Shown here piece after piece: positions 1-64,000 of a DNA stretch of 64,000 nucleotides (the first letter of the stretch is position 1; each line of letters starts with the position of its first letter). The stretch comes from an uncultured Gammaproteobacteria bacterium (lineage in GTDB: Bacteria; Patescibacteriota; Microgenomatia; PFEM01; DATLAM01): NCBI GenBank assembly GCA_964566925.1, contig CAZMIZ010000002.1, positions 8,647 through 72,646 of the forward strand. The letters run 5' to 3'. The notes beneath the pieces are model-generated. The model saw only the letters and a program-made list of their open reading frames with translations, made no database searches and was not told the DNA's origin. The translations under genes were made by a program, and so were the position numbers.

Positions 1-1
1 G

Positions 2-328
2 GTTCAGGAGGTTTCTGAAATTTCTCAAGGATTGAAAAATTTAGCCCGAGAGCTGAAATTGCCGATCTTAGCGGTTTCCCAACTTTCGCGGGCCGTGGAA
101 CAAAGAGGGAAGAAAAAACCCCAACTAGCCGATTTACGAGAATCAGGAGCGATTGAACAGGATGCCGACGTGGTGATGTTTCTTTGGCGGCCCGAAGAAG
201 ATGATTTGGAAAATCTAATTTTAGAAGTAGCTAAACACCGCAATGGGCCTTTGCGCTCTATCAAGATTCGCTTCCGCGGCGACCGGATTAGGTTTTACGG
301 CGTTGAAGCCAAAAGAGCCAAGAAATAA
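2..328 (+). CDS. dnaB: replicative DNA helicase DnaB, C-terminal fragment (5' end outside window)
   Basis: In-frame translation from the window edge gives ...[30 protein letters not shown]...[21 protein letters not shown], which matches the DnaB C-terminal RecA-like motifs. No start codon within the window. Confidence 0.8.
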
Positions 329-337
329 GCAGCCCTC

Positions 338-1006
338 ATGACCGATTATATTGCTCTTCCCAGCCAAAAGAGATATCTAAAAAAAGTAAAATCTCTCACT
401 AGGCCCTATAAGGTGGTAGCTTTAGGAGTTTCTTTGACAATCTTGCCAAAGGTCTATGCCCCAGGGGACGACAGCCTTCTTATGGCTAAGAAAATGAAGA
501 TTAAAAAAGGCGATATTGTTCTTGATTTGTGTAGCGGCTCTGGGATAGTTGCTATAGCGGCGGCAAAGACTGCCCGAAAAGTGATTGCCAGTGACATTAA
601 TCCCCAGGCAGTTAGGAATATTAAGATTAATGTTGAGAAGCTTAAATTAAAGAATGTTGAAGTAATCCAAAGCGATCTTTTCCAGAAGATAAGAGGAGGA
701 TTTGATGTGATCACTATCAATCCGCCTTATTCTGATCGTCAAGCCAAAGATAGAGTTGAAAGGATGTTCTGGGATTCAGGCAACAGTACGACTAAGAGGT
801 TTTTCGGGGAGGTGAAAAATTTTTTAAAGCCTGGAGGGAGAATCTATTTTGGTTGGGCAAACTTCGCTGATTTAGACATAGAATTGCCTAATAGGTTAGC
901 AAAACAGTTTGATTTTTCTATAAGGAAGGCGGCCGAGGTTAGACCTAAAGGTGAAGATTATAAGTTCTTATTGTTTGAAATAAGACCGAAAAGAGAAGGA
1001 AAATAA
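338..1006 (+). CDS. class I SAM-dependent methyltransferase with NPPY motif (HemK/PrmC-like small methyltransferase domain)
   Basis: VLDLCSGSGIVAIAAA is a glycine-rich SAM-binding motif I. DVITINPPY is the N5-glutamine/N6-adenine methyltransferase NPPY motif. A PGDDSLL motif lies upstream. Confidence 0.6.
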   Translation: MTDYIALPSQKRYLKKVKSLTRPYKVVALGVSLTILPKVYAPGDDSLLMAKKMKIKKGDIVLDLCSGSGIVAIAAAKTARKVIASDINPQAVRNIKINVEKLKLKNVEVIQSDLFQKIRGGFDVITINPPYSDRQAKDRVERMFWDSGNSTTKRFFGEVKNFLKPGGRIYFGWANFADLDIELPNRLAKQFDFSIRKAAEVRPKGEDYKFLLFEIRPKREGK

Positions 1007-1050
1007 ACTCCAATTTTCGCCTATTTTATAGTATAATAAGAGTATCTTTT

Positions 1051-1270
1051 GGCGCGGTGGCGGAATGAAAGTTGCTTTAATAACTTTGAATCGCTTTCGG
1101 CGATTGGGCAACGCGCCCGCCTAAATTTGCCGAGGTGCTGGAATTGGTAGACAGGCGGGTCTCAAAAACCTGTGGTTGGTAACAACCGTGAGGGTTCGAC
1201 TCCCTCCCTCGGCACAATTTTAGCAGGTGGTAGGCAACTACCGTGTGGGTTCGACTCCCACCCGCGCCAC
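1051..1270 (+). other. interrupted or nested tRNA-like element: outer 5' and 3' tRNA-like halves flanking an embedded tRNA-Leu
   Basis: 1051-1057 GGCGCGG pairs perfectly with 1262-1268 CCGCGCC, followed by discriminator A. The 3' segment carries a type-II variable arm (GGTAG-GCAA-CTACC) and a T-arm GTGGGTTCGACTCCCAC identical in loop to the inner tRNA. The 5' segment has U8 G9 and a GCG...CGC D-stem with a GAAT...TGGGCAA D-loop-like sequence interrupted by about 38 nt. A candidate anticodon stem CCCGC/GCAGG (one C·A mismatch) is split by the whole inner tRNA. No clean 7-nt anticodon loop can be reconstructed. Confidence 0.35.
1129..1214 (+). tRNA. tRNA-Leu (anticodon CAA), type II with long variable arm
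   Basis: Acceptor stem GCCGAGG/CCTCGGC, U8 G9, D-arm CTG-GAATTGGTAGA-CAG, anticodon stem CGGGT/ACCTG, loop CTCAAAA (anticodon CAA), 17-nt variable arm TGGTTGGTAACAACCGT, T-arm GAGGGTTCGACTCCCTC, discriminator A. CCA is not encoded. Confidence 0.85.
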
Positions 1271-1272
1271 TT

Positions 1273-1836
1273 ATGATTTCTATAACCGAATTAAGAAACG
1301 GCACCACTTTTCAAGAGGGTGGAAAACCCTTTTTGGTTTTGGATTACAAACACACCAAATTAGGTCGGGGCAAGGCGAATATTAAGATCAAAGTCAAAGA
1401 TCTTCTTTCGGGCCGGATTTTAGAGAAAACTTATATCTCCGGAGCTAAAGTGGAGCCAGTCGAGACCCAAAAGAGGCAGATGCAATATCTTTACCGGGAT
1501 GGAGAAAATTTTGTTTTCATGGATCCGAAAAGCTTTGAGCAAGCTACCTTTTCTTCCAAACTTCTAGGCGAGCAGGGCAGGTTTTTGAAAGAAGGCCAAC
1601 TAGTGTCGATTCTTTTTGGAGAAAAGAAGGCTCTTTTTGTTGAAATGCCAATCGGCGTGGTTTTTACTGTCAAAGAAACCGGTCCCGGCGTTAAGGGCGA
1701 CACGGCTACCAGATCTTTTAAGCCGGCTACTTTAGAAAATAGAGTTGTTGTTAAGGTGCCTTTGTTTATTAAAGTTGGTGACCAGGTGAAGATCGACACC
1801 AGAACCGGTGAATACCTCGAGAGGGCGGGGAATTAG
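1273..1836 (+). CDS. efp: elongation factor P
   Basis: MISITELRNGTTFQEGGKPFLVLDYKHTKLGRGKANIKIKVKDLLSG... matches the EF-P KOW and OB domains. The ATG at 1273 lies immediately after the tRNA-like locus. The tracked ORF start at 1243 would overlap the tRNA. Confidence 0.9.
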   Translation: MISITELRNGTTFQEGGKPFLVLDYKHTKLGRGKANIKIKVKDLLSGRILEKTYISGAKVEPVETQKRQMQYLYRDGENFVFMDPKSFEQATFSSKLLGEQGRFLKEGQLVSILFGEKKALFVEMPIGVVFTVKETGPGVKGDTATRSFKPATLENRVVVKVPLFIKVGDQVKIDTRTGEYLERAGN

Positions 1837-2267
1837 AGGAATAAAAGAATAAGGGCAATGATGATCACTTGAGGGAGAAGGCCCAAGAAAAAGAAATGTT
1901 TGCGATGGAAGCGATGGTGAAGCCGGTACAACTCTTCGGAAAAAGGTAGCTTTATCCCTAAAAATCGAAAGGGCGCATCAAGAAAATCGGGTGCCAAACT
2001 AAGGAGAATTCCCAACCAAAGAAGAGGAGAGAAAGAACGATCTTTTTGGAAGAGAAACCAGGAAACAATTAAGGCGAAGGTAAGCTCGGTAATGCCTAAA
2101 ATTGCCGTTTTTAATCGGCCTCTTTCTCTAAGCTTAGTGCCAAAATCCCAGTGAGGGACAGCATCCATAGCGTAATGAATTAGAAGAATCAAAGGGAGAG
2201 AGAAAAGGGGGCTTTTGACTTTGGTCACAATGAGGCCTCCGGTCAAGGCGTGGGTGGTAGAAAGCAT
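1833..2267 (-). CDS. hypothetical polytopic membrane protein
   Basis: 144-aa ORF with several hydrophobic segments and an HWD...HRFHRKH cluster, convergent with efp. No family recognised. Confidence 0.4.
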   Translation of the reverse strand: MLSTTHALTGGLIVTKVKSPLFSLPLILLIHYAMDAVPHWDFGTKLRERGRLKTAILGITELTFALIVSWFLFQKDRSFSPLLWLGILLSLAPDFLDAPFRFLGIKLPFSEELYRLHHRFHRKHFFFLGLLPQVIIIALILLFL

Positions 2268-2307
2268 GGTAGGAACGAGTATAGAATGGTATAATGAGGG
2301 AAGTCAA

Positions 2308-3096
2308 ATGTACCCAGCTTTGTTAACGATTGGTCCAGTCACGATTTATACTTTTAGCCTTTTTTTGTTTCTAGGGTTTTTTCTGGCTACTTTTCTTATC
2401 TGGCGTCGCTTAAAGGAGCAGGGTTGGCTGGAAGAGAGCATTCTTGACTTTTTGTTTCTGGCTACTTTTTTAGGGATAATTTTTGGACGGATAGTCTTTA
2501 TTGTTACCCATTTTGAGCTCTTTGGCTTTTCCGTAGTCCGTTTTTTCCTAATTAATCGCTTCCCTGGATTTTCTTTTTGGGGAGGTCTTTTAGGCGCCTT
2601 TTTGGCGATGTTTTATTACATTCGTAAAAACCGTTGGGATTTCTGGAGAGTCTTGGACGAAGTGGTTTTTGGCTTGGCCCCTTTTGCTGTTCTTTTTCAC
2701 TTGGGCTGTTTTTTTGATGGTTGTCAATTAGGCAGAGAAACGAGTGCCCTTTGGGGAGTCTTTTTCCCGGGGAGCCTGCTTCGCCGCCAACCAGTTTCGC
2801 TTTTTGAAGCCCTGGCCTTTTTTATTATTTGGCTTTTCTTATTGAGGATTGAGAGGCGCTGGCGGACTTGGGAGTGGTACAAAAGTCATGCTGAAGGCTT
2901 TCTCAGTTTAGTTTTCTTCATCCTTGCTTTTTTCTTTAGTTTTTGGCTTGCATTTTTAGAAGCTGGTAAGGTATACTGGTTATACTTTAAACAGTTATCT
3001 AGCCTAATTTTGGTGGCGGGGGCGGTGGTTCTTCTTTATCGCCTCTCCAGCCGAAAAATAAAAGAAGATTTAAGGCTTGAAAAAAGACTAAAATGA
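2308..3096 (+). CDS. lgt: prolipoprotein diacylglyceryl transferase
   Basis: MYPALLTIGPVTIYTFSLFLFLGFFLA...W..R N-terminus and the Lgt signature region HLGCFFDGCQLGRETSALWGVFFPG. The start was chosen at the internal ATG at 2308, which removes the overlap with the upstream minus-strand ORF. Confidence 0.8.
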   Translation: MYPALLTIGPVTIYTFSLFLFLGFFLATFLIWRRLKEQGWLEESILDFLFLATFLGIIFGRIVFIVTHFELFGFSVVRFFLINRFPGFSFWGGLLGAFLAMFYYIRKNRWDFWRVLDEVVFGLAPFAVLFHLGCFFDGCQLGRETSALWGVFFPGSLLRRQPVSLFEALAFFIIWLFLLRIERRWRTWEWYKSHAEGFLSLVFFILAFFFSFWLAFLEAGKVYWLYFKQLSSLILVAGAVVLLYRLSSRKIKEDLRLEKRLK

Positions 3097-3452
3097 TTAC
3101 CTTTCCCAAAAAATTACTTGAGCCGATTCGGGATTTTCTTTCTCGTGAGGAGAAGCGACTAGAGAAGAGAAAGAAGGTTTTAGAAAAAGAAGATCCTTTT
3201 GAAGATGTTCGGCGCTTGACTGATAATGCCGCTTCAGATGCCGATGCAGCTGAGCAGGCCGGCCACGAAAGGATTACGGCGCTTAAAACCGAGCTTGACA
3301 GAAAGCTAATCCAAGTGAGAAAGGCACTGACAATGATTAAGATCGGCAAATATGGAACCTGCGAAAAGTGTGGCCGAATGATTGACACCGATCGGTTGAT
3401 GATTTACCCCGAAGCCACGGTTTGCGTTAAGTGTAAGAAAAAAGAGGCTTAG
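3093..3452 (+). CDS. DksA/TraR-family C4-type zinc-finger protein
   Basis: C-terminal CEKCGRMID...ATVCVKC four-cysteine finger preceded by a coiled-coil region. Confidence 0.7.
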   Translation: MITFPKKLLEPIRDFLSREEKRLEKRKKVLEKEDPFEDVRRLTDNAASDADAAEQAGHERITALKTELDRKLIQVRKALTMIKIGKYGTCEKCGRMIDTDRLMIYPEATVCVKCKKKEA

Positions 3453-3461
3453 GCCGATTAA

Positions 3462-4184
3462 GTGGAAGCTTCAAATCCGACTCCAAAGATTATTTTTCAA
3501 GACAATTCTCTTTTAGTTCTAGATAAGCCTGCCGGGATGGTGGTTAATCGGACTGAGGCGGCTAAAGGAAAGACGCTTCAAGACTGGATAGAACAAAATT
3601 TCCAGTTTCCAATTTCCGGCTGCCAGTTTCTTCGGAATGGTGTGGTCCACCGCCTAGATAAAGAAACAAGCGGCTTGTTACTAATAGCTAAAACAGAAAA
3701 GGCTTTTAAGGATCTCCAAAAACAGTTTAAAGAAAGAAGGGTGGAGAAGGGGTACCTGGCTTTGGTTCATGGTAGGGTTATCCCAGAAAAAGGAATGATT
3801 GAAGTACCCTTAAGTCGTGTTCCCAGAAACCAGAGGAAAATTGGGGTTTTCTTGGGTGGTAGAAGGGCTCAGACAAGATACCAGACAAGAGAACGTTATC
3901 GAAGAGACTCTGAAGAGTATTCCTTGCTTGAATTAAGGCCTAAAACTGGTCGGACTCACCAAATTAGGGTTCATTTGAAATTTGTTGGTCATCCGGTTGT
4001 GGGTGATGCCACCTATGCTGGCCGGAAAACAGCCCGTCAAGACCGCACTTGGTGTCCACGCCAATTTTTACACGCCTCCCAAATAGGTTTTTTCCATCCA
4101 GAGACTAAGAAGAAGGTAAAGTTTAAATCTTCCTTGGCTTCTGATCTTCAAGCCGCATTGACTCATCTTAGTTCCTTTAGGTAA
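3462..4184 (+). CDS. RluA-family pseudouridine synthase
   Basis: LLVLDKPAGMVV, the VHRLDKETSGLLLIAK catalytic-Asp motif, and GRTHQIRVHL. GTG start. Confidence 0.8.
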   Translation: MEASNPTPKIIFQDNSLLVLDKPAGMVVNRTEAAKGKTLQDWIEQNFQFPISGCQFLRNGVVHRLDKETSGLLLIAKTEKAFKDLQKQFKERRVEKGYLALVHGRVIPEKGMIEVPLSRVPRNQRKIGVFLGGRRAQTRYQTRERYRRDSEEYSLLELRPKTGRTHQIRVHLKFVGHPVVGDATYAGRKTARQDRTWCPRQFLHASQIGFFHPETKKKVKFKSSLASDLQAALTHLSSFR

Positions 4185-4196
4185 GATGGAAGAGCA

Positions 4197-5912
4197 ATGG
4201 GAGATTTAACTTTTGCTTCTAGTATTGTCATTGTTTTAGCCACCGCCTTTTTGGGAGGAGCCTTGGCTAAACGCTTTCGCCAGCCAGCCGTTTTAGGCTA
4301 TATTCTGGCGGGCTTAATCGTTGGCGGAAGCGCCATCAGGTTGGCTCGCGGAGAAGAAATTCTGGCCAGTTTTGCTGAAATCGGGATTGTTCTTTTAATG
4401 TTTGCTTTAGGGTTAGAACTTTCTTTGGGACGATTGCGTCGGGTAGGGGAGGTTGCCTTTTGGGGCGGGACAATTCAGATTCTAGTGGTTATTCTTTTAA
4501 GTGTTTTAATTTTCCCGCACTTTGGTTTTGATTTTTATTCTTCACTTTTCCTTGGTTGCGCTTTTTCTCTTTCTTCGACAGCGGTGGTAGTTAAAATTCT
4601 CTCAGAAAGGGGCGAAATTGACTCTCTTCCTGGCGAAATCATGCTTGGCTGGCTTTTAATTCAAGATTTGGCGGTTTTACCCATGATGGCCATCTTGCCC
4701 TCAATTGCCAATAGCGGGGGCAGTTATCGTTTCTTGATTATCGGCGTAGTCAAGGCAGTTTTTTTATTAGGCCTCGTTTTTACCTTAGGAAGGAAACTAG
4801 TGCCCTTTTTAATTGGGAAGGTGGCTGAATTGGGCTCAAGGGAATTGCTTTTAATGGCGGTGGTGGCTATTTGCCTCCTTTTCGCTGTTTTGACTGCTAA
4901 TTTAGGTCTTTCGGCCGCTTTAGGCGCTTTTCTAGCTGGTTTAATTATGGCTGAAACTAGCGAGCAACACGCTGTCTTTTCAGAAATTAGACCCTTAAGG
5001 GATTTTTTTGCGATTATCTTTTTTGTTTCTTTGGGAATGTTTCTTCAGCCCCAGTTTCTTTTTTCCCATTTAGGCCAAATTCTTATCTTCTCAATCGCGA
5101 TTATCCTTTTTAAACTTTTCTTGGTGTTTATCTTGGTCCTTTATCTGGGCTATCATACCAAAACTGCTTTTTTGGTGGGCATGGGCTTGGTTCAAGTAGG
5201 GGAGTTTGCTTTTATTTTAGCCCAAACAGGCTTAAGGGAACAGTTAATCGGCGATGAGGTTTATTCTTTAATTCTGGCGGTGGCTTTATTAACCATTCTG
5301 GTAACTCCCTGGTTAATTGGGGCGGCGCCTCGGGCCTATCTTTTTATTCGCAGAAAAACAAAAGAAAAAGAGCCGGTTCTTTATCGGGCTTTGTTTGCCC
5401 GTTTTGATCAATCTCCAGTTCATGAAGAGGGGATGGAGTTAAGCAATCACGTCGTTGTCTGCGGCCATGGTCGGGTCGGCGGCTGGCTCGGTCGGGCCCT
5501 AGAATTAACGGAGATTCCTTATATTGTCATTGATTACAATCATCGGATTATTAGTGAACTTAGTGATAAAGGTATTAAGGCTCTATATGGTGATCCGGCG
5601 GACATTGATGTTCTTGATTTTGCCCAGGTGGATAAAGCGAGAGCGGTGGTTATCGCTATTCCCGATCGACACACTCAAGAGCTGGTGGTTCAACATTGCC
5701 AGACCCTTAATCCAAAAGCAACCATTATTTGCCGGACTCACCGCGAAAAAGACCAGGCGCGACTAAAAGCACTGGGGGTAGAGACGGTCATCCAACCGGA
5801 ATTTGAAGCGTCTCTTTCGATGATTCACCGGGTTTTGCAAAAAATGGGAATTGAGCGCGAAGAGGTAGCCAACAAAATCAAAAGAATCAAACTGGAACAC
5901 GGGATGAGTTAA
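4197..5912 (+). CDS. monovalent cation:proton antiporter (CPA2, Kef-type) with C-terminal RCK/TrkA-N domain
   Basis: About 12 TM helices followed by the Rossmann motif VVVCGHGRVGGWLGRAL of an RCK domain. Confidence 0.8.
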   Translation: MGDLTFASSIVIVLATAFLGGALAKRFRQPAVLGYILAGLIVGGSAIRLARGEEILASFAEIGIVLLMFALGLELSLGRLRRVGEVAFWGGTIQILVVILLSVLIFPHFGFDFYSSLFLGCAFSLSSTAVVVKILSERGEIDSLPGEIMLGWLLIQDLAVLPMMAILPSIANSGGSYRFLIIGVVKAVFLLGLVFTLGRKLVPFLIGKVAELGSRELLLMAVVAICLLFAVLTANLGLSAALGAFLAGLIMAETSEQHAVFSEIRPLRDFFAIIFFVSLGMFLQPQFLFSHLGQILIFSIAIILFKLFLVFILVLYLGYHTKTAFLVGMGLVQVGEFAFILAQTGLREQLIGDEVYSLILAVALLTILVTPWLIGAAPRAYLFIRRKTKEKEPVLYRALFARFDQSPVHEEGMELSNHVVVCGHGRVGGWLGRALELTEIPYIVIDYNHRIISELSDKGIKALYGDPADIDVLDFAQVDKARAVVIAIPDRHTQELVVQHCQTLNPKATIICRTHREKDQARLKALGVETVIQPEFEASLSMIHRVLQKMGIEREEVANKIKRIKLEHGMS

Positions 5913-6889
5913 TGAAAAAACACCTGCCTAAAAAAAAGAAAAAACGAGTCTCTCTCCGCTATTTGCTCTGGGCGATTCTTCTCGTTTTTCTTTTCGGTCT
6001 CGGCTGGCGCGCTTATTGTGGTTTAACCAGAAGCATTTGGGATGGAAGAAATCAGGTTAATCTTGTTTTTGCCGGTCAACCCACCCTGGTTGCCTCTTTT
6101 TCTCCTCTTCAGGGAAGCTTAGGAATTCTTTTAATCTCAGATAGAGCCTATATTAAAACGACGCATGGTTATGGCCAATATCGGATCGAGAAGATTTGGG
6201 AACTCGGTGAGCTTGAGGGTCGACCTGAGCTTTTAGCCGAAAGCGTTCAGGAAAGTTTAGGCTTGGTAATTGATGGTTGGATTGGTAGTCAAGAAAATAA
6301 AATGGTTTTTTCTTTCCCAGAAGAGGAAAAAGAAAAGCGGATTAAAAAAACAATCTTGGATTGTCTTTTCCAGTTGATCAGGAAAAAGAAGAAAACCAAT
6401 TTGACCCGTTGGGATTTAGTTAGGCTTTGGTGGCAAATCAGAGGCGTCCGTTTTGATAAAATCACCATCATTGATTTAGAAAAGACGAGCGCTCTTCTAC
6501 CTCTTGCTTTGCCGGACGGTACTTCGGGCTTTGAAATTGACCAAAACCGTTTAGATAGTTTTATCACCAGATATTTCCAAGATGAACAAATTAAAGAAGA
6601 AGACTTTTCCTTAGAAATCGTTAATGCGACTAGTCATTCCGGTCTCGCTGCCCAAGGAGCCAGGGTAGTTGCCAATCTCGGCGGTCGGGTGATTGCCATG
6701 AGCGACAGGGATTTAAAGATCAACACCTGCGAAATAAAAAGTCGAAGAGAAGAAAGAGGGAGCTATACTTTTAAGAAATTGATGAAGGTTTTTGATTGTC
6801 AAGCCAACCCTGAAGATTTAGAAGATTCTCGGGCCGGAGTCATGATTATTCTCGGAGAGGATTACTGGCAAAAGCTGGAAGAGAAATAA
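5912..6889 (+). CDS. LytR-CpsA-Psr (LCP) family protein with LytR_C-like C-terminal domain
   Basis: N-terminal TM anchor. NLVFAGQ...ILLISDRAYIKTTHGYGQYRIEKIWELG...LVIDGWI resembles the LCP core. The C-terminal LEIVNATSHSGLAAQGARVVANLGG resembles LytR_C. Confidence 0.55.
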   Translation: MKKHLPKKKKKRVSLRYLLWAILLVFLFGLGWRAYCGLTRSIWDGRNQVNLVFAGQPTLVASFSPLQGSLGILLISDRAYIKTTHGYGQYRIEKIWELGELEGRPELLAESVQESLGLVIDGWIGSQENKMVFSFPEEEKEKRIKKTILDCLFQLIRKKKKTNLTRWDLVRLWWQIRGVRFDKITIIDLEKTSALLPLALPDGTSGFEIDQNRLDSFITRYFQDEQIKEEDFSLEIVNATSHSGLAAQGARVVANLGGRVIAMSDRDLKINTCEIKSRREERGSYTFKKLMKVFDCQANPEDLEDSRAGVMIILGEDYWQKLEEK

Positions 6890-6894
6890 CTGGT

Positions 6895-7620
6895 TTAGTT
6901 TTTGCCTGATTCTTCTTCCTCTTCTTCGCCAGTAGGGGTGACTTCTGGTTTTTCTTCATAAAGAGTCCCGGGATCGAGGTAAGGAGAATAGGGAGTACCC
7001 GAAGGGGTAAAGGAGGGCAAGTTTTTGAAGCGCTGGCTCCGAAAGACTTCCCGAATAAAAACTTGGAGTTCGCCTTTGGCTACCGCTTTGACAAAAGCCT
7101 CATAACGATTGCCTCCCTGGATGAAGCGGATAAGGCGCTGAGAGAGATCATCAGGAACCGCCCCTAAATAACTGCCATCTTCGGTGGTGACGCTAATTTT
7201 CCTTTTCCTGGGGACGAGAAGAACTGGATCAGCATTGTCAAGAGCGGAAAGAGCACTCGGCTCGGCTAATTTTACCAATTTAACTACTTTGGTTTTGCCT
7301 GGCTCTTCAATAAAAATTTCACTGGGTGAAACCTCTTTCTTTTTTCGAACGACCTCCTTTTTAATTTTTCCAACTTTAGTCAGTCTTTCTAAATTTTTAA
7401 GGGCGATGGGATTATCTCGATCGAGAGATAGCACCTTTCGGTAATTTTTTTGGGCTGGTTCGATTCGACCCAGCTCGGCATAGGCACGAGCCAATCGGTT
7501 AAGAGCAGAAAGGTTATTGGGCTCTTTCTTGAGGATAGTTAGATTTAACCTTTGGGCTTCTTCCCAGTCGCTTTTGATGGCCGCCTTGATTGCCGCTCGT
7601 TCCAGTTGGGCAAGACTCAT
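6895..7620 (-). CDS. TPR-repeat protein
   Basis: N-terminal tetratricopeptide-like helices (WEEAQRLNLTILKKEPNN...LARAYAELGRIEPAQKNYRKVLSLDRDNPIALKNL) and an acidic C-terminus. Confidence 0.6.
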   Translation of the reverse strand: MSLAQLERAAIKAAIKSDWEEAQRLNLTILKKEPNNLSALNRLARAYAELGRIEPAQKNYRKVLSLDRDNPIALKNLERLTKVGKIKKEVVRKKKEVSPSEIFIEEPGKTKVVKLVKLAEPSALSALDNADPVLLVPRKRKISVTTEDGSYLGAVPDDLSQRLIRFIQGGNRYEAFVKAVAKGELQVFIREVFRSQRFKNLPSFTPSGTPYSPYLDPGTLYEEKPEVTPTGEEEEEESGKN

Positions 7621-7691
7621 TGCTCTCTAAAGTACACCAATTAAATTGAAATTGTCAAGAATGAATGATAAAATTCCAACCAGGAATCATT

Positions 7692-8414
7692 ATGTCTGGG
7701 CACAGTAAGTGGAGCACCATTAAACGTCAGAAAGGCGTCGAGGATAAGCGTCGAGGCTCAGCCTTTAGTAAGTTATCGCGGGCAATTTCGGTGGCCGCCA
7801 GGGATGGAGCTGATCCTAAGACCAATTTTAAACTTAGATTGGCGATTGAAGAGGCGAAAACGGCCAATATGCCCAAAGAAACGGTTAAAAGGGCAATTGA
7901 ACGCGGTTCAGGTAGGGGAGGGATAGAGACTTTTGAGGAGGCGACCTATGAAGGTTATGGCCCCTCGGGAGTAGCGATTCTAGTTGAGGTTCTCACCGAT
8001 AATAAAAACCGGACGGTTTCTGCTCTCAAGAATATTTTTGAGCGGGGTGGGGGAAACCTGGCTGCACCTGGCTCAGTCGCCTATCAATTTGAAAAGATGG
8101 GGTTAATTACTATTAAGAAACCTAAAGACGTTGATCAGACTCTTCTAGCCATTATTGACTTAGGAGCAGATGATGTAGAAGAGGCGAGTGACGCCATCGA
8201 GGTCTATACCCAACCAGCTAACCTGGCTCAATTTCAGGAAAAACTTCAGACTGCCGGATTTGAAATCTTGGAGAGCCAGATTTTTATGCGCCCTAAGACG
8301 AGTGTGCCTATCAAAGAAAAGAAGCAAGCAGAAAGAATTTTTCGGTTGATGGAGAAATTAGAAGCCGAGGATGATGTTCAAAGGGTCTCTGCCAACTTTG
8401 ATATCGAAGAATAA
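7692..8414 (+). CDS. YebC/PmpR-family transcriptional regulator
   Basis: MSGHSKWSTIKRQKGVEDKRRGSAFSKLSRAISVAAR... is the canonical YebC N-terminus. Start taken at the ATG at 7692. Confidence 0.85.
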   Translation: MSGHSKWSTIKRQKGVEDKRRGSAFSKLSRAISVAARDGADPKTNFKLRLAIEEAKTANMPKETVKRAIERGSGRGGIETFEEATYEGYGPSGVAILVEVLTDNKNRTVSALKNIFERGGGNLAAPGSVAYQFEKMGLITIKKPKDVDQTLLAIIDLGADDVEEASDAIEVYTQPANLAQFQEKLQTAGFEILESQIFMRPKTSVPIKEKKQAERIFRLMEKLEAEDDVQRVSANFDIEE

Positions 8415-8425
8415 CTATTGAGCAG

Positions 8426-9199
8426 ATGATGACCAAAAGACAGAAATTTGTTATCACCACTGCCATTTTATCGGTTGGGCTTTTAGCGATTCAGATCGCC
8501 AATGTTACCTGGCGCTACCAGGCGATTGGTGTTTTAAGCATTTTAACTTATCTTTTGGCGGCCTGGTCGCTCCGGGAAGGTTTAGATGGGATTGAATGGT
8601 TGACCGTTTTGACTTTGCCACCTCTTTTTACGGCCGGGGTTGGCCTTTTTTATTTTTTGTTGCCGGCTCGCTGGTTAACCCGTTTACCGGTAGCGGCCGC
8701 TTTTGGTTTAGGCACTTATGCACTTCTTTTAACAGAAAATATTTTTTCAGTGGCTTCAATCAGAACGATTCAGCTTTTCCGAGCCGCCCAAGCCGTTGGT
8801 TTCTTGCTTACTTTAGTGACCGCTTTTTTCCTTTATGATACGATGTTTTCTTTTCGGCTTTCGTTTTGGGCCAATGCCTTACTAACTTTAATGATCAGTT
8901 TTCCGATTCTTTTGCAAGGTCTTTGGTCAGTCAAATTAGAAAAGAAAATCAGTGGTCAGGTTTGGCTTTATACTTTGGGACTATCTTTGGTTTTAGCTGA
9001 GGCAGCGGTCGTCATTTCTTTCTGGCCAGTGAATATTGCCTCGGGATCACTTTTCCTGGTTTCGGTGATGTATATCATCTTAGGTCTTTCCCAGCAGCAC
9101 TTGGCTCATCGGCTCTTTTCCCGAACGATTCAAGAATATCTAGGTGTGGGACTTGCGGTTTTGGGTATAATATTGTTAACCACTCATTGGGGAGGGTGA
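8426..9199 (+). CDS. hypothetical integral membrane protein
   Basis: 257-aa ORF with 7-8 predicted TM segments. No family recognised. Confidence 0.5.
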   Translation: MMTKRQKFVITTAILSVGLLAIQIANVTWRYQAIGVLSILTYLLAAWSLREGLDGIEWLTVLTLPPLFTAGVGLFYFLLPARWLTRLPVAAAFGLGTYALLLTENIFSVASIRTIQLFRAAQAVGFLLTLVTAFFLYDTMFSFRLSFWANALLTLMISFPILLQGLWSVKLEKKISGQVWLYTLGLSLVLAEAAVVISFWPVNIASGSLFLVSVMYIILGLSQQHLAHRLFSRTIQEYLGVGLAVLGIILLTTHWGG

Positions 9200-9200
9200 A

Positions 9201-9731
9201 ATGGATGAGAAGAAAGGGCGATCAGAGGGACGGCCTCCAAAAGAAAAAGGACCTAAATCTTATGTGATGAAGGTGCCACCTTGGGCAGTTCTTTATGCAG
9301 ACCCTTTAATAGGAGTAACTTCTAAGGTGGGTTTAGTAAGAGATTTTTTTTCTTTGGAAGAGGTAGAGCCTCCAGAAGGAAAGGCCGAAAGACCAGTTGA
9401 AGAATTCGCCATGATCCGCTGTCTTCAGAGAGAAAGGCGGACCATCGGAGAAGAGAATGGAAGAAAGATTCGGTGGGATCGGGTCGAGTTCCAGGTGATG
9501 GAGAGAAACAACGGGGATGAGTTTCCAGTGACTAAATGGGGTTATTTTGCCACTCTAGAGCGGACAGAAGAAGAAAAGGAAGCCAGGGAGCCATTTCAAT
9601 ATTTAGGCGAAGATGGTTTTCGCAGCGGTCCGAGATTAAAAGAGAAACCTGCTCCGGGACTTCAACATCAATTTGTTATTTCTAAAAAACTAGCGCCCGT
9701 TGGCCAAAGAGGAAGGCCACTAAAAAGATAA
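9201..9731 (+). CDS. hypothetical protein
   Basis: 176-aa charged ORF with no recognisable motif, immediately 5' of the long ORF-free region. Confidence 0.35.
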   Translation: MDEKKGRSEGRPPKEKGPKSYVMKVPPWAVLYADPLIGVTSKVGLVRDFFSLEEVEPPEGKAERPVEEFAMIRCLQRERRTIGEENGRKIRWDRVEFQVMERNNGDEFPVTKWGYFATLERTEEEKEAREPFQYLGEDGFRSGPRLKEKPAPGLQHQFVISKKLAPVGQRGRPLKR

Positions 9732-10040
9732 TAAAATTTCTTCAAAAATTTTGATAAAGGTCTTCACTAGGGGAGAGAGGGGATTCACCAAGGCCGGAAA
9801 AAGGGAAATATCCTATAATAATTATCATGTTTTCACGAAAACTGCCCGATAATTTTCACGAAACGGCAGAAAATTTGTTAGACTGCCAATCACCGGAAGT
9901 TAGGCATAACCACTCCTCTCGGATGTTGATCTTTGAGTGAGAGACTTAGGTCAATTACTCCCTCTTCAGCTCCTTCCCATTTTTTTCGTTATCTAGGCAC
10001 GAAAAAGGGTAAAAAGGGCGATAAATAGCCAAAATCTCTT

Positions 10041-10060
10041 GATATAGTTTGATATAGTTT
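10041..10060. repeat. direct tandem decamer gatatagttt x2
   Basis: Exact 10-nt tandem duplication inside the ORF-free region. Confidence 0.6.
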
Positions 10061-10225
10061 CCAAAAGAGCATTGTGGATAAGTAGAGAGGTCCTTATTCA
10101 GTAATCGTTAATGGGGGTGATGAGGTGATGGTGGTCCCCAGACGATCTTTAAGAAGAGTTGGGGCTCTTGTTCCCCAGAGGAGGCCTATCTTATGGAAGA
10201 GGGTAAGAGAGTGGCGTCCTGACTT

Positions 10226-10255
10226 AATGTCGCACAATAATACTTTTGCGACATT
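10226..10255. promoter_or_regulatory. perfect 9-bp inverted repeat AATGTCGCA-N12-TGCGACATT
   Basis: Seen directly in the sequence. The ATGTCGCACAATA motif recurs at 10754-10766, next to the recombinase promoter. Confidence 0.5.
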
Positions 10256-10738
10256 ATGGAGAGGGCTTCTCTAGAGAAGAGGTTGGAATAAAAATCTTAA
10301 TGCCTTCTTATTAGGGCCTAATGATTAACTATCCTTTATTTTAGAATTTTTTATTTCTTATTTCTCTATTTTTGGCTGCTGACCAGTTTTTTTGTTTTTC
10401 AAATAAAACCCGAAAGAGCCCACTCCCCTACTATAGGATATATGTCTAAAAAACTGGAACAAAGTTTGCCAAAAAATAATAAAAAAATCAAAAAATAGCC
10501 AAAATTTTATTAAGCAAACGATTAGTTAGTCGCCCTGTTTTCAAATCAAGCCTTAGAAAGCATCTAAGAGGCTGGTCAGCTTCAAGAAGAATCGTTTTAA
10601 ACCTTAAAAAAGAGAGACTAAATGGAAATTTCAATCTTTTGGGAGAAATTTTTGGTCACCTCTGTTTATTTTTCTAAAAATTTTTGATTAGGCTGATTGC
10701 CGGATAATGATCGGCGAATAAACGTTAATAAAAAATTT

Positions 10739-10795
10739 ACCGACATTATTTTTATGTCGCACAATATTGACACTGAGCTGGTCGAAGTGTAAACT
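10739..10795 (+). promoter_or_regulatory. candidate promoter/operator of the recombinase gene
   Basis: Inverted repeat CGACAT-tattttt-ATGTCG (10741-10759), then TTGACA (10767-10772), a 17-nt spacer and TAAACT (10790-10795). The ATG at 10804 gives a very short leader. Confidence 0.4.
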
Positions 10796-10803
10796 ATAGA
10801 TTA

Positions 10804-11763
10804 ATGGCTGCCCCAAAAGAAAAAAAATTACCGAGAAGCGAGTTAGATCAATTAATTGAAGAGTTTTTAGAGCATTTAGAAATTGAACGCCAGTGTTCCC
10901 CTCTTACTATCCGCAATTATCGTCATTATCTAGGCCGTTTTTCTGATTGGTTAAAGAAAAATAATCCCAAGGCTAAGGCGAGCTCAATAAATTTGGAAAT
11001 AATCAAAAAATATAGGGTATTTTTAGCCCGATTTATAGCCCCAAACGATGCCCCCCTTTCGCGTAGCACTCAAAGCTATCATGTGATAGCCTTGCGCGCT
11101 TTTTTGCGCTGGCTGGCCAAGCACGATTACCCCACCCTTTCACCTGAAAAGGTCGATCTTCCTAAAAGCGAATCACGTTCTTTAAAATTCCTTTCGGCCG
11201 ATCAAATGGAACATTTTTTAAACCAGCCGCGGATCTCAACTGACATCGGCTTGCGGGATAAGGCAATTTTAGAGGTTTTGTTTTCCACCGGCCTCCGAGT
11301 TAGCGAATTAGTTAAACTTAATCGTGATCAAATCGACTTAAAAAGACGAGAATTTGGCGTAGTGGGCAAAGGCGGCCGGGCTCGAGTTGTTTTTCTGTCG
11401 GAAAGAGCGGTTAAATGGTTGAAAAAATATCTTGACTCTCGTCAAGATTCTTGGAAGCCTTTATTTATTCATTATAAAGGCGGTAAAGACGAAGGCAAAG
11501 ATGGTGGGAGGATGAGATTAACCGCCCGTTCGGTTCAGCGAATCGTGGAAAAATATTCCCAAAAAGCCAAACTACCAGTTAAAGCTACTCCTCATGTCAT
11601 TCGTCATTCTTTTGCCACCGATCTTTTGGTGGCCGGCGCTGATCTAAGAGCGGTTCAAGAGATGTTGGGCCACAAAAACATTTCCACCACCCAGATTTAT
11701 ACTCACGTCACTAACCGCCAGCTCCGTTCAATCCATCAGGCGTTTCATGGCAAAGGGAGATAA
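10804..11763 (+). CDS. tyrosine site-specific recombinase, XerC/XerD-like
   Basis: N-terminal SAM-like core-binding region (LTIRNYRHYL). C-terminal catalytic region ATPHVIRHSFATDLLVAGADLRAVQEMLGHKNISTTQIYTHV carrying the R..H..R..Y motif. Confidence 0.8.
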   Translation: MAAPKEKKLPRSELDQLIEEFLEHLEIERQCSPLTIRNYRHYLGRFSDWLKKNNPKAKASSINLEIIKKYRVFLARFIAPNDAPLSRSTQSYHVIALRAFLRWLAKHDYPTLSPEKVDLPKSESRSLKFLSADQMEHFLNQPRISTDIGLRDKAILEVLFSTGLRVSELVKLNRDQIDLKRREFGVVGKGGRARVVFLSERAVKWLKKYLDSRQDSWKPLFIHYKGGKDEGKDGGRMRLTARSVQRIVEKYSQKAKLPVKATPHVIRHSFATDLLVAGADLRAVQEMLGHKNISTTQIYTHVTNRQLRSIHQAFHGKGR

Positions 11764-11764
11764 T

Positions 11765-12460
11765 TTATCCTGAGCTTGTCGAAGGAGGGGAAGTAACTTG
11801 GTTTTCCTCATTCTCAAGTAGCCCTAATTCGCTGGCTTTTTTAATTGCATCCGGTATATTATCAACTCCCAGTTTGGCAAGGATCCCACCGGAGCCTGGC
11901 TTCTCTCTTCTTGGCGAATAAAGGCTGTTATGAACGCCTGAGTAAGTCATATCTAAACATTGGGCAGTTTTTCTAATCGATTTTCCTTCTGACATCGCTT
12001 TTAAAATTTCTAGCTGACTAGGAGCAAAAGGAAATGCAGCGGCCTTGGCTTCCCTAGCTCGAGCTCTTGATTCTAAGATTTTCTCTAAAAGCTCGTCTAG
12101 TCTTTTGCTGGGTCTTGAGTTTTCATAGACCTTGGATTGAACTGCTTCCAGGAATTTTTGGTGGACAGTTTCTAGGGAAAATTTTTCATCTTCGAGATAA
12201 GAAGAAATGAGGGCCCACCAAAAACAAATAGTGACCACTGCTCTTCCTATTCTTCCTGGGCATTCCAGCTTACTAAAAATCGAGCTTGTATGATTTTTAA
12301 CCGTGCCGTTTTTGATCCCAAGTGCTACCCCGATTTCCTCGTTAGAGAGGCCTTTGGCCATAAGCGCGCAGACACTGAATTCGGTCTCAGAAAATGGAGA
12401 GAATTTTTCTTTCTCAGGTTGATGATTAAAATTTTCTGGTACTTCTATTTCTGCTGACAT
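11765..12460 (-). CDS. transcriptional regulator with two LuxR/GerE-type HTH domains
   Basis: First HTH: CALMAKGLSNEEIGVALGIKNGTVKNHTSSIFSKL. Second HTH: ILKAMSEGKSIRKTAQCLDMTYSGVHNSL...ILAKLGV. No receiver or autoinducer domain is visible. Confidence 0.65.
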   Translation of the reverse strand: MSAEIEVPENFNHQPEKEKFSPFSETEFSVCALMAKGLSNEEIGVALGIKNGTVKNHTSSIFSKLECPGRIGRAVVTICFWWALISSYLEDEKFSLETVHQKFLEAVQSKVYENSRPSKRLDELLEKILESRARAREAKAAAFPFAPSQLEILKAMSEGKSIRKTAQCLDMTYSGVHNSLYSPRREKPGSGGILAKLGVDNIPDAIKKASELGLLENEENQVTSPPSTSSG

Positions 12461-12491
12461 TTTTTATCTTTCGAGGTCAGTATAAATTGCT

Positions 12492-14480
12492 TCAGATAAT
12501 AAAATCATAGGGATATCGACTGCTACCAGCGGCCAGGTAGAATTTCCTTTTCCATTTAGCGTCAAAATAAACTTCTCCCTGTGGCTTATCTTCTCTAGAA
12601 AGCCTTTTGGCTAGACGGAAATCGAATTTAGACCCTAATCCCCAAGTGGGCATCAGGAAAAAGAGAGTCGAAACCCGGCTTCTAATGATCAGGTTTCGGA
12701 TTTTTCTATTACCTACAGTCGTGGCGGTTAATTGATCCGGGATGGCGAGGTAATGTCCGATTTTCGGCCAGACTAACCAGCGCATGGCCGTAGACATGTC
12801 AACCTGGCTGACAAGTTCAATAAATTTGGTTGCTCCTAATCTCAAACCTACCGGGGCAATCCAGCCGCCGGTGAAACCAAGGGCAGCCCGTTGAAGGCGG
12901 GCTTCAGGCAAAGCCAGAGCACTCAGATAACTGCCGATCTCAAAAAAATCGGCCCCCCTGGCAATGACCTGGTAGGTTAGGAAAGTGGCAAGATAAACAC
13001 TCATTTCTTTCCGGCTAAGACTTTGTAGAGAAACTTGTTTTTTTAATTTTTCCAACTCTTCAATGGTGATTGCCCCATGTTTTTGGGTATTTTTGGCTCC
13101 GCCAAGGACAAAATAGCGAGTGATTTCTTCCAAATTTCGGAATTGGGGGTCGGTGGTTAGTCGTTGCATCCAGGCTGGCATGATCCTGCCACCGACAGTA
13201 TTAAGAATTAGGCTGGAGTTTGATTCTAACTGGTTGTTTATCCCGATTCTTTCTTTTTCTTGAAGAGTTTTGACCTGTCTTTTTCTGAACCTTTCCCAAG
13301 ACGCCTCTCTTCTGGCCGAAATAAACAAGCCATGACTTGCCCATAGACGGTATTGTGTATCGAGGAGGAACATCACCGGTCGGATGCCGAACAAGCGGGC
13401 CAGAAGAAGAAGCTTTTCTGACTCTTCTATTTTTTCAACTACTGATTCGGGAACATCGCCTGATTCCCTCCAGGCTTGGGCCCATTGATCTTTGACAGGG
13501 AGTTCGACAAGCCAGTCATGCTTCTCAAGAAGAGCATTATAAAGCGATAACCAACCTTGAAGTTCTTGATAGCCTTCTTCGCCCAGATTTTCAATCAGGC
13601 GAACCTGATTATTTTCTTCGGTAATCGCTTCTCGGCAGGCGGAGACATGAATTTTGTTAAAAGCTGGGGCGGGTTCACCATCTTTAGCTGTTTGTTGACA
13701 GATTTTTTTATGGAAAGGGAAATAAAAGGTAGGGACAACATAACCGCTAGGCCTCATTTTTATCCCCGGATGGACATCTAACCAGCAGACCCTTTTTTGA
13801 CCGTTGCCGCCGATGAGAACTAGATTTGATGGGGCCAAAGGGTTGTCTTGATGAATTTGAGCCGAAGGTTCGACTAAGCCAAACTGGCGACAAAATTCGG
13901 TCAAGTCGGCCTGGGCTTGGAAAATCTGGTTGATTTCCTCAAAAGTCTTAGGCGGTCTGAAACCATCAATTTTTTCGATTACTTGGCAATAGCCGGTTCC
14001 GGGAATGAAAGTGTAACCAACTGAATCAGGAAGATAATAGGTTTCTCCAAAATAACCATGGACCAATAATCTGAGGATTTTCTGACCAACATGTTCAAGC
14101 TGAGCTTCGGCTTCAAAGTGGCGCGGAAAAAAAGGATGAAGTCTTTCATGGGCCTTTCGCAAAAGCCTTAATGGTATCCCGTATCTTGATTTAGTTGGTA
14201 GAGCGGTTTTGATTACCCAAGGAAGCTCTGATAGCTTGATGACGTCTCCTCGGAATTGACCCTGGTCAACGCTTTCTATCTCACCGGCCATTGGTTGGTA
14301 TTGACAAGATCCCTCTGGAGACAGAGAATTTACCGTAAAAACAAGATTTTCTCCCTTATGGAGAGGGGCTTTTTCATAAATACCTCTTCCTGTTTCAATA
14401 TTGTTAATCATAGCAAATAAAAAACCCAAGCTTGGCTTGGGCATTGGGGCTATTTTAATATAGAAGGGGTTGATTTTCAA
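12492..14480 (-). CDS. large hypothetical protein (662 aa), no recognised family
   Basis: Long uninterrupted ORF, 16 nt downstream of the Rmt-like methyltransferase gene and 32 nt upstream of the LuxR gene, so probably co-transcribed with both. Weak kinase-fold-like stretches (LVHGYFGETYYL...IEKIDGF, WLDVHPG) are not diagnostic. Confidence 0.6.
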   Translation of the reverse strand: MKINPFYIKIAPMPKPSLGFLFAMINNIETGRGIYEKAPLHKGENLVFTVNSLSPEGSCQYQPMAGEIESVDQGQFRGDVIKLSELPWVIKTALPTKSRYGIPLRLLRKAHERLHPFFPRHFEAEAQLEHVGQKILRLLVHGYFGETYYLPDSVGYTFIPGTGYCQVIEKIDGFRPPKTFEEINQIFQAQADLTEFCRQFGLVEPSAQIHQDNPLAPSNLVLIGGNGQKRVCWLDVHPGIKMRPSGYVVPTFYFPFHKKICQQTAKDGEPAPAFNKIHVSACREAITEENNQVRLIENLGEEGYQELQGWLSLYNALLEKHDWLVELPVKDQWAQAWRESGDVPESVVEKIEESEKLLLLARLFGIRPVMFLLDTQYRLWASHGLFISARREASWERFRKRQVKTLQEKERIGINNQLESNSSLILNTVGGRIMPAWMQRLTTDPQFRNLEEITRYFVLGGAKNTQKHGAITIEELEKLKKQVSLQSLSRKEMSVYLATFLTYQVIARGADFFEIGSYLSALALPEARLQRAALGFTGGWIAPVGLRLGATKFIELVSQVDMSTAMRWLVWPKIGHYLAIPDQLTATTVGNRKIRNLIIRSRVSTLFFLMPTWGLGSKFDFRLAKRLSREDKPQGEVYFDAKWKRKFYLAAGSSRYPYDFII

Positions 14481-14495
14481 GGAAAACTATGAAGA

Positions 14496-15290
14496 TCATG
14501 GTTTTTCCAAACAAAAAGCCATTTCCGTGGGGAGCTTGATTTCTTTGACCGGCCAGTCCCTATCCTTAAGGATGCGACTAATAAGTTTCCGGTTTTGCTC
14601 CACCAAGCTGACCTTAGTATGTAAGCTCTCCGTAGGCAAGGTAATAACAATCTGTTTAACTTGGAGGGCATCCAGTAAAGGAAGGGTAATCCCTTCTCGG
14701 CGTTTTTCAAAACGATGAACCTCTTTCATAATCAGGGCTAAATCTGCTTTTTGATCCGGATATCTCACCAAAATGTCTTGAGCCATGGCTAATGGTGGCA
14801 ATCCCTGAAGAACAAAATAGTGGTTTAGAAACTCGACTCGCTTTTCGTGAATGTCAAAAGCAAAATATTGGGTGGTTAACGGCAGTTTCATCCAAGGAAA
14901 AGACAAGGGATGAAGGCCGCAGGCCAGATCCAGGATGACTTGGGGTTGGCCAGTAGTTTTGAAGAGTTTTTGATAAAACTTGTCTAAAATTGGTAAACGT
15001 TCTTTAGCAGAAGCGTGAGCCGCCATAATTTGGGCACAAGCTTTTTTAATCTCTTCCCTGTCTTTGGCAGTAAAAGCTTGGTCAAGGTATTTCTTAGCTT
15101 TTTCGTAGTCAGGATCACCAAGATAAGAAGCGACGATATTGTGGAGTTTTCTTTTAGCCTCTTTAATCGCCTCTTTTTGTTTTTTGCCTTTTCCGATTTC
15201 TGTTTTAATTAAATCCCTAATTGTTTCTTCGGCCGTTGACTGGTATTTCTTGGATTTTTTGATTTTAGCAACCCAGCTATCGAGATTCAT
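14496..15290 (-). CDS. 16S rRNA (guanine1405-N7)-methyltransferase, ArmA/RmtB/FmrO family (aminoglycoside-resistance type)
   Basis: Colinear matches to ArmA/RmtB: IKKSKKYQS, KRKLHNIVASYL, HASAKERLPILDKFYQKLF, the VILDLACGLHPLSF SAM-binding motif, YFAFDIHEKRVEFL, ADLALIMK and IVITLPTESLHTK. Confidence 0.75.
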   Translation of the reverse strand: MNLDSWVAKIKKSKKYQSTAEETIRDLIKTEIGKGKKQKEAIKEAKRKLHNIVASYLGDPDYEKAKKYLDQAFTAKDREEIKKACAQIMAAHASAKERLPILDKFYQKLFKTTGQPQVILDLACGLHPLSFPWMKLPLTTQYFAFDIHEKRVEFLNHYFVLQGLPPLAMAQDILVRYPDQKADLALIMKEVHRFEKRREGITLPLLDALQVKQIVITLPTESLHTKVSLVEQNRKLISRILKDRDWPVKEIKLPTEMAFCLEKP

Positions 15291-15319
15291 CAGAATATAT
15301 TATAATACGAATAAGTCTG

Positions 15320-16423
15320 ATGAGGAAGATAAACTATTTTAAAACCAAAAAAGGCAAAATTCCTTTGCCCACCTTTTTCCCGGATGCCACCCGGGCGGTG
15401 GTCAGAACCATTGACTCTGAAGATATTAAAAAGACCAAGACCCCAGGAATTTTGGTTAATACTTATCATCTTTATCGGGAATTAGGCGGAAAAGTCTTAG
15501 CCAAACACGGCGGTGTTCGCCAATTTATGGCCTGGGACGGCGCCGTTATTTCCGATTCCGGCGGCTTTCAGGTTTTGACTCTAGCTAAGGCCGCCACAAA
15601 AAAAGGTTCGGTGGTTGACGAGGGGGTTACTTTTCGGCCGGCCCGGGATAAGAAGATTCTTTTTACTCCCGAAAAATCAATTCGCTTTCAAATGGCTTTA
15701 AAAACGGACATGGTTATTGTTCTTGACGACTTTACTGAGCCTAAAGCAAATTATCAAAAAGCCAAAGAGACCGTTGATCGTTCTGTTCTTTGGGCGAGAC
15801 GCTCAAAAGAAGAATTTTTAAAATGCTGTGAGGAGGAGGGTTTGACCGAAAAAAATCGACCTTTTATCATGGCGGTGGTTCAGGGTGGTGATTACCTTGA
15901 TCTTAGGAAAGAATGCGCGGAGCGCTTGGCCGAAATTGGGTTTGATGCCTTTGGTTACGGCGGTTGGCCCCTCACCCCCGAGGGAAAGTTTGATTATCCA
16001 ACAGTTAAAGTAGTGGCTGATTCTGCTCCTGATGACTATTTTCTTTTTGGCTTGGGGGTGGGCAAACCCGAAGAGATTGTGGGTTGTATTGATTTGGGCT
16101 ATCATATGTTTGATTGTGTTTTGCCTACCCGAGATGCCCGCCACCGCCGGCTTTATGTTTACGAAGCAAATTCGCTTGACAAAATTAACATCCGTAAGCC
16201 CAAATTTTATTCCTTCTTTACACCGGACAAGGAAAAGTATTATCAAGATGATCAGCCGGTGAGTCAAGCCTGTGATTGTTTACTTTGCACCAAATATACC
16301 CGGGCCTATCTCGCCCATCTTTTCCGGATTGAAGAATCAACTGCTTTGCGCCTTTCAACCATCCATAATCTTCGTTTCTATTCTCTGTTGATGGAAAAAC
16401 TAAGGGAAGAAGTTAAGAAATAA
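15320..16423 (+). CDS. tgt: queuine tRNA-ribosyltransferase (tRNA-guanine transglycosylase)
   Basis: VISDSGGFQVLTLA catalytic region and the C-terminal zinc site CDCLLCTKYTRAYLAHL. Confidence 0.85.
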   Translation: MRKINYFKTKKGKIPLPTFFPDATRAVVRTIDSEDIKKTKTPGILVNTYHLYRELGGKVLAKHGGVRQFMAWDGAVISDSGGFQVLTLAKAATKKGSVVDEGVTFRPARDKKILFTPEKSIRFQMALKTDMVIVLDDFTEPKANYQKAKETVDRSVLWARRSKEEFLKCCEEEGLTEKNRPFIMAVVQGGDYLDLRKECAERLAEIGFDAFGYGGWPLTPEGKFDYPTVKVVADSAPDDYFLFGLGVGKPEEIVGCIDLGYHMFDCVLPTRDARHRRLYVYEANSLDKINIRKPKFYSFFTPDKEKYYQDDQPVSQACDCLLCTKYTRAYLAHLFRIEESTALRLSTIHNLRFYSLLMEKLREEVKK

Positions 16424-16430
16424 GGTTGAA

Positions 16431-19046
16431 TTACTTCTCTAAACAGGTCATCGCGGCCACCGAATCACCTTTTTTACTAAAGCGCATTAAAATGACTCCT
16501 TGAGTTGCCCGCCCGATTCGGGGGATGTTTTTAAGGGGCAGTTTAATTACTTGAGCCTTTTTACTGGTCAGAATAATTTCTTTGACTCCTTGGTTGACTA
16601 GCCGGGAAACAATAATTTTACCAGTTTTTTTGGTGACATCAGCGGCCTTAACCCCAATTCCGCCTCGTTTTTGCAAAGGATATTCTTTAATCGCCGTTCT
16701 TTTACCAAGACCATTTTCCATAATCACCAGAATGTCGCGAAAGAATTTCTTCCGCCGGTCAGCCGGCTTTTTAGGTTTAGCCGAAAAAACTTCCATCCCA
16801 ACAACAGAATCACCTGATTTTAACCGAATACCCCTGACTCCCATTGTGTCTCGACCCATCGGTCGGGTGTCATTCTCATTAAAATGAATTGATTTACCGA
16901 AATAAGTTACCAGGAGAAGGTGATCACTCCCGGTAGTTGGTTTGACCCAACAGAGCTCATCTCCTCTTCTGAGCTTAATCGCAATTAAGCCCGAGGAGCG
17001 AATATTGGCAAATTTTTCAAGGGTTGTTTTTTTGATTATCCCTTTTTTCGTGGTCATAAAAAGATATTTGAATTTTTTTCTTAAAGAAGCTTCTTTAAGA
17101 TTTAAAACCGCCTGGATTTCTTCTCCCTGGTCAATGTTGATTAAGTTAATAGCTGCTTGACCTTTGGAGGTGCGGGTTCCTTCGGGGATTTCCCAGGCCG
17201 GAATCGAAAAGACACGACCCTTATTGGTGAAAAATAGAATATCATCATGAGTTTCGCCGGTCATGAAATGGGCAATTTCATCGGCTTCTTTGGTAGCCAT
17301 TCCGGTGACCCCCTTGCCGCCGCGTCGCTGAGAACGATAAGTCCCTACCGGAATTCGTTTAATGTAGCCGGTTTTAGTGAGAGTAATTAGGCATTTTTCT
17401 TTTGGCACTAAATCTTTTTCTGAAAATTCTTCTATTGGCTGCTGGAAAACCTTCGTTCTTCGAGGATCAGCGTATTTTTTCTGAAGGGCAAGCAGTTCTT
17501 TTCTGATTAACCCTAAGATTTTATCGGGATGAGAAAGAAGGTCACTAAGATGAACAATCTGTTGGCCAATTTTTTGATATTCATCTTCAATTTTTTGTCG
17601 CTCTAGGGCGGCCAGTCTTCTTAGCCTCATTTCTAAAATGGCATTAGCCTGAATTTCGCTAAGCTTAAACTTTTTCATTAACCGGTTTTGGGCAATCTCC
17701 GGCGTTTTAGATCTTTTAATCGTGGCAATGACCTCGTCCAGATTATCAAGGGCGATCTTTAGGCCTTCTAGAATATGAGCCCGGTTTTTAGCCGCCTCAA
17801 GCTCAAAAATGCTTCGTCGACTGACTACCTGCTGACGATGTTTAATGTATTCAGTTAAAATCTGTTTTAAGGTTAAGGTTTGAGGAGTGCCATCTACTAA
17901 GGCGACCATATTAACCGGATAAGTAGTTTGCATCGGGGTGAACTTGTAAAGATTATTTAGAATTGCCTTTGGTCTTCCTTGGCGTTTAAGGTCTAAGACG
18001 ATCCGCATACCTCGCCTATCCGACTCGTCCCTTAAATCGGTGATCCCCGTGATTTTTTTGGTTCGGACCAGGTGAGCAATTTTTTTGACTAAATTGGCCT
18101 TGTTAACCTGGTAAGGGATTTCACTGACAATAATCTGGAAGCGCCCCCTCTTTTTTTCTTCAATTTCCGCTTTGGCGCGCATCAGAATTTTCCCCTTACC
18201 GGTAGTATATGCTTGGGCAATTTCGTTTCGATTGTAGATGGAGGCCCCGGTAGGAAAATCAGGTCCCTTAACATAGTGCATCAGCTGTTCAACCGTCGCT
18301 TCTGACTCAAAAGAGGCGGAAAGAGCGCTTTTGGCTAGACTTTTTATTTCAGTAAGTCCATTTTTTTGTCGGTTATTTTCGTCAAGGCTGATCTTTTGGA
18401 TATTAAAGTCGTTTTCTCTTTTAGTTGTTTTTTGGGGCAGAATAGCCTTCCCTTTTTTGAGCATAAAAATTATGGCGCCAACAATTTCACCCAAGTTATG
18501 AGGCGGGATTTTGGTGGCCATCCCTACAGCGATACCGTCCGATCCCATAAGAAGCAGATTAGGTAAAAGAGCAGGGAGAAAGGCGGGTTCTTTCAGGCTG
18601 CCGTCAAAATTCTCAATAAAACTCACCGTTTTTTTATCAAGATCGGCTAGTATCTCTGAAGTGATGGTAGCCATTCTGACTTCGGTATAACGCATGGCGG
18701 CGGCCGAATCGCCATCGATAGAGCCAAAATTACCCTGGCCATCAATTAAAGGATAGCGCATCGAGAAATCTTGGGCCAGGCGAACTAAGGAATCATAAAT
18801 GGCCATATCGCCGTGAGGGTGATATTTACCCATCGTTTCCCCTACGACTTTGGCGCTTTTAGTGTAGCGGGCAGAATGATAAAGGCCCATTTGTTGCATG
18901 GCGTAGAGAATTCTTCTATGAACCGGCTTCAAACCATCACGAACATCAGGGAGAGCCCGAGCGACAATAACACTCATGGCGTAGTCCAGATAGGACCTTT
19001 TCATTTCCTCAGTAATTGGTACTGGTTTAACTTTCCCAATCTTCAT
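16431..19046 (-). CDS. gyrA: DNA gyrase subunit A
   Basis: [32 protein letters not shown]... N-terminus, the AAMRYTE active-site Tyr region and C-terminal beta-pinwheel repeats. Confidence 0.95.
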
Positions 19047-19050
19047 AAAT

Positions 19051-19983
19051 TTAACTGATTAAAACTTTCTTTATTTCCGGAGTGATTTGCTTTTTGCGGG
19101 AAAGGCGGGGACCAATGTCAAGAAGGTTCTTCTCTCCCCGACCGCTAAAGGCTTGTTCAGCAATTTTTTTGTCCTGGTCATCAATATAAATCAAAACACT
19201 CTTTCCTTTTAAAATATCTGTGACCACGCAATAAATATGGTCCAATTTCTGCTCAGACTTAACTACCCGCATCGCTTTAATTAATTGAACTATCATTTTC
19301 AGAACTTTGTCTTGTTCGACTGTTTCAATCTGATTAATTAAAGTGTGTTTCCCGCCAAAGTCAGAAACTTTATAATCGACAGTAACAATCTGTTTTGGGG
19401 TTAAATGGCCGAGATTTGATTTTGCTTTAAATTGTTCGAAGGTTAATTTTTTAACGTCAAGACCAGTCTGCTTAGCCAGTTTTTGAACGGTTTTCCGATC
19501 CGGTTCAGCAGTAGTGGGTGACTTTAAGCCAAGCGTATCAGAAAGAATCGCTGCCAACATTAATTTAGCTGTTTTTGATTTTGGTTGAAGATTATTCTGT
19601 TGGAAATATTCGTAAACGATCGTACTTGATGACCCCCAGGGCCGAATATCAATTTTAATTGGTTTATTAAGATCAAGATGAACTCGGCGATGATCAATAA
19701 TTTCAATGATTTGATCAGCATCTAGACCTTCCAGCCTTTGGCTTTCCTCGTTATGATCAATTAAGATCACCTTGTCTTCTTTATTGATGTCTTTTTGACT
19801 AATCAAATCAGGCAGAGGAACCGAGAATTTATTAAAGACATATTGGGTTTCGTTATTAACTGGATCACACCGAACGGGAATAACGTTTTTTTGACCGAGA
19901 GCAGTTAAAAGGTCTGCATAAGCAATCGGGGCGACAATGGCGTCCAGATCTGGTTGGCGATGGCCGATGATATAGGTTTTCAT
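19051..19983 (-). CDS. ppaC: DHH-family manganese-dependent inorganic pyrophosphatase (family II PPase)
   Basis: [34 protein letters not shown] and [15 protein letters not shown] parallel the PpaC motifs. About 310 aa. Confidence 0.75.
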
Positions 19984-19986
19984 TTT

Positions 19987-21963
<1,977 letters not shown>

Positions 21964-21984
21964 TCATTTAGACTTAATTTGGCC

Positions 21985-22707
21985 TCATTTTTGACTAGGA
22001 AAAGAGAGAAGAAGAGATTCAATTACCAGGCGAGGATTAACGTTTGCTTCTAGCAGAGTTAGGGACTTTTGGACCGCATTTATTGCCTGGATAGCTTGTT
22101 GGGGACTAAAGAAAAATCGAGTTTTGGGCGGAGAATTTATTCCTGTCAGGAGTATTTTCCGCCAGATTAGAAGTTGGTGCTGACAAAATTCAATTGCCTG
22201 ATCGCGATTTTTGGCTAATTTTTCCGCTAGCTTAACTCTTTCCCCTACCCCGCTTTTTAAAATCTTAATGAGAACAGTTCGTTGACTGGCGATGGCCGCC
22301 TTGCCTAGTTTAATCTCTGTTTTGGCCGGGAGATTAATTAATTGGCAGCGAGAAATAATTGTCGGTAGGAGGAAGTCAACTTTGGCGGTGGCGAGAATAA
22401 TTAAACTTTTCGCCGGAGGCTCTTCTAGGGTTTTAAGCAGAGCATTTTGGGCAGGGATAGTCAGCTTTTTTGCTTGATTAATCAAGGCCGCTTTTATAGG
22501 TGATGAGTAAGGTTTTAAAGCCAGTTTTTTCTGAAGCCCGCGGATGGTGGTAATTCCAATCGAAGCGGCGGGTTTAATCAGAAGCAAATCAGGGTGGCCT
22601 TTTTCGAAATCGATTTTATGATTAAGATTTTTTTCGATAATTTCCTTGGCTTTCGCCAAGCGGTCTGACTGACAACCGCCAACGATAAGTTGAGCATGAA
22701 TCATCAA
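21985..22707 (-). CDS. holB: DNA polymerase III delta' subunit-like clamp-loader protein
   Basis: AQNALLKTLEEPP is the clamp-loader sensor motif. Short (240 aa) with a degenerate P-loop, typical of delta'. Confidence 0.7.
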   Translation of the reverse strand: MMIHAQLIVGGCQSDRLAKAKEIIEKNLNHKIDFEKGHPDLLLIKPAASIGITTIRGLQKKLALKPYSSPIKAALINQAKKLTIPAQNALLKTLEEPPAKSLIILATAKVDFLLPTIISRCQLINLPAKTEIKLGKAAIASQRTVLIKILKSGVGERVKLAEKLAKNRDQAIEFCQHQLLIWRKILLTGINSPPKTRFFFSPQQAIQAINAVQKSLTLLEANVNPRLVIESLLLSFPSQK

Positions 22708-22753
22708 GTTGACATTTTATCACAGGAATAGTTAAGATAGTAGTAACAAGAGC

Positions 22754-24493
22754 ATGCCCAATCCAACTGTCCAATCCCAGACTTCTTCTGTTCCGGAAAC
22801 GATTGCCGATGTTTTGGCGGCCGAAGGTGCCTTGACTCCGGCCCAGCTTGACCAAATTAAACTGGAGCATATCAACACCGGCAAAGATGTTAAGAAAATT
22901 ATTGTTGAACAAAACTTTGTTTCTGAAGATCAGTTGGCCCGTGCTTCCGCTCACTTTCACAATATTCCCTTTGTTAGTCTTGACGAGACTGGAATTGCCC
23001 CCGAAGCTTTAACCTATCTTCCCCAGGCAGTGGCCGAGCGATACAATCTAATTCCCTTTGGCTATAGTCGAGAGAAAAACGAGCTTTCGGTGGCCATGGT
23101 GGATCCCCTAGATTTGGCGGCGATCGAATTTCTCGAAAAAAAAGCAGGCACCAAGGTGAAGCCTTATCAGGCTACTCGGGAGGCGATCCAAAAAGCAATT
23201 AGTGAAAGGTATGCTAAAGGTCTGACGACTGAAGTTAAAGCGGCTCTTAAAGAAGCGGGCGAAGAGCCAACTCCAACAAAAGCGGTGGATATCACTAAAT
23301 TGGGAGAGGTAATTAGAGAGGCGCCGGTTGCCAAGATTGTCTCGACCGTTCTCGAATTCGCTATCCGGGCTCGGGCATCTGATATCCATATCGAGCCTGA
23401 AGAAGATAAAACTCGAGTTCGCTATCGAATCGATGGTATCCTTCACGAAAAATTGATTTTACCAAAAAAGGTTCACGAGGCCGTTGTTTCCCGCATAAAA
23501 ATTCTCTCCGGAATGAAGATTGATGAGAAAAGAGTTCCTCAGGACGGAAGATTTAATTTCAAAGTGAGTGATAAAGAAGTTGATCTTCGGGTTTCCTGTT
23601 TGCCGACATCTCATGGTGAAAAGATTGTCATGAGGCTTCTTAAAAAGGGTGGTAAAATTCCCACTCTGCCTGATTTAGGCCTACGCGGGCGGGCGCTGAA
23701 TAACTTAGAGGAGGCGATTTTAAAGCCTCACGGAATTATTATTGTCTGTGGACCGACTGGCTCTGGGAAAACGACGACCCTCTACTCGCTTCTTGATAAA
23801 ATTAACACGACAAAAATTAATATCATGACCCTGGAAGATCCGATTGAATATCGGATTATGGGTGTTAATCAGGTTCAGGTAAACCCTGGGGCTGGCTTGA
23901 CTTTTGCCTCGGGATTACGAAGCTTTGTTCGCCAAGATCCGGATGTGATTTTAGTGGGCGAGATTCGAGACCAAGAGACTACTGAATTGGCTGTTCAGGC
24001 CGCCTTGACTGGGCACCTCGTTTTCTCTACTCTTCATACCAATGATGCCGCCGGGGCCATTCCTAGACTTTTGGATTTAGGGGCAGAGCCTTTCTTACTT
24101 GCCTCGGCAATGACTTGTGTGGTTGGTCAACGAATTTGCCGTCGAATTTGTACTGCCTGCAAAGAGGCTTATAAACCGGAAGCGCCTGTAGCTGAAGATA
24201 TTAAAAAAATTCTTGACAAACTTTATAAAGAACCGGAGGGCGGTTTGAAGCTCTATCGGGGCAAGAAATGTCCTGAATGTAACAGCACTGGCTATTTTGG
24301 CCGAGTGGGAATATTTGAAGTTTTACCGATAACCGAAAAGGTAGGACGCCTGATTCTAGAACGATCGCCAGCCAGCGACATCGAAAAACAGGCGCTAGAA
24401 GAGGGTATGATTACCATGAAACAAGATGGCTATCTTAAAGTTTTAGAAGGAACGACAACAATTGAAGAAGTCCTTCGGGTAGCTGAAGAATAG
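22754..24493 (+). CDS. pilB: type IV pilus assembly ATPase PilB (GspE family)
   Basis: N-terminal GspII domain, Walker A CGPTGSGKTTT, Asp box, Walker B and a CxxC...CxxC tetracysteine motif. Confidence 0.9.
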   Translation: MPNPTVQSQTSSVPETIADVLAAEGALTPAQLDQIKLEHINTGKDVKKIIVEQNFVSEDQLARASAHFHNIPFVSLDETGIAPEALTYLPQAVAERYNLIPFGYSREKNELSVAMVDPLDLAAIEFLEKKAGTKVKPYQATREAIQKAISERYAKGLTTEVKAALKEAGEEPTPTKAVDITKLGEVIREAPVAKIVSTVLEFAIRARASDIHIEPEEDKTRVRYRIDGILHEKLILPKKVHEAVVSRIKILSGMKIDEKRVPQDGRFNFKVSDKEVDLRVSCLPTSHGEKIVMRLLKKGGKIPTLPDLGLRGRALNNLEEAILKPHGIIIVCGPTGSGKTTTLYSLLDKINTTKINIMTLEDPIEYRIMGVNQVQVNPGAGLTFASGLRSFVRQDPDVILVGEIRDQETTELAVQAALTGHLVFSTLHTNDAAGAIPRLLDLGAEPFLLASAMTCVVGQRICRRICTACKEAYKPEAPVAEDIKKILDKLYKEPEGGLKLYRGKKCPECNSTGYFGRVGIFEVLPITEKVGRLILERSPASDIEKQALEEGMITMKQDGYLKVLEGTTTIEEVLRVAEE

Positions 24494-24496
24494 GAG

Positions 24497-25576
24497 GTGA
24501 CGATGGCTGAAATAAAAAAGTATCTTGAATTAGCCGTCAACAAGCGGGCTTCGGATATTCATTTGATCGTCGGTATGCCTCCGATGTTGAGGGTGGAAGG
24601 TTTGATTATGCCTGTCCCTGGAGAGCCACCCTTAACTTCCGAGAAAGCTAAAGAGTTAGTTTTTTCCCTGGTCAACGAAGAGCAAAAGGAAATCTTATTG
24701 GTTAATCGAGAGATCGATTTCTCTTTTCCTTACGGTGAGGCAGCTCGTTTCCGAGTTAACGCTTACCACCAAAAGGGACATCTTTCAGCTGCCTTGAGAT
24801 TGATCCCAATTAAAATTCCGGCGATTGATGAACTGAATCTTCCCAAAATATGCCATAATTTTGCCAAACTCCACCAAGGATTTATTCTGGTTACTGGCCC
24901 GACCGGTCATGGTAAATCGACCACCTTGGCCGCAATCATCGAGGAGATCAATCAAAGCCGGAAGGAACACATTATTACCATTGAGGATCCGATTGAATAT
25001 GTTTTCACTCCCAAAGAATCGATTATCTCCCAAAGAGAGTTACGAGCCGACACTCACTCCTGGGAAATTGCCTTACGAAGTGCCCTCCGTGAAGATCCGA
25101 ACGTGGTCATGGTTGGCGAGATGCGCGACCACGAAACAGTTGCTTCTGCTTTAACTATCGCCGAAACAGGTCATCTAGTTTTCGCCACTCTTCATACCAA
25201 CAGTGCGGCCCAGACAATCGATCGAATTGTTGATGTCTTTCCTTCCCATCAGCAAGGTCAAGTGAAAATGCAGCTTTCTTTAACCCTTGAAGCTGTTTTT
25301 TCCCAACGCCTCCTTCCTTCTCTTAAAGGAGGAAGAGTGGTGGCCGCTGAGATTATGTTAGCCACCCCCGCAGTGAAAAACGCTATCAGAGAAGGGAAAA
25401 CTCACCTTCTTGATAACACTATTCTTACTTCGGTTGAGCTGGGAATGAGAACTCTAGAGATGGACCTGGCTGATTTAGTGAAGGCTGGAAAAGTCAGCCT
25501 TGAGGTGGCTCAAGCCTATGCTTTAAGGCCAGCCGACTTGATGCGCCAGGTGAGAGGCAGTAATGGCAAAATTTGA
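24497..25576 (+). CDS. pilT: twitching-motility retraction ATPase PilT
   Basis: ASDIHL..., GPTGHGKSTT, ITIEDPIEY and GHLVFATLHTN. Confidence 0.9.
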   Translation: MTMAEIKKYLELAVNKRASDIHLIVGMPPMLRVEGLIMPVPGEPPLTSEKAKELVFSLVNEEQKEILLVNREIDFSFPYGEAARFRVNAYHQKGHLSAALRLIPIKIPAIDELNLPKICHNFAKLHQGFILVTGPTGHGKSTTLAAIIEEINQSRKEHIITIEDPIEYVFTPKESIISQRELRADTHSWEIALRSALREDPNVVMVGEMRDHETVASALTIAETGHLVFATLHTNSAAQTIDRIVDVFPSHQQGQVKMQLSLTLEAVFSQRLLPSLKGGRVVAAEIMLATPAVKNAIREGKTHLLDNTILTSVELGMRTLEMDLADLVKAGKVSLEVAQAYALRPADLMRQVRGSNGKI

Positions 25577-26768
25577 TTACCGAGCAAAAGACAAGGAAGG
25601 AAGAATTTCGAAGGGAATAGTTGAGTCGAGAGACGAGAAGCAGGCGGTGAGGATTCTTCATGAGCGAAACCTAATTGTCATCTCTCTGAAACCAGTAGCT
25701 AAAGGTCTTTTTTCGGAAGCGAGAAAAGGGGTTTTTGCTCGGGTCGGGATTGCCGATTTGGTCAAGTTCACCCGCCAGCTCTCGACGATGTTTTCAGCGG
25801 GACTCCCCCTCACCGATGCCTTAACGATCCTTAGAACCCAGGCTAGTCCCCAAATGTCAACTATTGTGGAGGCTATTCTTCGGGATGTCGAAGGAGGGTC
25901 TGGTTTAGCTGATGCCATGGCGCGCCATCCTCAGGTATTTGATGAAATTTATGTCGCCTTGATCCGCTCAGGAGAGGCAGCTGGAGTTTTAGATAAAGTC
26001 CTTACCCGATTAGCAGACAATTTAGAAAAGCGGCAGGAGTTTCTTAGTCGCGTTAAAGGAGCGATGGTTTACCCAATAATCGTGGTGGCGGGAATGGGAG
26101 TGGTTGCCGCGATTATGATCATTTTTGTTATTCCCCGATTAATGGTTCTCTATGAGGAATTTGAAGCCGAACTTCCAGTGACGACCAAAATTTTGCTTGC
26201 CCTTTCTAAAATGCTTACTTCTTATTGGTGGTTGAGTTTAATTTTAGTGATCGGAGGCGGTCTGGCCTTGCGGGCATTTATTAATACCCCTTTTGGGAGA
26301 AGGCGTTACGACGCTTTTCTTTTCCATTTGCCAGTTTTTGGCAACCTCCGGCGTCAGATGATGCTGACCGAATTTACCCGTACTTTTGGCCTCTTGGCGG
26401 GCGCGGGGATTCTCGTGGTTGACGCGATTAACATTTTAAAAGGTTCGATGAATAGCCCCATTTACCAAGAGGCTCTCGTTGAGGCCAGTGATCAAGTGGA
26501 AAAAGGCCTTCCTTTAGCGACCGCATTAGCAAAGACCGAAGTTTTTCCACCGATTCTCCCTCAAATGATTGCCGTTGGTGAAGAAACAGGTAAATTAGAA
26601 GAAGTTTTCAGTAAAGTTTCGGCCTATTTCGAGCAAGAGGCTGATGGTGCTGTGCGTAGCTTGACAACTGCTCTTGAGCCTCTTATCATGGTTTTACTAG
26701 GAATCGGCGTGGGTTTTTTGATTATTTCGGTGATCATGCCGATTTATAATTTGACATCTCAATTTTAA
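25563..26768 (+). CDS. pilC: type IV pilus platform protein PilC (GspF family)
   Basis: Two GspF repeats and three TM segments. Typical PilC length. Confidence 0.9.
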   Translation: MAKFDYRAKDKEGRISKGIVESRDEKQAVRILHERNLIVISLKPVAKGLFSEARKGVFARVGIADLVKFTRQLSTMFSAGLPLTDALTILRTQASPQMSTIVEAILRDVEGGSGLADAMARHPQVFDEIYVALIRSGEAAGVLDKVLTRLADNLEKRQEFLSRVKGAMVYPIIVVAGMGVVAAIMIIFVIPRLMVLYEEFEAELPVTTKILLALSKMLTSYWWLSLILVIGGGLALRAFINTPFGRRRYDAFLFHLPVFGNLRRQMMLTEFTRTFGLLAGAGILVVDAINILKGSMNSPIYQEALVEASDQVEKGLPLATALAKTEVFPPILPQMIAVGEETGKLEEVFSKVSAYFEQEADGAVRSLTTALEPLIMVLLGIGVGFLIISVIMPIYNLTSQF

Positions 26769-26851
26769 TTGAGAGGAAAATTATCGAGACGAGCGGAGCG
26801 CCGAAGCATAATTTAACATCTTAATTTTAAGAAGGGGGGTGAAAAAGAAAG

Positions 26852-27349
26852 GTGTTTAAAGGCAAAAAAGGGTTTACTTTAATTGAGCTTTTGGTGGTTA
26901 TTGGCATTTTAGGAATTTTGGCGATTGGCCTTTTGGCGGCCATTGATCCTTTTGAACAACTGAAAAAAGGCCGGGATACCAACCTAAGAAACGTGACGGT
27001 TGAATACGTCAACGCTCTCACACGATATTATGCCACTCATGGAACAATGCCTTGGGCAGAAGGAAGCGAGCCTGACGCGGATAGCCTTGATGATGCCACC
27101 GTACAGACCTATACCACTGCTTTAATTACTGACGGAGAGTTAAAGCCGGAATTTCAGGATGCCTTAGGAGATAACGCTGAAAAGATTTTTGTTACCGGTG
27201 TAGATGACCCCCTTCAGGCAATTGTTTGTTTTGATCCGGATTCAAGGTCTTTAAGTGCTGACGCCACGACAGTCTATAATGCTGATGGGTCGGATGCTAG
27301 CGCAACCTGTCCTGACGTGGCTGTGGAGTGTTATTGGTGCGCTCGATAG
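26852..27349 (+). CDS. type IV prepilin (candidate major pilin)
   Basis: Leader MFKGKKG followed by the FTLIELLVVIGILGILA class III signal. GTG start with RBS AGGGGGGTG. First pilin gene after pilC. Confidence 0.8.
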   Translation: MFKGKKGFTLIELLVVIGILGILAIGLLAAIDPFEQLKKGRDTNLRNVTVEYVNALTRYYATHGTMPWAEGSEPDADSLDDATVQTYTTALITDGELKPEFQDALGDNAEKIFVTGVDDPLQAIVCFDPDSRSLSADATTVYNADGSDASATCPDVAVECYWCAR

Positions 27350-27377
27350 AGTAAACTTGGTTTGAAAATTTAAAGGC

Positions 27378-28151
27378 ATGGTTATTATCCTGCCCTTCTT
27401 ATTTTTAGCTGGGTTAGCGGTTGGGAGTTTTTTAAATTGTCTTATTTTTCGATTAAACAAGGGTTTCTCTCCTCTTAAGGGTCGGTCTTTTTGTCCAAAG
27501 TGTCAACACCAACTTAGCTGGAAAGATAATTTCCCCCTTTTCTCTTTTGCTTTCTTAAAGGGCCGCTGTCGTTATTGCCACTCCCCTATTTCTTGGCAAT
27601 ACCCCCTAGTTGAACTAGCCACGGGGATCTTGACCCTATTCATTATTCATTATTCATTATTCATTCTTGGTGAGAGCTTCTTAATGACGCTTGACTATTT
27701 ACTAATCACTTATGCTCTAATTGTTATTTTTATTTCCGATTTTCGTTACGGCACCATCCCCGATGAAATTGTTTTCCCAGCTATAGGTTTAGCTTTTTGG
27801 GCATCAATCATCAATCATCAATCATCAATCATCAATTTCCTTCTCGCCGGCCTTGGGAGCGCTGGATTTTTTCTGATTTTAAGAGTAATTACCCGAGGCA
27901 AAGGCATGGGTATGGGCGACGTCAAACTGGCCGGTTTAATGGGTTTGTTTTTAGGCTGGCCCAATATCGTGGTCGCCTTCTATTTAGCTTTCTTGACAGG
28001 AGGTTTGGTCGGTGTCATACTGATTTTACTTGGTAAAAAACGATTTGGTCAGCATTTACCCTTTGGCCCGTTCTTAACGATAGCGACGGGGATTGCCTTT
28101 TTTGGGGAAGACGCAATATGGAAATTTATAGGGAAAATATTAGGTTATTAA
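27378..28151 (+). CDS. pilD: prepilin peptidase PilD (A24 family)
   Basis: N-terminal tetracysteine CPKC...CRYC, about 8 TM segments, and conserved catalytic-Asp regions FISDFRYGTIPDE and GMGDVKLAG. Confidence 0.85.
   Translation: MVIILPFLFLAGLAVGSFLNCLIFRLNKGFSPLKGRSFCPKCQHQLSWKDNFPLFSFAFLKGRCRYCHSPISWQYPLVELATGILTLFIIHYSLFILGESFLMTLDYLLITYALIVIFISDFRYGTIPDEIVFPAIGLAFWASIINHQSSIINFLLAGLGSAGFFLILRVITRGKGMGMGDVKLAGLMGLFLGWPNIVVAFYLAFLTGGLVGVILILLGKKRFGQHLPFGPFLTIATGIAFFGEDAIWKFIGKILGY
27637..27664 (+). repeat. heptanucleotide tandem repeat (TATTCAT)x4 inside pilD
   Basis: Four perfect tandem 7-nt copies (28 nt), read directly from the sequence. Confidence 0.9.
27802..27836 (+). repeat. heptanucleotide tandem repeat (CATCAAT)x5 inside pilD
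   Basis: Five perfect tandem 7-nt copies (35 nt), read directly. The tract encodes SIINHQSSIIN. Confidence 0.9.
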
Positions 28152-28774
28152 GGACAGGCAGACAGAGAAAAAAAGTCGCTAAGGGTTTTACCTTGATGGA
28201 ACTTTTGGTGGTGGTGGGCCTTTTGGCGATTTTAGCTTTAGCCATTCTTCTAGCCATCAATCCAAAGACCCAAATTGATAAAGCCCATGATAGCCGGAGA
28301 AAGTCTGATCTGAGAATGCTTCAGACCGCTTTAGAAGATTATTATAATGACCACAACCGCTATCCTGGCGATTTGAATGAGTTGGCCCCTGATTACCTGG
28401 CTAAGATCCCGACTGATCCGGCCACTCAGACAGGCTATGCTTACTCACCAACAGGCAATGATACCTATCGGATTTATGTCGACTTAGGTAATAATCAGGA
28501 TCCCGATATTGATGATGCTGGCTGTGAAAGTGGTTGTGGACCGGGAGGCGGGACTACCGGGGGAAGTTGTGCTTATGATTATGGCGTTTCCAGTTCGAAT
28601 GCAGAATTAGAAAGCTGTACCGATTGTACTTTTGGTTGTCAAGGTGCGGTTTGTAACGAGCTGAAACGTTGTGATGGAGCGACCGAGAATTGCTGGGAAT
28701 GCCCCCGCTGGTTTTGCAGTTCTGATTGTGAAGGGCTCTGTACCAATCCAAGCTATCATTGTACTTTAAAATGA
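28118..28774 (+). CDS. prepilin-like protein with cysteine-rich C-terminal domain
   Basis: KG|FTLMELLVVVGLLA prepilin signal. The C-terminal ~90 aa contain about 20 Cys (GCESGCGPGGG...CTDCTFGCQGAVCNELKRCDGATENCWECPRWFCSSDCEGLC). Overlaps the pilD 3' end. Confidence 0.7.
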   Translation: MEIYRENIRLLRTGRQRKKVAKGFTLMELLVVVGLLAILALAILLAINPKTQIDKAHDSRRKSDLRMLQTALEDYYNDHNRYPGDLNELAPDYLAKIPTDPATQTGYAYSPTGNDTYRIYVDLGNNQDPDIDDAGCESGCGPGGGTTGGSCAYDYGVSSSNAELESCTDCTFGCQGAVCNELKRCDGATENCWECPRWFCSSDCEGLCTNPSYHCTLK

Positions 28775-29244
28775 AAAAAGACAACTTATTTAGTCAGGTA
28801 GGCTTTACCTTAATCGAATTATTAGTGGCGATGGCGATTATCGCCATTTTGGCGACAGTCGGCTTGGGGGCTTTTTTTAGCTCCCAAATTAAAGGGCGTG
28901 ATACCCAAAGAAAGTCCGATTTAGGTCAAATTCAAAAAGGGCTAGAGATGTATCTGAATGACCATGGCCGCTATCCAGAAGCAGATGAATTTACTTGGGG
29001 AGCTAAATGGGAAGATTCTTCAGGAGAACTTTACATGAAAGAAGTGCCCCAAGACTCTAAATCAAGCGAGGGGGCGACCTATGACTACCAGGTCCCGACT
29101 GATGGCTCTGGATCTTGGTATAATCTCTATGCTAAACTGGAGAATGAAAAAGATTCGCAAGTAGAGGCCGGAGGTTATTCGGGTACCGATTGTGGCGATA
29201 GCGACCTTTGTAATTATAAAGTTTCTAGTCCAAACGCGCCCTAA
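28771..29244 (+). CDS. type IV prepilin-like protein
   Basis: MKKDNLFSQVG|FTLIELLVAMAIIA. The ATGA start/stop overlap with the upstream gene suggests translational coupling. An alternative TTG start lies at 28759. Confidence 0.75.
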   Translation: MKKDNLFSQVGFTLIELLVAMAIIAILATVGLGAFFSSQIKGRDTQRKSDLGQIQKGLEMYLNDHGRYPEADEFTWGAKWEDSSGELYMKEVPQDSKSSEGATYDYQVPTDGSGSWYNLYAKLENEKDSQVEAGGYSGTDCGDSDLCNYKVSSPNAP

Positions 29245-29726
29245 TGAAAACCCAAAACCTAAAACCTAAAACCCAAAACTTTGGCTTTACCTTAATTGAA
29301 CTTTTGGTCGTGATTTCCATTATTGGTATTCTCTCAGCCTTGATTTTGGTTAATTTTAATGCGGCTCGATCTCGGGCTCGTGATGCCCGACGAAAAGCGG
29401 AATTAGACCAGATAAAAAAGGCTCTTTTAATGTACTATAACGATCAAGCCCCCAGTCTTTATCCGGCTGATGGGGTTCTTGTTTTTGGGGAGACGTTTCA
29501 ACAGGGAGAAATGACCTACATGAGGGTTATCCCTGATGATCCGCTTACTCCTGACGCAGCTTATAATTATAGTCAAGTAGATTCTGGTCAGAATTTTTGC
29601 CTTTGGGCAACCCTCGAGAATTTGGCTGATAGCGATATTACTGCTTCGCAAGCGCGCTGTTCAACGCCTTGTAGTGGCGTTTCGGGAATAGATTCAGACA
29701 CCGACTATCTTGTTTGCGCGGATTAG
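29244..29726 (+). CDS. type IV prepilin-like protein with repeat-encoded leader
   Basis: MKTQNLKPKTQNFG|FTLIELLVVISIIG. TAATG stop/start overlap with the upstream gene. Confidence 0.75.
   Translation: MKTQNLKPKTQNFGFTLIELLVVISIIGILSALILVNFNAARSRARDARRKAELDQIKKALLMYYNDQAPSLYPADGVLVFGETFQQGEMTYMRVIPDDPLTPDAAYNYSQVDSGQNFCLWATLENLADSDITASQARCSTPCSGVSGIDSDTDYLVCAD
29247..29281 (+). repeat. heptanucleotide tandem repeat (AAAACCY)x4 plus one degenerate copy at the 5' end of a pilin gene
   Basis: aaaaccc aaaacct aaaacct aaaaccc aaaactt, starting at codon 2 of the pilin ORF. Confidence 0.9.
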
Positions 29727-29740
29727 CGAATTAAAAGGAG

Positions 29741-30178
29741 GTGAGAATGGAAAAAATTAAATCTGGCTTTACTCTGATTGAGATGTTAGTGGTGATTTCG
29801 ATTATCGGTATCCTGGCTTCACTCACTTTAGTCAGCTATACCGGGGCCCAAAGACAGACCAGAGATACCCAAAGAAGGAGTGATCTTAATCAATATCGTA
29901 ATGCCCTTGAAGGTTATGCTGCCTCTAATAGCGGTCTTTACCCGGCGGCTTCTGCTGGAGACGCCGACGACATTTGTGGGACAGGCAATCCTTTAGAAGA
30001 TTATATGAGTGATTGCCCGATCGATCCTATTGGTGGAACTGGTTATGGTTATCAATATTGGTCTGATGGGGCTGATTACACTCTTTGGGGGGCCTTGGAA
30101 ACTGGTGATTATTGGAAGATTTGCTCAAACGGAAAAAGCGGTAAATCAACCAGTGATAGCAGTACCTGTGACTTATGA
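29741..30178 (+). CDS. type IV prepilin-like protein
   Basis: MRMEKIKSG|FTLIEMLVVISIIGILA. Confidence 0.75.
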   Translation: MRMEKIKSGFTLIEMLVVISIIGILASLTLVSYTGAQRQTRDTQRRSDLNQYRNALEGYAASNSGLYPAASAGDADDICGTGNPLEDYMSDCPIDPIGGTGYGYQYWSDGADYTLWGALETGDYWKICSNGKSGKSTSDSSTCDL

Positions 30179-30573
30179 AAAACAAAGGCTTTACTCTCAT
30201 TGAACTTTTGGTGGTGATGACCATTATCGCCCTTCTTTTGGGGTTGTCTTTGGTTTCTTATCAGGGCGCCAGAAAAGTAGCTCGAGACGGCCAGAGAAAA
30301 GCCGACTTAGAAGAAATTAGAAGCGCTTTAGAGATGTGTCGGACGGACACAGGCAGTTATCCTGGTTCTCTTAGTTCTGGCAGTCCCCTAACCTGCGGTG
30401 GTGAAACTTATTTAGATGAAGTCCCCAGTGACCCCCTTTCGGGCAGGCAATACGCTTATAGTGGCAGTGCTGACAGTTATAGCCTTTATGCCGCCCTAGA
30501 AATTGACACCGGTGATTCTTACTCAGGTGACTGTGGCGATGCCACCTGTAATTATCAAGTCACTAATCCTTAA
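30175..30573 (+). CDS. type IV prepilin-like protein
   Basis: MKNKG|FTLIELLVVMTIIA. ATGA overlap with the upstream gene. Confidence 0.75.
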   Translation: MKNKGFTLIELLVVMTIIALLLGLSLVSYQGARKVARDGQRKADLEEIRSALEMCRTDTGSYPGSLSSGSPLTCGGETYLDEVPSDPLSGRQYAYSGSADSYSLYAALEIDTGDSYSGDCGDATCNYQVTNP

Positions 30574-30577
30574 ATGC

Positions 30578-31063
30578 ATGCGAAAATCCTGTTCCGGCTT
30601 TACCTTAATTGAGCTTCTAATCTCGTTTTCCATCATCGCTGTTATTTTTGGTCTTGGCCTGGCCAAATATAACCAATTTAACCGGCGCCAAATTGTAATT
30701 CAGGCCGCTAACGAATTGAAAAGCAATCTTCGTTTGACTCAAGGAAGGGCAATTAATGGCGAGAAGGATTGTGCTGTTTGTCAAGTGGGACCAGAGTGTG
30801 GCGATAGTGATGACTTGGCCCTTGAGGGATGGTACATCAGTTTTACCGCTGATAGTTATCAGGTTTATGGTCAATGTGGCGGACTCTCCTTCTCCTCTAA
30901 AACAACTAATTTAGGAGGACGACAGATTACCCTTTCTTCTACCGTTAACCCGATCTGGTTCAAACCATTAGGTTTAGGAGTTGGGGAAGGGGGGGCGATC
31001 ACTCTTACTGCCTTTGGTATAGAGGAGACGATTGTTGTTAGTCAATCAGGGGAAATCTACTGA
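30578..31063 (+). CDS. prepilin-like minor pilin
   Basis: MRKSCSG|FTLIELLISFSIIAV. The internal ATG at 30578 was chosen over the longer tracked ORF. Confidence 0.65.
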   Translation: MRKSCSGFTLIELLISFSIIAVIFGLGLAKYNQFNRRQIVIQAANELKSNLRLTQGRAINGEKDCAVCQVGPECGDSDDLALEGWYISFTADSYQVYGQCGGLSFSSKTTNLGGRQITLSSTVNPIWFKPLGLGVGEGGAITLTAFGIEETIVVSQSGEIY

Positions 31064-31064
31064 A

Positions 31065-31475
31065 ATGAGGCTTTTATCTAAAGAAAAAGGCCAATCATTA
31101 ATTGAGGTTTTAGCGGCCTTAGCCGTTGCTTTAGTGGTTATTTTGGGTTTAGTCCGGGTGACGATTTCTTCCATGACTAACGCTCGCTATGCCAAAAATC
31201 AATCTCTGGCCACTCAGTATGCTCAAGAAGCAATGGAAGAAGCAAGAGCTTATCGCGACCAAAATTCCTGGGAAACATTTTGGAGCGATAAAGTTCCCTC
31301 AACTGAGGGGCCCACGGACATAGATACCATTTTTTCAAAAACAGTCACCTATGAAAACGCAGAGACCAGTTTGGGGGCCGAAGACAGAGCAGAAATAACG
31401 GCCACGATTACCTGGTTAGATGGTGTTAAAACACATGAGTCAGAACTGACCAGCTATTTAACAAAGTGGGAGTAA
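31065..31475 (+). CDS. prepilin-like minor pilin
   Basis: MRLLSKEKG|QSLIEVLAALAVALVV. Start at the ATG at 31065, directly after the upstream stop. Confidence 0.6.
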   Translation: MRLLSKEKGQSLIEVLAALAVALVVILGLVRVTISSMTNARYAKNQSLATQYAQEAMEEARAYRDQNSWETFWSDKVPSTEGPTDIDTIFSKTVTYENAETSLGAEDRAEITATITWLDGVKTHESELTSYLTKWE

Positions 31476-31477
31476 GA

Positions 31478-31945
31478 ATGAGAAAATCTGGTTATACCTT
31501 AATTGAAATCTTAATCGTCATTGGGATTTTGGGAATAGTGGCGGTGATCGGGTCAAATATGTTTTTTGCCATTCTTAGAAACACCGCCAAGAGTCAGGTT
31601 TTAGCGGAAGTGAAACAAAACGGCAATTATGCTCTTTCGATCATGAGTCGGATGATTAGAAATGCTAGAAGTGTTGATGCTTGTCCGGGAGATTCAATTA
31701 CGATCACCAATCCCGATAGAGAGACGACTACTTTTTCCTGCGAGGGAGCGAGGATTGCCTCTAATAGTGGGGTTTTTCTGACCAGCGATAAGGTTTTATC
31801 GTCAGCCTGCAATTTTTCCTGCACAGAAACAACCCCCGAAACAGTAACCGTTTCCTTTACTCTCACTCAAGCCAGTGGAGAGGAAAGAGTTGAAGAAAAA
31901 GCGACCCTTGATTTTAAAACAACAGTTTCTTTAAGAACTTACTAG
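31478..31945 (+). CDS. prepilin-like minor pilin
   Basis: MRKSG|YTLIEILIVIGILG. RBS AAGTGGGAG upstream of the ATG at 31478. Confidence 0.65.
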   Translation: MRKSGYTLIEILIVIGILGIVAVIGSNMFFAILRNTAKSQVLAEVKQNGNYALSIMSRMIRNARSVDACPGDSITITNPDRETTTFSCEGARIASNSGVFLTSDKVLSSACNFSCTETTPETVTVSFTLTQASGEERVEEKATLDFKTTVSLRTY

Positions 31946-31994
31946 GAAGCGGAAGGGTTGACTTTCCTTCTCTTTCAAGTTTACAATTAAATCA

Positions 31995-32876
31995 ATGAGA
32001 AAATCTGCCCAGCAATCTGGCCAGGCCCCAAAGTTGTGTCGACATACTTCGGGGCAGGCTCTTTTAATCGTTCTCCTGGTGATGGCCGTTGGTTTAACAA
32101 TTGCCCTTTCTATTGTTTCCCGTTCAGTTACAGATATTCGGATTTCTCAAGAGGAAGAAGAATCCGCCCGGGCTTTTTCTGCCGCTGAAGCGGGCATTGA
32201 AGAGTCATTGCGTGCCGGTTCGGCCACAGAGGTCACCTTAGAAGGAATTACGGCTCGAGTGACCGAGACTAGTCGAGGTGCGGGCACGAGTTTTGTCTTT
32301 GAAGAACCAGTGGACGAGAATGAAATCCAAACCATTTGGCTCGTCGGTCATGATAGCGATGGCAATTTTGATACTGACACCACTTATGACGGTGATCAAA
32401 TCTGGCTTTACTGGGGAAATGAGGGCTCAGGAACCGGTGACGGCAATTGTAGTGGCAATCCGGTGCCTGCCCTTGAAGCAGCGATCATCTATGATAATGG
32501 CGGTTTTAAAATAAACAGATACGCTTCTGATCCCGACGGAACCAGAGCGACTAACTGTAATAAATTTAATTCTAGCGTTGAGGTCGGCATTTTTTCCTTA
32601 GGAGGGAACGATTTCAATTATCGGAAGACCATTGATCTCCCCTCGGGAACAAAATATGCTTTACGTCTGAGACTTTTGTATAACGATGAACCTCACCTTC
32701 TAGGCGTCCAGGCGATTGGAGGCGATGTCAATTTTCCTGCCCAGGGTAAATGTTATGAATCAACGGCGACGGCTCCTTCAGGGATAACGCGCAAAGTCAG
32801 ACAATGCCAATCCTTTCCGGCGCCAGCGGCAACTTTTGATTACGTTTTGTTTTCAGGAAGTGATTTAACCAAATAG
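31995..32876 (+). CDS. pilus-associated protein (PilX-like minor pilin or tip candidate)
   Basis: N-terminal ...SGQALLIVLLVMAVGLTIALSIV hydrophobic segment after a short leader. A 293-aa extracellular part with no further motif. Confidence 0.5.
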   Translation: MRKSAQQSGQAPKLCRHTSGQALLIVLLVMAVGLTIALSIVSRSVTDIRISQEEEESARAFSAAEAGIEESLRAGSATEVTLEGITARVTETSRGAGTSFVFEEPVDENEIQTIWLVGHDSDGNFDTDTTYDGDQIWLYWGNEGSGTGDGNCSGNPVPALEAAIIYDNGGFKINRYASDPDGTRATNCNKFNSSVEVGIFSLGGNDFNYRKTIDLPSGTKYALRLRLLYNDEPHLLGVQAIGGDVNFPAQGKCYESTATAPSGITRKVRQCQSFPAPAATFDYVLFSGSDLTK

Positions 32877-32887
32877 AGAGCTGCTCT

Positions 32888-33919
32888 ATGAAAATCTTTG
32901 GCCTCGATATCGGTTCTCACACTCTTAAGGTAGCCCAAGTAGAAAAAGCTGGCAACCAATACAGGTTAGTGGCTTTAGGAATGAGCCCTGCTCCAGCCGG
33001 AGGGATCCTTTCCGAGGCAGTCAATGACCAAACTCAACTTTCGGAGGCAATCAAAAAGCTTAAATCTGAGGCAAAAATTACAACTAACAACGTTGCTGCC
33101 GCTCTTCCTGAAGATAAAATTTTTACGCGAGTGATTGAAATGCCTCTGTTAAAAGAGGATGAGCTCGAGTCGGCGATTAAATGGGAAGCAGAACAATATA
33201 TACCTCTACCTCTTGACGAAGTTACTCTTGATTATCAAATTGCCTCGATGCCCGACCAGAAAGCAAGCCAGGAAAAGAAAATGGAAGTTTTATTGGTAGC
33301 CTCACCGAAACAGTTAATTGATAGATACCTCAAAGTTCTAGAAGGAGCTGGATTACGACCGGCTAGCTTAGAAACGGAGATTATTGCGATTGCCAGAAGT
33401 GTGGCTCCGCCCGACTCAACCCCAGTTTTAGTGGTTGATCTTGGGGCTAGAGCTACAGATATGGCTATTGTCGACAAAGGCCAGATTGTTTTTACCCGTT
33501 CGATTGGGACAGCTGGCGAAGCTTTGACTCGGGCTGTCGCTACCGAATTAAAGCTTGAGCCAGGGCAGGCAGAAGAATACAAGAAAGCCTATGGGGTTGA
33601 TCCAAAACAGCTTGAGGGGAAAGTTAAGGGGGCCATCGGACCAATTCTTGACGTGGTGGTTAAAGAAATGGAAAAAGCCCTTGAGTTTTATCGTTCAAGA
33701 CATAAGGAAACACCGGTCAGTCGAGCCGTTCTTACCGGAGGGACGGCGGGTTTACCAGAGGTAGTTTCCTTGATCGCTCAGAAACTAGGCATAGAAGCTC
33801 AACTGGCTGACCCCTTCACTCGCCTTATTAAAGAAGGTGAAATTTTAGCAAAATTGCCTGAAGGAACCAGCCCTCTTTATGCCATCGCGATGGGCCTAGC
33901 TCTTAAAGAGGTAAGCTGA
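32888..33919 (+). CDS. pilM: type IV pilus assembly protein PilM (actin-like ATPase fold)
   Basis: MKIFGLDIGSHTLKVAQVE... and the overall length. Confidence 0.85.
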   Translation: MKIFGLDIGSHTLKVAQVEKAGNQYRLVALGMSPAPAGGILSEAVNDQTQLSEAIKKLKSEAKITTNNVAAALPEDKIFTRVIEMPLLKEDELESAIKWEAEQYIPLPLDEVTLDYQIASMPDQKASQEKKMEVLLVASPKQLIDRYLKVLEGAGLRPASLETEIIAIARSVAPPDSTPVLVVDLGARATDMAIVDKGQIVFTRSIGTAGEALTRAVATELKLEPGQAEEYKKAYGVDPKQLEGKVKGAIGPILDVVVKEMEKALEFYRSRHKETPVSRAVLTGGTAGLPEVVSLIAQKLGIEAQLADPFTRLIKEGEILAKLPEGTSPLYAIAMGLALKEVS

Positions 33920-34462
33920 ATGGAAAAAGGAATCAATCTTCTTCGAGCAAAGGAAAAAGTTTCAGAAAAAGAAATCAAGCTTAGACGATTCTCACAAGTG
34001 GGAAGCAGCCTTCTTCTAATTATTTATATTTTAATTTTAGGCAGTGCTTTTTCCTTTTTGGTTATCCAACAAAGAGAAGCGAGCGTCGTCGGGGACAAAA
34101 TCAAACAAACAGAAACCAAAATTAAAAGCCTCAAGAGCACAGAGTCTTTACAAGTTGCCCTTGGGGAGAGATTAAAAGTACTGAACTCCATTTTTAAAAA
34201 TCAAGGGCTTGATTATAAAGAAGCTCTGTCAGTCCTTGAGCAATTGACCCCATCAGGAGTGGTTTTATCGAATTTTGATCTAACAAAAGAAGGAGAAATT
34301 GCCGTTTCGGGTTTGGCGGACACCTCTTTAAGCCTAGGAGAGTTCTTGGTCAATCTGGTCGCCTCGGAAAAAAATTTAGAAAATATTACTCTCTCATCGG
34401 TCAAACGTACCGAGGGGGGCAATTATGATTTCAGTTTAAAATTGCTATTTGCATCAATTTAA
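33920..34462 (+). CDS. pilN: PilN-like pilus assembly protein
   Basis: Single N-terminal TM segment then a coiled-coil periplasmic domain, positioned after pilM. Confidence 0.6.
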   Translation: MEKGINLLRAKEKVSEKEIKLRRFSQVGSSLLLIIYILILGSAFSFLVIQQREASVVGDKIKQTETKIKSLKSTESLQVALGERLKVLNSIFKNQGLDYKEALSVLEQLTPSGVVLSNFDLTKEGEIAVSGLADTSLSLGEFLVNLVASEKNLENITLSSVKRTEGGNYDFSLKLLFASI

Positions 34463-34463
34463 A

Positions 34464-35189
34464 ATGAAAAAGACTGATCTCAAATTAATCCTGACTAGAT
34501 ATCGCCCCTTTTTCTTCCCTCTTTTAATTGGTCTGGCTATTTTAATTCTTACCATAACCTTATTGATTCCCAAAATAACCCAAATTTTTGAATTAAGACA
34601 GGACCTTTCTAAGGAAAAAGCAAGATTGGCTAAACTCACCCAAAAGTTAGCCGAGCTTAATGGGTTAGATGATAACGAACTGACCACTAAAGCGACTTTG
34701 ATGGTGGTTGCTTTACCTGCGGAAAAGGACGTGCCCTTGATTTTAGCTACTCTTTCCAGTTTAGGAAAAGAGACAGGAATGGAGGTTGAAAACGTTAAGG
34801 TTTCTCCAGGTGAGCTTTCAACGGAGTCTGGGAAAATAAAAAAGAAAGAGAAGGGAGAAGAAACGCCCACTCTTCCTTTTGAAGTTTTAGCTAAGGGGAC
34901 AATGGAATCGCTGAAAAATTTTTTGAATCGATTAGGATCGACCATTCCGGTGATGCGAGTTGAAAGCGCTTCTCTCTCTTTTGAAGAAGGAGAATGGCAA
35001 GCAAAAATCTCTCTTGACACTTTTTTTCTGTCACTACCGAAAACCTTAGGGGCAGTTGAAACTCCTTTGGCCGAAATTACTCCCGAGGAAGAGCTTATTT
35101 ACAAAAGGATTGAAAAATATCGAGCTCCGGCAATTGAAGGCGATTTACCTTCTGTGGGTACAGGCAAGGAAGACCCCTTTTCTTTTTAG
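34464..35189 (+). CDS. pilO: PilO-like pilus assembly protein
   Basis: Single TM segment plus coiled coil, positioned after pilN. ATG at 34464 directly after the pilN stop. An alternative TTG start lies at 34449. Confidence 0.55.
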   Translation: MKKTDLKLILTRYRPFFFPLLIGLAILILTITLLIPKITQIFELRQDLSKEKARLAKLTQKLAELNGLDDNELTTKATLMVVALPAEKDVPLILATLSSLGKETGMEVENVKVSPGELSTESGKIKKKEKGEETPTLPFEVLAKGTMESLKNFLNRLGSTIPVMRVESASLSFEEGEWQAKISLDTFFLSLPKTLGAVETPLAEITPEEELIYKRIEKYRAPAIEGDLPSVGTGKEDPFSF

Positions 35190-35468
35190 TTAACTTTCTT
35201 TTTTCTTAACTTTTTCTTCTTCATCAATTAACTGGACGTCAATCCTTTTTCCTTTTTCGAAAGCTTGAAGTCTAATCAAATTACGAATTGCCTGAATTGT
35301 TTTTCCCTCTTTGCCAATGATCAGGCCTAAATCTTTTGGATCCACTTTTAGTTTGAAAATAGAGAGATTTTCGGATTGATCGCAGATTACTTTAACGGCA
35401 GCGGGATTATCTACCAGCGATTTAGCGATATATTCGAGAAGTTTCTTCTTAGCGTCAAGCTTAGGCAT
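35190..35468 (-). CDS. KH-domain RNA-binding protein (YlqC-like)
   Basis: IGKEGKTIQAIRNL is the KH GXXG motif. Its ATG overlaps the rpsP stop by 8 nt, so start 35468 was chosen over the longer tracked ORF. Confidence 0.7.
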   Translation of the reverse strand: MPKLDAKKKLLEYIAKSLVDNPAAVKVICDQSENLSIFKLKVDPKDLGLIIGKEGKTIQAIRNLIRLQAFEKGKRIDVQLIDEEEKVKKKES

Positions 35469-35697
35469 GGCTTTTTTGAATAAGTCGTCGAACTGCCTGA
35501 GTGGGTTGGGCACCTTGAGCAAGCCAATGCTGGTAGCGGGCTTCATTAATTTTTACAGTTGGCGGGCTAGTTTGAGGATTGTAAAAACCAAGTCTCTCAA
35601 TAACCACACTCTCTCTCTTCCGACGGCTGTCGGTGGCGACAATGCGATAATTCGGCTGATGCTTTTTGCCGGTTCTTGCCAATCTTATTTTAACCAT
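35461..35697 (-). CDS. rpsP: 30S ribosomal protein S16
   Basis: MVKIRLARTGKKHQPNYRIVATDSRRKRES. Confidence 0.9.
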   Translation of the reverse strand: MVKIRLARTGKKHQPNYRIVATDSRRKRESVVIERLGFYNPQTSPPTVKINEARYQHWLAQGAQPTQAVRRLIQKSHA

Positions 35698-35710
35698 CTT
35701 CTTAATTCTA

Positions 35711-36403
35711 TCATCCCTTTTTCAACTTCTCAAGGGCGATTTTGGCGGCTTGTTGCTCCGCTTCCTGTTTGCTGGTTCCCTTTCCTTGAGCCAAGATTTT
35801 TCTTTTAAGGTAGACACCCACCACAAAAGTTCGGGCATGAGCTGGTCCGAGAGTCTTGAGAGTTTGGTATTTTGGTGCTTCTTTTGTTCTTGCCTGAAGC
35901 TGTTCCTGAAGAGTACTTTTATAGTCTTTGGTTATAGGTTTTCTGGTAAACTTCTCTATTAGAGAAAAGAATTCCTTTTCGATGAATTTCTCTACAACCT
36001 CGATTCCCTGATCAAGATAAATTGCTCCGATCAGGGCTTCAACAGAATTGGCCAAGAGAGATGGCTTCTTTTTCCCACCCGACTCTTCCTCTCCTTTTCC
36101 CATAATCAAGTAATTGCCCAGGTTTAATTTTTGGGCGATTCGGGCCAAAGAAGTAGTTCTGACAATTTTTGATCTTAAGTTGGTTAGATCACCCTCTTGG
36201 TAGCAAGAAAATCGATCATAAAGAAAGGTCGAGATAACAGAAGAAAGAATGGCATCGCCCAGAAATTCCAGCCTTTCATTCGAGGATAAGTGGCTTTCAG
36301 GATTTTCGTTAAGGAAGGAGCGGTGGATAAAAGATTGGGTTAAGAGCGCTTTATTTTTAAAATTTACTCCCAGAGATTTTTCTAGCCGGTTAAGATTTTT
36401 CAT
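35711..36403 (-). CDS. rnc: ribonuclease III
   Basis: ERLEFLGDAILSSVIS signature and a C-terminal dsRBD. Confidence 0.9.
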   Translation of the reverse strand: MKNLNRLEKSLGVNFKNKALLTQSFIHRSFLNENPESHLSSNERLEFLGDAILSSVISTFLYDRFSCYQEGDLTNLRSKIVRTTSLARIAQKLNLGNYLIMGKGEEESGGKKKPSLLANSVEALIGAIYLDQGIEVVEKFIEKEFFSLIEKFTRKPITKDYKSTLQEQLQARTKEAPKYQTLKTLGPAHARTFVVGVYLKRKILAQGKGTSKQEAEQQAAKIALEKLKKG

Positions 36404-36762
36404 TTTTTCCCTTTTAAGACTGAACCAAGGACACCATTGACAAAACTGGCACTTTTTTCACTTCCATATTTTTTTGCCAGCTCAATTGCTTCATCAATAA
36501 TTACCTTAGGTGGTTCTCGGTGTTCAATGATTAACTCAAAAATTGCTAAGCGCAGGATAGCCAGATCAATTCGGTTAATTTGAGCAATTGGCCATTCAGG
36601 AGCACAGCGGCTGATAGTTTTATCAATCTTCCCCCTGACGGCCAACACCTTTTGGGCCAAGTGATTTTTAATCTTTTCTCCTGTTTTTGAAAATCCCCAG
36701 GCATAAAGCGCCTTAATTGCTTTTTTTCTTCTTATGTGGCGCGGATCAGAAGCAACCTTCAA
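36400..36762 (-). CDS. nusB: transcription antitermination factor NusB
   Basis: RRKKAIKALY..., SASFVNGVLG. Confidence 0.8.
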   Translation of the reverse strand: MKVASDPRHIRRKKAIKALYAWGFSKTGEKIKNHLAQKVLAVRGKIDKTISRCAPEWPIAQINRIDLAILRLAIFELIIEHREPPKVIIDEAIELAKKYGSEKSASFVNGVLGSVLKGKK

Positions 36763-36765
36763 TGT

Positions 36766-36963
36766 TTATTCCTTTTTCTTTTTAGCCACTTTCTCCTTCG
36801 TCACTTGGACGCCCTTATATTGGCCACAGTGAAGACAGACGGCATGGGGAAGTTTTTTCTGACCACAGTGAGGACAGGTGATGAGGGACGGAGGGCTAAA
36901 TTTAATCGCTGACCGTCGTCTCCCCTTTCTTCCAGTTGAATGTTTTCTTTTAGGAAGAGCCAT
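36766..36963 (-). CDS. rpmF: 50S ribosomal protein L32
   Basis: MALPKRKHSTGRKGRRRS... and a CxxC...CxxC motif. Confidence 0.85.
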   Translation of the reverse strand: MALPKRKHSTGRKGRRRSAIKFSPPSLITCPHCGQKKLPHAVCLHCGQYKGVQVTKEKVAKKKKE

Positions 36964-36971
36964 AAAATTTT

Positions 36972-39011
36972 CTAGTTTGGTTCGATCGCTTTAATTGTAT
37001 CTCTTTCTAGCTTCACTTTCAAGAGGGGGTGTTTTTTTAAGTTGGGATCTTGATTAGTTAGATTGGAGGCAGCTTTTTTGGTTGCTTTAATTAATGGCAG
37101 GTCGTTAAAAGAAGCCATTTTAAGATCCAAAAAACCATGCTGCTTTGTGCCGTAGATTTCTCCTGGACCTCTTAATTCTAAGTCCATTTCGGCGAGTTTC
37201 ATGCCAATGTTTGTTTTTTCCAAAGCCTTAAGACGCCTGACAATTTTCTTACCAAGGAGTTCAGTGAAAAGAAGGCAGTATGATTGTTTTGAACTTCGCC
37301 CTACCCGTCCCCGTAACTGATGAAGTTGAGCCAGGCCAAACCTATCTGCTCCTTCGACCATCATGATTGTGGCTGTAGGGATGTCAATCCCCACCTCGAC
37401 GACCGGAGTGGAAACTAAAATGTCTAACTTACCATCTTTAAATTTTCCTAGAACCGCATTTTTTTCTTTGCTTTTTAGCCGGCCATGGAGGAGGCCAAGT
37501 TTAAGATCAGGAAAAATTCTTTTTTGGAGCTCCTGGAATTCAGTCGTTACTGCTTTGACCGATTGGAGAGTTTCAGAAGTTGATTCTTCGATGAGGGGGC
37601 AAATAATAAAAGCCTGGTTTTCATTTCCTTTTATCTGTTCCCGGATCCACTGGTAGGCTGATTCTCTTTTTTGATGAGGAACCACCCAAGTTTTTACTTG
37701 TTGCCTCCCGGGAGGCAGTTCATCAATAAGAGAGAGATCTAAATCGCCATACAAGGCGAGGGCGATGGTCCGAGGTATAGGAGTGGCGGTCATCGTTAAA
37801 ATGTGAGGAGCCTCCCCTTTTTTGATTAATTTGGCTCGTTGTTCGACGCCGAAGCGATGTTGTTCATCAATCACGGCCAAGCCGAGCTTAGTAAATTTGG
37901 CTCTTTTATGAATTAAGGCGTGAGTCCCGATAATAAGATCGAACTTTTGAGTTTTTCTTCTTTGGCTACCAGTAAGGAGCTCTACCTGAACTCCTAGAGG
38001 TTTTAGAAGCTGTTCAAGGGTACAATAGTGTTGACTGGCCAAAATCTCGGTGGGGGCCATTAAGGCCGATTGCACCCCATTAAGATGAGCAATATAGATA
38101 GCCAGAGCAGCGACTACCGTTTTCCCACTCCCTACGTCTCCTTCGAGGAGGCGGTTCATCGGTTGTTCTTTTTTTAAATCAACTAAAATTTCTCGAGTGA
38201 CTCGCTTTTGAGCTCGGGTGAGTTCAAAAGGGAGCTGATGAAGAAAGTTCAGAACCTCTTTTTGATTGACAAAAAATTTGTAGGCCAGTTTTTTCTTTTC
38301 CCATTCTTTTTTACGCATCAAAGAGGCTAACTGAATGAGGAAGAGTTCATCAAAAGCCAAGCGATTTTGGGCTATTTTAGCTTCTTGGTGTGTTTTTGGA
38401 AAATGAATTTGCTCAATTGCCATAGAAAGGTCAATGAGATTATTATTTTTCCTTGTTTTTGATGGCAAAAAATCCTCAATTTCAGGCAAAACTTGCTTTA
38501 AAAGCGGGGCGATTCGAGAGCGGAGCCATTTAGAAGAAATACCTGAAGTTTCGTGATAGACAGGCACTAGTCTGCCGGTATGAATTGTTTTCCGACTAGC
38601 GGAAGGGTTTTTTTGAATTTCATATTCAGGGGAAATTAAAACAATCTTTCGGCCAAACCAATCAGCTTTACCCGACAGGCTAATTTTCATTCCTGGCCTG
38701 ATGGTTTTGATTAAAAAGGGTTGGTTGAACCAAACAGCCTCAATTTCTCCTGACTGATCGCCTATTCTGGCTTTTTGGATTTTTTTTCCTCGACTGGTGT
38801 ATTCATTTTTGATTGATAAAACTTGAGCTTTAACAGTGACGATTTCGCTTGGCTGGATTTTTCTTATTGGCGAGACTAAAGAATAATCAATATAGCGGAA
38901 GGGGAAATGATACAAAAGATCTTCAGCCGTTTCAATTTCCAAGCGTTTTAGTCGCCGGGCATAGGTTGGCCCGACCATAAAAAGTTTTTCTACTGGCGTG
39001 GCAAGATCCAT
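36972..39011 (-). CDS. recG: ATP-dependent DNA helicase RecG
   Basis: Wedge domain then helicase motifs GDVGSGKT, DEQHRFG and the QLRGRVGR arginine finger. Confidence 0.9.
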   Translation of the reverse strand: MDLATPVEKLFMVGPTYARRLKRLEIETAEDLLYHFPFRYIDYSLVSPIRKIQPSEIVTVKAQVLSIKNEYTSRGKKIQKARIGDQSGEIEAVWFNQPFLIKTIRPGMKISLSGKADWFGRKIVLISPEYEIQKNPSASRKTIHTGRLVPVYHETSGISSKWLRSRIAPLLKQVLPEIEDFLPSKTRKNNNLIDLSMAIEQIHFPKTHQEAKIAQNRLAFDELFLIQLASLMRKKEWEKKKLAYKFFVNQKEVLNFLHQLPFELTRAQKRVTREILVDLKKEQPMNRLLEGDVGSGKTVVAALAIYIAHLNGVQSALMAPTEILASQHYCTLEQLLKPLGVQVELLTGSQRRKTQKFDLIIGTHALIHKRAKFTKLGLAVIDEQHRFGVEQRAKLIKKGEAPHILTMTATPIPRTIALALYGDLDLSLIDELPPGRQQVKTWVVPHQKRESAYQWIREQIKGNENQAFIICPLIEESTSETLQSVKAVTTEFQELQKRIFPDLKLGLLHGRLKSKEKNAVLGKFKDGKLDILVSTPVVEVGIDIPTATIMMVEGADRFGLAQLHQLRGRVGRSSKQSYCLLFTELLGKKIVRRLKALEKTNIGMKLAEMDLELRGPGEIYGTKQHGFLDLKMASFNDLPLIKATKKAASNLTNQDPNLKKHPLLKVKLERDTIKAIEPN

Positions 39012-39144
39012 TTTCCTTAATTATAGCTCAAAAACTTTTATCTTAGAAGAACAGAAAGGGCGGGCAGCAAAGCGGTTAGTAAGAGAGCAATTGAGGCAAT
39101 GGCCACAATAACCATCCAGAGTTTTTGCTGCTTTTTAGAAAGAA

Positions 39145-40356
39145 TCATTTTACCTTTATCTTAAATATTCGTCTTTTGCCGGCTTTTATTATTTCGCCAC
39201 CTTTAACTTTAATTTTATCTTGAGGATCTATTACTTTCACGCCTTCAAGTTCCAATCCCCCTTGTTGGATTAATCTCTTGGTCTGGGAAATTGTAGCAGT
39301 TCCTGCGTAAGTGGGAAGGACCCGAGGCATCAGTTTTGAGATTGTATAAGTTCCTGGTTTAACCGCTCCTGGAGTCCAGGGAATTTTTGTGGGCTGTTCT
39401 CTTTTTTGAAATTGTTTTTCAAAACCTCTACTCGCAGCTTTTGCTGCTGCCTCGCCATGATACATTTTGACGATTTCAAAAGCAAGTTGTTTTTTAAGAT
39501 CCATTGGGTTTTTCCCACCCTGAAGCGCTCTTTTCAGCTCTTTTATTAATTGAAGCGGGACTAAGGTTAATAGTTCAAATGATAAAAGTATAACTTCATC
39601 GGGGAAAGACATGATTCCGCCATACATATCGCTTGGTGAGGCGTTAAGGAAAAGAGCATTGCCAGTCGTTTTGCCAACCTTTTTACCTTTAGAATCAACT
39701 AAGAGTTTGGTGGTTAAAACAAACTTTTCTTTTCCTTTCATGGCCTTCATTAAAGTCCTGCCGGCAAGCATATTAAATGTTTGATCATTGCCGCCGATTT
39801 CCATATCAACATCCATTTCGACGCAATCAATTGCTTGAGCTACCGGATAAAGGAATTCGTGAAGATGGATTGGTTTACCCTGCTTTAATCTTTTCTGGAA
39901 AAAATCACGCTCCAGCATTTGCTGAACAGTAAAATGGGAGGCGATTTCAATCAAGTCCTTAAAGGTGATTTTGTCACCCCATTGGCTGTTATATAAAATT
40001 TTGGCTGGATTTTTACCATCGAATTTCAAGACTTTTCCTGCCTGAGGTTGCCATTTTTTGGAGTTCTCTAAAACTTGTTTCCTGGTTAACCGCTTTCTAG
40101 TGGCTGACTTATCAGTGGGATCACCAATCATGCCTGTAAAATCACCCACCAAAAAAATAACTTCGTGGCCAAGATCCTGAAATTGCCTTAATTTAAGGAC
40201 GCCCACCATGTTACCTAAATGGAGATTGTCCATTGAAGGATCAAAGCCTTGGTAGAGCCTGATTTTTTCATTAGAACGCAGGATTTTCTCCAGCGTTTGA
40301 CGCGATGGATAAATCTTCTCTACTCCTCTGGTTAAAACTTCATCTATTTTATCCAT
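39145..40356 (-). CDS. tyrS: tyrosyl-tRNA synthetase
   Basis: Class I HIGH-like motif LHLGN, a KMSKS-like KVGKT motif and a C-terminal S4 domain. Confidence 0.9.
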   Translation of the reverse strand: MDKIDEVLTRGVEKIYPSRQTLEKILRSNEKIRLYQGFDPSMDNLHLGNMVGVLKLRQFQDLGHEVIFLVGDFTGMIGDPTDKSATRKRLTRKQVLENSKKWQPQAGKVLKFDGKNPAKILYNSQWGDKITFKDLIEIASHFTVQQMLERDFFQKRLKQGKPIHLHEFLYPVAQAIDCVEMDVDMEIGGNDQTFNMLAGRTLMKAMKGKEKFVLTTKLLVDSKGKKVGKTTGNALFLNASPSDMYGGIMSFPDEVILLSFELLTLVPLQLIKELKRALQGGKNPMDLKKQLAFEIVKMYHGEAAAKAASRGFEKQFQKREQPTKIPWTPGAVKPGTYTISKLMPRVLPTYAGTATISQTKRLIQQGGLELEGVKVIDPQDKIKVKGGEIIKAGKRRIFKIKVK

Positions 40357-40801
40357 TTATTTTTTCCTGATCTAAAGTGATGGTTACTGGACCATCATTG
40401 ACCAATCCTATCTCCATTCTAGCACCAAATTCCCCTTTTTCAACCCGTAAACCTGATTTTTTCAGTTCGGCAATAAATTTCCCAACCAGATTTTTAGCCA
40501 CCTCTGGTTTAGCCGCTTGGACGAAGCTGGGCCTTCGCCCCTTTCTGGTATCTGCATATAAAGTAAATTGAGGGACCACTAGGATTTCTCCTTGAATATC
40601 AACAATCGATTGGTTCATATGATCTTTTTCATCAGCCATGATTCGGAGTTCCAGGATTTTTTTCGCCAGAAACCGAACCTCTTCTTCGCTGTCACCTGTT
40701 TTTATTCCCACCAGAAGTAAAAATCCGGGGCCAATTTTTCCCACCAGCCTCTCCCCCACTTTGACATTGGCTTTAGTAACTCGCTGGATGATCACCCGCA
40801 T
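40349..40801 (-). CDS. dtd: D-aminoacyl-tRNA deacylase
   Basis: MRVIIQRVTKANVKV..., GFLLLVGI and the C-terminal GPVT motif. Confidence 0.9.
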   Translation of the reverse strand: MRVIIQRVTKANVKVGERLVGKIGPGFLLLVGIKTGDSEEEVRFLAKKILELRIMADEKDHMNQSIVDIQGEILVVPQFTLYADTRKGRRPSFVQAAKPEVAKNLVGKFIAELKKSGLRVEKGEFGARMEIGLVNDGPVTITLDQEKING

Positions 40802-40861
40802 GGCTTCTTATTTTATCATCTTATGGTCTCTTAATAAAACTGGTCTTTAGCTTTACTCTCG

Positions 40862-43513
40862 ATGAGAGCTTATGTTACAATTTTTCCTACGATGTCTTGG
40901 CAGCGAGTCTGGAAACAAAGAACGAGACAAATACAGCGGCGGTCACGCTGGCCACGATTATCACGATGGCAGAAATATAGTCGAGCTAAATTGGCCTCAA
41001 GGATAGCTTTTTTTGGCTTCATCGGCGTCGTTGGCCTCACTTTCATTTTAGCTATTCTTTTTGCTTATTATGCCAAGGATTTGCCTCACCCAGATAAAAT
41101 TGTCCGCCAGGAGGGTTTTTCTACCAAGATTTATGACCGGAATGAAGAGCTTTTGTATGATGTTTATGGCCAACAGCGCCGTACCCCGGTCCAGCTCGAA
41201 GAAGCGCCTCTTTATTTACGCCAGGCAACGATCGCGATCGAAGATAAAAATTTCTATAAGCATGGCGGTTTTGACCCCACCGGCATCTTTAGGGCTGCCT
41301 ACAACATCCTCGTTCATCATCGCCTTCAAGGGGGCTCTACTCTTACTCAGCAATTAGTGAAAAATGTTCTTTTAACCTCTCAAAGAACTTTACCTCGAAA
41401 GATTAAAGAATTCATTTTGGCAGTTCAGATTGAGAGTCGCTATTCAAAAGATGAAATTTTACAGATGTATCTTAATGAGGCTCCTTATGGAGGAACCGCC
41501 TGGGGAGTTCAGGCCGCCAGCGAGATTTATTTCGGTAAGAAAGTTTCAGAATTAAATCTGGTGGAGTCAGCCATTTTGGCAGGCTTACCCCAGCAACCAA
41601 GCGTTTATTCTCCTTTCAGCGAAAACCCTAAGGCTTATATTGGGAGAACGACCACCGTTTTGAGAAGGATGCGAGAAGATGGTTATATCAGTCGAGAAGA
41701 GGAAGAAGAAACAGTAGCTCAATTAGAAAAAGTGGAATTTGCTGCGGAGGGAACAAGCTTCAGGGCGCCGCACTTCGTTATGTATGTTAAACGCCAGCTT
41801 GAAGAACGCTACGGCCAAGCAATGGTTGAACAAGGGGGGCTGCGGGTTTACACCACTCTTGATTGGGATTTACAAGAACAAGCCCAGAAAGCCGTTTCCG
41901 AAGAGATTGCCAAGGTTGAATCGATCCATATCACTAACGGGGCAGCCATTGTCTTAGATCCATCAACCGGTGAGATTTTAGCGATGGTGGGTTCTAAAAA
42001 CTACAGCGATCCAGATTATGACGGAAAAGTAAACGTTACCCTCTCTCTGCGTCAGCCAGGATCAGCCATTAAGCCGGTAACTTACGTGAGTGCCTTTAAA
42101 AAAGGTTATACCCCTTCGACTCTCTTAATGGATACGCCAACGACCTTTCCGGTTACTGGGCAGCCGGACTACAAGCCGGTTAATTACGATGGGAACTTTA
42201 ACGGTCCCCTCCAGGTGCGCTTTGCTTTAGGTAATTCAATTAATGTCGCCGCCGTTAAAATGTTGGCAATGGTGGGGATTAAAGACATGTTAACCACCGC
42301 CTATGATATGGGTTTGACTACCCTTGAACCTTCTTCAGAGAACCTACGGCGTTTTGGACTCTCTCTTACCCTTGGGGGAGGCGAAATCCGGTTAATTGAA
42401 ATGGCAGGAGCTTATTCTGCTTTTGCCAATAGCGGGCTTAAAGTGGAACCAATTTCTATTTTAAAGGTGACCGATAAAGAAGGAAAAGCTTTGGAAGAGT
42501 ATAAGCCGGTGGCTGGGCGACGAGTCTTAACCGCTGGCCAGGCCTTTTTGATCTCCCATATTCTTTCCGATAATAATGCCCGGGCAATTACTTTTGGGCC
42601 AGGGAGTGCCATTAATATTACTGGAAGATCCGTAGCAGTTAAGACAGGGACCACTAACGATAAGCGGGATAATTGGACGATTGGTTGGACGCCTCAAATA
42701 ATTGCCGGTGTTTGGGTGGGTAATAATGACAATTCTCAGATGGAACATGTCGCTTCGGGTGTTTCCGGAGCAGCTCCGATTTGGCGGCGGATCATTTTAG
42801 CGGCTCTGGCCGATAAGCCAGTTCGTGGTTTTGTCCAACCTTCCGAGATTGTGACTGCCGAAGTGGATAGTGTTTCTGGATATCGGGCCCATGATGGTTA
42901 TCCTTCTCGAATGGAATACTTTATTAAAGGGACCGAGCCGACCGGAGAGGACCCAGTTCATACCAAACTTAAACTCTGTAAGGGTCAGGATAAACTAGCC
43001 TCTGTGACTCAAATTGCTAGGGGTGATTATGAAGAGAAAGAATATTTTGTCTTCAAAGAAGATGATCCGGTTAGCCCCGACGGCAATAATCGGTGGCAGG
43101 AAGGAATCAATCTTTGGCTGGCAGGTATTGGCGATCCTAAATATCACCCTCCAACTGAATATTGTGGCACTTCTGATGAGGTAGTGGTCCGGATTAAAGA
43201 ACCAGATGATCATCAGGAGCTTTCGACTAATGATGTTAGAGTTAAGGGAGAAGCAATTAGTGATAGCGGCATTAAAAAAATAGAGATTTTTGTTGATGGG
43301 ACCCTTAAAGAAACGATTGGTAAGAGGACTTACGAAAAGATAATTTACATGAGTGATGGGACCCACACGATTAAAGTTAGAGCTGAAGACGAAAATGGCA
43401 AGAGTGGCGAAGCCGAAATTAAAATTGGCGTTAACGTTCCTTGGGATTGGGCCCCAACTCCAACCCCATCTCTGACACCCTCCCCTACCCCTACCCCAAC
43501 ACCAACCCTATGA
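40862..43513 (+). CDS. class A penicillin-binding protein (PBP1A-type transglycosylase/transpeptidase) with C-terminal Ig-like/PT-rich extension
   Basis: Glycosyltransferase motifs EDKNFYKHGGFD and GGSTLTQQ. Transpeptidase motifs SAIKP, the SLN-like GNS and KTGT. C-terminus ends in TPTPSLTPSPTPTPTPTL. Confidence 0.9.
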   Translation: MRAYVTIFPTMSWQRVWKQRTRQIQRRSRWPRLSRWQKYSRAKLASRIAFFGFIGVVGLTFILAILFAYYAKDLPHPDKIVRQEGFSTKIYDRNEELLYDVYGQQRRTPVQLEEAPLYLRQATIAIEDKNFYKHGGFDPTGIFRAAYNILVHHRLQGGSTLTQQLVKNVLLTSQRTLPRKIKEFILAVQIESRYSKDEILQMYLNEAPYGGTAWGVQAASEIYFGKKVSELNLVESAILAGLPQQPSVYSPFSENPKAYIGRTTTVLRRMREDGYISREEEEETVAQLEKVEFAAEGTSFRAPHFVMYVKRQLEERYGQAMVEQGGLRVYTTLDWDLQEQAQKAVSEEIAKVESIHITNGAAIVLDPSTGEILAMVGSKNYSDPDYDGKVNVTLSLRQPGSAIKPVTYVSAFKKGYTPSTLLMDTPTTFPVTGQPDYKPVNYDGNFNGPLQVRFALGNSINVAAVKMLAMVGIKDMLTTAYDMGLTTLEPSSENLRRFGLSLTLGGGEIRLIEMAGAYSAFANSGLKVEPISILKVTDKEGKALEEYKPVAGRRVLTAGQAFLISHILSDNNARAITFGPGSAINITGRSVAVKTGTTNDKRDNWTIGWTPQIIAGVWVGNNDNSQMEHVASGVSGAAPIWRRIILAALADKPVRGFVQPSEIVTAEVDSVSGYRAHDGYPSRMEYFIKGTEPTGEDPVHTKLKLCKGQDKLASVTQIARGDYEEKEYFVFKEDDPVSPDGNNRWQEGINLWLAGIGDPKYHPPTEYCGTSDEVVVRIKEPDDHQELSTNDVRVKGEAISDSGIKKIEIFVDGTLKETIGKRTYEKIIYMSDGTHTIKVRAEDENGKSGEAEIKIGVNVPWDWAPTPTPSLTPSPTPTPTPTL

Positions 43514-43570
43514 TTGGCGCTGGAACGGATATGATATACTAAAAGTGAAACTGGTTAAAGAGAGATTAAA

Positions 43571-43942
43571 ATGGGTGAACGAGAGGAGACTCTTACTGAA
43601 GGAAGAGATACAGAAGCCCAAGCCTTTACTGGCTATCTTGGAAAAACTTGGGAAGAACGTATCAATGGTCTTTTGGAAAAGATCCCTGGATTTAGTGATA
43701 ATGGAATGCCGCCAGAGGAAAAAGATTTATATAGGATTACTTTAACACTTAGGATAATCAATGCTACCTCGGCCGAGATGGTCATCGCCGGAAAAGGAAA
43801 ATTAGCAAGCTTTTATTCTGACATAGCTCAAGAACTGGCAAGACAACATGGTCTAATTTGTGACAGAATGAGCGATGATCAAGGAGTCTTACCTCCTGAG
43901 ATTAAAGAGAGACTAGATTTTGTAAGAGAAGAAGAAATTTAG
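43571..43942 (+). CDS. hypothetical protein
   Basis: 123-aa acidic ORF between the PBP gene and convergent pheT. No motif and a weak RBS. Confidence 0.35.
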   Translation: MGEREETLTEGRDTEAQAFTGYLGKTWEERINGLLEKIPGFSDNGMPPEEKDLYRITLTLRIINATSAEMVIAGKGKLASFYSDIAQELARQHGLICDRMSDDQGVLPPEIKERLDFVREEEI

Positions 43943-45954
43943 TCTTTTTGTTTTAACTTCGCTCTACATTTTCTAAAGATAGTGCTGACTACTCTTTTCC
44001 TAATTTTTTTCACTTCTTTATCACTTAAAGTTTTCTGATCACTCTGGTAAGTGAGGCGGAAAGTGCGGGTGTTTTTATAAGAATCGATTAGCTCGACCGA
44101 CTTAATCAACCTACTTGTCCTTTTTATTTCCTCCATCATTTCCCCCACCAAAGTCTTTAGTGGAACAATAAAAGCTAAGTCTTCAACGATCGCCGGATAT
44201 TTAGGGATAGGTGTGAAGGTTTTAATCGTGGTGGCATGTTTGATCAAAAGATCAACATCCAAATCAAAAGCAACCACCCTGCCCTTAATTTCAAACCGCC
44301 GCAGGACCAGAGGATTGATTTCGCCAACCATCCCTAGAGAATCATTTTTAACCATTATTTCAGCCGTCCGTCCGGGATGAAAGACTTTGCCGTAGAAAGT
44401 CTTTTCTAAACCATAGGGTTGAAATTGATAGGTTTTAATGCCTAATTCTTTTAGTAGAACCTCAATGACACCTTTAACTTCGGTAAACTTTTCTTTAACA
44501 TTAACTCCCGCTAAATAAGAGATTTCCTTTGGTTTTCCTTTGTCTTGAGGGAAATAAGCCCGATCGATCTCAAAGAGCCTGAATTTTTCAAAATAGCGGA
44601 GGTTGTCCTTAGTGACTGAAAGCAGTGAAGGGACTAAAGAGCGGCGCATGAACCCTTGATCAACAGTCAAAGGATTAACCAGCTCAAGGTAGTCCTCGTT
44701 GGCCGCCCCGCAGGTTTCCAAAAGCTCTTTTCCTACAAAGGGCGGGGTGAGGATTTCAGTGAAACCGACTCCTTTTAAGAAGAGTTTGATCCTTTTTCTC
44801 CAAAAAAGATCGGCATTAGATCTGGGCGGCTCGTCTTCTTCTTGAGGAAGGGTGACAGGAATTTTATCATAGCCATAAATTCGAGCAATCTCCTCGGCAA
44901 TATCGGCCTCCATTGAAATATCTTGGCGCCAGGAAGGAACGCCAACAATTAAAAGATCGCTTTTCTGTTTAACTTTAAAACCTAAGCGATTAAGGATGGA
45001 AATCATTTCTTGAGGGTTGATGTCAATACCAATAAAGTTATTGAGCCATGAAGGCTTAACTCTGACAATTTTCGGTTCATATTTCTTGTTTTGAATATCG
45101 ATCAATTCTGAGCCGACCCTTGCTCCAGCTAGCTTCTGCATCATCTCGATTGCTCGATTAATCGCTGGCAAAGTGAGAGTAAGATCGAGATTTTTTTCAT
45201 ATCTAGTTGAGGCTTCAGTTCTCAAATTTAATTTCTTACTGGTGATTCGGCTGTTTTTGGCATCAAAAGTAGCTGATTCTAAAATAATTGATTTAGTGCC
45301 TGAGCCAATTTCTGTACTTGCTCCTCCCATGATTGAGGCTAAAGCAATTGGTTTTTCCGCGTCAGCAATTAATAGACTATCCGAATAAAGATCTCTCTTA
45401 ACTCCATCCAAAGTAACTATTTTTTCCCCATCACGCGGGGTTCTGACGATAATATGGTGGTTTTTCACCTTGTCGTAATCGAAGGCATGTAAAGGTTGCC
45501 CGAGTTCAAGCATGACGTAGTTAGTGACATCAACGATATTATTAATTGAACGAACGCCTAGTCTTTCTAAGCCGGTCCTGAGCCAGTTGGGTGAAGGGCC
45601 AATTTTGATACCAGTAAGAACAATACCACAATAGCGAAGGCAAAGATCTTTTGCTCGAGTTTCAATTTTAACTGGTAGCTTTTTTGTTGGCTTGTGTTTT
45701 TGGGCAGCTAGCCTCTCAAGAGGATCGTTAATTTTTGCGTCGAAATAAGCGGCTACTTCTCTGGCCAGGCCCAAATGGGAGAAGCAGTCGGGGCGATGAG
45801 TTAACCCCTTATTTTCAATTTCTAAAATATGATCCTCTCCTTTTCTCTCAATATTTTCGATCTCAGCTAAGGAAAGAGTGATTTTATCAGCCGCCGCCTG
45901 GGGCGATTTTTGAATTTTTACAAATTTTTTCAGCCAATTATAAGAGATGAGCAT
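43939..45954 (-). CDS. pheT: phenylalanyl-tRNA synthetase beta subunit (short form)
   Basis: MLISYNWLKKFV... N-terminus and the B3/4 and B5 domains. 671 aa, lacking part of the canonical beta subunit. Confidence 0.9.
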   Translation of the reverse strand: MLISYNWLKKFVKIQKSPQAAADKITLSLAEIENIERKGEDHILEIENKGLTHRPDCFSHLGLAREVAAYFDAKINDPLERLAAQKHKPTKKLPVKIETRAKDLCLRYCGIVLTGIKIGPSPNWLRTGLERLGVRSINNIVDVTNYVMLELGQPLHAFDYDKVKNHHIIVRTPRDGEKIVTLDGVKRDLYSDSLLIADAEKPIALASIMGGASTEIGSGTKSIILESATFDAKNSRITSKKLNLRTEASTRYEKNLDLTLTLPAINRAIEMMQKLAGARVGSELIDIQNKKYEPKIVRVKPSWLNNFIGIDINPQEMISILNRLGFKVKQKSDLLIVGVPSWRQDISMEADIAEEIARIYGYDKIPVTLPQEEDEPPRSNADLFWRKRIKLFLKGVGFTEILTPPFVGKELLETCGAANEDYLELVNPLTVDQGFMRRSLVPSLLSVTKDNLRYFEKFRLFEIDRAYFPQDKGKPKEISYLAGVNVKEKFTEVKGVIEVLLKELGIKTYQFQPYGLEKTFYGKVFHPGRTAEIMVKNDSLGMVGEINPLVLRRFEIKGRVVAFDLDVDLLIKHATTIKTFTPIPKYPAIVEDLAFIVPLKTLVGEMMEEIKRTSRLIKSVELIDSYKNTRTFRLTYQSDQKTLSDKEVKKIRKRVVSTIFRKCRAKLKQKD

Positions 45955-45956
45955 AA

Positions 45957-46973
45957 TTAAAATTGATTCAGGAAACGCAAGTCGCCCCCAGTAAAAAGAC
46001 GAATATCATCAACTTGATATTTGATCATTGCTAATCTAGTCGGTCCAGGGCAAAAAGCAAAGCCGGAATATTTCTTAGGATCAATCTTGGCGTTTTTTAA
46101 AACTACTGGGTGGATCATGCCTGATCCCAGAATCTCCAGCCAACCAGAACCTCCACAAGCAGAACACCCCTTTCCCTTACAGTGAGGGCAAGAGGCCGAG
46201 ATTTCGGCGCAAGGCTCAACATAAGGGAAATAGCTAGCCCTAAATTGGAGTTTAGTTTCGTAACCTAGAACCTTCTGTAAAAAGGCATAAAGAGTACCTT
46301 TCAAGTCAGCAAAGGAGATGTTTTTACCAACGGCAACGCCTTCATAGTGATGAAAGCAGGCTGCATGGGTCGCATCCTCTCTTTCGCAACGAAAAACCCA
46401 GCCAGGCACAGCGACCTTAAAGGGTGGTTTTAGTTTTTCCATCACTCTTACCTGCATAGCTGAAGTATGGGTTCGGGGGAGCATGCCGTTAGTCAACCAG
46501 AAGGTATCCTGAAGATCTCGGGCTGGGTGATGCTTTGGGATATTTAAAACCTCAAAATTATAATGATCAGTTTCGATCTCCGGCCCTTCCATGATTTGAT
46601 AACCCATTTGTTCAAAGACCTCGGTTAATTCCCAATTGATTTGAGTGACGGGATTAATATGACCAACAGGAGGTTTTTTGCCAGGAGCAGTTACATCAAG
46701 CCAATCATGATCAATGGCTGATGGCTGATGGCTGATGGCTGATGACTGACTGGCGATGGCGTTTTCGATCGCCTTTTTAACGTCATTAAGAAGCCGGCCT
46801 AATTCTTTTTTTTCTTCAGGTTCAAGAGAGGGCAGTTCTTTTAAAAGCTGGGTGATTTCGCCTTTGCGCCCTAGATAGTTAATTCTTAACTCTTCCAGCT
46901 CTTTCCCATCTTGAGCCTCAAGAATACTGGAAATCGCCTGGCTTTTGAGATTTTGAATTTTAGCAATATCCAT
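45957..46973 (-). CDS. pheS: phenylalanyl-tRNA synthetase alpha subunit
   Basis: Class II aaRS motifs and the C-terminal FAFGLGLERLAMI-like region. Contains an in-frame heptad-repeat insert SAISHQPSAI. Confidence 0.9.
   Translation of the reverse strand: MDIAKIQNLKSQAISSILEAQDGKELEELRINYLGRKGEITQLLKELPSLEPEEKKELGRLLNDVKKAIENAIASQSSAISHQPSAIDHDWLDVTAPGKKPPVGHINPVTQINWELTEVFEQMGYQIMEGPEIETDHYNFEVLNIPKHHPARDLQDTFWLTNGMLPRTHTSAMQVRVMEKLKPPFKVAVPGWVFRCEREDATHAACFHHYEGVAVGKNISFADLKGTLYAFLQKVLGYETKLQFRASYFPYVEPCAEISASCPHCKGKGCSACGGSGWLEILGSGMIHPVVLKNAKIDPKKYSGFAFCPGPTRLAMIKYQVDDIRLFTGGDLRFLNQF
46715..46749 (+). repeat. heptanucleotide tandem repeat (TGGCTGA)x4 plus one degenerate copy inside pheS
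   Basis: tggctga x4 then tgactga on the plus strand. On the coding (minus) strand it encodes SAISHQPSAI. Confidence 0.9.
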
Positions 46974-47004
46974 GACTGTTTTTCTTTAAAATTATTCTAT
47001 CATA

Positions 47005-47214
47005 TTACCAAATAGATGGTTTTTCTGGATTTAAGAGATGAGTTTGCATTGGTCTGCCATCAGGGCAAAGGCTGGCCTGGACTTCTCTAGCGGCGGACAC
47101 TATCTCGGCTTCATTGGTTTGCCTTCCTTCTCTATTAGCTCTTTTTTCGGCTATGGCCAATACGTTACAACCAGCACAACTTCCGGTTTGAGCTTGTAGG
47201 CATTCTTTTTTCAT
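47005..47214 (-). CDS. small cysteine-containing hypothetical protein (69 aa) upstream of pheS
   Basis: Strong RBS AAGGAGG 5 nt before the ATG. Contains GSCAGC and a distal Cys. Occupies the position of the pheM leader in the E. coli-like operon layout but contains no Phe. Confidence 0.5.
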   Translation of the reverse strand: MKKECLQAQTGSCAGCNVLAIAEKRANREGRQTNEAEIVSAAREVQASLCPDGRPMQTHLLNPEKPSIW

Positions 47215-47232
47215 TTTTACCTCCTTTCTGAC

Positions 47233-47267
47233 AATAAAAAACTCCCCTTTAGGGAGTGTTGTTTTTT
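47233..47267. terminator. bidirectional rho-independent terminator-like hairpin between rplT and the pheST leader ORF
   Basis: An A-run, then stem ACTCCC/GGGAGT with a 5-nt loop, then a T-run GTTGTTTTTT. Reads as hairpin plus U-tract on both strands. Confidence 0.5.
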
Positions 47268-47403
47268 ATTTTCTTAGTTCTTTAAAAGCGCAAAATCCAA
47301 CCTCCCCGTGGACAGCTAAGCAAAAGTAAAGCTAAAAATTGCTGTTTGGGTATTGGTTGGAACTTGCATTGGGGGAGATTATACGATACGGGTTAAGATT
47401 TTG

Positions 47404-47748
47404 TCAAGCTTTTATCTTTTTCACTATTGCCCTGAAACTGTCTGGGTCTTCGAGGCCAATGTCAGCGAGAATTTTGCGGTTGAGTTCAATTTTAGCTTTT
47501 TTAAGGCCGTTGATGAATTTGGAATAGGAAATTTCGTGGGGAGTCAGGGCGGCGTTAATTCGCGTTACCCAAAGCCTTCGCAGGTCGCGTTTCCTGAGTT
47601 TTCTGCCGATAAAAGCATATTGACCGGCGTGGAGGTCAGCCTCTTTAGAGACTTTGTAGAGCCGGCCTCGAGTCATCCGAAAGCCTTTAGTTCGCTTTAA
47701 AACCTTTTTATGCCTTTTTCTTCTGGTGGTGCCAGTTTTAACTCTCAT
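47404..47748 (-). CDS. rplT: 50S ribosomal protein L20
   Basis: MRVKTGTTRRKRHKKVLK... Confidence 0.95.
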   Translation of the reverse strand: MRVKTGTTRRKRHKKVLKRTKGFRMTRGRLYKVSKEADLHAGQYAFIGRKLRKRDLRRLWVTRINAALTPHEISYSKFINGLKKAKIELNRKILADIGLEDPDSFRAIVKKIKA

Positions 47749-47750
47749 TC

Positions 47751-47951
47751 TTATTTTCCTAGTAGTTTCTTGACTTTTCTTTTCCAGGCGCCTTTTAACT
47801 CTTTAGAAACTTTTTGAGCCCGAACTTGGCCTTTTTTCTTCTTTCGGCGCAAATGACCAATATGGGAACCCCGGCGTAAGATTTTGCCAGTTTTGGTGAC
47901 TTTAAACCTTCTTTTGATTGACTTTCTTATCTTTTGCTTTGTTTTTGCCAT
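47751..47951 (-). CDS. rpmI: 50S ribosomal protein L35
   Basis: MAKTKQKIRKSIKRRFKVTKTGKILRR. Confidence 0.9.
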   Translation of the reverse strand: MAKTKQKIRKSIKRRFKVTKTGKILRRGSHIGHLRRKKKKGQVRAQKVSKELKGAWKRKVKKLLGK

Positions 47952-48474
47952 TCTGGCCTCCTTTTAGGGGAGAGAGGGTCATTGTCAGTTGACGGCCAAA
48001 GAATTTTGGCTCTTGCTCGATGGCTGAGAGAGAAGAAAGCTGCCCAATGATTTTTTTTAAAAGATCGTAGCCAAACTGTTTCCGGGTAATTTCTCTCCCA
48101 AAAAAACGAACGGTAACTTTAAGTTTATGGCCTTCTTTTAAGAATTCTTCGGCTCGAGCCAAACGAAACTCCAGGTCTTTTTTGGCAATAAAAGGCCGAA
48201 ACCTGATTTCCTTAATTTCTCCTTTTTTAGCTTTTTTCCTTTCCTCTTTTTGTTTTTTAGACTCGAGGTATTTAAATTTTTTAAAATCAATGATTTTACA
48301 AACCGGAGGCTTGGCCTTAGGTGCTACTTCTATTAAATCAAGGCCAACTTGGTTGGCCTTTTTTAAAGCTTCTCCGAGAGAAAGAACGCCAATTTGCTTG
48401 CCTGCCTCGTCAACAACTCGGACTTGATCCGCTTGAATGTAATGGTTAATCCGATAAAACTTTCTTTTTGCCAA
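47902..48474 (-). CDS. infC: translation initiation factor IF-3
   Basis: YRINHYIQADQVRVVDEAGKQIGVLSLGEALKKANQVGLDLIEV... The 3' end overlaps the rpmI start by about 50 nt. Confidence 0.85.
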   Translation of the reverse strand: MAKRKFYRINHYIQADQVRVVDEAGKQIGVLSLGEALKKANQVGLDLIEVAPKAKPPVCKIIDFKKFKYLESKKQKEERKKAKKGEIKEIRFRPFIAKKDLEFRLARAEEFLKEGHKLKVTVRFFGREITRKQFGYDLLKKIIGQLSSLSAIEQEPKFFGRQLTMTLSPLKGGQNGKNKAKDKKVNQKKV

Positions 48475-48494
48475 TCTGATTGGTTTTTAGCTTA

Positions 48495-50249
48495 TCACAC
48501 CTGGCGCTTTTTATCAATATCCTCCACGATTCTTTTAAGGAAAAAAGCCAACGACATACTGCCTAAGACTTTTTCTCCTCTTGTTCGGACATTGACTTTT
48601 TTAGCCATAATTTCTTTGTCACCCACGATAAGCATATAAGGAATACGTTCAATTTCGGCATTACGAACTTTAGCGGAGGTGGTGTCGCTGCGATCATTAA
48701 GCTCAACCCTAATTCCGGCCTTAATGAGCGTCTCATAGATTTTCTGAGCATATTGGTTATGTTTATCAGTGATGGGAATGACCACTGCCTGGACTGGTGA
48801 AAGCCAGACGGGTAAGGCGCCATTGAAATGTTCCAATAGAAAGGCAATAAATCTTTCGTATGATCCTAAAATTGCCCGATGAAGCATGACCGGCGTTTTT
48901 TCTTTTCCGTTTTTATCGGTATAAGTTAAACCAAACCTTTTAGGCATAGCAAAATCAATTTGAACCGTCCCCAGTTGTTGATCATTACCGAGGGCGTCTT
49001 TAGACATATAGTCGATTTTTGGACCATAGAGGGCTGCTTCTCCTACCATTACCTTTCCTTTAAGATTGAGCTCTTTGGAGATTTCCTGGATCATTTTCTC
49101 TGCCCTCTTCCAATCGAGTTCTTCGCCAATATATTTTTCTGGAGTCTTAGGATCTCTGACAGACAGCGATATCCATTGATTGCCCCACAGACCCACTCCT
49201 TTATAGAATTTTTCGATAATCTTACAGGTGTTCATCGCTTCTTGTTTGATTTGATCAACTGTACAAAAGGTATGACCGTCATCGACAACAAAAGACCTGG
49301 TTCTTGCTAGCCCGCCAATTTCTCCTGGCTTTTCATCTCTAAACTGGGCAGTGGATTCAATATATCTTATTGGTAAATCTCGATAACTTCGTGGCCGAGA
49401 AGCGTATATCTGGGTATGATGAGGACAATTAACCGGTTTTAAAATAAACTCAATATCATAATGTGATTTTACTGTAAAGAGTTCGCCTTTAAACTTCTCC
49501 GCATGGCCAGAAATTTTATACAAATCAATTTTGGCCATATGGGGAATCCTTACCTCTCGCACGCCATATTTTTTGCTGATATCCAATAAGGCTCGGTAAA
49601 GCTCATTAATAATTATGGTCCCTTTCTCGGTATAGAGAGGCAGGCCTGGACCGACTAAATTAGAGAAGGTAAAAAGATCTAATTTTTTCCCTATTTTTCG
49701 ATGATCATTTCTTTTGGCTTCCTCTTGGCGGATTAAATATTTTTCTAAATCGGCCTTATTAGCAAAACAAGTACCATAGATCCGAGTTAACATCGGGTTT
49801 TTCTCACTCCCCCGCCAATAAGCGCCGGCAATTGATAAAAGCTTAAAATGGCCAATTTCTTGGGTGCTTTTTAGATGAGGACCTTCACAAAGATCAATGA
49901 AGTCGCCCAGCTTGTAGAAAATAACTTTTTTCTTGCCCTCTTTTTTAAGGCCGCGAATGAGCTCGATTTTATAGGTTTGACCGAGCTTCTTCATCACTTC
50001 TAAAGCTTCAGCGATTTTTACCTCTTTTTTTTGAAATGGAAGGTTCTTTTTAACCAATTGACGCATTTTCTCTTCAATTTTGGGAAGATCCTCTTCGGAG
50101 ATTTTGGCGGGAAAATCAAAATCATAATAAAATCCGTCCTCAATGGCTGGGCCAATGCCAAATAATACCTTAGGATAAAGGGCTTGAACCGCCGCCGCCA
50201 ATAGATGAGAACAGCTGTGGCGCATCTTTTCTAGATTAATTTTAGCCAT
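48495..50249 (-). CDS. thrS: threonyl-tRNA synthetase (lacks the N-terminal TGS domain)
   Basis: Begins at the N2/editing domain (RHSCSHLLAAAVQALYP). Class II catalytic motifs (SYRDLPIRY...) and a C-terminal anticodon-binding domain. Confidence 0.9.
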   Translation of the reverse strand: MAKINLEKMRHSCSHLLAAAVQALYPKVLFGIGPAIEDGFYYDFDFPAKISEEDLPKIEEKMRQLVKKNLPFQKKEVKIAEALEVMKKLGQTYKIELIRGLKKEGKKKVIFYKLGDFIDLCEGPHLKSTQEIGHFKLLSIAGAYWRGSEKNPMLTRIYGTCFANKADLEKYLIRQEEAKRNDHRKIGKKLDLFTFSNLVGPGLPLYTEKGTIIINELYRALLDISKKYGVREVRIPHMAKIDLYKISGHAEKFKGELFTVKSHYDIEFILKPVNCPHHTQIYASRPRSYRDLPIRYIESTAQFRDEKPGEIGGLARTRSFVVDDGHTFCTVDQIKQEAMNTCKIIEKFYKGVGLWGNQWISLSVRDPKTPEKYIGEELDWKRAEKMIQEISKELNLKGKVMVGEAALYGPKIDYMSKDALGNDQQLGTVQIDFAMPKRFGLTYTDKNGKEKTPVMLHRAILGSYERFIAFLLEHFNGALPVWLSPVQAVVIPITDKHNQYAQKIYETLIKAGIRVELNDRSDTTSAKVRNAEIERIPYMLIVGDKEIMAKKVNVRTRGEKVLGSMSLAFFLKRIVEDIDKKRQV

Positions 50250-50250
50250 C

Positions 50251-50327
50251 TGGTGGGCTCGAGAGGATTTGAACCTCTGGCCTTTGCCATGTCAAGACAA
50301 CGCTCTAACCAACTGAGCTACGAGCCC
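50251..50327 (-). tRNA. tRNA-Val (anticodon GAC), CCA encoded
   Basis: Reverse complement: GGGCTCG-TA-GCTC-AGTTGGTTA-GAGC-G-TTGTC-TTGACAT-GGCAA-AGGCC-AGAGG-TTCAAAT-CCTCT-CGAGCCC-A-CCA. A clean cloverleaf with anticodon GAC. Confidence 0.9.
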
Positions 50328-50374
50328 TGGCTGGATGACTATAATTTTACTAAATTGATAAGATTTAGGCAAGC

Positions 50375-51013
50375 TTAACCGGCCTGGGTGGCCATGTATC
50401 TTTCTTGGGAGAGCATGAACTTGGTGCCCGACTTTCCTACCTGAGCCCAATAGTGGGAGCGTTTTTTGGCCCGTTGATTGGCCAGAGAGAGCCAACTTCT
50501 TGATTCCTCAATTCTTTTCCTAAAGAGAGCAATAAATTGTCTAAGCCGTTCAAGAAAGGTGAGATGATAAACTCCAGGTTCCGCTGGAATCTGCATGGTG
50601 GCGACTTTTACTTCTTGGGCCAAGCCTTCGGTTGACTCGGCTAGCTTTTTTAACTCTTCCTGAATGGCTTTGATTTGGAGCTTTGTTTCCTGCTCTTTAC
50701 GAGTAAAAATCAACTTTTCTTGGCGGCGAAGATCAGCAAATTCTTGAGAAAATTGGAGCCGCTTTCGTTCTCTGGGTGTTTCTTGAGAGCGAATTTTGTT
50801 TAAGTCAATAGTCTCATTAGGAGTTAGTGTGCCCGAACCCTTTTTAGGTCGGCCAATGATCTGTCCAGCTGCACTTTCAGCCATGCTTTCGGCTAAATCA
50901 TGAGTGGCTGAATCGACCACTCCGCCACTTAGGTCACGAAGCGCCTCGAGGAAACTATCTGACCTAATCGGTTTAACCTTTCTCTTTTTCTTAGGGTCCA
51001 TTCTTTTATCCAC
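50375..51013 (-). CDS. hypothetical coiled-coil protein
   Basis: 212-aa charged ORF with no recognised motif. Confidence 0.5.
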   Translation of the reverse strand: MDKRMDPKKKRKVKPIRSDSFLEALRDLSGGVVDSATHDLAESMAESAAGQIIGRPKKGSGTLTPNETIDLNKIRSQETPRERKRLQFSQEFADLRRQEKLIFTRKEQETKLQIKAIQEELKKLAESTEGLAQEVKVATMQIPAEPGVYHLTFLERLRQFIALFRKRIEESRSWLSLANQRAKKRSHYWAQVGKSGTKFMLSQERYMATQAG

Positions 51014-51061
51014 AAACCAATCCTCCTTTTTGGGCAGGAGGATAAGATTAGGCTTATAATA

Positions 51062-51937
51062 CTATAATTTCATTAAGTTGTCAATGACGGCTCTTTTACG
51101 TAAAATTTGCTTAATGTAAGCTCTTTGTGCTGGTGTGTCAGCTGATTGACGGGCTTTTTCTTCAGGAACGGCCTTGATCATCGCTTCGACTTCACTCTCT
51201 TTGACCTCAATTCCTTCTTTATCGGCAATAGCAGCCAGGATTAACTCAAGCTTGATTTGTTCTTCGCTTGTTTTTTGATATTCACCTCGGATTTGGTCGG
51301 TGGTTTTTCCTGAGGAAGCGAGGTATTGTTCAAGGGTCAAACCTAGGCGATTAGTTTGATCAAGAAGGCGGGAAAGCATTCGGTTAACCTCGTTTTCAAT
51401 CAGGAGTTTCGGGACTTTAACCTTAACGGTTTTCAAAAGAGCTTCAAGGGCTTTATTTATCCTTTGACTTTCCCCTTTCCCATTCTGGGTGGAACTTTTG
51501 GCGTCTTTCGCGTTCATCTCTTTTCCTGGCACCCAGATTTTTTCAGCTGCGAGGGCTTTCCTGATTATCTCTTTGTATTGACCTAGTTTTACTTTGGGAA
51601 GCTCGCAAGTAATCGCCTTAATTATCCAATCTTTAGCTTCCTCCATGGAAACGACTTGAATTTGAGGATTGATGATTGGTTGGAGTTGATGTTCTTGAAT
51701 CGCCTCAACGTAGACTTTGGTGACCAGCTCTTTTAAGACTTCTTCGTAAACTTTACTTTTATCAAGTTTTCCTTCCACCAGTTTTCTGGGCGCCTTACCC
51801 TTGCGGAAACCCTTAACGGCGATTGTTTTGGTCAGCTTTTGGACAGTCTCCTCATAGGCCTTTTTCACTCTCTTTTGAGGAATGGTGATCGTCAGCTCAA
51901 TCGTGCCATCAGATTGTTTGTTTAAAGCAGAAATCAT
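51062..51937 (-). CDS. tig: trigger factor-like chaperone (short form, no PPIase domain evident)
   Basis: N-terminal ribosome-binding domain with the AVKGFRKGKAPRKLVE signature. Only 291 aa. Confidence 0.7.
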   Translation of the reverse strand: MISALNKQSDGTIELTITIPQKRVKKAYEETVQKLTKTIAVKGFRKGKAPRKLVEGKLDKSKVYEEVLKELVTKVYVEAIQEHQLQPIINPQIQVVSMEEAKDWIIKAITCELPKVKLGQYKEIIRKALAAEKIWVPGKEMNAKDAKSSTQNGKGESQRINKALEALLKTVKVKVPKLLIENEVNRMLSRLLDQTNRLGLTLEQYLASSGKTTDQIRGEYQKTSEEQIKLELILAAIADKEGIEVKESEVEAMIKAVPEEKARQSADTPAQRAYIKQILRKRAVIDNLMKL

Positions 51938-52091
51938 TTAACGATGTCCTCCAAGACTTCTCGGACGCCCCACGACCTTAGGTTTGCTTCTAAAAAATTT
52001 TCTTCGGAACCGATCAGGCGTGCGATAGCCTAATTTCTTTTTTTGTTTTTTAAACGGTGGCGGTTCCTGGTCCTGGGTCATACTTTCACGA

Positions 52092-53156
52092 TTATACCAA
52101 AGATGAGAGCCGTTTTAAAGCGTGGAGTTTTTCGTAGTGGCCCAATTTGGCCTTATTGACGCTCTCTTTGAGAAAGGCGATTGATTGGTTGTAGGTTTTT
52201 TGATCGACTGGATAAGGGATGCCATCTTTGCCTCCATGGGCGTAAGAATATCTGGCTGGGTCGCGGGTGGAGGCTGGAGAGCCATAGACCAGCTCGGCAA
52301 TCAATGATAAAGCGCGGATCGTTTTTGGTCCCACTCCTTTCATCCCCAAAAGAATTTCGAAATCTTCTGGTTGTCTTTCATAAGTGCTTAAAAAGATTTT
52401 TTTAAGATTTTTAGGATTGATGTCGCTGATTAAGAGCTGATGTCTTTCGGGGAGTTTGATTATTTGGAGTTTTTGGATAGTTTTGGCTATTTTTTCCGGC
52501 TTCAAACGAGAAACTCTAGTCGAGGTTTTTCGATTTTTCTTGCTTTGACTGGCAACTAAATTGAGAACCGATGAATGGTGATCGCAGGCAATCCCAGTAT
52601 GAGGTTCGTTGACAAAGTTAGCTACCTTATCCGACAGCCAGTGGTAGCGGCGAGCCCAGCGATTAGAGGGATTCATTCCCTGCTGGACGACAGCCCACTT
52701 ACCCGCTTTGGTGGTAAAAAAAGTATGATGGTAGAGCTGATAGCTGTCTTGGAGAGCATTGTTATCCACTTTAGCCGCCATTTTTGAGGCATAGATCAAA
52801 GGCTGGCTATCAAAAGAATATTTTTGGCTGGCCTTTTCAATTTCTGATGGAGTTTTTCGAGAAGCCCTACCTTTACCACCAAAAATAAAAAGACCTAAAT
52901 CTTTAATTGGTCGCAAGCCTTCTTTAATGGCCCCACAGGTAGTGGTCGTCAAGCCTGACGAATGCCAATCAAAACCCAGAACACAGCCAAAAGCTTGAAA
53001 CCAGTCGGGGTTGGTAATTTTTTTCAAATACTCGTCTTCTCCCTGTTCGGTGATGAGAATCAGGGAAATTTCTCGAGCCAGCTTAGTCATTTTTTCAAAA
53101 AGCCAACGAGGAGCAAAACCATAATGAAGAGGTAAATCAGCGGTGCCGGTTTTCAT
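52092..53156 (-). CDS. DUF763-family protein
   Basis: N-terminal MKTGTADLPLHYGFAPRWLF and an overall composition matching DUF763 from memory. HhH-like GVGPKTIRAL. Confidence 0.55.
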   Translation of the reverse strand: MKTGTADLPLHYGFAPRWLFEKMTKLAREISLILITEQGEDEYLKKITNPDWFQAFGCVLGFDWHSSGLTTTTCGAIKEGLRPIKDLGLFIFGGKGRASRKTPSEIEKASQKYSFDSQPLIYASKMAAKVDNNALQDSYQLYHHTFFTTKAGKWAVVQQGMNPSNRWARRYHWLSDKVANFVNEPHTGIACDHHSSVLNLVASQSKKNRKTSTRVSRLKPEKIAKTIQKLQIIKLPERHQLLISDINPKNLKKIFLSTYERQPEDFEILLGMKGVGPKTIRALSLIAELVYGSPASTRDPARYSYAHGGKDGIPYPVDQKTYNQSIAFLKESVNKAKLGHYEKLHALKRLSSLV

Positions 53157-53227
53157 TTTTGGGTTTTATTTGGGTAACAAAAACAGTATAGAAAGAAAAA
53201 TAAGAGATGTCAAGCTGAAGATCAAGA

Positions 53228-53995
53228 CTAAAAAGGCAAATCGTCTTCGCTTAACCTTGATTGTTTTTGGACTTTATCTTTCATTGGACAGATTGGCAGA
53301 AAATCGCAGGTCGAACAATATTTATTGGGAGTAGCCGGAAACTTATTTTCTGATAAGATTTTCTTTGACTGCTCTTTGATTGAATTTAAAGTTTGATTGA
53401 GTTTCTTTTGGCTGGGTTGATAATCAATGATTTTGTTTTCGCCCAAAAAATAATAGGCAACCGAGGCAATCGGTAAACGGAATTTTCTTTCGAGGATAAT
53501 GGCGTAACAATAAAGTTGAAGAGGATCGACCTCTTTAGGCTTCAGTTTGCCGGTTTTATAGTCGATAATGTGAAGCTTGTTCTTCTTTTTATCAACTCGG
53601 TCAATTCGGCCTAAGATACTTAAGTCCTCGTCGACCTCAACCTCATGATAATCTTCAACTAGAAATGGCTGGGTAGTCAAATCTTCTCGCCGAATAAAGT
53701 TTTCTAATTGCAGAAGAGCTTTTTCGCCCCATTTTTTCTCGTCTTCCCGATCGCGAAAGCCCTTGCGGTTTCTGGCCCATTTGACTCGCAAAATTTGAGT
53801 GGCCGTTTCTAAATCTCTTTTCCCTGGAGGAATGGTAGCGAGGAAATCCTTTAAGGTGGCGTGGACATGATCCCCCATTGTGAAGTAGGGCCGATCCTGG
53901 TGATAAACGTCAGCGATTCGATCAATGTAAATATACTTGTATTGCTGGGGACAGAGCTGGAAAACGCTTAATTTATAGGGAGAGACTTTCAACAC
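53228..53995 (-). CDS. PD-(D/E)xK nuclease, Cas4/RecB-like with 4-Cys Fe-S cluster motif
   Basis: N-terminal C (QLCPQQY), GRIDRVD, IIDYKTGK (D/ExK), QLYCYA (QxxxY) and C-terminal CSTCDFLPIC, matching the Cas4/AddB nuclease-domain architecture. No CRISPR array or other cas genes in the window. Confidence 0.7.
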   Translation of the reverse strand: MLKVSPYKLSVFQLCPQQYKYIYIDRIADVYHQDRPYFTMGDHVHATLKDFLATIPPGKRDLETATQILRVKWARNRKGFRDREDEKKWGEKALLQLENFIRREDLTTQPFLVEDYHEVEVDEDLSILGRIDRVDKKKNKLHIIDYKTGKLKPKEVDPLQLYCYAIILERKFRLPIASVAYYFLGENKIIDYQPSQKKLNQTLNSIKEQSKKILSENKFPATPNKYCSTCDFLPICPMKDKVQKQSRLSEDDLPF

Positions 53996-54018
53996 GCTAT
54001 CAATATCTTACCATGGAG

Positions 54019-54420
54019 TTACTGGGAAAGCTCGTTTTCGATATCGGAAAGCTCTTTATCTAGCTCATCTAAATCGGTGTCATCCAGGTCAGTTTCGATC
54101 TCTTCGATTTCATCAGAGGTTCCTTGTTCTTGAAGGTCTAAGGTGGCTTGATCAACTTCTTCAGTTGGGGTGGGAGTTAACGTTGGGAGGGCCGAAGTTG
54201 AAGGAGATTGTTTTCTCAAAGAAAACACCAAGATTCCCAGGAGGACCAGACAGGCGATGGCAATGGCCACCCAAATAAACCAAAAGCGTTCCAGAAAACT
54301 CGGCTTGGAAATAGGTTCCGGCATTGGATAAGGGCCTTCTCCGGTTGGCGGTGGTGAAGGGGGCGAACTGCCTTCAGAAGGAGTTATTTCTGGTGATGTT
54401 GGTTGCACTTCTTCAGCCAT
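54019..54420 (-). CDS. small single-pass membrane protein with Pro/Thr linker and acidic repeat tail (module A, gene 2)
   Basis: Pro-rich N-terminus, a TM helix, TPTPTEE and an acidic repetitive tail (DLDELDKELSDIENEL). Start overlaps the stop of the upstream gene. Confidence 0.5.
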   Translation of the reverse strand: MAEEVQPTSPEITPSEGSSPPSPPPTGEGPYPMPEPISKPSFLERFWFIWVAIAIACLVLLGILVFSLRKQSPSTSALPTLTPTPTEEVDQATLDLQEQGTSDEIEEIETDLDDTDLDELDKELSDIENELSQ

Positions 54421-55073
54421 TATTCTTCTCCTTCATTAACTCTTAAGCCGCGGATATCGCCGATAAGATCAACTAAACTTTGGTGAACGGCGATCAGGCT
54501 GGTTTTGATTTCTTTAATCAGGTCGCGAACCGTTTCAAAGGTTTCTTTTGGATCTTCACTGGAGAGAATGTCTTCCAGACTTGCTTGGGCGTCGGCAATA
54601 GCTACCTTGGCTGAGGCTAGCTCTTCCTTGGCTGTTTCCAGGCTCTCTCTAATGGAACTGGTATCAATTTCTTCATCAGCGGCTTCGATTTTAGCTAACC
54701 GGCTCTCAATCCGGGCAATCAATTTTTCTAGGCGGCTGATGGCCGCCTCAAATCTTTTAATCAACCGGCCGAAAAATGAGCGAATTCTTGCTTGTCTGTT
54801 TTCAGAAAGTCTTTGCCTAACAGTTTCTCTTTGTTCTTGTTGGAGCTCTAGTTGTTCCCCAATTTCTTGCCGCTTAAGCCTCAAAGTTTCTCTTATCTGC
54901 TCTAATTTCTCAAGCCGAAGAGTGGCTGCACTCGTAGCTTTGACTACCACCGGCTTATCTGATTCAGTAAAAGCCGGACTAGTTGCCTCTCGAGCCGAGA
55001 CGGGTGACAAGAGGAAGAGAAGAATAATCAGTGATAAAAGAAAGATAAAAGGCCGCTTTACCATACCAATCAT
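54420..55073 (-). CDS. secreted coiled-coil protein (module A, gene 1)
   Basis: Signal peptide MIGMVKRPFIFLLSLIILLFLLSPVSA followed by long heptad-rich helices. Confidence 0.55.
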   Translation of the reverse strand: MIGMVKRPFIFLLSLIILLFLLSPVSAREATSPAFTESDKPVVVKATSAATLRLEKLEQIRETLRLKRQEIGEQLELQQEQRETVRQRLSENRQARIRSFFGRLIKRFEAAISRLEKLIARIESRLAKIEAADEEIDTSSIRESLETAKEELASAKVAIADAQASLEDILSSEDPKETFETVRDLIKEIKTSLIAVHQSLVDLIGDIRGLRVNEGEE

Positions 55074-55109
55074 AATACCGATATCTTTTTTTGTTTGTCA
55101 AGCTTTAAC

Positions 55110-56159
55110 TCAGCGTCTAATCTCTTTTGCCAACCAAGCAATCGGTTTTCGCTGATGCTGCCAAAAAAGGTCAGTCCAAACATAATGGGCTGCTAATTTT
55201 TTCCATTTTCCCCAGCGGTTAATTCTTTTTAAAATTCGCTCTTTGGAAACAAGAGGCTTATTATAGAAAAGTCGTGAATATATTTTCTGCTCCCAAGGCG
55301 GCAGAGTTTCCAAAGCATCGTGACGGTGAAAAACCTCAAAAAGAAGGTAGTCAAGTGAGGCTGGGCCGATGCCAAAAAGTTGAATTAGTTTTTCTTTGAG
55401 CTTCTCATTGGCAAGACAACGCATCTTTTTCTCATCAAACTTGCTTTCAACAAAATCTTCAGAAATTCGTTTAAAGAACTTGGCTCGGTAACCCACTTTA
55501 AGATCGCGCAGTGCCTGTTCGCTCGCTTCATCCATCTCGGCTGGTTCCCAGAAAACATAAAGTTTTTGGCTATCAAATTTAATCAATTTCCCATAGTTAT
55601 TTAAGAGAGTGTCCATCATCTGGATAGTGCGCCGGACAGTGGCGTTTTGGAGAACAACGTAAATCATCAACGACTCGTAAAGGTCATAGCCGCACTTACT
55701 TCTCATTCCCAACCACTTTTTAATCACCGGGCCTAAAACCCTATCTTTTTTGAATTTCTGATTGAATTTTGATAAGTCAAGATCGAGTTCGAATCGGTAT
55801 TTAATCTCTTTAACTAAATCCTTTTTGAAATTCTGGTTTAAAAGTTTTTGGGAATAGACCGTTAATTTAACTTTCGGATTTTTAATTGTTCCTTGATTTT
55901 CCAGTCTAATCCCCAAAGGTTTCCCTTGGAACCTCATTGTTTGCCGCCATTTACCGGGTTGGTATTTTTCGGTTGGAGTGGGAAAGTGGGCCGGGTTGTA
56001 AACCGTGCCCTCAAAATTAAATGGAGATTTGGGAATAAGTTCTGTTCTCCACTGGTGGTTTAAAATAATGGTTTTTTTCATGGCTTGGCTTCCAGTCCTA
56101 GTTGTAATTTTAGGTCGAGCTTGTTTACAATTCAAGTAAAGCTTTAATAAAAAGGACAC
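55110..56159 (-). CDS. HhH-GPD family DNA glycosylase (AlkA/Ogg-like)
   Basis: LIQLFGIGPASLDYLLFEVF helix-hairpin-helix motif followed by an Asp-containing region. Family assignment only. Confidence 0.6.
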   Translation of the reverse strand: MSFLLKLYLNCKQARPKITTRTGSQAMKKTIILNHQWRTELIPKSPFNFEGTVYNPAHFPTPTEKYQPGKWRQTMRFQGKPLGIRLENQGTIKNPKVKLTVYSQKLLNQNFKKDLVKEIKYRFELDLDLSKFNQKFKKDRVLGPVIKKWLGMRSKCGYDLYESLMIYVVLQNATVRRTIQMMDTLLNNYGKLIKFDSQKLYVFWEPAEMDEASEQALRDLKVGYRAKFFKRISEDFVESKFDEKKMRCLANEKLKEKLIQLFGIGPASLDYLLFEVFHRHDALETLPPWEQKIYSRLFYNKPLVSKERILKRINRWGKWKKLAAHYVWTDLFWQHQRKPIAWLAKEIRR

Positions 56160-56164
56160 CTTAA

Positions 56165-56824
56165 ATGGAAACAGACTGGTCTAAACAGTGGAAGGATTGG
56201 GAAAAAAATTATCGAAATATTTTCTGGAGGGCTTTGATCTGGGCGCCAGCTGCCTGGGCTTTAACCCGCGCTTGCAGAAAATTATTGGCCGGGGCTAGTT
56301 TGGAAAACTCTAAAATCCTGAGTTTGGGTTCGGGTACTGGGACGAGCTCCTTGATCATTGCCAAAATCTTAAAAGCCAGGAAAATGACTTTAGTGGACGT
56401 TGATCAACAGGGGTTAATGATTAGTAAAAAGCTGATTAAAGATTCAGGTTTAAAGATTAAAGTAGATTATTTGAAAGCAGACGTTCTCAATTTGGATTTG
56501 AATGAAAAATTTGACCTGGTTCATTCCGAGGGCTTGATTGAGCATTTTTACGGAAAGAATAGGATTAAAGCGCTTAAAAAACACGCTGATTTTTGTAAAA
56601 AAGACGGCTATCTCCTGATCTTCGTTCCCTTTAAAGGAATCCAGTACAGCCTTTTAAAATGGGCCTTAAACCTATTCAATCAATGGGTTTATGAGGAAAA
56701 ACCTTTTACCAAACAAGAAATACGAACCTTATGCCAAAAACTAAATCTGGAGATAATCAAAGAAGAGACTTTTCTCTGGATGCACGAGATTGGGATTTTG
56801 GTTAAGAAAAAGCAGAAAGATTGA
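56165..56824 (+). CDS. class I SAM-dependent methyltransferase
   Basis: ILSLGSGTGTSSL motif I and an acidic motif II/III context. Confidence 0.7.
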   Translation: METDWSKQWKDWEKNYRNIFWRALIWAPAAWALTRACRKLLAGASLENSKILSLGSGTGTSSLIIAKILKARKMTLVDVDQQGLMISKKLIKDSGLKIKVDYLKADVLNLDLNEKFDLVHSEGLIEHFYGKNRIKALKKHADFCKKDGYLLIFVPFKGIQYSLLKWALNLFNQWVYEEKPFTKQEIRTLCQKLNLEIIKEETFLWMHEIGILVKKKQKD

Positions 56825-56832
56825 ACCTCTTT

Positions 56833-58026
56833 TTATTGAACTTTTCTTTCTTCTCTGATAAGGCTGAAGGCACACGGAAAGACGAAAAGTAAAGTTAGAA
56901 TACCAAGAAGAGTGAAAATGAGCTTGGTGTCGTAGAGATCTTGAATTCTGCCACTGATGGCAACTACGAAAATAAAGAAGGCGCTGACGAGCATGTTAAG
57001 AGAAGAAACAGCTGTCGCTCGGTATTTTGATAAAAATTCAAGATTGGTATATTTATCCAAGATGGCAAAGCGAGAGCTGCCGGCTGTAGTAATTCCCAGT
57101 AACAAGAGGGGGGCGAGTATCTTTGGGATAATAATACCAGGTAGGAGGGCAAGAGACATGATGATTGGAAAACCAAAATAAACCCTTTTCCGGGATAGAA
57201 ATACTTCCTCTTTTTCCATAAGAAACAAAATTAGGAGCGAGCTGATTAAATAAACTGAGCCAAATAGCCAACTCATTTCAATTTCTGAAAAACCAAAATC
57301 TTTGGCAAAAGGCTGACCATAATAGTAAAGACACGACCAGGTTATGCCCCCGACCAAGGTATAAAAAAGGGTTAGTCTTTTTAGATAGCTATTTTTAAAA
57401 AGTTCCCTGAAACCGATTTTGTTTTGCTCAATATAGGATTTGAAGGTAAACTTTTCCGTGTCAATTCTGGGTTCAACCATGAGATAAATAAAAATGATTG
57501 CTAGGATTTCTGTTAGCCCAGTAAAAGCATAGGGAAGGCCAATACCGATTTGATAAAAATAGCCGCCAAGAAAGGTGGCAACAGTTAACCCTGCCCGGTA
57601 GATAAATCCTGCCCTGGCCATATATTTTGAGAAGTAGTTTTCTTTCCCCAGTTCTTTTAAAGTATCAAAAATGATGGCGACATCCGCCCCGGAAATAAAA
57701 GCGGCGCCAATGCCCACAATCCCGTAACCAGTAAAAAACATTAAGGCTGAATTGCCGAAAGATAAATAGATATATCCTAAGCCACTTAGGAGCCATCCCA
57801 AGATGATTGTTTTCTTTCTTCCAATTAAATCGGCCAAAGCGCCGGTTGGTAACTCGAGAAAGGTGGTGACAGCGAAAGAGAAGGAGTATAAAAGGGCCAT
57901 TTGGGTAAAATCCATTACTCTTCTTTCAAATGCTACCCAGACGGGGATAATAAAGATTAAGGCAGTGAAAAAACAAGTAATATAAGCTAAATTAATATTC
58001 CTTTTTAATCTATTTTTATAATCCAT
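56833..58026 (-). CDS. MFS transporter
   Basis: About 12 TM segments with MFS-like loop motifs (GALADLIGRKK). Confidence 0.8.
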   Translation of the reverse strand: MDYKNRLKRNINLAYITCFFTALIFIIPVWVAFERRVMDFTQMALLYSFSFAVTTFLELPTGALADLIGRKKTIILGWLLSGLGYIYLSFGNSALMFFTGYGIVGIGAAFISGADVAIIFDTLKELGKENYFSKYMARAGFIYRAGLTVATFLGGYFYQIGIGLPYAFTGLTEILAIIFIYLMVEPRIDTEKFTFKSYIEQNKIGFRELFKNSYLKRLTLFYTLVGGITWSCLYYYGQPFAKDFGFSEIEMSWLFGSVYLISSLLILFLMEKEEVFLSRKRVYFGFPIIMSLALLPGIIIPKILAPLLLLGITTAGSSRFAILDKYTNLEFLSKYRATAVSSLNMLVSAFFIFVVAISGRIQDLYDTKLIFTLLGILTLLFVFPCAFSLIREERKVQ

Positions 58027-58032
58027 ACCTTT

Positions 58033-58575
58033 TTATCTTTTTCTTAGAAAAATTTGTCTTTCTAAGAGATCGAATGCTTGAAGGTGGGCAGGATCAGTGA
58101 CCAGCTTTCTTGCTTGAGCGATGGTTACCCACTTTGATTGATTAAATTCTTCTGAATCAGTCTGAAAATTACGGCCATCAGTGGGGAGTAAATACCAAAG
58201 ATCAAAATGGGTCCGACAGATTTGAGGGAGGTTATTAATCTTGGTAATCGTCAACAGAAAAGGATTGCCAATTTGTTTTTTAGTTAACTCAATTCCCAGT
58301 TCTTCTTTGATTTCTCTAACCACAGTTTTAAGAGGAGATTCGCCTTTTTCAATATGCCCTCCAGTTATAAGCCAACGGCCGGCCTTTTTGTGATAGATAA
58401 TAAATATTTTTTGAGATATGGGGTTGTAAGGCAGAAAATAAACACAAAAATGGTTTTCTTTATTTTCGCTTCTAAGCAAGTTGCCCTCATTAATTCTTTG
58501 GAGAAAGCGACGATAAACTTTTTTATCGCAAAGCGAGGGATCAAGAATTTTTCTTAATTGGTTAGCAAGGTTCAT
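58033..58575 (-). CDS. NUDIX hydrolase
   Basis: Nudix box GGHIEKGESPLKTVVREIKEELGI. Confidence 0.8.
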   Translation of the reverse strand: MNLANQLRKILDPSLCDKKVYRRFLQRINEGNLLRSENKENHFCVYFLPYNPISQKIFIIYHKKAGRWLITGGHIEKGESPLKTVVREIKEELGIELTKKQIGNPFLLTITKINNLPQICRTHFDLWYLLPTDGRNFQTDSEEFNQSKWVTIAQARKLVTDPAHLQAFDLLERQIFLRKR

Positions 58576-58576
58576 G

Positions 58577-59773
58577 TTAGGATTTTTTCTTTATCTGATA
58601 ATATCTCTTTCCCTTTAATTTTTTTGGGAGGAGGTTTTTATCCTTGCGGGGATACTTTTCATAGTCGCGGCCGTAGCCCAAATCTTTCATTAACTTCGTT
58701 GAGGCGTTGAGGATTTCCAGGGGAATTGGGAGATTACCGTGTCTTCTAACATCTTCTTGGGCGGCTCTCAAACCATTGTAAGCCGACCGATCCTTTGGGG
58801 CTTTGGCGAGATAAACTGTTCCGTGGGCCAGATTGATAGCACATTCGGGATAACCAATCGTCTCACAGGCTCTAAAGACCTCGTTAGCAACTACCAGGGC
58901 GGTTGGTTGGGCCATTCCTATATCTTCACTGGCAAAGATAACCATTCGCCTAGCAATAAACAGGGGGTCTTCGCCTGCTTCCACCATCCGGGCTAGATAA
59001 TATAAGGCAGCGTTAATGTCACTAGCGCGCATGCTTTTAATATAGGCACTAATCGTGTTGTAATGCTCATCACCCGCTTTGTCATAAAGCAAAGATTGTT
59101 TTTGGAAAACATCTTTAATTAATTGAAGCGAAATGTTTTTCTTACCCCTATTAATCGAGCTGGCGATTTCGATGGCGTTTAAGGCGATCCGGGCGTCGCC
59201 GCTTGCGGCCTGGATTAAAAAATCAAGGGTTTTGGGTGCCATTTTTAATTTCAGTTCTTTTAAGCCTCTTTTAATGACGATCTTTAATTCTTCTGGTTCA
59301 AGTTGATTGAGAACAAAAACCCGGCTGCGTGACAAGAGCGGGCCAATGACCTCAAAAGAAGGATTTTCGGTCGTCGCCCCAATTAAGATGATAGTCCCCT
59401 TCTCTACATGAGGCAAAAAAGCATCTTGTTGGGCCTTATTGAACCGATGGATTTCGTCTAAGAAAAAAATTGTTTTTTGATTAAAGGCGTTTAAACGTTC
59501 CTCAGCCGCTTTGACAATCTGACGGACATCAGCCAGAGTGGTGGTGACCGCTGAATGAGAAGCAAAATGGCTTTTGGTTAGACCAGCAATAATATGAGCC
59601 AAAGTAGTTTTGCCTGACCCTGGTGGCCCCCAGAAAATTATTGAAGGTAACTGGTCTGATTGGATCAGCTTGCGGATGATCCCATCTCTCCCTACTAGAT
59701 GCTTTTGGCCAACAAACTCCTTAAGGGTTTTTGGTCGGATTCTGTCAGCTAGGGGTGATTGGGTTTTTCCCAT
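58577..59773 (-). CDS. rarA: replication-associated recombination protein A (AAA+ ATPase RarA/MgsA)
   Basis: RPKTLKEFVGQKHL, Walker A GPPGSGKTTLA, DEIHRFNKAQQD and the C-terminal MgsA helical domain. Confidence 0.9.
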   Translation of the reverse strand: MGKTQSPLADRIRPKTLKEFVGQKHLVGRDGIIRKLIQSDQLPSIIFWGPPGSGKTTLAHIIAGLTKSHFASHSAVTTTLADVRQIVKAAEERLNAFNQKTIFFLDEIHRFNKAQQDAFLPHVEKGTIILIGATTENPSFEVIGPLLSRSRVFVLNQLEPEELKIVIKRGLKELKLKMAPKTLDFLIQAASGDARIALNAIEIASSINRGKKNISLQLIKDVFQKQSLLYDKAGDEHYNTISAYIKSMRASDINAALYYLARMVEAGEDPLFIARRMVIFASEDIGMAQPTALVVANEVFRACETIGYPECAINLAHGTVYLAKAPKDRSAYNGLRAAQEDVRRHGNLPIPLEILNASTKLMKDLGYGRDYEKYPRKDKNLLPKKLKGKRYYQIKKKS

Positions 59774-59818
59774 AGTCTTATTTTAGCCGAAGAAAACCCA
59801 AAGAGTCAAGAGGTTGGT

Positions 59819-60145
59819 TTACTCTTCAAACTCGACTTCCATATCCAAGACTGGCGGGTTAAGGCCAGTTTCGCGAAGGTCAACTTCTTGGAGGTCAGTT
59901 TCGTTGGCTTCGAGGTCAACTTCAATGCTTAAAATAGTTGAGTCGTTGGCATAAGCTGAAGGAGTGGCCACGGTTTCTGAAATTGGGGTAGGCGTTGGCG
60001 TGGTTGAGGTCAATGATAGTCCCCCGCTTTCCAGCATTTGGTGAAGATAAGTCACCCAGAGAATGGCAAAGCTTAGAGAAAGAATGACGAAAATCAAAAC
60101 AACGATAATGATTTTCTGTTGTCGATGAATCGCTCTTTTAATCAC
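59819..60145 (-). CDS. small single-pass membrane protein with TPTPTP linker and acidic tail (module B, gene 2)
   Basis: A TM helix, TTPTPTPISE and an acidic repetitive tail (DLEANETDLQEVDL...). Overlaps the upstream gene by 8 nt. Paralogous in architecture to 54019-54420. Confidence 0.5.
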   Translation of the reverse strand: MIKRAIHRQQKIIIVVLIFVILSLSFAILWVTYLHQMLESGGLSLTSTTPTPTPISETVATPSAYANDSTILSIEVDLEANETDLQEVDLRETGLNPPVLDMEVEFEE

Positions 60146-60947
60146 CTTTTAACTCCCGAATAATCTCCAAAAGATAGGAATTGGCCTCTTTAAGGTATTG
60201 GTGGGATTCGCTTAGATTATCTTGAGCCTCACTGTAAACGTTACCTTTATTCTGCTCACGCGCTTTGAGTTTGGCTAAAAGGGATTGGGCGGCAAATTGT
60301 TTTTCTTTGCTTAGAGTTAGCCGATTTTGGGCTTCCAAAAGCCAGCGCTCTATGGTTTTGGTGTCTATTTTGCCTTCTTGTCTGATTTGGGCCACCTTGT
60401 CTTCAAGGGCATTAATTTGTTCCTGAACCTGATCCCGAAGAAGGTTCTCTTTACCGGCCAGGACAGTTCCTAACGTTTGATAAGCAATCACTTCCGTTTC
60501 TGGATAACGTTCCTGAGCTTCTTGTGAGAGATCAACCAGATCAGGAATGGTGCCGGCGCTGGTGATGGTATAGCGGTGGCCTTCATACCAGGAAATTTCG
60601 TTATTCAATCTAAGCTTAACAATTTGCTGCTCATAAGGAGAAACTCCTGATGTTTCGCTCAACTTAAGCCTTAGGGCTAGTAAATAAGTTCTGGTGGTTT
60701 CATCCCGAGTCTCGAGTATTTTTTTGGTTTTTTCTAGGGCGGTTGTTTTGGAGGTTAAAGTTTTGTAAGCCAAATATTGCTGCTTAGCGGCCACATACTC
60801 AGTGTGGGCGGTCCGATACTGGTTGTAATTATAGAGATAGTCGTTGTAAGCGCGAGTAAAATTATATTCCTGGCCAAGGGCAGGGGGAATCAACAAGGAA
60901 GAAAAAATAAGGAATAAAAAGAAGGAGATGATAGGCAGATACTTCAT
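60138..60947 (-). CDS. secreted coiled-coil protein (module B, gene 1)
   Basis: Signal peptide MKYLPIISFFLFLIFSSLLIPPALG followed by coiled-coil regions. Paralogous in architecture to 54420-55073. Confidence 0.55.
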   Translation of the reverse strand: MKYLPIISFFLFLIFSSLLIPPALGQEYNFTRAYNDYLYNYNQYRTAHTEYVAAKQQYLAYKTLTSKTTALEKTKKILETRDETTRTYLLALRLKLSETSGVSPYEQQIVKLRLNNEISWYEGHRYTITSAGTIPDLVDLSQEAQERYPETEVIAYQTLGTVLAGKENLLRDQVQEQINALEDKVAQIRQEGKIDTKTIERWLLEAQNRLTLSKEKQFAAQSLLAKLKAREQNKGNVYSEAQDNLSESHQYLKEANSYLLEIIRELKGD

Positions 60948-60978
60948 GCTTTCATCTTACAATTTGGAAATTAAAATT

Positions 60979-61350
60979 TCAACTACCTAAAAGATTTAAA
61001 ATGATTTGCTGGATAGGATCGGTGGTAATCGGGTCTTGGCTGATAAAAAAGATTGAACCGATAAAAATTAAAGCCCCCACAACGATATGGGCAATCTTAA
61101 TTTCATGGGCGGGTTTGACGAGAAGGGCCAGGCCATAAGTACCACTAGCAATCATGCTGATATAGATGATGATTGCTTTTTCGATTAGACTTTCTTCAGC
61201 CCCTAGAGATTGATAGCCGTGATAGTTGGCCAATTGGGGGTAAACAAAGAAGATGGCACTGACAGAAAGTAAAATTTGATAAAGGCCAGAGAGAATGAGG
61301 AGAACAGAAGTTATTTTGGCCAAGAGATACCTGAGATCCATTTTAGTCAA
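60979..61350 (-). CDS. hypothetical membrane protein
   Basis: 123 aa with 3-4 TM segments. Confidence 0.5.
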   Translation of the reverse strand: MTKMDLRYLLAKITSVLLILSGLYQILLSVSAIFFVYPQLANYHGYQSLGAEESLIEKAIIIYISMIASGTYGLALLVKPAHEIKIAHIVVGALIFIGSIFFISQDPITTDPIQQIILNLLGS

Positions 61351-61391
61351 TCATACATCATTGGAATGAGGTCAACAACCGGCTTTTATTT

Positions 61392-62603
61392 TTACTCGTA
61401 TCTTAAGGCGTCAATGGGGTTTAACCTGGCGGCCTTAGCGGCCGGAGCCACGCCAAAAATAATCCCAATTACGCTGGAAACGCCAAAGGCCAGGCCAATA
61501 GCCCAGGGAGTAACCGTGGTCGTAAAAAAGCGTCCTACCAGGAAGGCACCCCCTATTCCCAGAAGGATACCAATTAAACCTCCAAATAAGGAAAGAACCA
61601 CAGCCTCGATTAAAAATTGAGTAAGGATATTTTGAGGGGTGGCACCAACCGCCTTGCGGAGACCGACTTCTCGCGTCCTTTCGGTAACCGAAACCAACAT
61701 GATATTCATAATCCCAATCCCGCCAACTATTAGAGAAATAGCGGCGATGCCTCCTAGGGCGGCGGTTAAGACGCTAAGAATGCTGGAAACAACGCTTAAG
61801 ATACTTTTGGTGTCCAAAACAGAAAATTCATCATCGTCTAAAGTTTTAAGAAGAATTTTTTCAATCTCTTCTTTGGTTTCAGGAACCGTTTCCGAGCTTT
61901 GGGATTGAACCCAAAGCGATTGGATGTATTCCATGTCGAACTGGCGCATGGCGGTCGTCGCCGGGATAAACACCTGGTCATCCATGTCAATTCCGCCAAA
62001 GCTCCCCTTCTCCTCTAAAACTCCGATGACAGAATATCTCTGATCCGAAACGGTTATTTTTTTGCCAATGGGATCTTCTTGGTCAAAAAGATCTTCAGCC
62101 ACACTTTTCCCTAAAACGGCTACCTTTTTGGCTGAATTATATTGAGATTGAGAAAAAAAAGATCCTTGAGCTATTTTTTGGTCTCGAACTTCTTGATAAT
62201 TTGGGCTAACCCCTGAGACTTGGGTAATATGGGTTTTGCCTTTATAGCTCATGGTACCGTTGTTTTCAGTATAAGCCATGACGTGCTTAATGGTTTTAGC
62301 CTGCCTTTCCAAATCAGTCACGTGGTCGAAGGTGAATTTTGAGGCGGCTGCACCTGCTCCTGGGACGCCCCCGCCCCCACCGCCACCAGGTTCAATTTCA
62401 AATTCTCCGGGAATAACAAAAAGCCCATTTGCTCCCAGACCCTCCAATTGTTTGGTGATATAGGTTTTTAAACCTGAACCGATGGAGATAAGGAGAATCA
62501 CCGAGGTGACGCCAATAATAATTCCTAACATGGTTAGAAAGGAGCGCATTTTGTTGGCTTTTAAGGCCTCAAGGGCAACTTTAATGGCTTCAGCTAGATC
62601 CAC
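61392..62603 (-). CDS. ABC transporter permease, FtsX/MacB family
   Basis: N-terminal TM helix, a MacB-like periplasmic domain and a C-terminal FtsX 3-TM domain. Contains a Gly-run insertion EPGGGGGGGVPGAGAAAS. Confidence 0.85.
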   Translation of the reverse strand: MDLAEAIKVALEALKANKMRSFLTMLGIIIGVTSVILLISIGSGLKTYITKQLEGLGANGLFVIPGEFEIEPGGGGGGGVPGAGAAASKFTFDHVTDLERQAKTIKHVMAYTENNGTMSYKGKTHITQVSGVSPNYQEVRDQKIAQGSFFSQSQYNSAKKVAVLGKSVAEDLFDQEDPIGKKITVSDQRYSVIGVLEEKGSFGGIDMDDQVFIPATTAMRQFDMEYIQSLWVQSQSSETVPETKEEIEKILLKTLDDDEFSVLDTKSILSVVSSILSVLTAALGGIAAISLIVGGIGIMNIMLVSVTERTREVGLRKAVGATPQNILTQFLIEAVVLSLFGGLIGILLGIGGAFLVGRFFTTTVTPWAIGLAFGVSSVIGIIFGVAPAAKAARLNPIDALRYE

Positions 62604-63264
62604 TGGTTACTTCTCCGTCAACTATTTTAATTATTCTTTTGGCAAACTTGGCAATTTGAGATTCATGGGTAACCACTACCACGGTGTGACCTTTTTGGTT
62701 CAAATTTTTTAGAATTTTCATAATTTCGACTCCGGCTTTTGAATCAAGGTTTCCCGTGGGTTCATCAGCAAAAATGATGGCCGGATTGTTAATCAGGGCA
62801 CGAGCAATGGCCACTCTTTGTTGTTCGCCTCCAGAAAGCTGGTTAGGAAGATGATTGATTCGATCACCCAAATTAACTGTTTTTAAAGCCTTAATTGCCT
62901 CTCGTTTCATTTTCGAATAGGAAAAATTAGCGTAAAAAAGAGGGAGCATGACATTATCCAGGGCCGAGGTGCGAGGGATTAAATTGAAGGCTTGGAAAAC
63001 AAAACCAATTTTTTTGTTTCTGATCCGAGCCAATTCTGACTCTGAAAACTTGGAAACATCTTTGCCTTCAAGAAAAACTTTGCCCGAAGTAGGGGTATCA
63101 AGACAACCGGCAATGTGCATTAAAGTGGATTTGCCGCTTCCCGAAGGCCCCATGATGGCCAGAAAATCACCCTTTTTAATGGCCAGATTTATTTTTTTAA
63201 TAGCCTGAACTGCTAAAGAATCAAGGCGGTAGTTTTTGGAAACATTGACGAGCTTGAGAAGCAT
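62590..63264 (-). CDS. ABC transporter ATP-binding protein (MacB/LolD-like)
   Basis: Walker [11 protein letters not shown]-loop, signature [15 protein letters not shown], Walker [13 protein letters not shown] and H-loop. Confidence 0.9.
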
Positions 63265-63272
63265 GACTTTGA

Positions 63273-64000
63273 TTACTTCTTTTCTCCGGTAATCACTACT
63301 TGCCCTTCCGAGAGGCCTTCAATAATTTCTACTCTCGTGTCTGATTCAATTCCCGACTTAACTTTGACTTCTTTTATTTTTCTGCCTTCAATAATCTCAA
63401 CAGATTTTTCTCCATCTTTTTCGCTAAGGGCTTCGGTGGGAATAGTGATTACCTCTTCCTTTTGGGCAATGATAATTTCCGCGTCGCCGTTCATGCCTAC
63501 TTTAAATCTCTCTTCCGTGTTTTCAGGTAGGTAGATATCCACTGGAAAAGCGGTCCCGCCGCCTCTGGTGGTGATGGCCGCAAAAGCGATTTGAGCTATT
63601 TCTCCTTCAAATTCTTGGTCAGGATAAGCGTCAAGGGCAACAACGACTTTTTGCCCCACTCGGATATTGCCGACGTCGGCTTCGTCGACATTGGCCACGA
63701 ATTTCATTTCCAGAGAACCAGCGATGGTAAAGGTGGCGGTGGCGGGAGTGATGTTAACGCCGGCAATGGGGACATCAATATTGGTGACGATGCCCTCCAT
63801 AGGGCTAATAATGGTGGCTAATTTAACGGTGAGATCAGCTATTTCGACATCCAAAATAGTGTTATCAAGGTCGAATTGGGCTTTTTCCAAAATTCTTTGG
63901 AAGGCGTCGGTAATGTAAATTTCCTCATAGTCTTCATGGGTTTGTTCAAAATCCCAACGCTCATTCATGTAATCGTTAAGTTCCTTTTTTAATTTTTTTT
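63273..64000 (-). CDS. HlyD/MacA-family periplasmic adaptor (membrane fusion protein), 5' end beyond window
   Basis: The reading frame continues upstream of the tracked ATG with no stop before the window edge. The C-terminal beta-barrel/MP domain resembles membrane fusion proteins, and the gene is co-oriented with the ABC genes. Confidence 0.7.
   Translation of the reverse strand, partial: KKLKKELNDYMNERWDFEQTHEDYEEIYITDAFQRILEKAQFDLDNTILDVEIADLTVKLATIISPMEGIVTNIDVPIAGVNITPATATFTIAGSLEMKFVANVDEADVGNIRVGQKVVVALDAYPDQEFEGEIAQIAFAAITTRGGGTAFPVDIYLPENTEERFKVGMNGDAEIIIAQKEEVITIPTEALSEKDGEKSVEIIEGRKIKEVKVKSGIESDTRVEIIEGLSEGQVVITGEKK

What the first reader, a model, noticed from the sequence alone, without database searches (positions are those of the whole stretch)
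1051..1270. Complete tRNA-Leu(CAA) nested between two halves of a second, interrupted tRNA-like gene
Seen directly: GGCGCGG at 1051-1057 is the exact complement of CCGCGCC at 1262-1268, followed by a discriminator A. The 3' segment carries a Leu-like 17-nt variable arm and a T-arm identical to that of the inner tRNA. The 5' segment carries U8 G9, a GCG...CGC D-stem and a GAAT...TGGGCAA D-loop that would match the inner tRNA D-loop once about 38 nt are removed. That 38-nt stretch itself forms two hairpins, aaagtt/aacttt and aatcgc/gcgatt. A candidate anticodon stem CCCGC/GCAGG brackets the whole 86-nt tRNA-Leu. The flanking AAATT/AATTT segments can pair to extend the inner acceptor stem. This could be a multi-intron or split tRNA whose intron hosts another tRNA, a pseudogene created by insertion of a tRNA into a duplicated tRNA-Leu, or an unknown structured RNA. 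No canonical 7-nt anticodon loop could be reconstructed, which is why pseudogene remains possible.
Basis: seen in the sequence. Interest (0 to 1): 0.6.

Follow-up and report, generated by a model that had tools for sequence, protein, structure and literature searches.

The report
Broken tRNA-Leu gene enclosing replacement tRNA
In an uncultivated Patescibacteria genome, the resident leucine tRNA gene has been split by 160 bases of foreign DNA that carry a complete copy of the same tRNA from another lineage, so the outer "gene" is most likely a dead shell that now serves only as leader and trailer of the inner one.

Summary
Bases 1051-1066 and 1227-1269 are the two ends of a genuine tRNA-Leu(CAA) gene. 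The closest relative found (L082/L083, EF-P 93% identical) carries that gene uninterrupted at the same place, with an identical promoter region and the same 3-base gap to the EF-P start.

In the window, 27 internal bases of that gene are replaced by a 160-base block (1067-1226). The block holds 62 bases of unknown origin, a complete tRNA-Leu(CAA) (1129-1214) and its native CAATTTT trailer. The inner tRNA is 85/86 identical to the tRNA-Leu(CAA) of a more distant lineage (L091) and only 67/86 identical to the resident type.

No canonical outer tRNA can be rebuilt. It has a 38-base D-loop insert, a C·A mismatch in the anticodon stem and no 7-base anticodon loop. There is no group I core and no bulge-helix-bulge motif.

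The DnaB–EF-P spacer is an insertion hot spot in this clade. One other lineage (L094/L216) shows a full tRNA followed by a 3' remnant.

Best reading: the resident gene was recently replaced by recombination, and the outer part is a pseudogene shell.

Separately, I found cleanly nested tRNA genes in viral contigs. These keep a small chance alive for a functional reading.

The parts
1007..1050 (+). Promoter/leader region of the resident tRNA gene, with -10 TATAAT at 1032-1037. It now drives the whole composite transcript.
   Evidence: 1007-1050 matches the sequence upstream of the intact tRNA in L082 with no mismatch (reading; blastn block 989-1066 has 2 mismatches and 3 gaps, located by inspection upstream at the DnaB/MTase stop). 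The TATAGTATAAT motif is also kept in L085 and L089. Promoter function is inferred.
1051..1066 (+). 5' remnant of the resident tRNA-Leu(CAA): acceptor strand, U8 G9, D-stem strand and start of the D loop.
   Evidence: 16/16 identical to L082:2789-2804 and to L083.
1067..1128 (+). 5' part of the foreign block. It holds 32-38 nt of unknown origin with two 6-bp hairpins, then a stretch resembling positions ~8-35 of a third tRNA-Leu (GGCGATTGGGCAACGCGCCCGCCT), then AAATTT.
   Evidence: No homologue in the window or in any locus held. It differs from L082 at 6 of 18 aligned D-loop/anticodon-stem positions, while the flanks are identical.
1129..1214 (+). Complete, canonical tRNA-Leu(CAA). This is the functional gene of the locus.
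   Evidence: ARAGORN. Rfam RF00005, 53.1 bits. 85/86 identical to the tRNA-Leu(CAA) of L091 and 67/86 to the L082 type.
1215..1226 (+). 3' end of the foreign block: native trailer CAATTTT of the incoming tRNA, plus AGCAG.
   Evidence: The same CAAttt/CAAaat trailer follows tRNA-Leu(CAA) in L094/L216, L218, L217 and L091. Identity to L082 resumes at 1227.
1227..1269 (+). 3' remnant of the resident tRNA-Leu(CAA): last base of the anticodon stem, variable arm, T arm, acceptor strand and discriminator A.
   Evidence: Window 1227-1270 (44 nt: the remnant plus one base) is 44/44 identical to L082:2832-2875 and to L083.
1273..1836 (+). EF-P gene. Its ATG lies 3 nt after the discriminator of the outer shell.
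   Evidence: Pfam EFP domains. The same 3-nt spacing follows the intact tRNA in L082, L085 and L089. Co-transcription and release by tRNA 3' processing are inferred.
338..1006 (+). HemK2/MTQ2-like methyltransferase gene inserted between DnaB and the tRNA promoter. It is a separate insertion at the same hot spot.
   Evidence: TIGR00537, 101.6 bits (cut-off 87). Present only in the window and L084. Absent in L082, L085 and L089.

Best explanation
The outer element is the orthologue of the single tRNA-Leu(CAA) gene that sits between dnaB and efp in this Microgenomates/Woesebacteria-like clade.

**What happened (inferred).** In the window's lineage, a DNA-level recombination event replaced 27 internal bases of that gene (D loop to anticodon stem) with a 160-base foreign block. 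The block contains a complete tRNA-Leu(CAA) allele from another lineage (L091 type), its native trailer and 62 bases of scrap. Part of the scrap looks like a piece of a third tRNA-Leu.

**Result.** The inner tRNA is now the working tRNA-Leu(CAA). The outer halves no longer make a decoding tRNA.

**How the locus probably works (inferred).**
- Transcription starts at the old promoter.
- RNase P cuts at G1129, removing a 78-nt leader that includes the old 5' half.
- RNase Z cuts after A1214.
- The old 3' half remains as a trailer abutting the efp start codon.

The event is probably recent, and it is one of several rearrangements at a recombination hot spot.
For: 1. The intact orthologue is at the same site in L082 and L083. 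Upstream sequence is identical, 16+43 outer bases are identical, and the spacing to efp is identical. Flanking genes are only 91-93% identical.
2. L085 and L089 also have one intact tRNA-Leu(CAA) there.
3. The inner tRNA is 85/86 identical to the L091 tRNA, although L091 flanks are 73% identical. It is 67/86 identical to the resident type.
4. The outer tRNA cannot be restored. It has a 38-nt D-loop insert, a C·A mismatch and 16 residual loop bases. ARAGORN finds nothing unless both inserts are deleted by hand, and then only a non-canonical model. Rfam finds no intron or ribozyme.
5. Inner and outer share the anticodon, so nothing is lost.
6. The locus is a hot spot:
   - methyltransferase (window, L084);
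   - LAGLIDADG ORF abutting the tRNA (L084);
   - PIN toxin module (L217);
   - HinfI-type restriction-modification genes (L218);
   - tRNA orientation flips between lineages.
7. L094/L216 show a comparable scar: a full tRNA-Leu(CAA), then CAATTTTT, then a decaying 59-nt 3' remnant of the L217-type resident tRNA, with no 5' half.
8. A full tRNA followed by a 3' fragment is a common scar in viral contigs.
Against: - All outer stems that derive from the resident gene are still perfect, and the halves show no substitutions relative to L082. This fits a recent event but equally fits constraint.
- The imported middle still keeps 4 of 5 anticodon-stem pairs, and the flanks of the inner tRNA pair (AAATT/AATTT). 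Pure scrap need not do this.
- The mechanism that put a whole tRNA into the anticodon loop is not identified. The origin of 1067-1128 is unknown.
- Only a handful of relatives could be sampled.
- Cleanly nested tRNA genes exist in phage contigs, so nesting is not always decay.
- No expression data were available.
Confidence: 0.72

Rival explanations
1. The shell no longer decodes but is retained as an exapted processing scaffold. The outer acceptor stem plus T arm still forms a tRNA-like minihelix. RNase P and RNase Z cut it at 1051 and after 1269. This defines the ends of the tRNA precursor and releases a nearly leaderless efp mRNA (5'-CUU-AUG).
For: - The efp ATG lies exactly 3 nt after the tRNA discriminator in the window, L082, L085 and L089, with no room for a ribosome-binding site.
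- In lineages where the tRNA is on the other strand, a TAAAAT -10-like hexamer (my own reading; the promoter scan was run only on the window) ends about 8 nt before the efp ATG, which fits a leaderless efp.
- The minimum-free-energy fold of 1051-1269 keeps the outer acceptor stem, variable hairpin and T arm (z = -3.96).
- The outer acceptor, D, variable and T stems are all perfect.
Against: - Perfect conservation is also expected from a recent event.
- Cleavage of the inner tRNA separates the two strands of the outer acceptor stem.
- No transcript-end data were available.
- Leaderless translation of efp is an inference.
Confidence: 0.15
2. This is a functional nested gene in which the inner tRNA acts as an intron. 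RNase P and RNase Z excise it, leaving a 3'-OH and a 5'-phosphate. An RNA ligase then joins the outer halves, and the D-loop insert is removed by an unknown route. The gene would yield two tRNAs.
For: - Viral contigs contain cleanly nested tRNA genes. In them, removal of a mature-length inner tRNA restores a perfect 7-nt anticodon loop. Examples are L270 (Lys-UUU around Asn-GTT, between nt 36/37) and L451/L140 (Arg-UCU around Phe-GAA, between nt 34/35).
- The L140 phage encodes RNA-repair-type proteins near its tRNA array.
- The window's outer stems are largely intact.
Against: - Excision of the inner tRNA in the window leaves a 16-nt loop (CUAAAUUU+CAAUUUUA), not 7 nt.
- A second, 38-nt insert sits in the D loop, and no bacterial removal route is known for it.
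- The anticodon stem has a C·A mismatch.
- The outer tRNA would duplicate the inner anticodon.
- The sister lineage has the plain gene.
- No RtcB or RNA ligase was found among the 20 window ORFs of 300 aa or more that were scanned. This is a weak test, since the window is a fraction of the genome.
Confidence: 0.05
3. The 160-nt block is a selfish, intron-like DNA insertion that spreads between tRNA-Leu alleles by gene conversion. This would resemble homing with co-conversion of flanking gene sequence, possibly triggered by a homing endonuclease acting on the tRNA gene. The outer gene is collateral damage, rescued by the tRNA the element carries.
For: - The outer middle part (D-loop 3' side and both anticodon-stem strands) differs from L082 as a block, while the ends are identical. 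This looks like a co-conversion tract from a donor that already had the nested arrangement.
- A LAGLIDADG ORF lies directly after the tRNA-Leu(CAA) in L084 (29.2 bits).
- tRNA-Leu alleles in the clade are mosaic.
Against: - There is no endonuclease gene in or next to the window's element.
- No second copy of the block was found anywhere.
- The L094/L216 scar lacks a 5' half.
Confidence: 0.06
4. Assembly chimera of two co-occurring strains.
For: The window comes from a metagenome-assembled genome. Two tRNA-Leu alleles are involved.
Against: - The Logan contig L001 is identical over 2833 nt.
- By my own inspection of the sequences, the longest exact match between the two alleles is about 13 nt, too short for k-mer mis-joins.
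- The 62-nt segment 1067-1128 belongs to neither allele's known flanks.
Confidence: 0.02

Closest known systems
tRNA genes as recombination/integration hot spots that leave partial tRNA copies (genomic-island att sites; own knowledge: Reiter et al. 1989, Williams 2002)
   Same: A tRNA gene is the target. Foreign genes accumulate beside it in relatives (methyltransferase, toxin module, restriction-modification genes). Partial tRNA remnants sit next to an intact tRNA (window, L094/L216). Many full-tRNA-plus-3'-fragment scars occur in viral contigs.
   Different: There is no integrase next to the element and no island between the halves. The two remnants are non-overlapping halves rather than direct repeats. 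The intact gene is a whole foreign allele, not a host/element chimera.
Archaeal intron-containing, multi-intron and split tRNA genes (bulge-helix-bulge introns cut by EndA and sealed by RtcB; own knowledge)
   Same: Interruptions lie in the D loop and the anticodon loop. The flanks around the insert can pair.
   Different: The genome is bacterial (DnaB, EF-P). The junctions form 2x2 and 1x2 internal loops, not 3-nt bulges around a 4-bp helix. Removal does not restore a canonical tRNA. The insert is itself a complete tRNA.
Group I introns in bacterial tRNA anticodon loops, e.g. tRNA-Leu(UAA) (bioRxiv 10.1101/2020.01.27.920355, abstract seen, for the general class; the tRNA-Leu(UAA) example is own knowledge)
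   Same: The host is a tRNA-Leu gene, the insert lies in the anticodon loop, and a LAGLIDADG ORF is present at the locus in a relative.
   Different: There is no group I core (no Rfam hit even at E<=10). The insert is only about 100 nt and consists of a tRNA.
Free-standing homing endonucleases that drive replacement of tRNA gene regions (phage T4 SegB; own knowledge)
   Same: A nuclease gene abuts a tRNA gene (L084). Alleles are replaced wholesale and are mosaic.
   Different: There is no nuclease gene in the window, and no cleavage site is known. This is only a lead.
Engineered tRNA scaffolds (an RNA inserted in place of the anticodon loop of a tRNA; own knowledge: Ponchon & Dardel 2007)
   Same: The architecture matches: outer acceptor, D and T arms enclose a structured insert that stacks on the anticodon stem.
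   Different: It is natural, the insert is a tRNA that RNase P would cut out, and nothing suggests selection for stabilisation.
Nested tRNA genes in IMG/VR viral contigs
   Same: A complete tRNA lies inside the anticodon loop of another tRNA gene. L196 and L412 also have complementary flanks and no remaining anticodon loop, like the window.
   Different: In the clean cases (L270, L451/L140) the inner tRNA has exact mature ends including CCA, sits between two loop nucleotides, and its removal restores a perfect outer tRNA with a different anticodon. The window has extra flanking bases, a second insert, a mismatch and the same anticodon inside and out.

Membership tests
tRNA pseudogene (disrupted resident gene) | An intact orthologue occupies the same syntenic position in close relatives. 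| tested here: met
   L082 and L083 (EF-P 93%), L085 and L089 each have one uninterrupted tRNA-Leu(CAA) 3 nt upstream of efp.
tRNA pseudogene (disrupted resident gene) | The canonical cloverleaf and 7-nt anticodon loop are lost. | tested here: met
   ARAGORN with or without intron mode finds no outer tRNA in the native sequence. After manual removal of both inserts it finds only a non-canonical model. Rfam sees only weak partial hits.
tRNA pseudogene (disrupted resident gene) | Function is supplied by another copy. | tested here: met
   The inner tRNA-Leu(CAA) is canonical and has the same anticodon as the intact orthologue.
tRNA pseudogene (disrupted resident gene) | No mature RNA is made from the outer halves. 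| not testable with these tools
   Needs tRNA-seq or Northern data.
Archaeal-type (BHB) tRNA intron / split tRNA | A bulge-helix-bulge motif (3-nt bulge, 4-bp helix, 3-nt bulge) at the exon-intron junctions. | tested here: not met
   Read directly from the sequence. CCCGC/GCAGG, a 2x2 loop (CT/TA), AAATT/AATTT, a 1x2 loop (T/AC), then the inner acceptor stem. No BHB can be formed around 1066/1067 or 1104/1105.
Archaeal-type (BHB) tRNA intron / split tRNA | Removal of the introns yields a canonical tRNA. | tested here: not met
   No combination of a prefix of CTAAATTT with a suffix of CAATTTTA gives a Leu anticodon loop with a purine at position 37.
Archaeal-type (BHB) tRNA intron / split tRNA | The genome encodes the splicing endonuclease EndA and a ligase. 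| tested here: inconclusive
   Neither was found among 20 window ORFs of 300 aa or more, but only about 64 kb of the genome is visible.
Group I intron in a tRNA | A conserved catalytic core detectable by covariance model. | tested here: not met
   No Intron_gpI hit at gathering threshold in the window or at E<=10 in 950-1350.
Integrative-element att site in a tRNA gene | An integrase gene and element DNA lie between direct repeats of the tRNA 3' part. | tested here: not met
   The halves do not overlap and are separated only by the 160-nt block. The nearest tyrosine recombinase (10804-11763) lies about 9.5 kb away, beyond genes that are syntenic in L085 and L089.
Nested tRNA gene of the clean viral type (L270, L451) | The inner tRNA has exact mature ends, is inserted between two anticodon-loop nucleotides, and its deletion restores a canonical outer tRNA. 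| tested here: not met
   Deleting 1129-1214/1215 does not restore an outer tRNA. The same test restores tRNA-Lys(UUU) in L270 and tRNA-Arg(UCU) in L451.

The most novel reading that the evidence does not exclude
The window's element is a bacterial member of an undescribed class of nested tRNA genes that is also seen in phage contigs. In this class the inner tRNA serves as an intron. The universal tRNA-end enzymes RNase P and RNase Z excise it, and the outer halves are then re-ligated into a second RNA. Alternatively the outer halves are kept as a tRNA-like processing scaffold that also releases the efp mRNA.
Probability: 0.08. Interest if true: 0.85.

Novelty: new variant of a known kind. Interest (0 to 1): 0.42.

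Why it matters
- **Annotation trap.** tRNA finders report only the inner gene, and gene callers extend efp into the shell.
- **Evolutionary snapshot.** The locus appears to catch an essential single-copy tRNA gene part-way through replacement by a foreign allele. It also marks the dnaB-tRNA-efp spacer as a recombination hot spot in Patescibacteria.
- **A lead of wider interest.** Following it up exposed cleanly nested tRNA genes in uncultivated phages, for which I found no published description. If those are processed by RNase P/Z and sealed by phage RNA-repair ligases, that would be a new route of tRNA splicing. That question is worth more than this locus itself.

Tried and rejected
- **EF-P scan of genome contigs.** It returned only EF-Ps of 48% identity or less from other phyla. 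The scan was wasted.
- **Methyltransferase homologues.** Only the window's own protein and L084 were found, so this gave no extra relatives.
- **Metagenome scan for a T arm followed within 45 nt by the outer variable arm.** One real hit (L094) and one chance hit (L095).
- **Viral-contig scans.**
  - The junction pattern found nothing.
  - The first 24 nt of the inner tRNA found nothing.
  - The 17-mer TGGGCAACGCGCCCGCC gave 26 chance hits in GC-rich ORFs, none of them a tRNA.
- **Origin of 1067-1128.** BLAST against the window and all loci held found nothing.
- **Remnant of a plus-strand tRNA upstream of efp in L084.** Only a marginal 12-nt match (5 of 300 shuffles reach the score).
- **ARAGORN's tRNA-Leu(UAG) model for the outer element (stem CCGCC/GGTGG).** Rejected for four reasons:
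  - it needs two bases between the D and anticodon stems;
  - it destroys the variable-arm stem;
  - it puts C at position 37;
  - it needs a 97-nt intron at position 31/32.
- **Nested regions of L270 and L451 in GenBank phages.** Not found.
- **Literature searches for nested tRNA genes.** Nothing relevant.

Full report
**1. What is in the sequence**

ARAGORN and Rfam both call only the inner tRNA-Leu(CAA) at 1129-1214/1215.

Two details need correction:
- The proposed outer anticodon stem CCCGC/GCAGG has a C·A mismatch.
- The outer and inner T arms share the loop but differ by one compensated stem pair.

The neighbours are:
- the 3' end of dnaB (to 328);
- a HemK2/MTQ2-like methyltransferase (338-1006);
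- efp, whose ATG at 1273 lies 3 nt after the outer discriminator A1269.

EF-P homologues place the organism among Microgenomates/Woesebacteria-like Patescibacteria. A Logan contig from SRR14817123 is identical over 2833 nt, which argues against a mis-assembly.

**2. The outer halves are a real tRNA gene**

I fetched the loci of the closest EF-P homologues.

The closest relatives are L082 and L083 (EF-P 93% identical; flanking DNA 91-93% identical). At the same position they have an uninterrupted tRNA-Leu(CAA):

GGCGCGGTGGCGGAATTGGCAGACGCGCGAGACTCAAAATCTCGTGGTAGGCAACTACCGTGTGGGTTCGACTCCCACCCGCGCCA

It is preceded by the same upstream bases (window 1007-1050 matches without mismatch, by my reading) and followed by the same CTT-ATG.

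The window matches this gene exactly over its first 16 nt (1051-1066) and last 43 nt (1227-1269). L085 and L089 (EF-P 73% and 69%) also carry one intact tRNA-Leu(CAA) 3 nt upstream of efp.

The outer element is therefore the resident gene, not chance complementarity and not an unknown RNA.

**3. What interrupts it**

Relative to L082, 27 internal bases are replaced by a 160-nt block at 1067-1226. The block has three parts.

- *1067-1128.* This has no homologue in the window or in any locus I hold. Its last ~30 nt resemble positions ~8-35 of some tRNA-Leu. They differ from the resident type at 6 of 18 aligned positions, although the flanks are identical. This part was therefore imported, not mutated in place.
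- *1129-1214.* This is a canonical tRNA-Leu(CAA). It is 85/86 identical to the tRNA-Leu(CAA) of L091 (NCBI GCA_012974965.1), whose efp is only 73% identical. In L091 the tRNA lies on the opposite strand upstream of efp. The inner tRNA is only 67/86 identical to the resident type.
- *1215-1226.* This starts with CAATTTT. CAAttt or CAAaat follows tRNA-Leu(CAA) genes in L094/L216, L218, L217 and L091. It is therefore the incoming gene's native trailer. That points to a DNA-level (or precursor-level) origin rather than insertion of a mature tRNA.

**4. Can the outer tRNA be functional?**

The evidence is against it:
- ARAGORN, with or without intron mode and at relaxed thresholds, finds no outer tRNA in the native sequence.
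- When I delete both the 38-nt D-loop insert and the inner tRNA, ARAGORN proposes only a tRNA-Leu(UAG). That model has a shifted anticodon stem (CCGCC/GGTGG), a further 10-nt intron, two bases between the D and anticodon stems, no variable stem and C at position 37.
- No combination of the residual loop bases (CTAAATTT … CAATTTTA) gives a 7-nt Leu anticodon loop.
- Rfam finds no group I intron or other ribozyme, even at E<=10.
- The junctions form 2x2 and 1x2 internal loops rather than a bulge-helix-bulge.
- The outer tRNA would in any case duplicate the inner anticodon.
- Among the 20 window ORFs of 300 aa or more that I scanned, none is an RtcB, RNA ligase or EndA. This is weak evidence, because only 64 kb of the genome is visible.

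**5. The locus is a hot spot**

Content and orientation of the dnaB-efp spacer vary across the relatives:

| Locus | What sits in the spacer |
|---|---|
| Window | methyltransferase |
| L084 | methyltransferase, plus a LAGLIDADG-type ORF starting 7 nt after a minus-strand tRNA-Leu(CAA) (Pfam 29.2 bits) |
| L217 | PIN toxin module |
| L218 | HinfI-type restriction-modification genes |
| L084, L091, L092, L216-L218 | tRNA on the opposite strand |

tRNA-Leu(CAA) alleles are also mosaic. For example, L092 has the L082-type body with a different acceptor stem.

My one metagenome scan looked for a T arm followed within 45 nt by the outer type of variable arm. It found a single further case, L094, which is the same organism as ENA locus L216. 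There, a full tRNA-Leu(CAA) is followed by CAATTTTT and a 59-nt 3' remnant of an L217-type resident tRNA. The remnant has a 5-nt anticodon loop and a T-stem mismatch. No 5' half lies upstream. This is a decaying scar of allele replacement at the same locus.

**6. Most likely history and mechanism**

The resident gene was hit by a recombination event that brought in a foreign allele. Candidate routes are illegitimate recombination, homology-facilitated illegitimate recombination, and gene conversion from a donor that already carried the arrangement. The foreign allele took over.

What is shown:
- orthology of the shell;
- the foreign origin of the block;
- the canonical inner gene;
- the hot spot.

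What is inferred:
- transcription from the conserved TATAAT (1032-1037);
- RNase P and RNase Z release of the inner tRNA;
- loss of decoding by the shell;
- recency of the event.

The perfect identity of the shell to L082 fits a recent event. It cannot exclude constraint.

**7. Rival readings**

- *Processing scaffold.* The constant 3-nt spacing between the tRNA discriminator and the efp ATG suggests that efp mRNA is released by tRNA 3' processing. In opposite-strand lineages a TAAAAT -10-like hexamer, which I read by eye, sits about 8 nt before the efp ATG. The shell's acceptor/T-arm minihelix could still be under selection for this role. I give this 0.15.
- *Spliced nested gene.* 0.05.
- *Selfish, homing-like block with co-conversion.* 0.06.
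- *Assembly chimera.* 0.02.

**8. A by-product: cleanly nested tRNA genes in viral contigs**

I wanted to know how common two T loops at sub-tRNA spacing are, so I scanned IMG/VR. I then tested each of 2206 ARAGORN tRNAs in 356 retrieved loci. For each, I deleted the tRNA and re-scanned for a tRNA spanning the deletion junction. Eight constructs gave such a tRNA.

The convincing cases:
- *L270.* A tRNA-Asn(GTT) with its CCA sits exactly between nt 36 and 37 of a perfect tRNA-Lys(UUU).
- *L451 and L140.* These are the same phage. The single SNP in 4775 nt falls at A76 of the inner CCA. A tRNA-Phe(GAA) sits between nt 34 and 35 of a perfect tRNA-Arg(UCU).

The less clean cases:
- L110 has an intact outer tRNA with a 10-nt residual loop.
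- L196 and L412 have intact acceptor stems (the T stem is perfect in L196; L412 has one T-stem mismatch), complementary flanks and no anticodon loop. In this they resemble the window.

L140 encodes an RlaP-like nucleotidyltransferase, a kinase+HD protein and a PD-(D/E)XK nuclease near the tRNA array.

These regions are absent from GenBank phages, and I found no paper describing nested tRNA genes.

RNase P and RNase Z/E products carry 3'-OH and 5'-phosphate ends, which an Rnl1-type ligase could seal. This is my inference from known enzymology, not a result. The window fails the defining test of this clean class, so I do not file it there.

Most other double-T-loop hits are a full tRNA followed by a 3' fragment (99 of 120 matches). 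This shows that L094-type scars are commonplace.

**9. Verdict**

It is a new variant of a known kind, namely tRNA-gene disruption and replacement at a recombination hot spot. I rate interest as moderate. A specialist would find the architecture unusual, but it is most simply explained. The more valuable lead is the clean nested tRNA genes in phage contigs.

Noticed in passing
L270:6109-6259 (IMGVR_UViG_3300013947_000465); L451:2025-2177 and L140:4971-5124 (IMGVR_UViG_3300018430_000106): These are cleanly nested tRNA genes in phage tRNA arrays. In L270 a tRNA-Asn(GTT)+CCA lies exactly between nt 36/37 of a perfect tRNA-Lys(UUU). In L451/L140 a tRNA-Phe(GAA)+CCA lies between nt 34/35 of a perfect tRNA-Arg(UCU). 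Deleting the inner tRNA restores a canonical outer tRNA. No publication was found.
   Followed up: partly
L110:4995-5145; L196:6613-6778; L412:590-750: Further nested tRNA-like arrangements in viral contigs. The L110 outer tRNA has four intact stems but a 10-nt residual loop. L196 and L412 have an intact outer acceptor stem (T stem perfect in L196, one mismatch in L412), complementary flanks around the inner tRNA and no anticodon loop, like the window.
   Followed up: partly
L140:6171-6668, 8805-9572, 10568-11464: The phage with the nested Arg/Phe tRNA encodes three proteins within 5 kb of the tRNA array. They are a PD-(D/E)XK endonuclease, an RlaP-like RNA-repair nucleotidyltransferase (28 bits) and a kinase(AAA_33)+HD protein. 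This gene set fits tRNA healing and sealing. No ligase was identified in the 13 kb held.
   Followed up: partly
L140:5082 vs L451:2135: The only difference between these two contigs over 4775 nt is A->C at position 76 (the CCA end) of the inner tRNA-Phe. This is exactly at the inner/outer junction.
   Followed up: no
loci (L338-L451 and others): A full tRNA ending in CCA, followed 10-20 nt later by a T arm, is very common in IMG/VR. In several examples the T arm is followed by a 7-nt acceptor strand, a discriminator and CCA. It accounts for 99 of 120 matches, 77 of them with a perfect 5-bp T stem. tRNA-Leu is frequent among the examples. These are probably scars of tRNA-targeted integration or replacement. 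They were not analysed further.
   Followed up: partly
L094:1-141 = L216:9441-9594 (minus strand): A full tRNA-Leu(CAA) is followed by CAATTTTT and a 59-nt 3' remnant of another tRNA-Leu(CAA). The remnant has a 5-nt anticodon loop and a C·A mismatch in the T stem. It lies at the same dnaB-efp locus in a different lineage. No 5' remnant lies upstream.
   Followed up: yes
window 1269-1275; L082:2875-2881; L085:2998-3003; L089:2998-3003: The efp start codon lies exactly 3 nt after the tRNA discriminator in all plus-strand lineages, with no room for a Shine-Dalgarno sequence. This suggests that a nearly leaderless efp mRNA is released by tRNA 3' processing.
   Followed up: partly
window 338-1006; L084:197-865: A HemK2/MTQ2-like (archaeal/eukaryotic-type) protein methyltransferase gene is inserted between dnaB and the tRNA promoter. 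It is present only in the window and L084 (78% identical). It is absent from the closest relative L082. Other homologues in 5.8 billion proteins are below 50% identity.
   Followed up: partly
L084:855-1583 (minus strand): A LAGLIDADG-type ORF (242 aa) starts 7 nt after the 3' end of the tRNA-Leu(CAA) and is apparently co-transcribed with it. It may be a free-standing homing endonuclease targeting this tRNA locus.
   Followed up: partly
L217:6234-6889; L218:5097-8404: Other cargo sits in the same dnaB-efp spacer. L217 has a PIN toxin plus a small partner ORF, together with a duplicated dnaB 3' end. L218 has a HinfI-type restriction enzyme plus an N6/N4 methylase.
   Followed up: partly
L094:258-2924 / L216:6660-9326: DnaB of this lineage carries an intein with a LAGLIDADG domain (888 aa, against about 440-455 aa in relatives).
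   Followed up: no
window 1243-1836: Gene callers extend efp to a GTG inside the outer T arm (197 aa, also in the Logan contig). The conserved start is the ATG at 1273 (187 aa).
   Followed up: yes
window 10804-11763; 52092-53156; 15320-16423: A Xer-like tyrosine recombinase lies 9.5 kb downstream of the tRNA locus, within conserved synteny. A DUF763 protein (450 bits) and a queuine tRNA-ribosyltransferase are also in the window.
   Followed up: no

Follow-up and report, generated by a model that had tools for sequence, protein, structure and literature searches.

The closest described relatives of the gene examined here are the methyltransferases that modify N7 of G1405 in 16S rRNA, which include both producer-type enzymes, such as Sgm, and the acquired enzymes ArmA and Rmt. 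Engagement of the ribosome by one of them has been described in a cryo-EM and mutagenesis study of RmtC and the 30S subunit; in that work the K236E substitution in RmtC was found to lower MICs, and Leu was noted at the position of Met245 in some RmtC homologs (PMC10054953). Published annotation places a coding sequence for a tRNA-ribosyltransferase immediately upstream of rmtG on pKP13f (PMC3904158; reviewed in PMC9311965), and on pMY146-rmtE we find, after an IS91 element, a truncated tgt gene that overlaps the start of rmtE2.

Here we analyze an fmrO gene carried on a 64-kb stretch of DNA (hereafter the window) from a CPR bacterium, together with the genes that surround it (Table 1). The original prediction for this gene was that it encodes a 16S rRNA m7G1405 methyltransferase of the aminoglycoside-resistance type, acquired horizontally by a reduced-genome host, possibly for self-protection. 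What appears to be new, judging from sequence, is a paralogous subfamily of the family, which we call type B, in an unusual host and arrangement.

Table 1 Features of the window at and around fmrO
Feature	Position	Strand	Remarks
xer, XerC/D-type tyrosine recombinase	10804..11763	+	Backbone gene; flanks the variable slot in every relative examined
LuxR/GerE-type HTH regulator	11765..12460	-	Lies in the variable slot; L012 has a GerE gene at the same position
Unassigned 662-aa ORF	12492..14480	-	Co-directional with fmrO and immediately 3′ of it; part of the gyrA–xer insert
fmrO, type B	14496..15290	-	ATG start; 264 aa; SAM-dependent methyltransferase, FmrO/Arm (Kgm) family
Spacer separating the divergent start codons of fmrO and tgt	15291..15319	.	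29 bp; holds the palindrome ATTATAAT
tgt, tRNA-guanine transglycosylase	15320..16423	+	Native CPR-type; divergent from fmrO
gyrA	16431..19046	-	Conserved backbone; other slot boundary; used for lineage assignment

Results

The window fmrO encodes an intact member of the FmrO/Arm family

The translation of the window fmrO contains every motif that had been named for it (KKSKKY, KRKLHNIVASYL, AKERLPILDKFYQKLF, ILDLACGLHPL, YFAFDIHEKRVEFL, ADLALIMK and IVITLPTESL). In an HMM search the FmrO profile of Pfam (PF07091), whose gathering score is 27, gave 162.9 bits, with residues 12–256 of the protein spanning positions 1–250 of the 255 in the profile; this full-length match greatly exceeds what chance would produce and bears out the proposed membership in the FmrO/Arm family. 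When PDB sequences were searched with phmmer, Sgm (3lcu) was the best match, full-length (E = 1.7e-40), and RmtC, RmtB, RmtF and ArmA ranked below it. An AlphaFold2 model, for which 38 homologs served as input, reached a pLDDT of 93.9 and a pTM of 0.90; compared with the PDB using Foldseek, it aligned to Sgm with a TM score of 0.87 and to RmtC, RmtB and RmtF with scores of 0.79–0.82. ArmA aligned over part of the model only (TM 0.59), and beyond ArmA the matches were generic Rossmann methyltransferases with TM scores of at most 0.51. The fold predicted by these two methods comprises a helical N1/N2 domain and a class I Rossmann SAM-methyltransferase domain, and the close structural neighbors of the predicted model are solved G1405 methyltransferases only. 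Together, the Pfam, PDB sequence, AlphaFold2 and Foldseek matches confirm the family and the fold, and the window fmrO is an intact, full-length relative of the pan-aminoglycoside-resistance ribosome methyltransferases.

The window protein lies outside the clade of characterized enzymes

We aligned the protein with RmtB1, RmtC, RmtE2, RmtF1, RmtH and ArmA (translated from annotated plasmids), with Sgm (taken from the PDB alignment) and with environmental homologs. Type A, to which all seven of the characterized enzymes belong (Sgm, RmtB, RmtC, RmtE, RmtF, RmtH and ArmA), has the motif K-(L/T)-L-P-x-L-E past the catalytic lysine and a loop of the form SFP-x-x-SLGG-(R/K)-x-KGM. Type B, which includes the window protein, has F/M-K-E-(A/V)-H-R-F-E and a loop that is one residue shorter and devoid of KGM; in the window protein the signature that follows the catalytic Lys reads K189-E-V-H-R-F-E195. 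An intermediate group, type C, has K-M-Y-H-C-L-E. A tree of 175 sequences, built by neighbor joining only (NumPy implementation, 200 bootstraps), recovers types A, B and C. The phylogeny upholds the placement within the FmrO family, but it sets the window protein outside the clade of proven enzymes, for in 197 of the 200 bootstraps it clustered with 90% or more of type B and with no member of type A. The exact split between A and B plus C was recovered in 147 of 200 bootstraps and the exact type-B split in 99 of 200.

Profiles curated for the resistance enzymes gave correspondingly low scores. NF000466, the NCBIfam equivalog for Rmt guanine(1405)-N(7) methyltransferases, requires 250 bits, of which the window protein reached 186.6, and the family-specific NCBIfam models for Rmt and ArmA gave it 59–96 bits where 500–550 are required. 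We also considered NF000466 as a means of separating types A and B and rejected it, as its scores form a gradient only (342 for RmtE2, 206–233 for type A from environmental operons and 174–201 for type B) and environmental members of both types fall under the cut-off. At the level of pairwise identity, the window protein is 26–32% identical to the characterized enzymes. Since the proven G1405 enzymes are themselves only 25–37% identical to one another, type B could still methylate G1405, and pairwise identity alone does not decide the function of the window protein. On sequence grounds, then, the window fmrO is a member of an uncharacterized paralogous clade and no ortholog of the proven resistance enzymes.

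Catalytic and docking residues are kept and the h44-distorting loop is altered

We mapped residue roles from the RmtC–30S cryo-EM and mutagenesis study (PMC10054953) onto the alignment and scored their conservation over 62 type-B proteins. The set of residues that binds SAM and takes part in catalysis in RmtC (S107, D160, Y60 and K204) is present in the window protein as S94, D146, Y56 and K189, and the N1 set that docks on the 30S subunit (RmtC K20, Y21, R50 and H54) is present as K15, Y16, K46 and H50; across the 62 proteins the SAM-binding, catalytic and N1-docking residues are 90–100% conserved. The canonical form of the loop that distorts h44 (Loop237–246 of RmtC, with Arg241 and Met245; '...SLGG-R-x-KGM...') is absent from the window protein, in which the shortened type-B loop, with the motif TESLHT-KVSL, lies at 219–232. 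All type-B proteins (100%) have a gap in the Arg241 column, the exact placement of which is alignment-dependent; at the Met245 position 82% of type B have Leu, and 95% of type A have Met. Furthermore, His occupies the Pro/Thr207 position in 80% of type B, the window protein included, and the window protein has Glu221 where RmtC has Lys236. When mapped to RmtC, the departures of type B coincide with the parts of the enzyme by which h44 is distorted and G1405 and U1495 are flipped. The designation of the gene as an m7G1405 methyltransferase of the aminoglycoside-resistance type is therefore one that we do not retain: its product lies outside the characterized clade (197/200), does not have the canonical h44 loop and scores below the equivalog cut-off.

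Type-B genes elsewhere follow tgt and a type-A paralog

For a census of genomic context we retrieved 80 metagenome loci by alignment to type B and classed the genes in them with purpose-built HMMs. Type A lies directly upstream of B on the same strand at 49 of the 66 assessable loci (74%), and TGT lies directly upstream of A at 30 of 33 assessable loci; at 15 of the 66 loci, type B occurs without any type-A gene in the retrieved flank. Contigs of those relatives that are 53–56% identical to the window protein carry a TP_methylase (RsmI-like) gene, a TGT gene and two FmrO genes in a cluster, usually in the order RsmI-like–TGT–FmrO_A–FmrO_B. Named matches to the type-B clusters come from Anaerolineae/Chloroflexi and from one cyanobacterium (Thalassoporum PCC 7367), and a literature search for FmrO in Chloroflexi or Anaerolineae found none. 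Because the tandem of A and B has been retained across many lineages, the two are probably non-redundant.

The family had been taken to be rare outside aminoglycoside producers and clinical plasmids. When 1.84 billion representative sequences, each standing for a cluster at 50% identity, were scanned exhaustively with HMMER, 1,503 FmrO-family clusters passed E ≤ 1e-3, of which 1,041 also passed E ≤ 1e-10 and 215 passed E ≤ 1e-30; a scan of metagenome contigs with a single motif yielded at least 564 confirmed stretches. These numbers are at odds with rarity. A word-indexed protein search returned 551 proteins, with named examples from Anaerolineae, Chloroflexi, Bellilinea and Thalassoporum PCC 7367.

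fmrO and tgt occupy a variable slot in a Microgenomates backbone

The best named relatives of the GyrA and TGT proteins of the window are from Microgenomates/Patescibacteria, and the guess that the host is a reduced-genome CPR bacterium thus proved correct. The genes of the window are ordered TPR–yebC–DUF5656–...–xer(+)–LuxR(−)–662-aa ORF(−)–fmrO(−)–tgt(+)–gyrA(−)–DHH/DHHA2(−)–gyrB(−)–holB(−)–pilB(+), and Pfam matches elsewhere in the window include DUF5656 and a PilB-type ATPase. Relatives whose GyrA is 72–79% identical keep the backbone pilB–holB–gyrB–(pyrophosphatase)–gyrA–[slot]–xer–...–DUF5656–yebC–TPR and differ in what the slot holds: it is empty in L011, contains only a GerE regulator in L012 and contains a Bac_transf gene and a 247-aa ORF in L008–L010. 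Since the backbone is kept while the slot contents differ, xer belongs to the conserved backbone and marks one end of a variable slot. The recombinase that had been placed next to fmrO is two genes (2.7 kb) away, and, being kept in all relatives examined, it does not serve as the sign of mobility for which it was taken. Moreover, beside the window fmrO, whose neighbors are tgt, gyrA, gyrB, xer and yebC, there is no IS, ISCR, transposon, integron or plasmid backbone.

The 662-aa ORF of the slot, called as 650 aa on an identical Logan contig, has no match in Pfam, NCBIfam or PADLOC, and in the 79% relative a Bac_transf gene takes its place. With PADLOC, Pfam and NCBIfam blank for this ORF, we found no support for the slot being a defense system. 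The window contains no second FmrO gene and so no type-A paralog, and the scanned genes adjoining fmrO include no rsmI-like gene. A type-A gene could lie beyond the 64 kb, elsewhere in the genome.

The divergent tgt–fmrO pair is kept on the identical Logan contig and on the contigs that carry the 91% and 79% orthologs of fmrO, and at the latter two loci the spacer is also 29 bp long and retains the palindromic ATTATAAT, in which a −10-like TATAAT can be read on either strand. These features raise the possibility of a shared, bidirectional promoter through which tgt and fmrO would be co-regulated; because a scan for σ70 promoters reported no site in the 29-bp spacer, this suggestion comes from the palindromic −10-like box only. 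In the nearest Microgenomates, fmrO is absent both from the gyrA–xer slot and from beside tgt, and the TGTs that are 75–76% identical to that of the window adjoin a YibE_F gene elsewhere, with no FmrO nearby. The tgt–fmrO pair in the gyrA–xer slot is specific to one Microgenomates sub-lineage.

fmrO was probably acquired long ago, without tgt

Identity to the GyrA of the window declines as a smooth continuum from 83% to 64%, and identity to its TGT likewise from 81% to 64%, whereas identity to its FmrO falls abruptly from 79% to 56%, the next matches being on non-CPR contigs. The window FmrO is 53–56% identical to the type-B genes of three loci (L006, L007 and L103). The discordance in identity between FmrO and TGT, together with the patchy distribution of the gene, indicates that fmrO was acquired horizontally without tgt. 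Horizontal acquisition, which had been proposed from the start, is accordingly supported, both by the absence of the gene from the slot in relatives and by the identities to proteins of non-CPR contigs (53–56% for FmrO versus 36–41% for TGT). Co-transfer of tgt with fmrO was considered and rejected, as the tgt of the window is of the CPR type: its product shares 65–76% identity with TGTs of Microgenomates/Patescibacteria but 36–41% with those encoded in the non-CPR fmrO operons.

As to the age of the transfer, the GC and GC3 contents of fmrO are within 1 s.d. of those of the window genes, and recent transfer was rejected in that this compositional test shows no anomaly. Relative to the 91% and 79% orthologs, dN/dS is 0.07–0.10 for fmrO and 0.04–0.06 for tgt. 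The normal GC content, the dN/dS of about 0.1 and the synteny kept in the 79–91% orthologs indicate that the acquisition is old. Type B alone was thus gained long ago by a Microgenomates sub-lineage and then held under purifying selection.

Plasmids carry relatives of type A, and protection against aminoglycosides is not indicated

A tblastn search of 72,556 plasmids with the window FmrO returned 1,587 records, all under 60% identity. Among the matches listed, identities were 24.8–30.9%, which is below the 41–56% of type-B relatives, and we conclude that, as far as these matches go, none of the 72,556 plasmids carries a type-B gene. The type-A paralogs of the environmental operons find their best match among the named clinical families in RmtE, and the tgt fragment of pMY146-rmtE is 49–50% identical to the operon TGTs. 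We also considered whether a 105-aa hypothetical protein encoded 3′ of rmtE2 on that plasmid could be a truncated type B; it is lipoprotein-like and has no similarity to FmrO, and this candidate was rejected.

According to a recent preprint, CPR bacteria, which are fermentative, probably take up aminoglycosides poorly, and one CPR grm-like gene, which may or may not correspond to the window gene, caused no change in MIC in E. coli (bioRxiv 10.64898/2026.07.13.738296). The passages on this MIC result mention no check of protein expression. The suggestion that the window gene affords self-protection against aminoglycosides is unsupported, given that none of the 72,556 plasmids has type B (among the matches listed), that the MIC was unchanged with the grm-like CPR gene, and that the acquisition is old.

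Discussion

Our preferred reading, which we put forward tentatively and with a little less than even confidence, is that type B carries out a housekeeping-type guanine-N7 methylation of 16S rRNA in the decoding center that is distinct from the G1405 reaction of type A. A distinct housekeeping methylation is favored by the setting of type B in most environmental genomes, next to type A, behind tgt and often close to an rsmI-like gene, and because retention of the A/B tandem implies that the two are probably non-redundant; the substrate, the target nucleotide, the co-regulation with tgt and the housekeeping role are what we infer. The window protein would be an active SAM-dependent guanine-N7 methyltransferase with the FmrO/Arm fold, the helical N-terminal domain of which would dock, as that of RmtC does, on the surface that h44, h45, h27 and h24 make up on the 30S subunit. 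Such docking is suggested by the conservation of K15, Y16, K39, K43, K46 and H50. S94 and D146 would hold SAM, Y56 would stack on the flipped guanine and K189 would position its N7, and the loop predicted to pry h44 open would act in altered form, one residue shorter, with the Arg241 position lost and Met245 replaced by Leu. The target of type B would be a nucleotide, or a state of the ribosome, other than that of type A's G1405 reaction, and type B would be no dedicated device for antibiotic self-protection. Finally, the Microgenomates lineage took B alone in an old transfer and kept it 29 bp from its native tgt. A further version of this proposal, which we consider possible and hold with more reserve, is that type B represents a new specificity class at the decoding center that works alongside a canonical G1405 enzyme (on a 16S rRNA nucleotide other than G1405, or on that site in another assembly state) and is functionally coupled to Tgt. 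The CPR lineage would then have captured this second activity alone and linked it to its own tgt by a shared bidirectional promoter of 29 bp.

The main alternative, possible though in our view doubtful, is that the window FmrO is instead a bona fide m7G1405 methyltransferase, with insensitivity of the ribosome to 4,6-disubstituted deoxystreptamine aminoglycosides being either its dedicated purpose or incidental to a housekeeping methylation. The full-length match to the family and fold, in which no structures but the solved G1405 enzymes come close, is what such an enzyme would show, as is an identity to the known enzymes (26–32%) that is in the range found among those enzymes; against this, the protein stands outside the clade of all proven enzymes and below the curated equivalog cut-off. 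Similarly, RmtC residues Y60, K204, D160 and S107 and the docking residues K20, Y21 and H54 are conserved, but the h44 loop departs from the canonical form, with Arg241 missing and Glu in place of Lys236, a substitution (K236E) that lowers MICs in RmtC. The loci themselves point both ways. Type B is found without A nearby in the window and at 15 of 66 loci, an observation that runs counter to our preferred reading and fits a self-sufficient G1405 enzyme, yet a canonical paralog stands in tandem with it at 74% of loci, which makes an identical function less likely. The lack of a plasmid type B (among the matches listed), when neighboring A genes were mobilized with tgt remnants, also weighs against this alternative, as do the physiology of CPR bacteria and the negative MIC test of a CPR grm-like gene, one that may or may not correspond to the window gene.

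We judge it unlikely that the window FmrO methylates an RNA of another class, for example a tRNA substrate of Tgt or 23S rRNA, with the linkage to tgt reflecting a shared tRNA-modification pathway. The adjacency of fmrO and tgt is persistent across phyla, the CPR adjacency to a native tgt appears to be independent of the operon arrangement, and Tgt and m7G methyltransferases both act at or replace position 7 of guanine. However, the N-terminal residues that dock RmtC on h44/h45/h27 of 16S rRNA are conserved in type B, rsmI-like genes (16S C1402) also occur near type B in environmental clusters, and we know of no FmrO-family member that acts on tRNA. That the gene is a relic of horizontal transfer, decaying or without function, as its patchy distribution in Microgenomates and the absence of a type-A partner from the window might suggest, is highly improbable in view of its intact ORF, its intact catalytic residues, its confidently predicted fold and a dN/dS (0.07–0.10) similar to that of tgt.

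Automated JGI names call the gene "16S rRNA (guanine(1405)-N(7))-methyltransferase". We regard this G1405 label as an over-call, with which resistome surveys would tally pan-aminoglycoside resistance in CPR bacteria, when the RNA-opening loop of type B is unlike that of every proven enzyme. If it is true that B has a target of its own, it would represent a new ribosome-modification activity that is widespread among sampled environmental bacteria. The tgt–A–B cluster is, in addition, a lead on the origin of clinical genes of the rmtE/rmtG type: as rmtE and rmtG still bear a tgt remnant, such clusters are a plausible source of them, and if type B has a new specificity the cluster would also mark the kind of genome from which rmtE, rmtG and rmtD-type genes were mobilized. 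For the biology of CPR bacteria, the locus is a case of a reduced genome that gained a gene for the translation apparatus which selection then retained.

Comparison with known systems

Sgm of Micromonospora zionensis, a producer-type m7G1405 enzyme (PDB 3lcu), resembles the window FmrO in its N1/N2 and Rossmann domains and in its SAM-binding, catalytic and docking residues. The two are only about 32% identical, however, and whereas Sgm belongs to clade A and has 'LLKTLPCLE' and 'TKSLGQRSKGM', the window protein belongs to clade B and has 'IMKEVHRFE' and the shorter loop 'TESLHTKVSL'. The acquired enzymes RmtA-H and ArmA, at 25–31% identity, share the Pfam family and the fold of the window protein, and rmtE2 and rmtG adjoin an upstream tgt gene or remnant much as the window fmrO lies beside tgt. 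Unlike these genes, which reside on clinical plasmids, that of the window is chromosomal, is located between gyrA and xer in a CPR bacterium and encodes a different h44-distorting loop. The nearest parallel is with the tgt–fmrO_A–fmrO_B clusters, to whose third gene, type B, the window gene is 53–56% identical, with all type-B signatures and with tgt adjoining. In the clusters a co-directional tgt lies upstream of type A, often with an rsmI-like gene, whereas in the window a divergent, CPR-type tgt adjoins type B, with no type A within 64 kb and no rsmI-like gene among the scanned genes next to fmrO.

Variable sites flanking gyrA and xer

The gene family that occupies the slot between gyrB and gyrA varies among the window and L008, L011 and L012, which are contigs of Microgenomates relatives (see table). 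In particular, the window gene in this slot, whose GC content is low (z about −2), encodes a DHH/DHHA2 protein that we read as family-II-pyrophosphatase-like, and the gyrB–gyrA locus looks like a case of non-orthologous replacement, repeated at one site. Intein domains (PF14528 and PF14890) are present in several GyrA homologues of ~1,300 aa; the intein-carrying homologues P0143, P0155, P0208, P0214 and P0232 are 62–69% identical to the GyrA of the window, which is 871 aa long and intein-free.

Just upstream of xer, which encodes the XerC/D-type tyrosine recombinase, the window contains ~1 kb (9731–10804) without any ORF of at least 120 aa, and the minimum GC of the window (0.354) is found at 10001–11000. 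The matching position in the relatives holds several small unannotated ORFs (37–139 aa). Because L012 carries both a second Xer-like recombinase gene and a PycTM gene beyond xer, the xer neighbourhood may be an integration or defence hotspot in the Microgenomates lineage of the window.

Features of the window, of contigs from its relatives and of a clinical plasmid
Feature	Location	Strand	Context
662-aa ORF	window 12492–14480	−	directly downstream of fmrO
DHH/DHHA2 protein gene	window 19051–19983	−	gyrB–gyrA slot
Soluble family-I pyrophosphatase (PF00719)	L011 9450–10004		gyrB–gyrA slot
Soluble family-I pyrophosphatase (PF00719)	L012 9435–9986		gyrB–gyrA slot
Membrane H+-PPase	L008 2333–4432		gyrB–gyrA slot
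PilB-type ATPase (Pfam)	window 22754–24493	+	
Second Xer-like recombinase and PycTM (Pycsar effector-type) gene	L012 15575–17669 (GCA_012975005.1 contig)		beyond xer
tgt truncated to its 3′ part (232 aa)	L013 3313–4822 region (plasmid pMY146-rmtE, NZ_LC511995.1)		

A probable type IV pilus cluster and the ORF 3′ of fmrO

Plus-strand ORFs continue after PilB to about 35200. The Pfam scan of this region covered PilB only; judging by synteny with L011 and L012, the ORFs that follow probably belong to a type IV pilus cluster and encode PilT, PilC, a prepilin peptidase and pilins.

The 662-aa ORF had no match in Pfam, NCBIfam or PADLOC, and was not found at the related loci examined. Its 5′ end is overlapped by a terminator-like hairpin (14442–14424), and on an identical Logan contig the gene call begins at an ATG at ~14444, giving 650 aa.

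FmrO type C and the tgt remnant at rmtE2

A third FmrO sub-type, type C, accounts for 19 of the 175 sequences in the tree (P0373, P0377, P0379, P0386 and P0396 among them) and is intermediate between types A and B. Its members have the motif K-M-Y-H-C-L-E and a loop that is as long as that of type A but lacks KGM.

On the clinical plasmid pMY146-rmtE, an IS91-family transposase gene is followed directly by the truncated tgt, which overlaps the start codon of rmtE2. The plasmid tgt fragment is 49–50% identical to the TGTs of the environmental clusters with the order tgt–fmrO_A–fmrO_B, and the plasmid arrangement keeps the tgt-to-fmrO_A junction of its progenitor.
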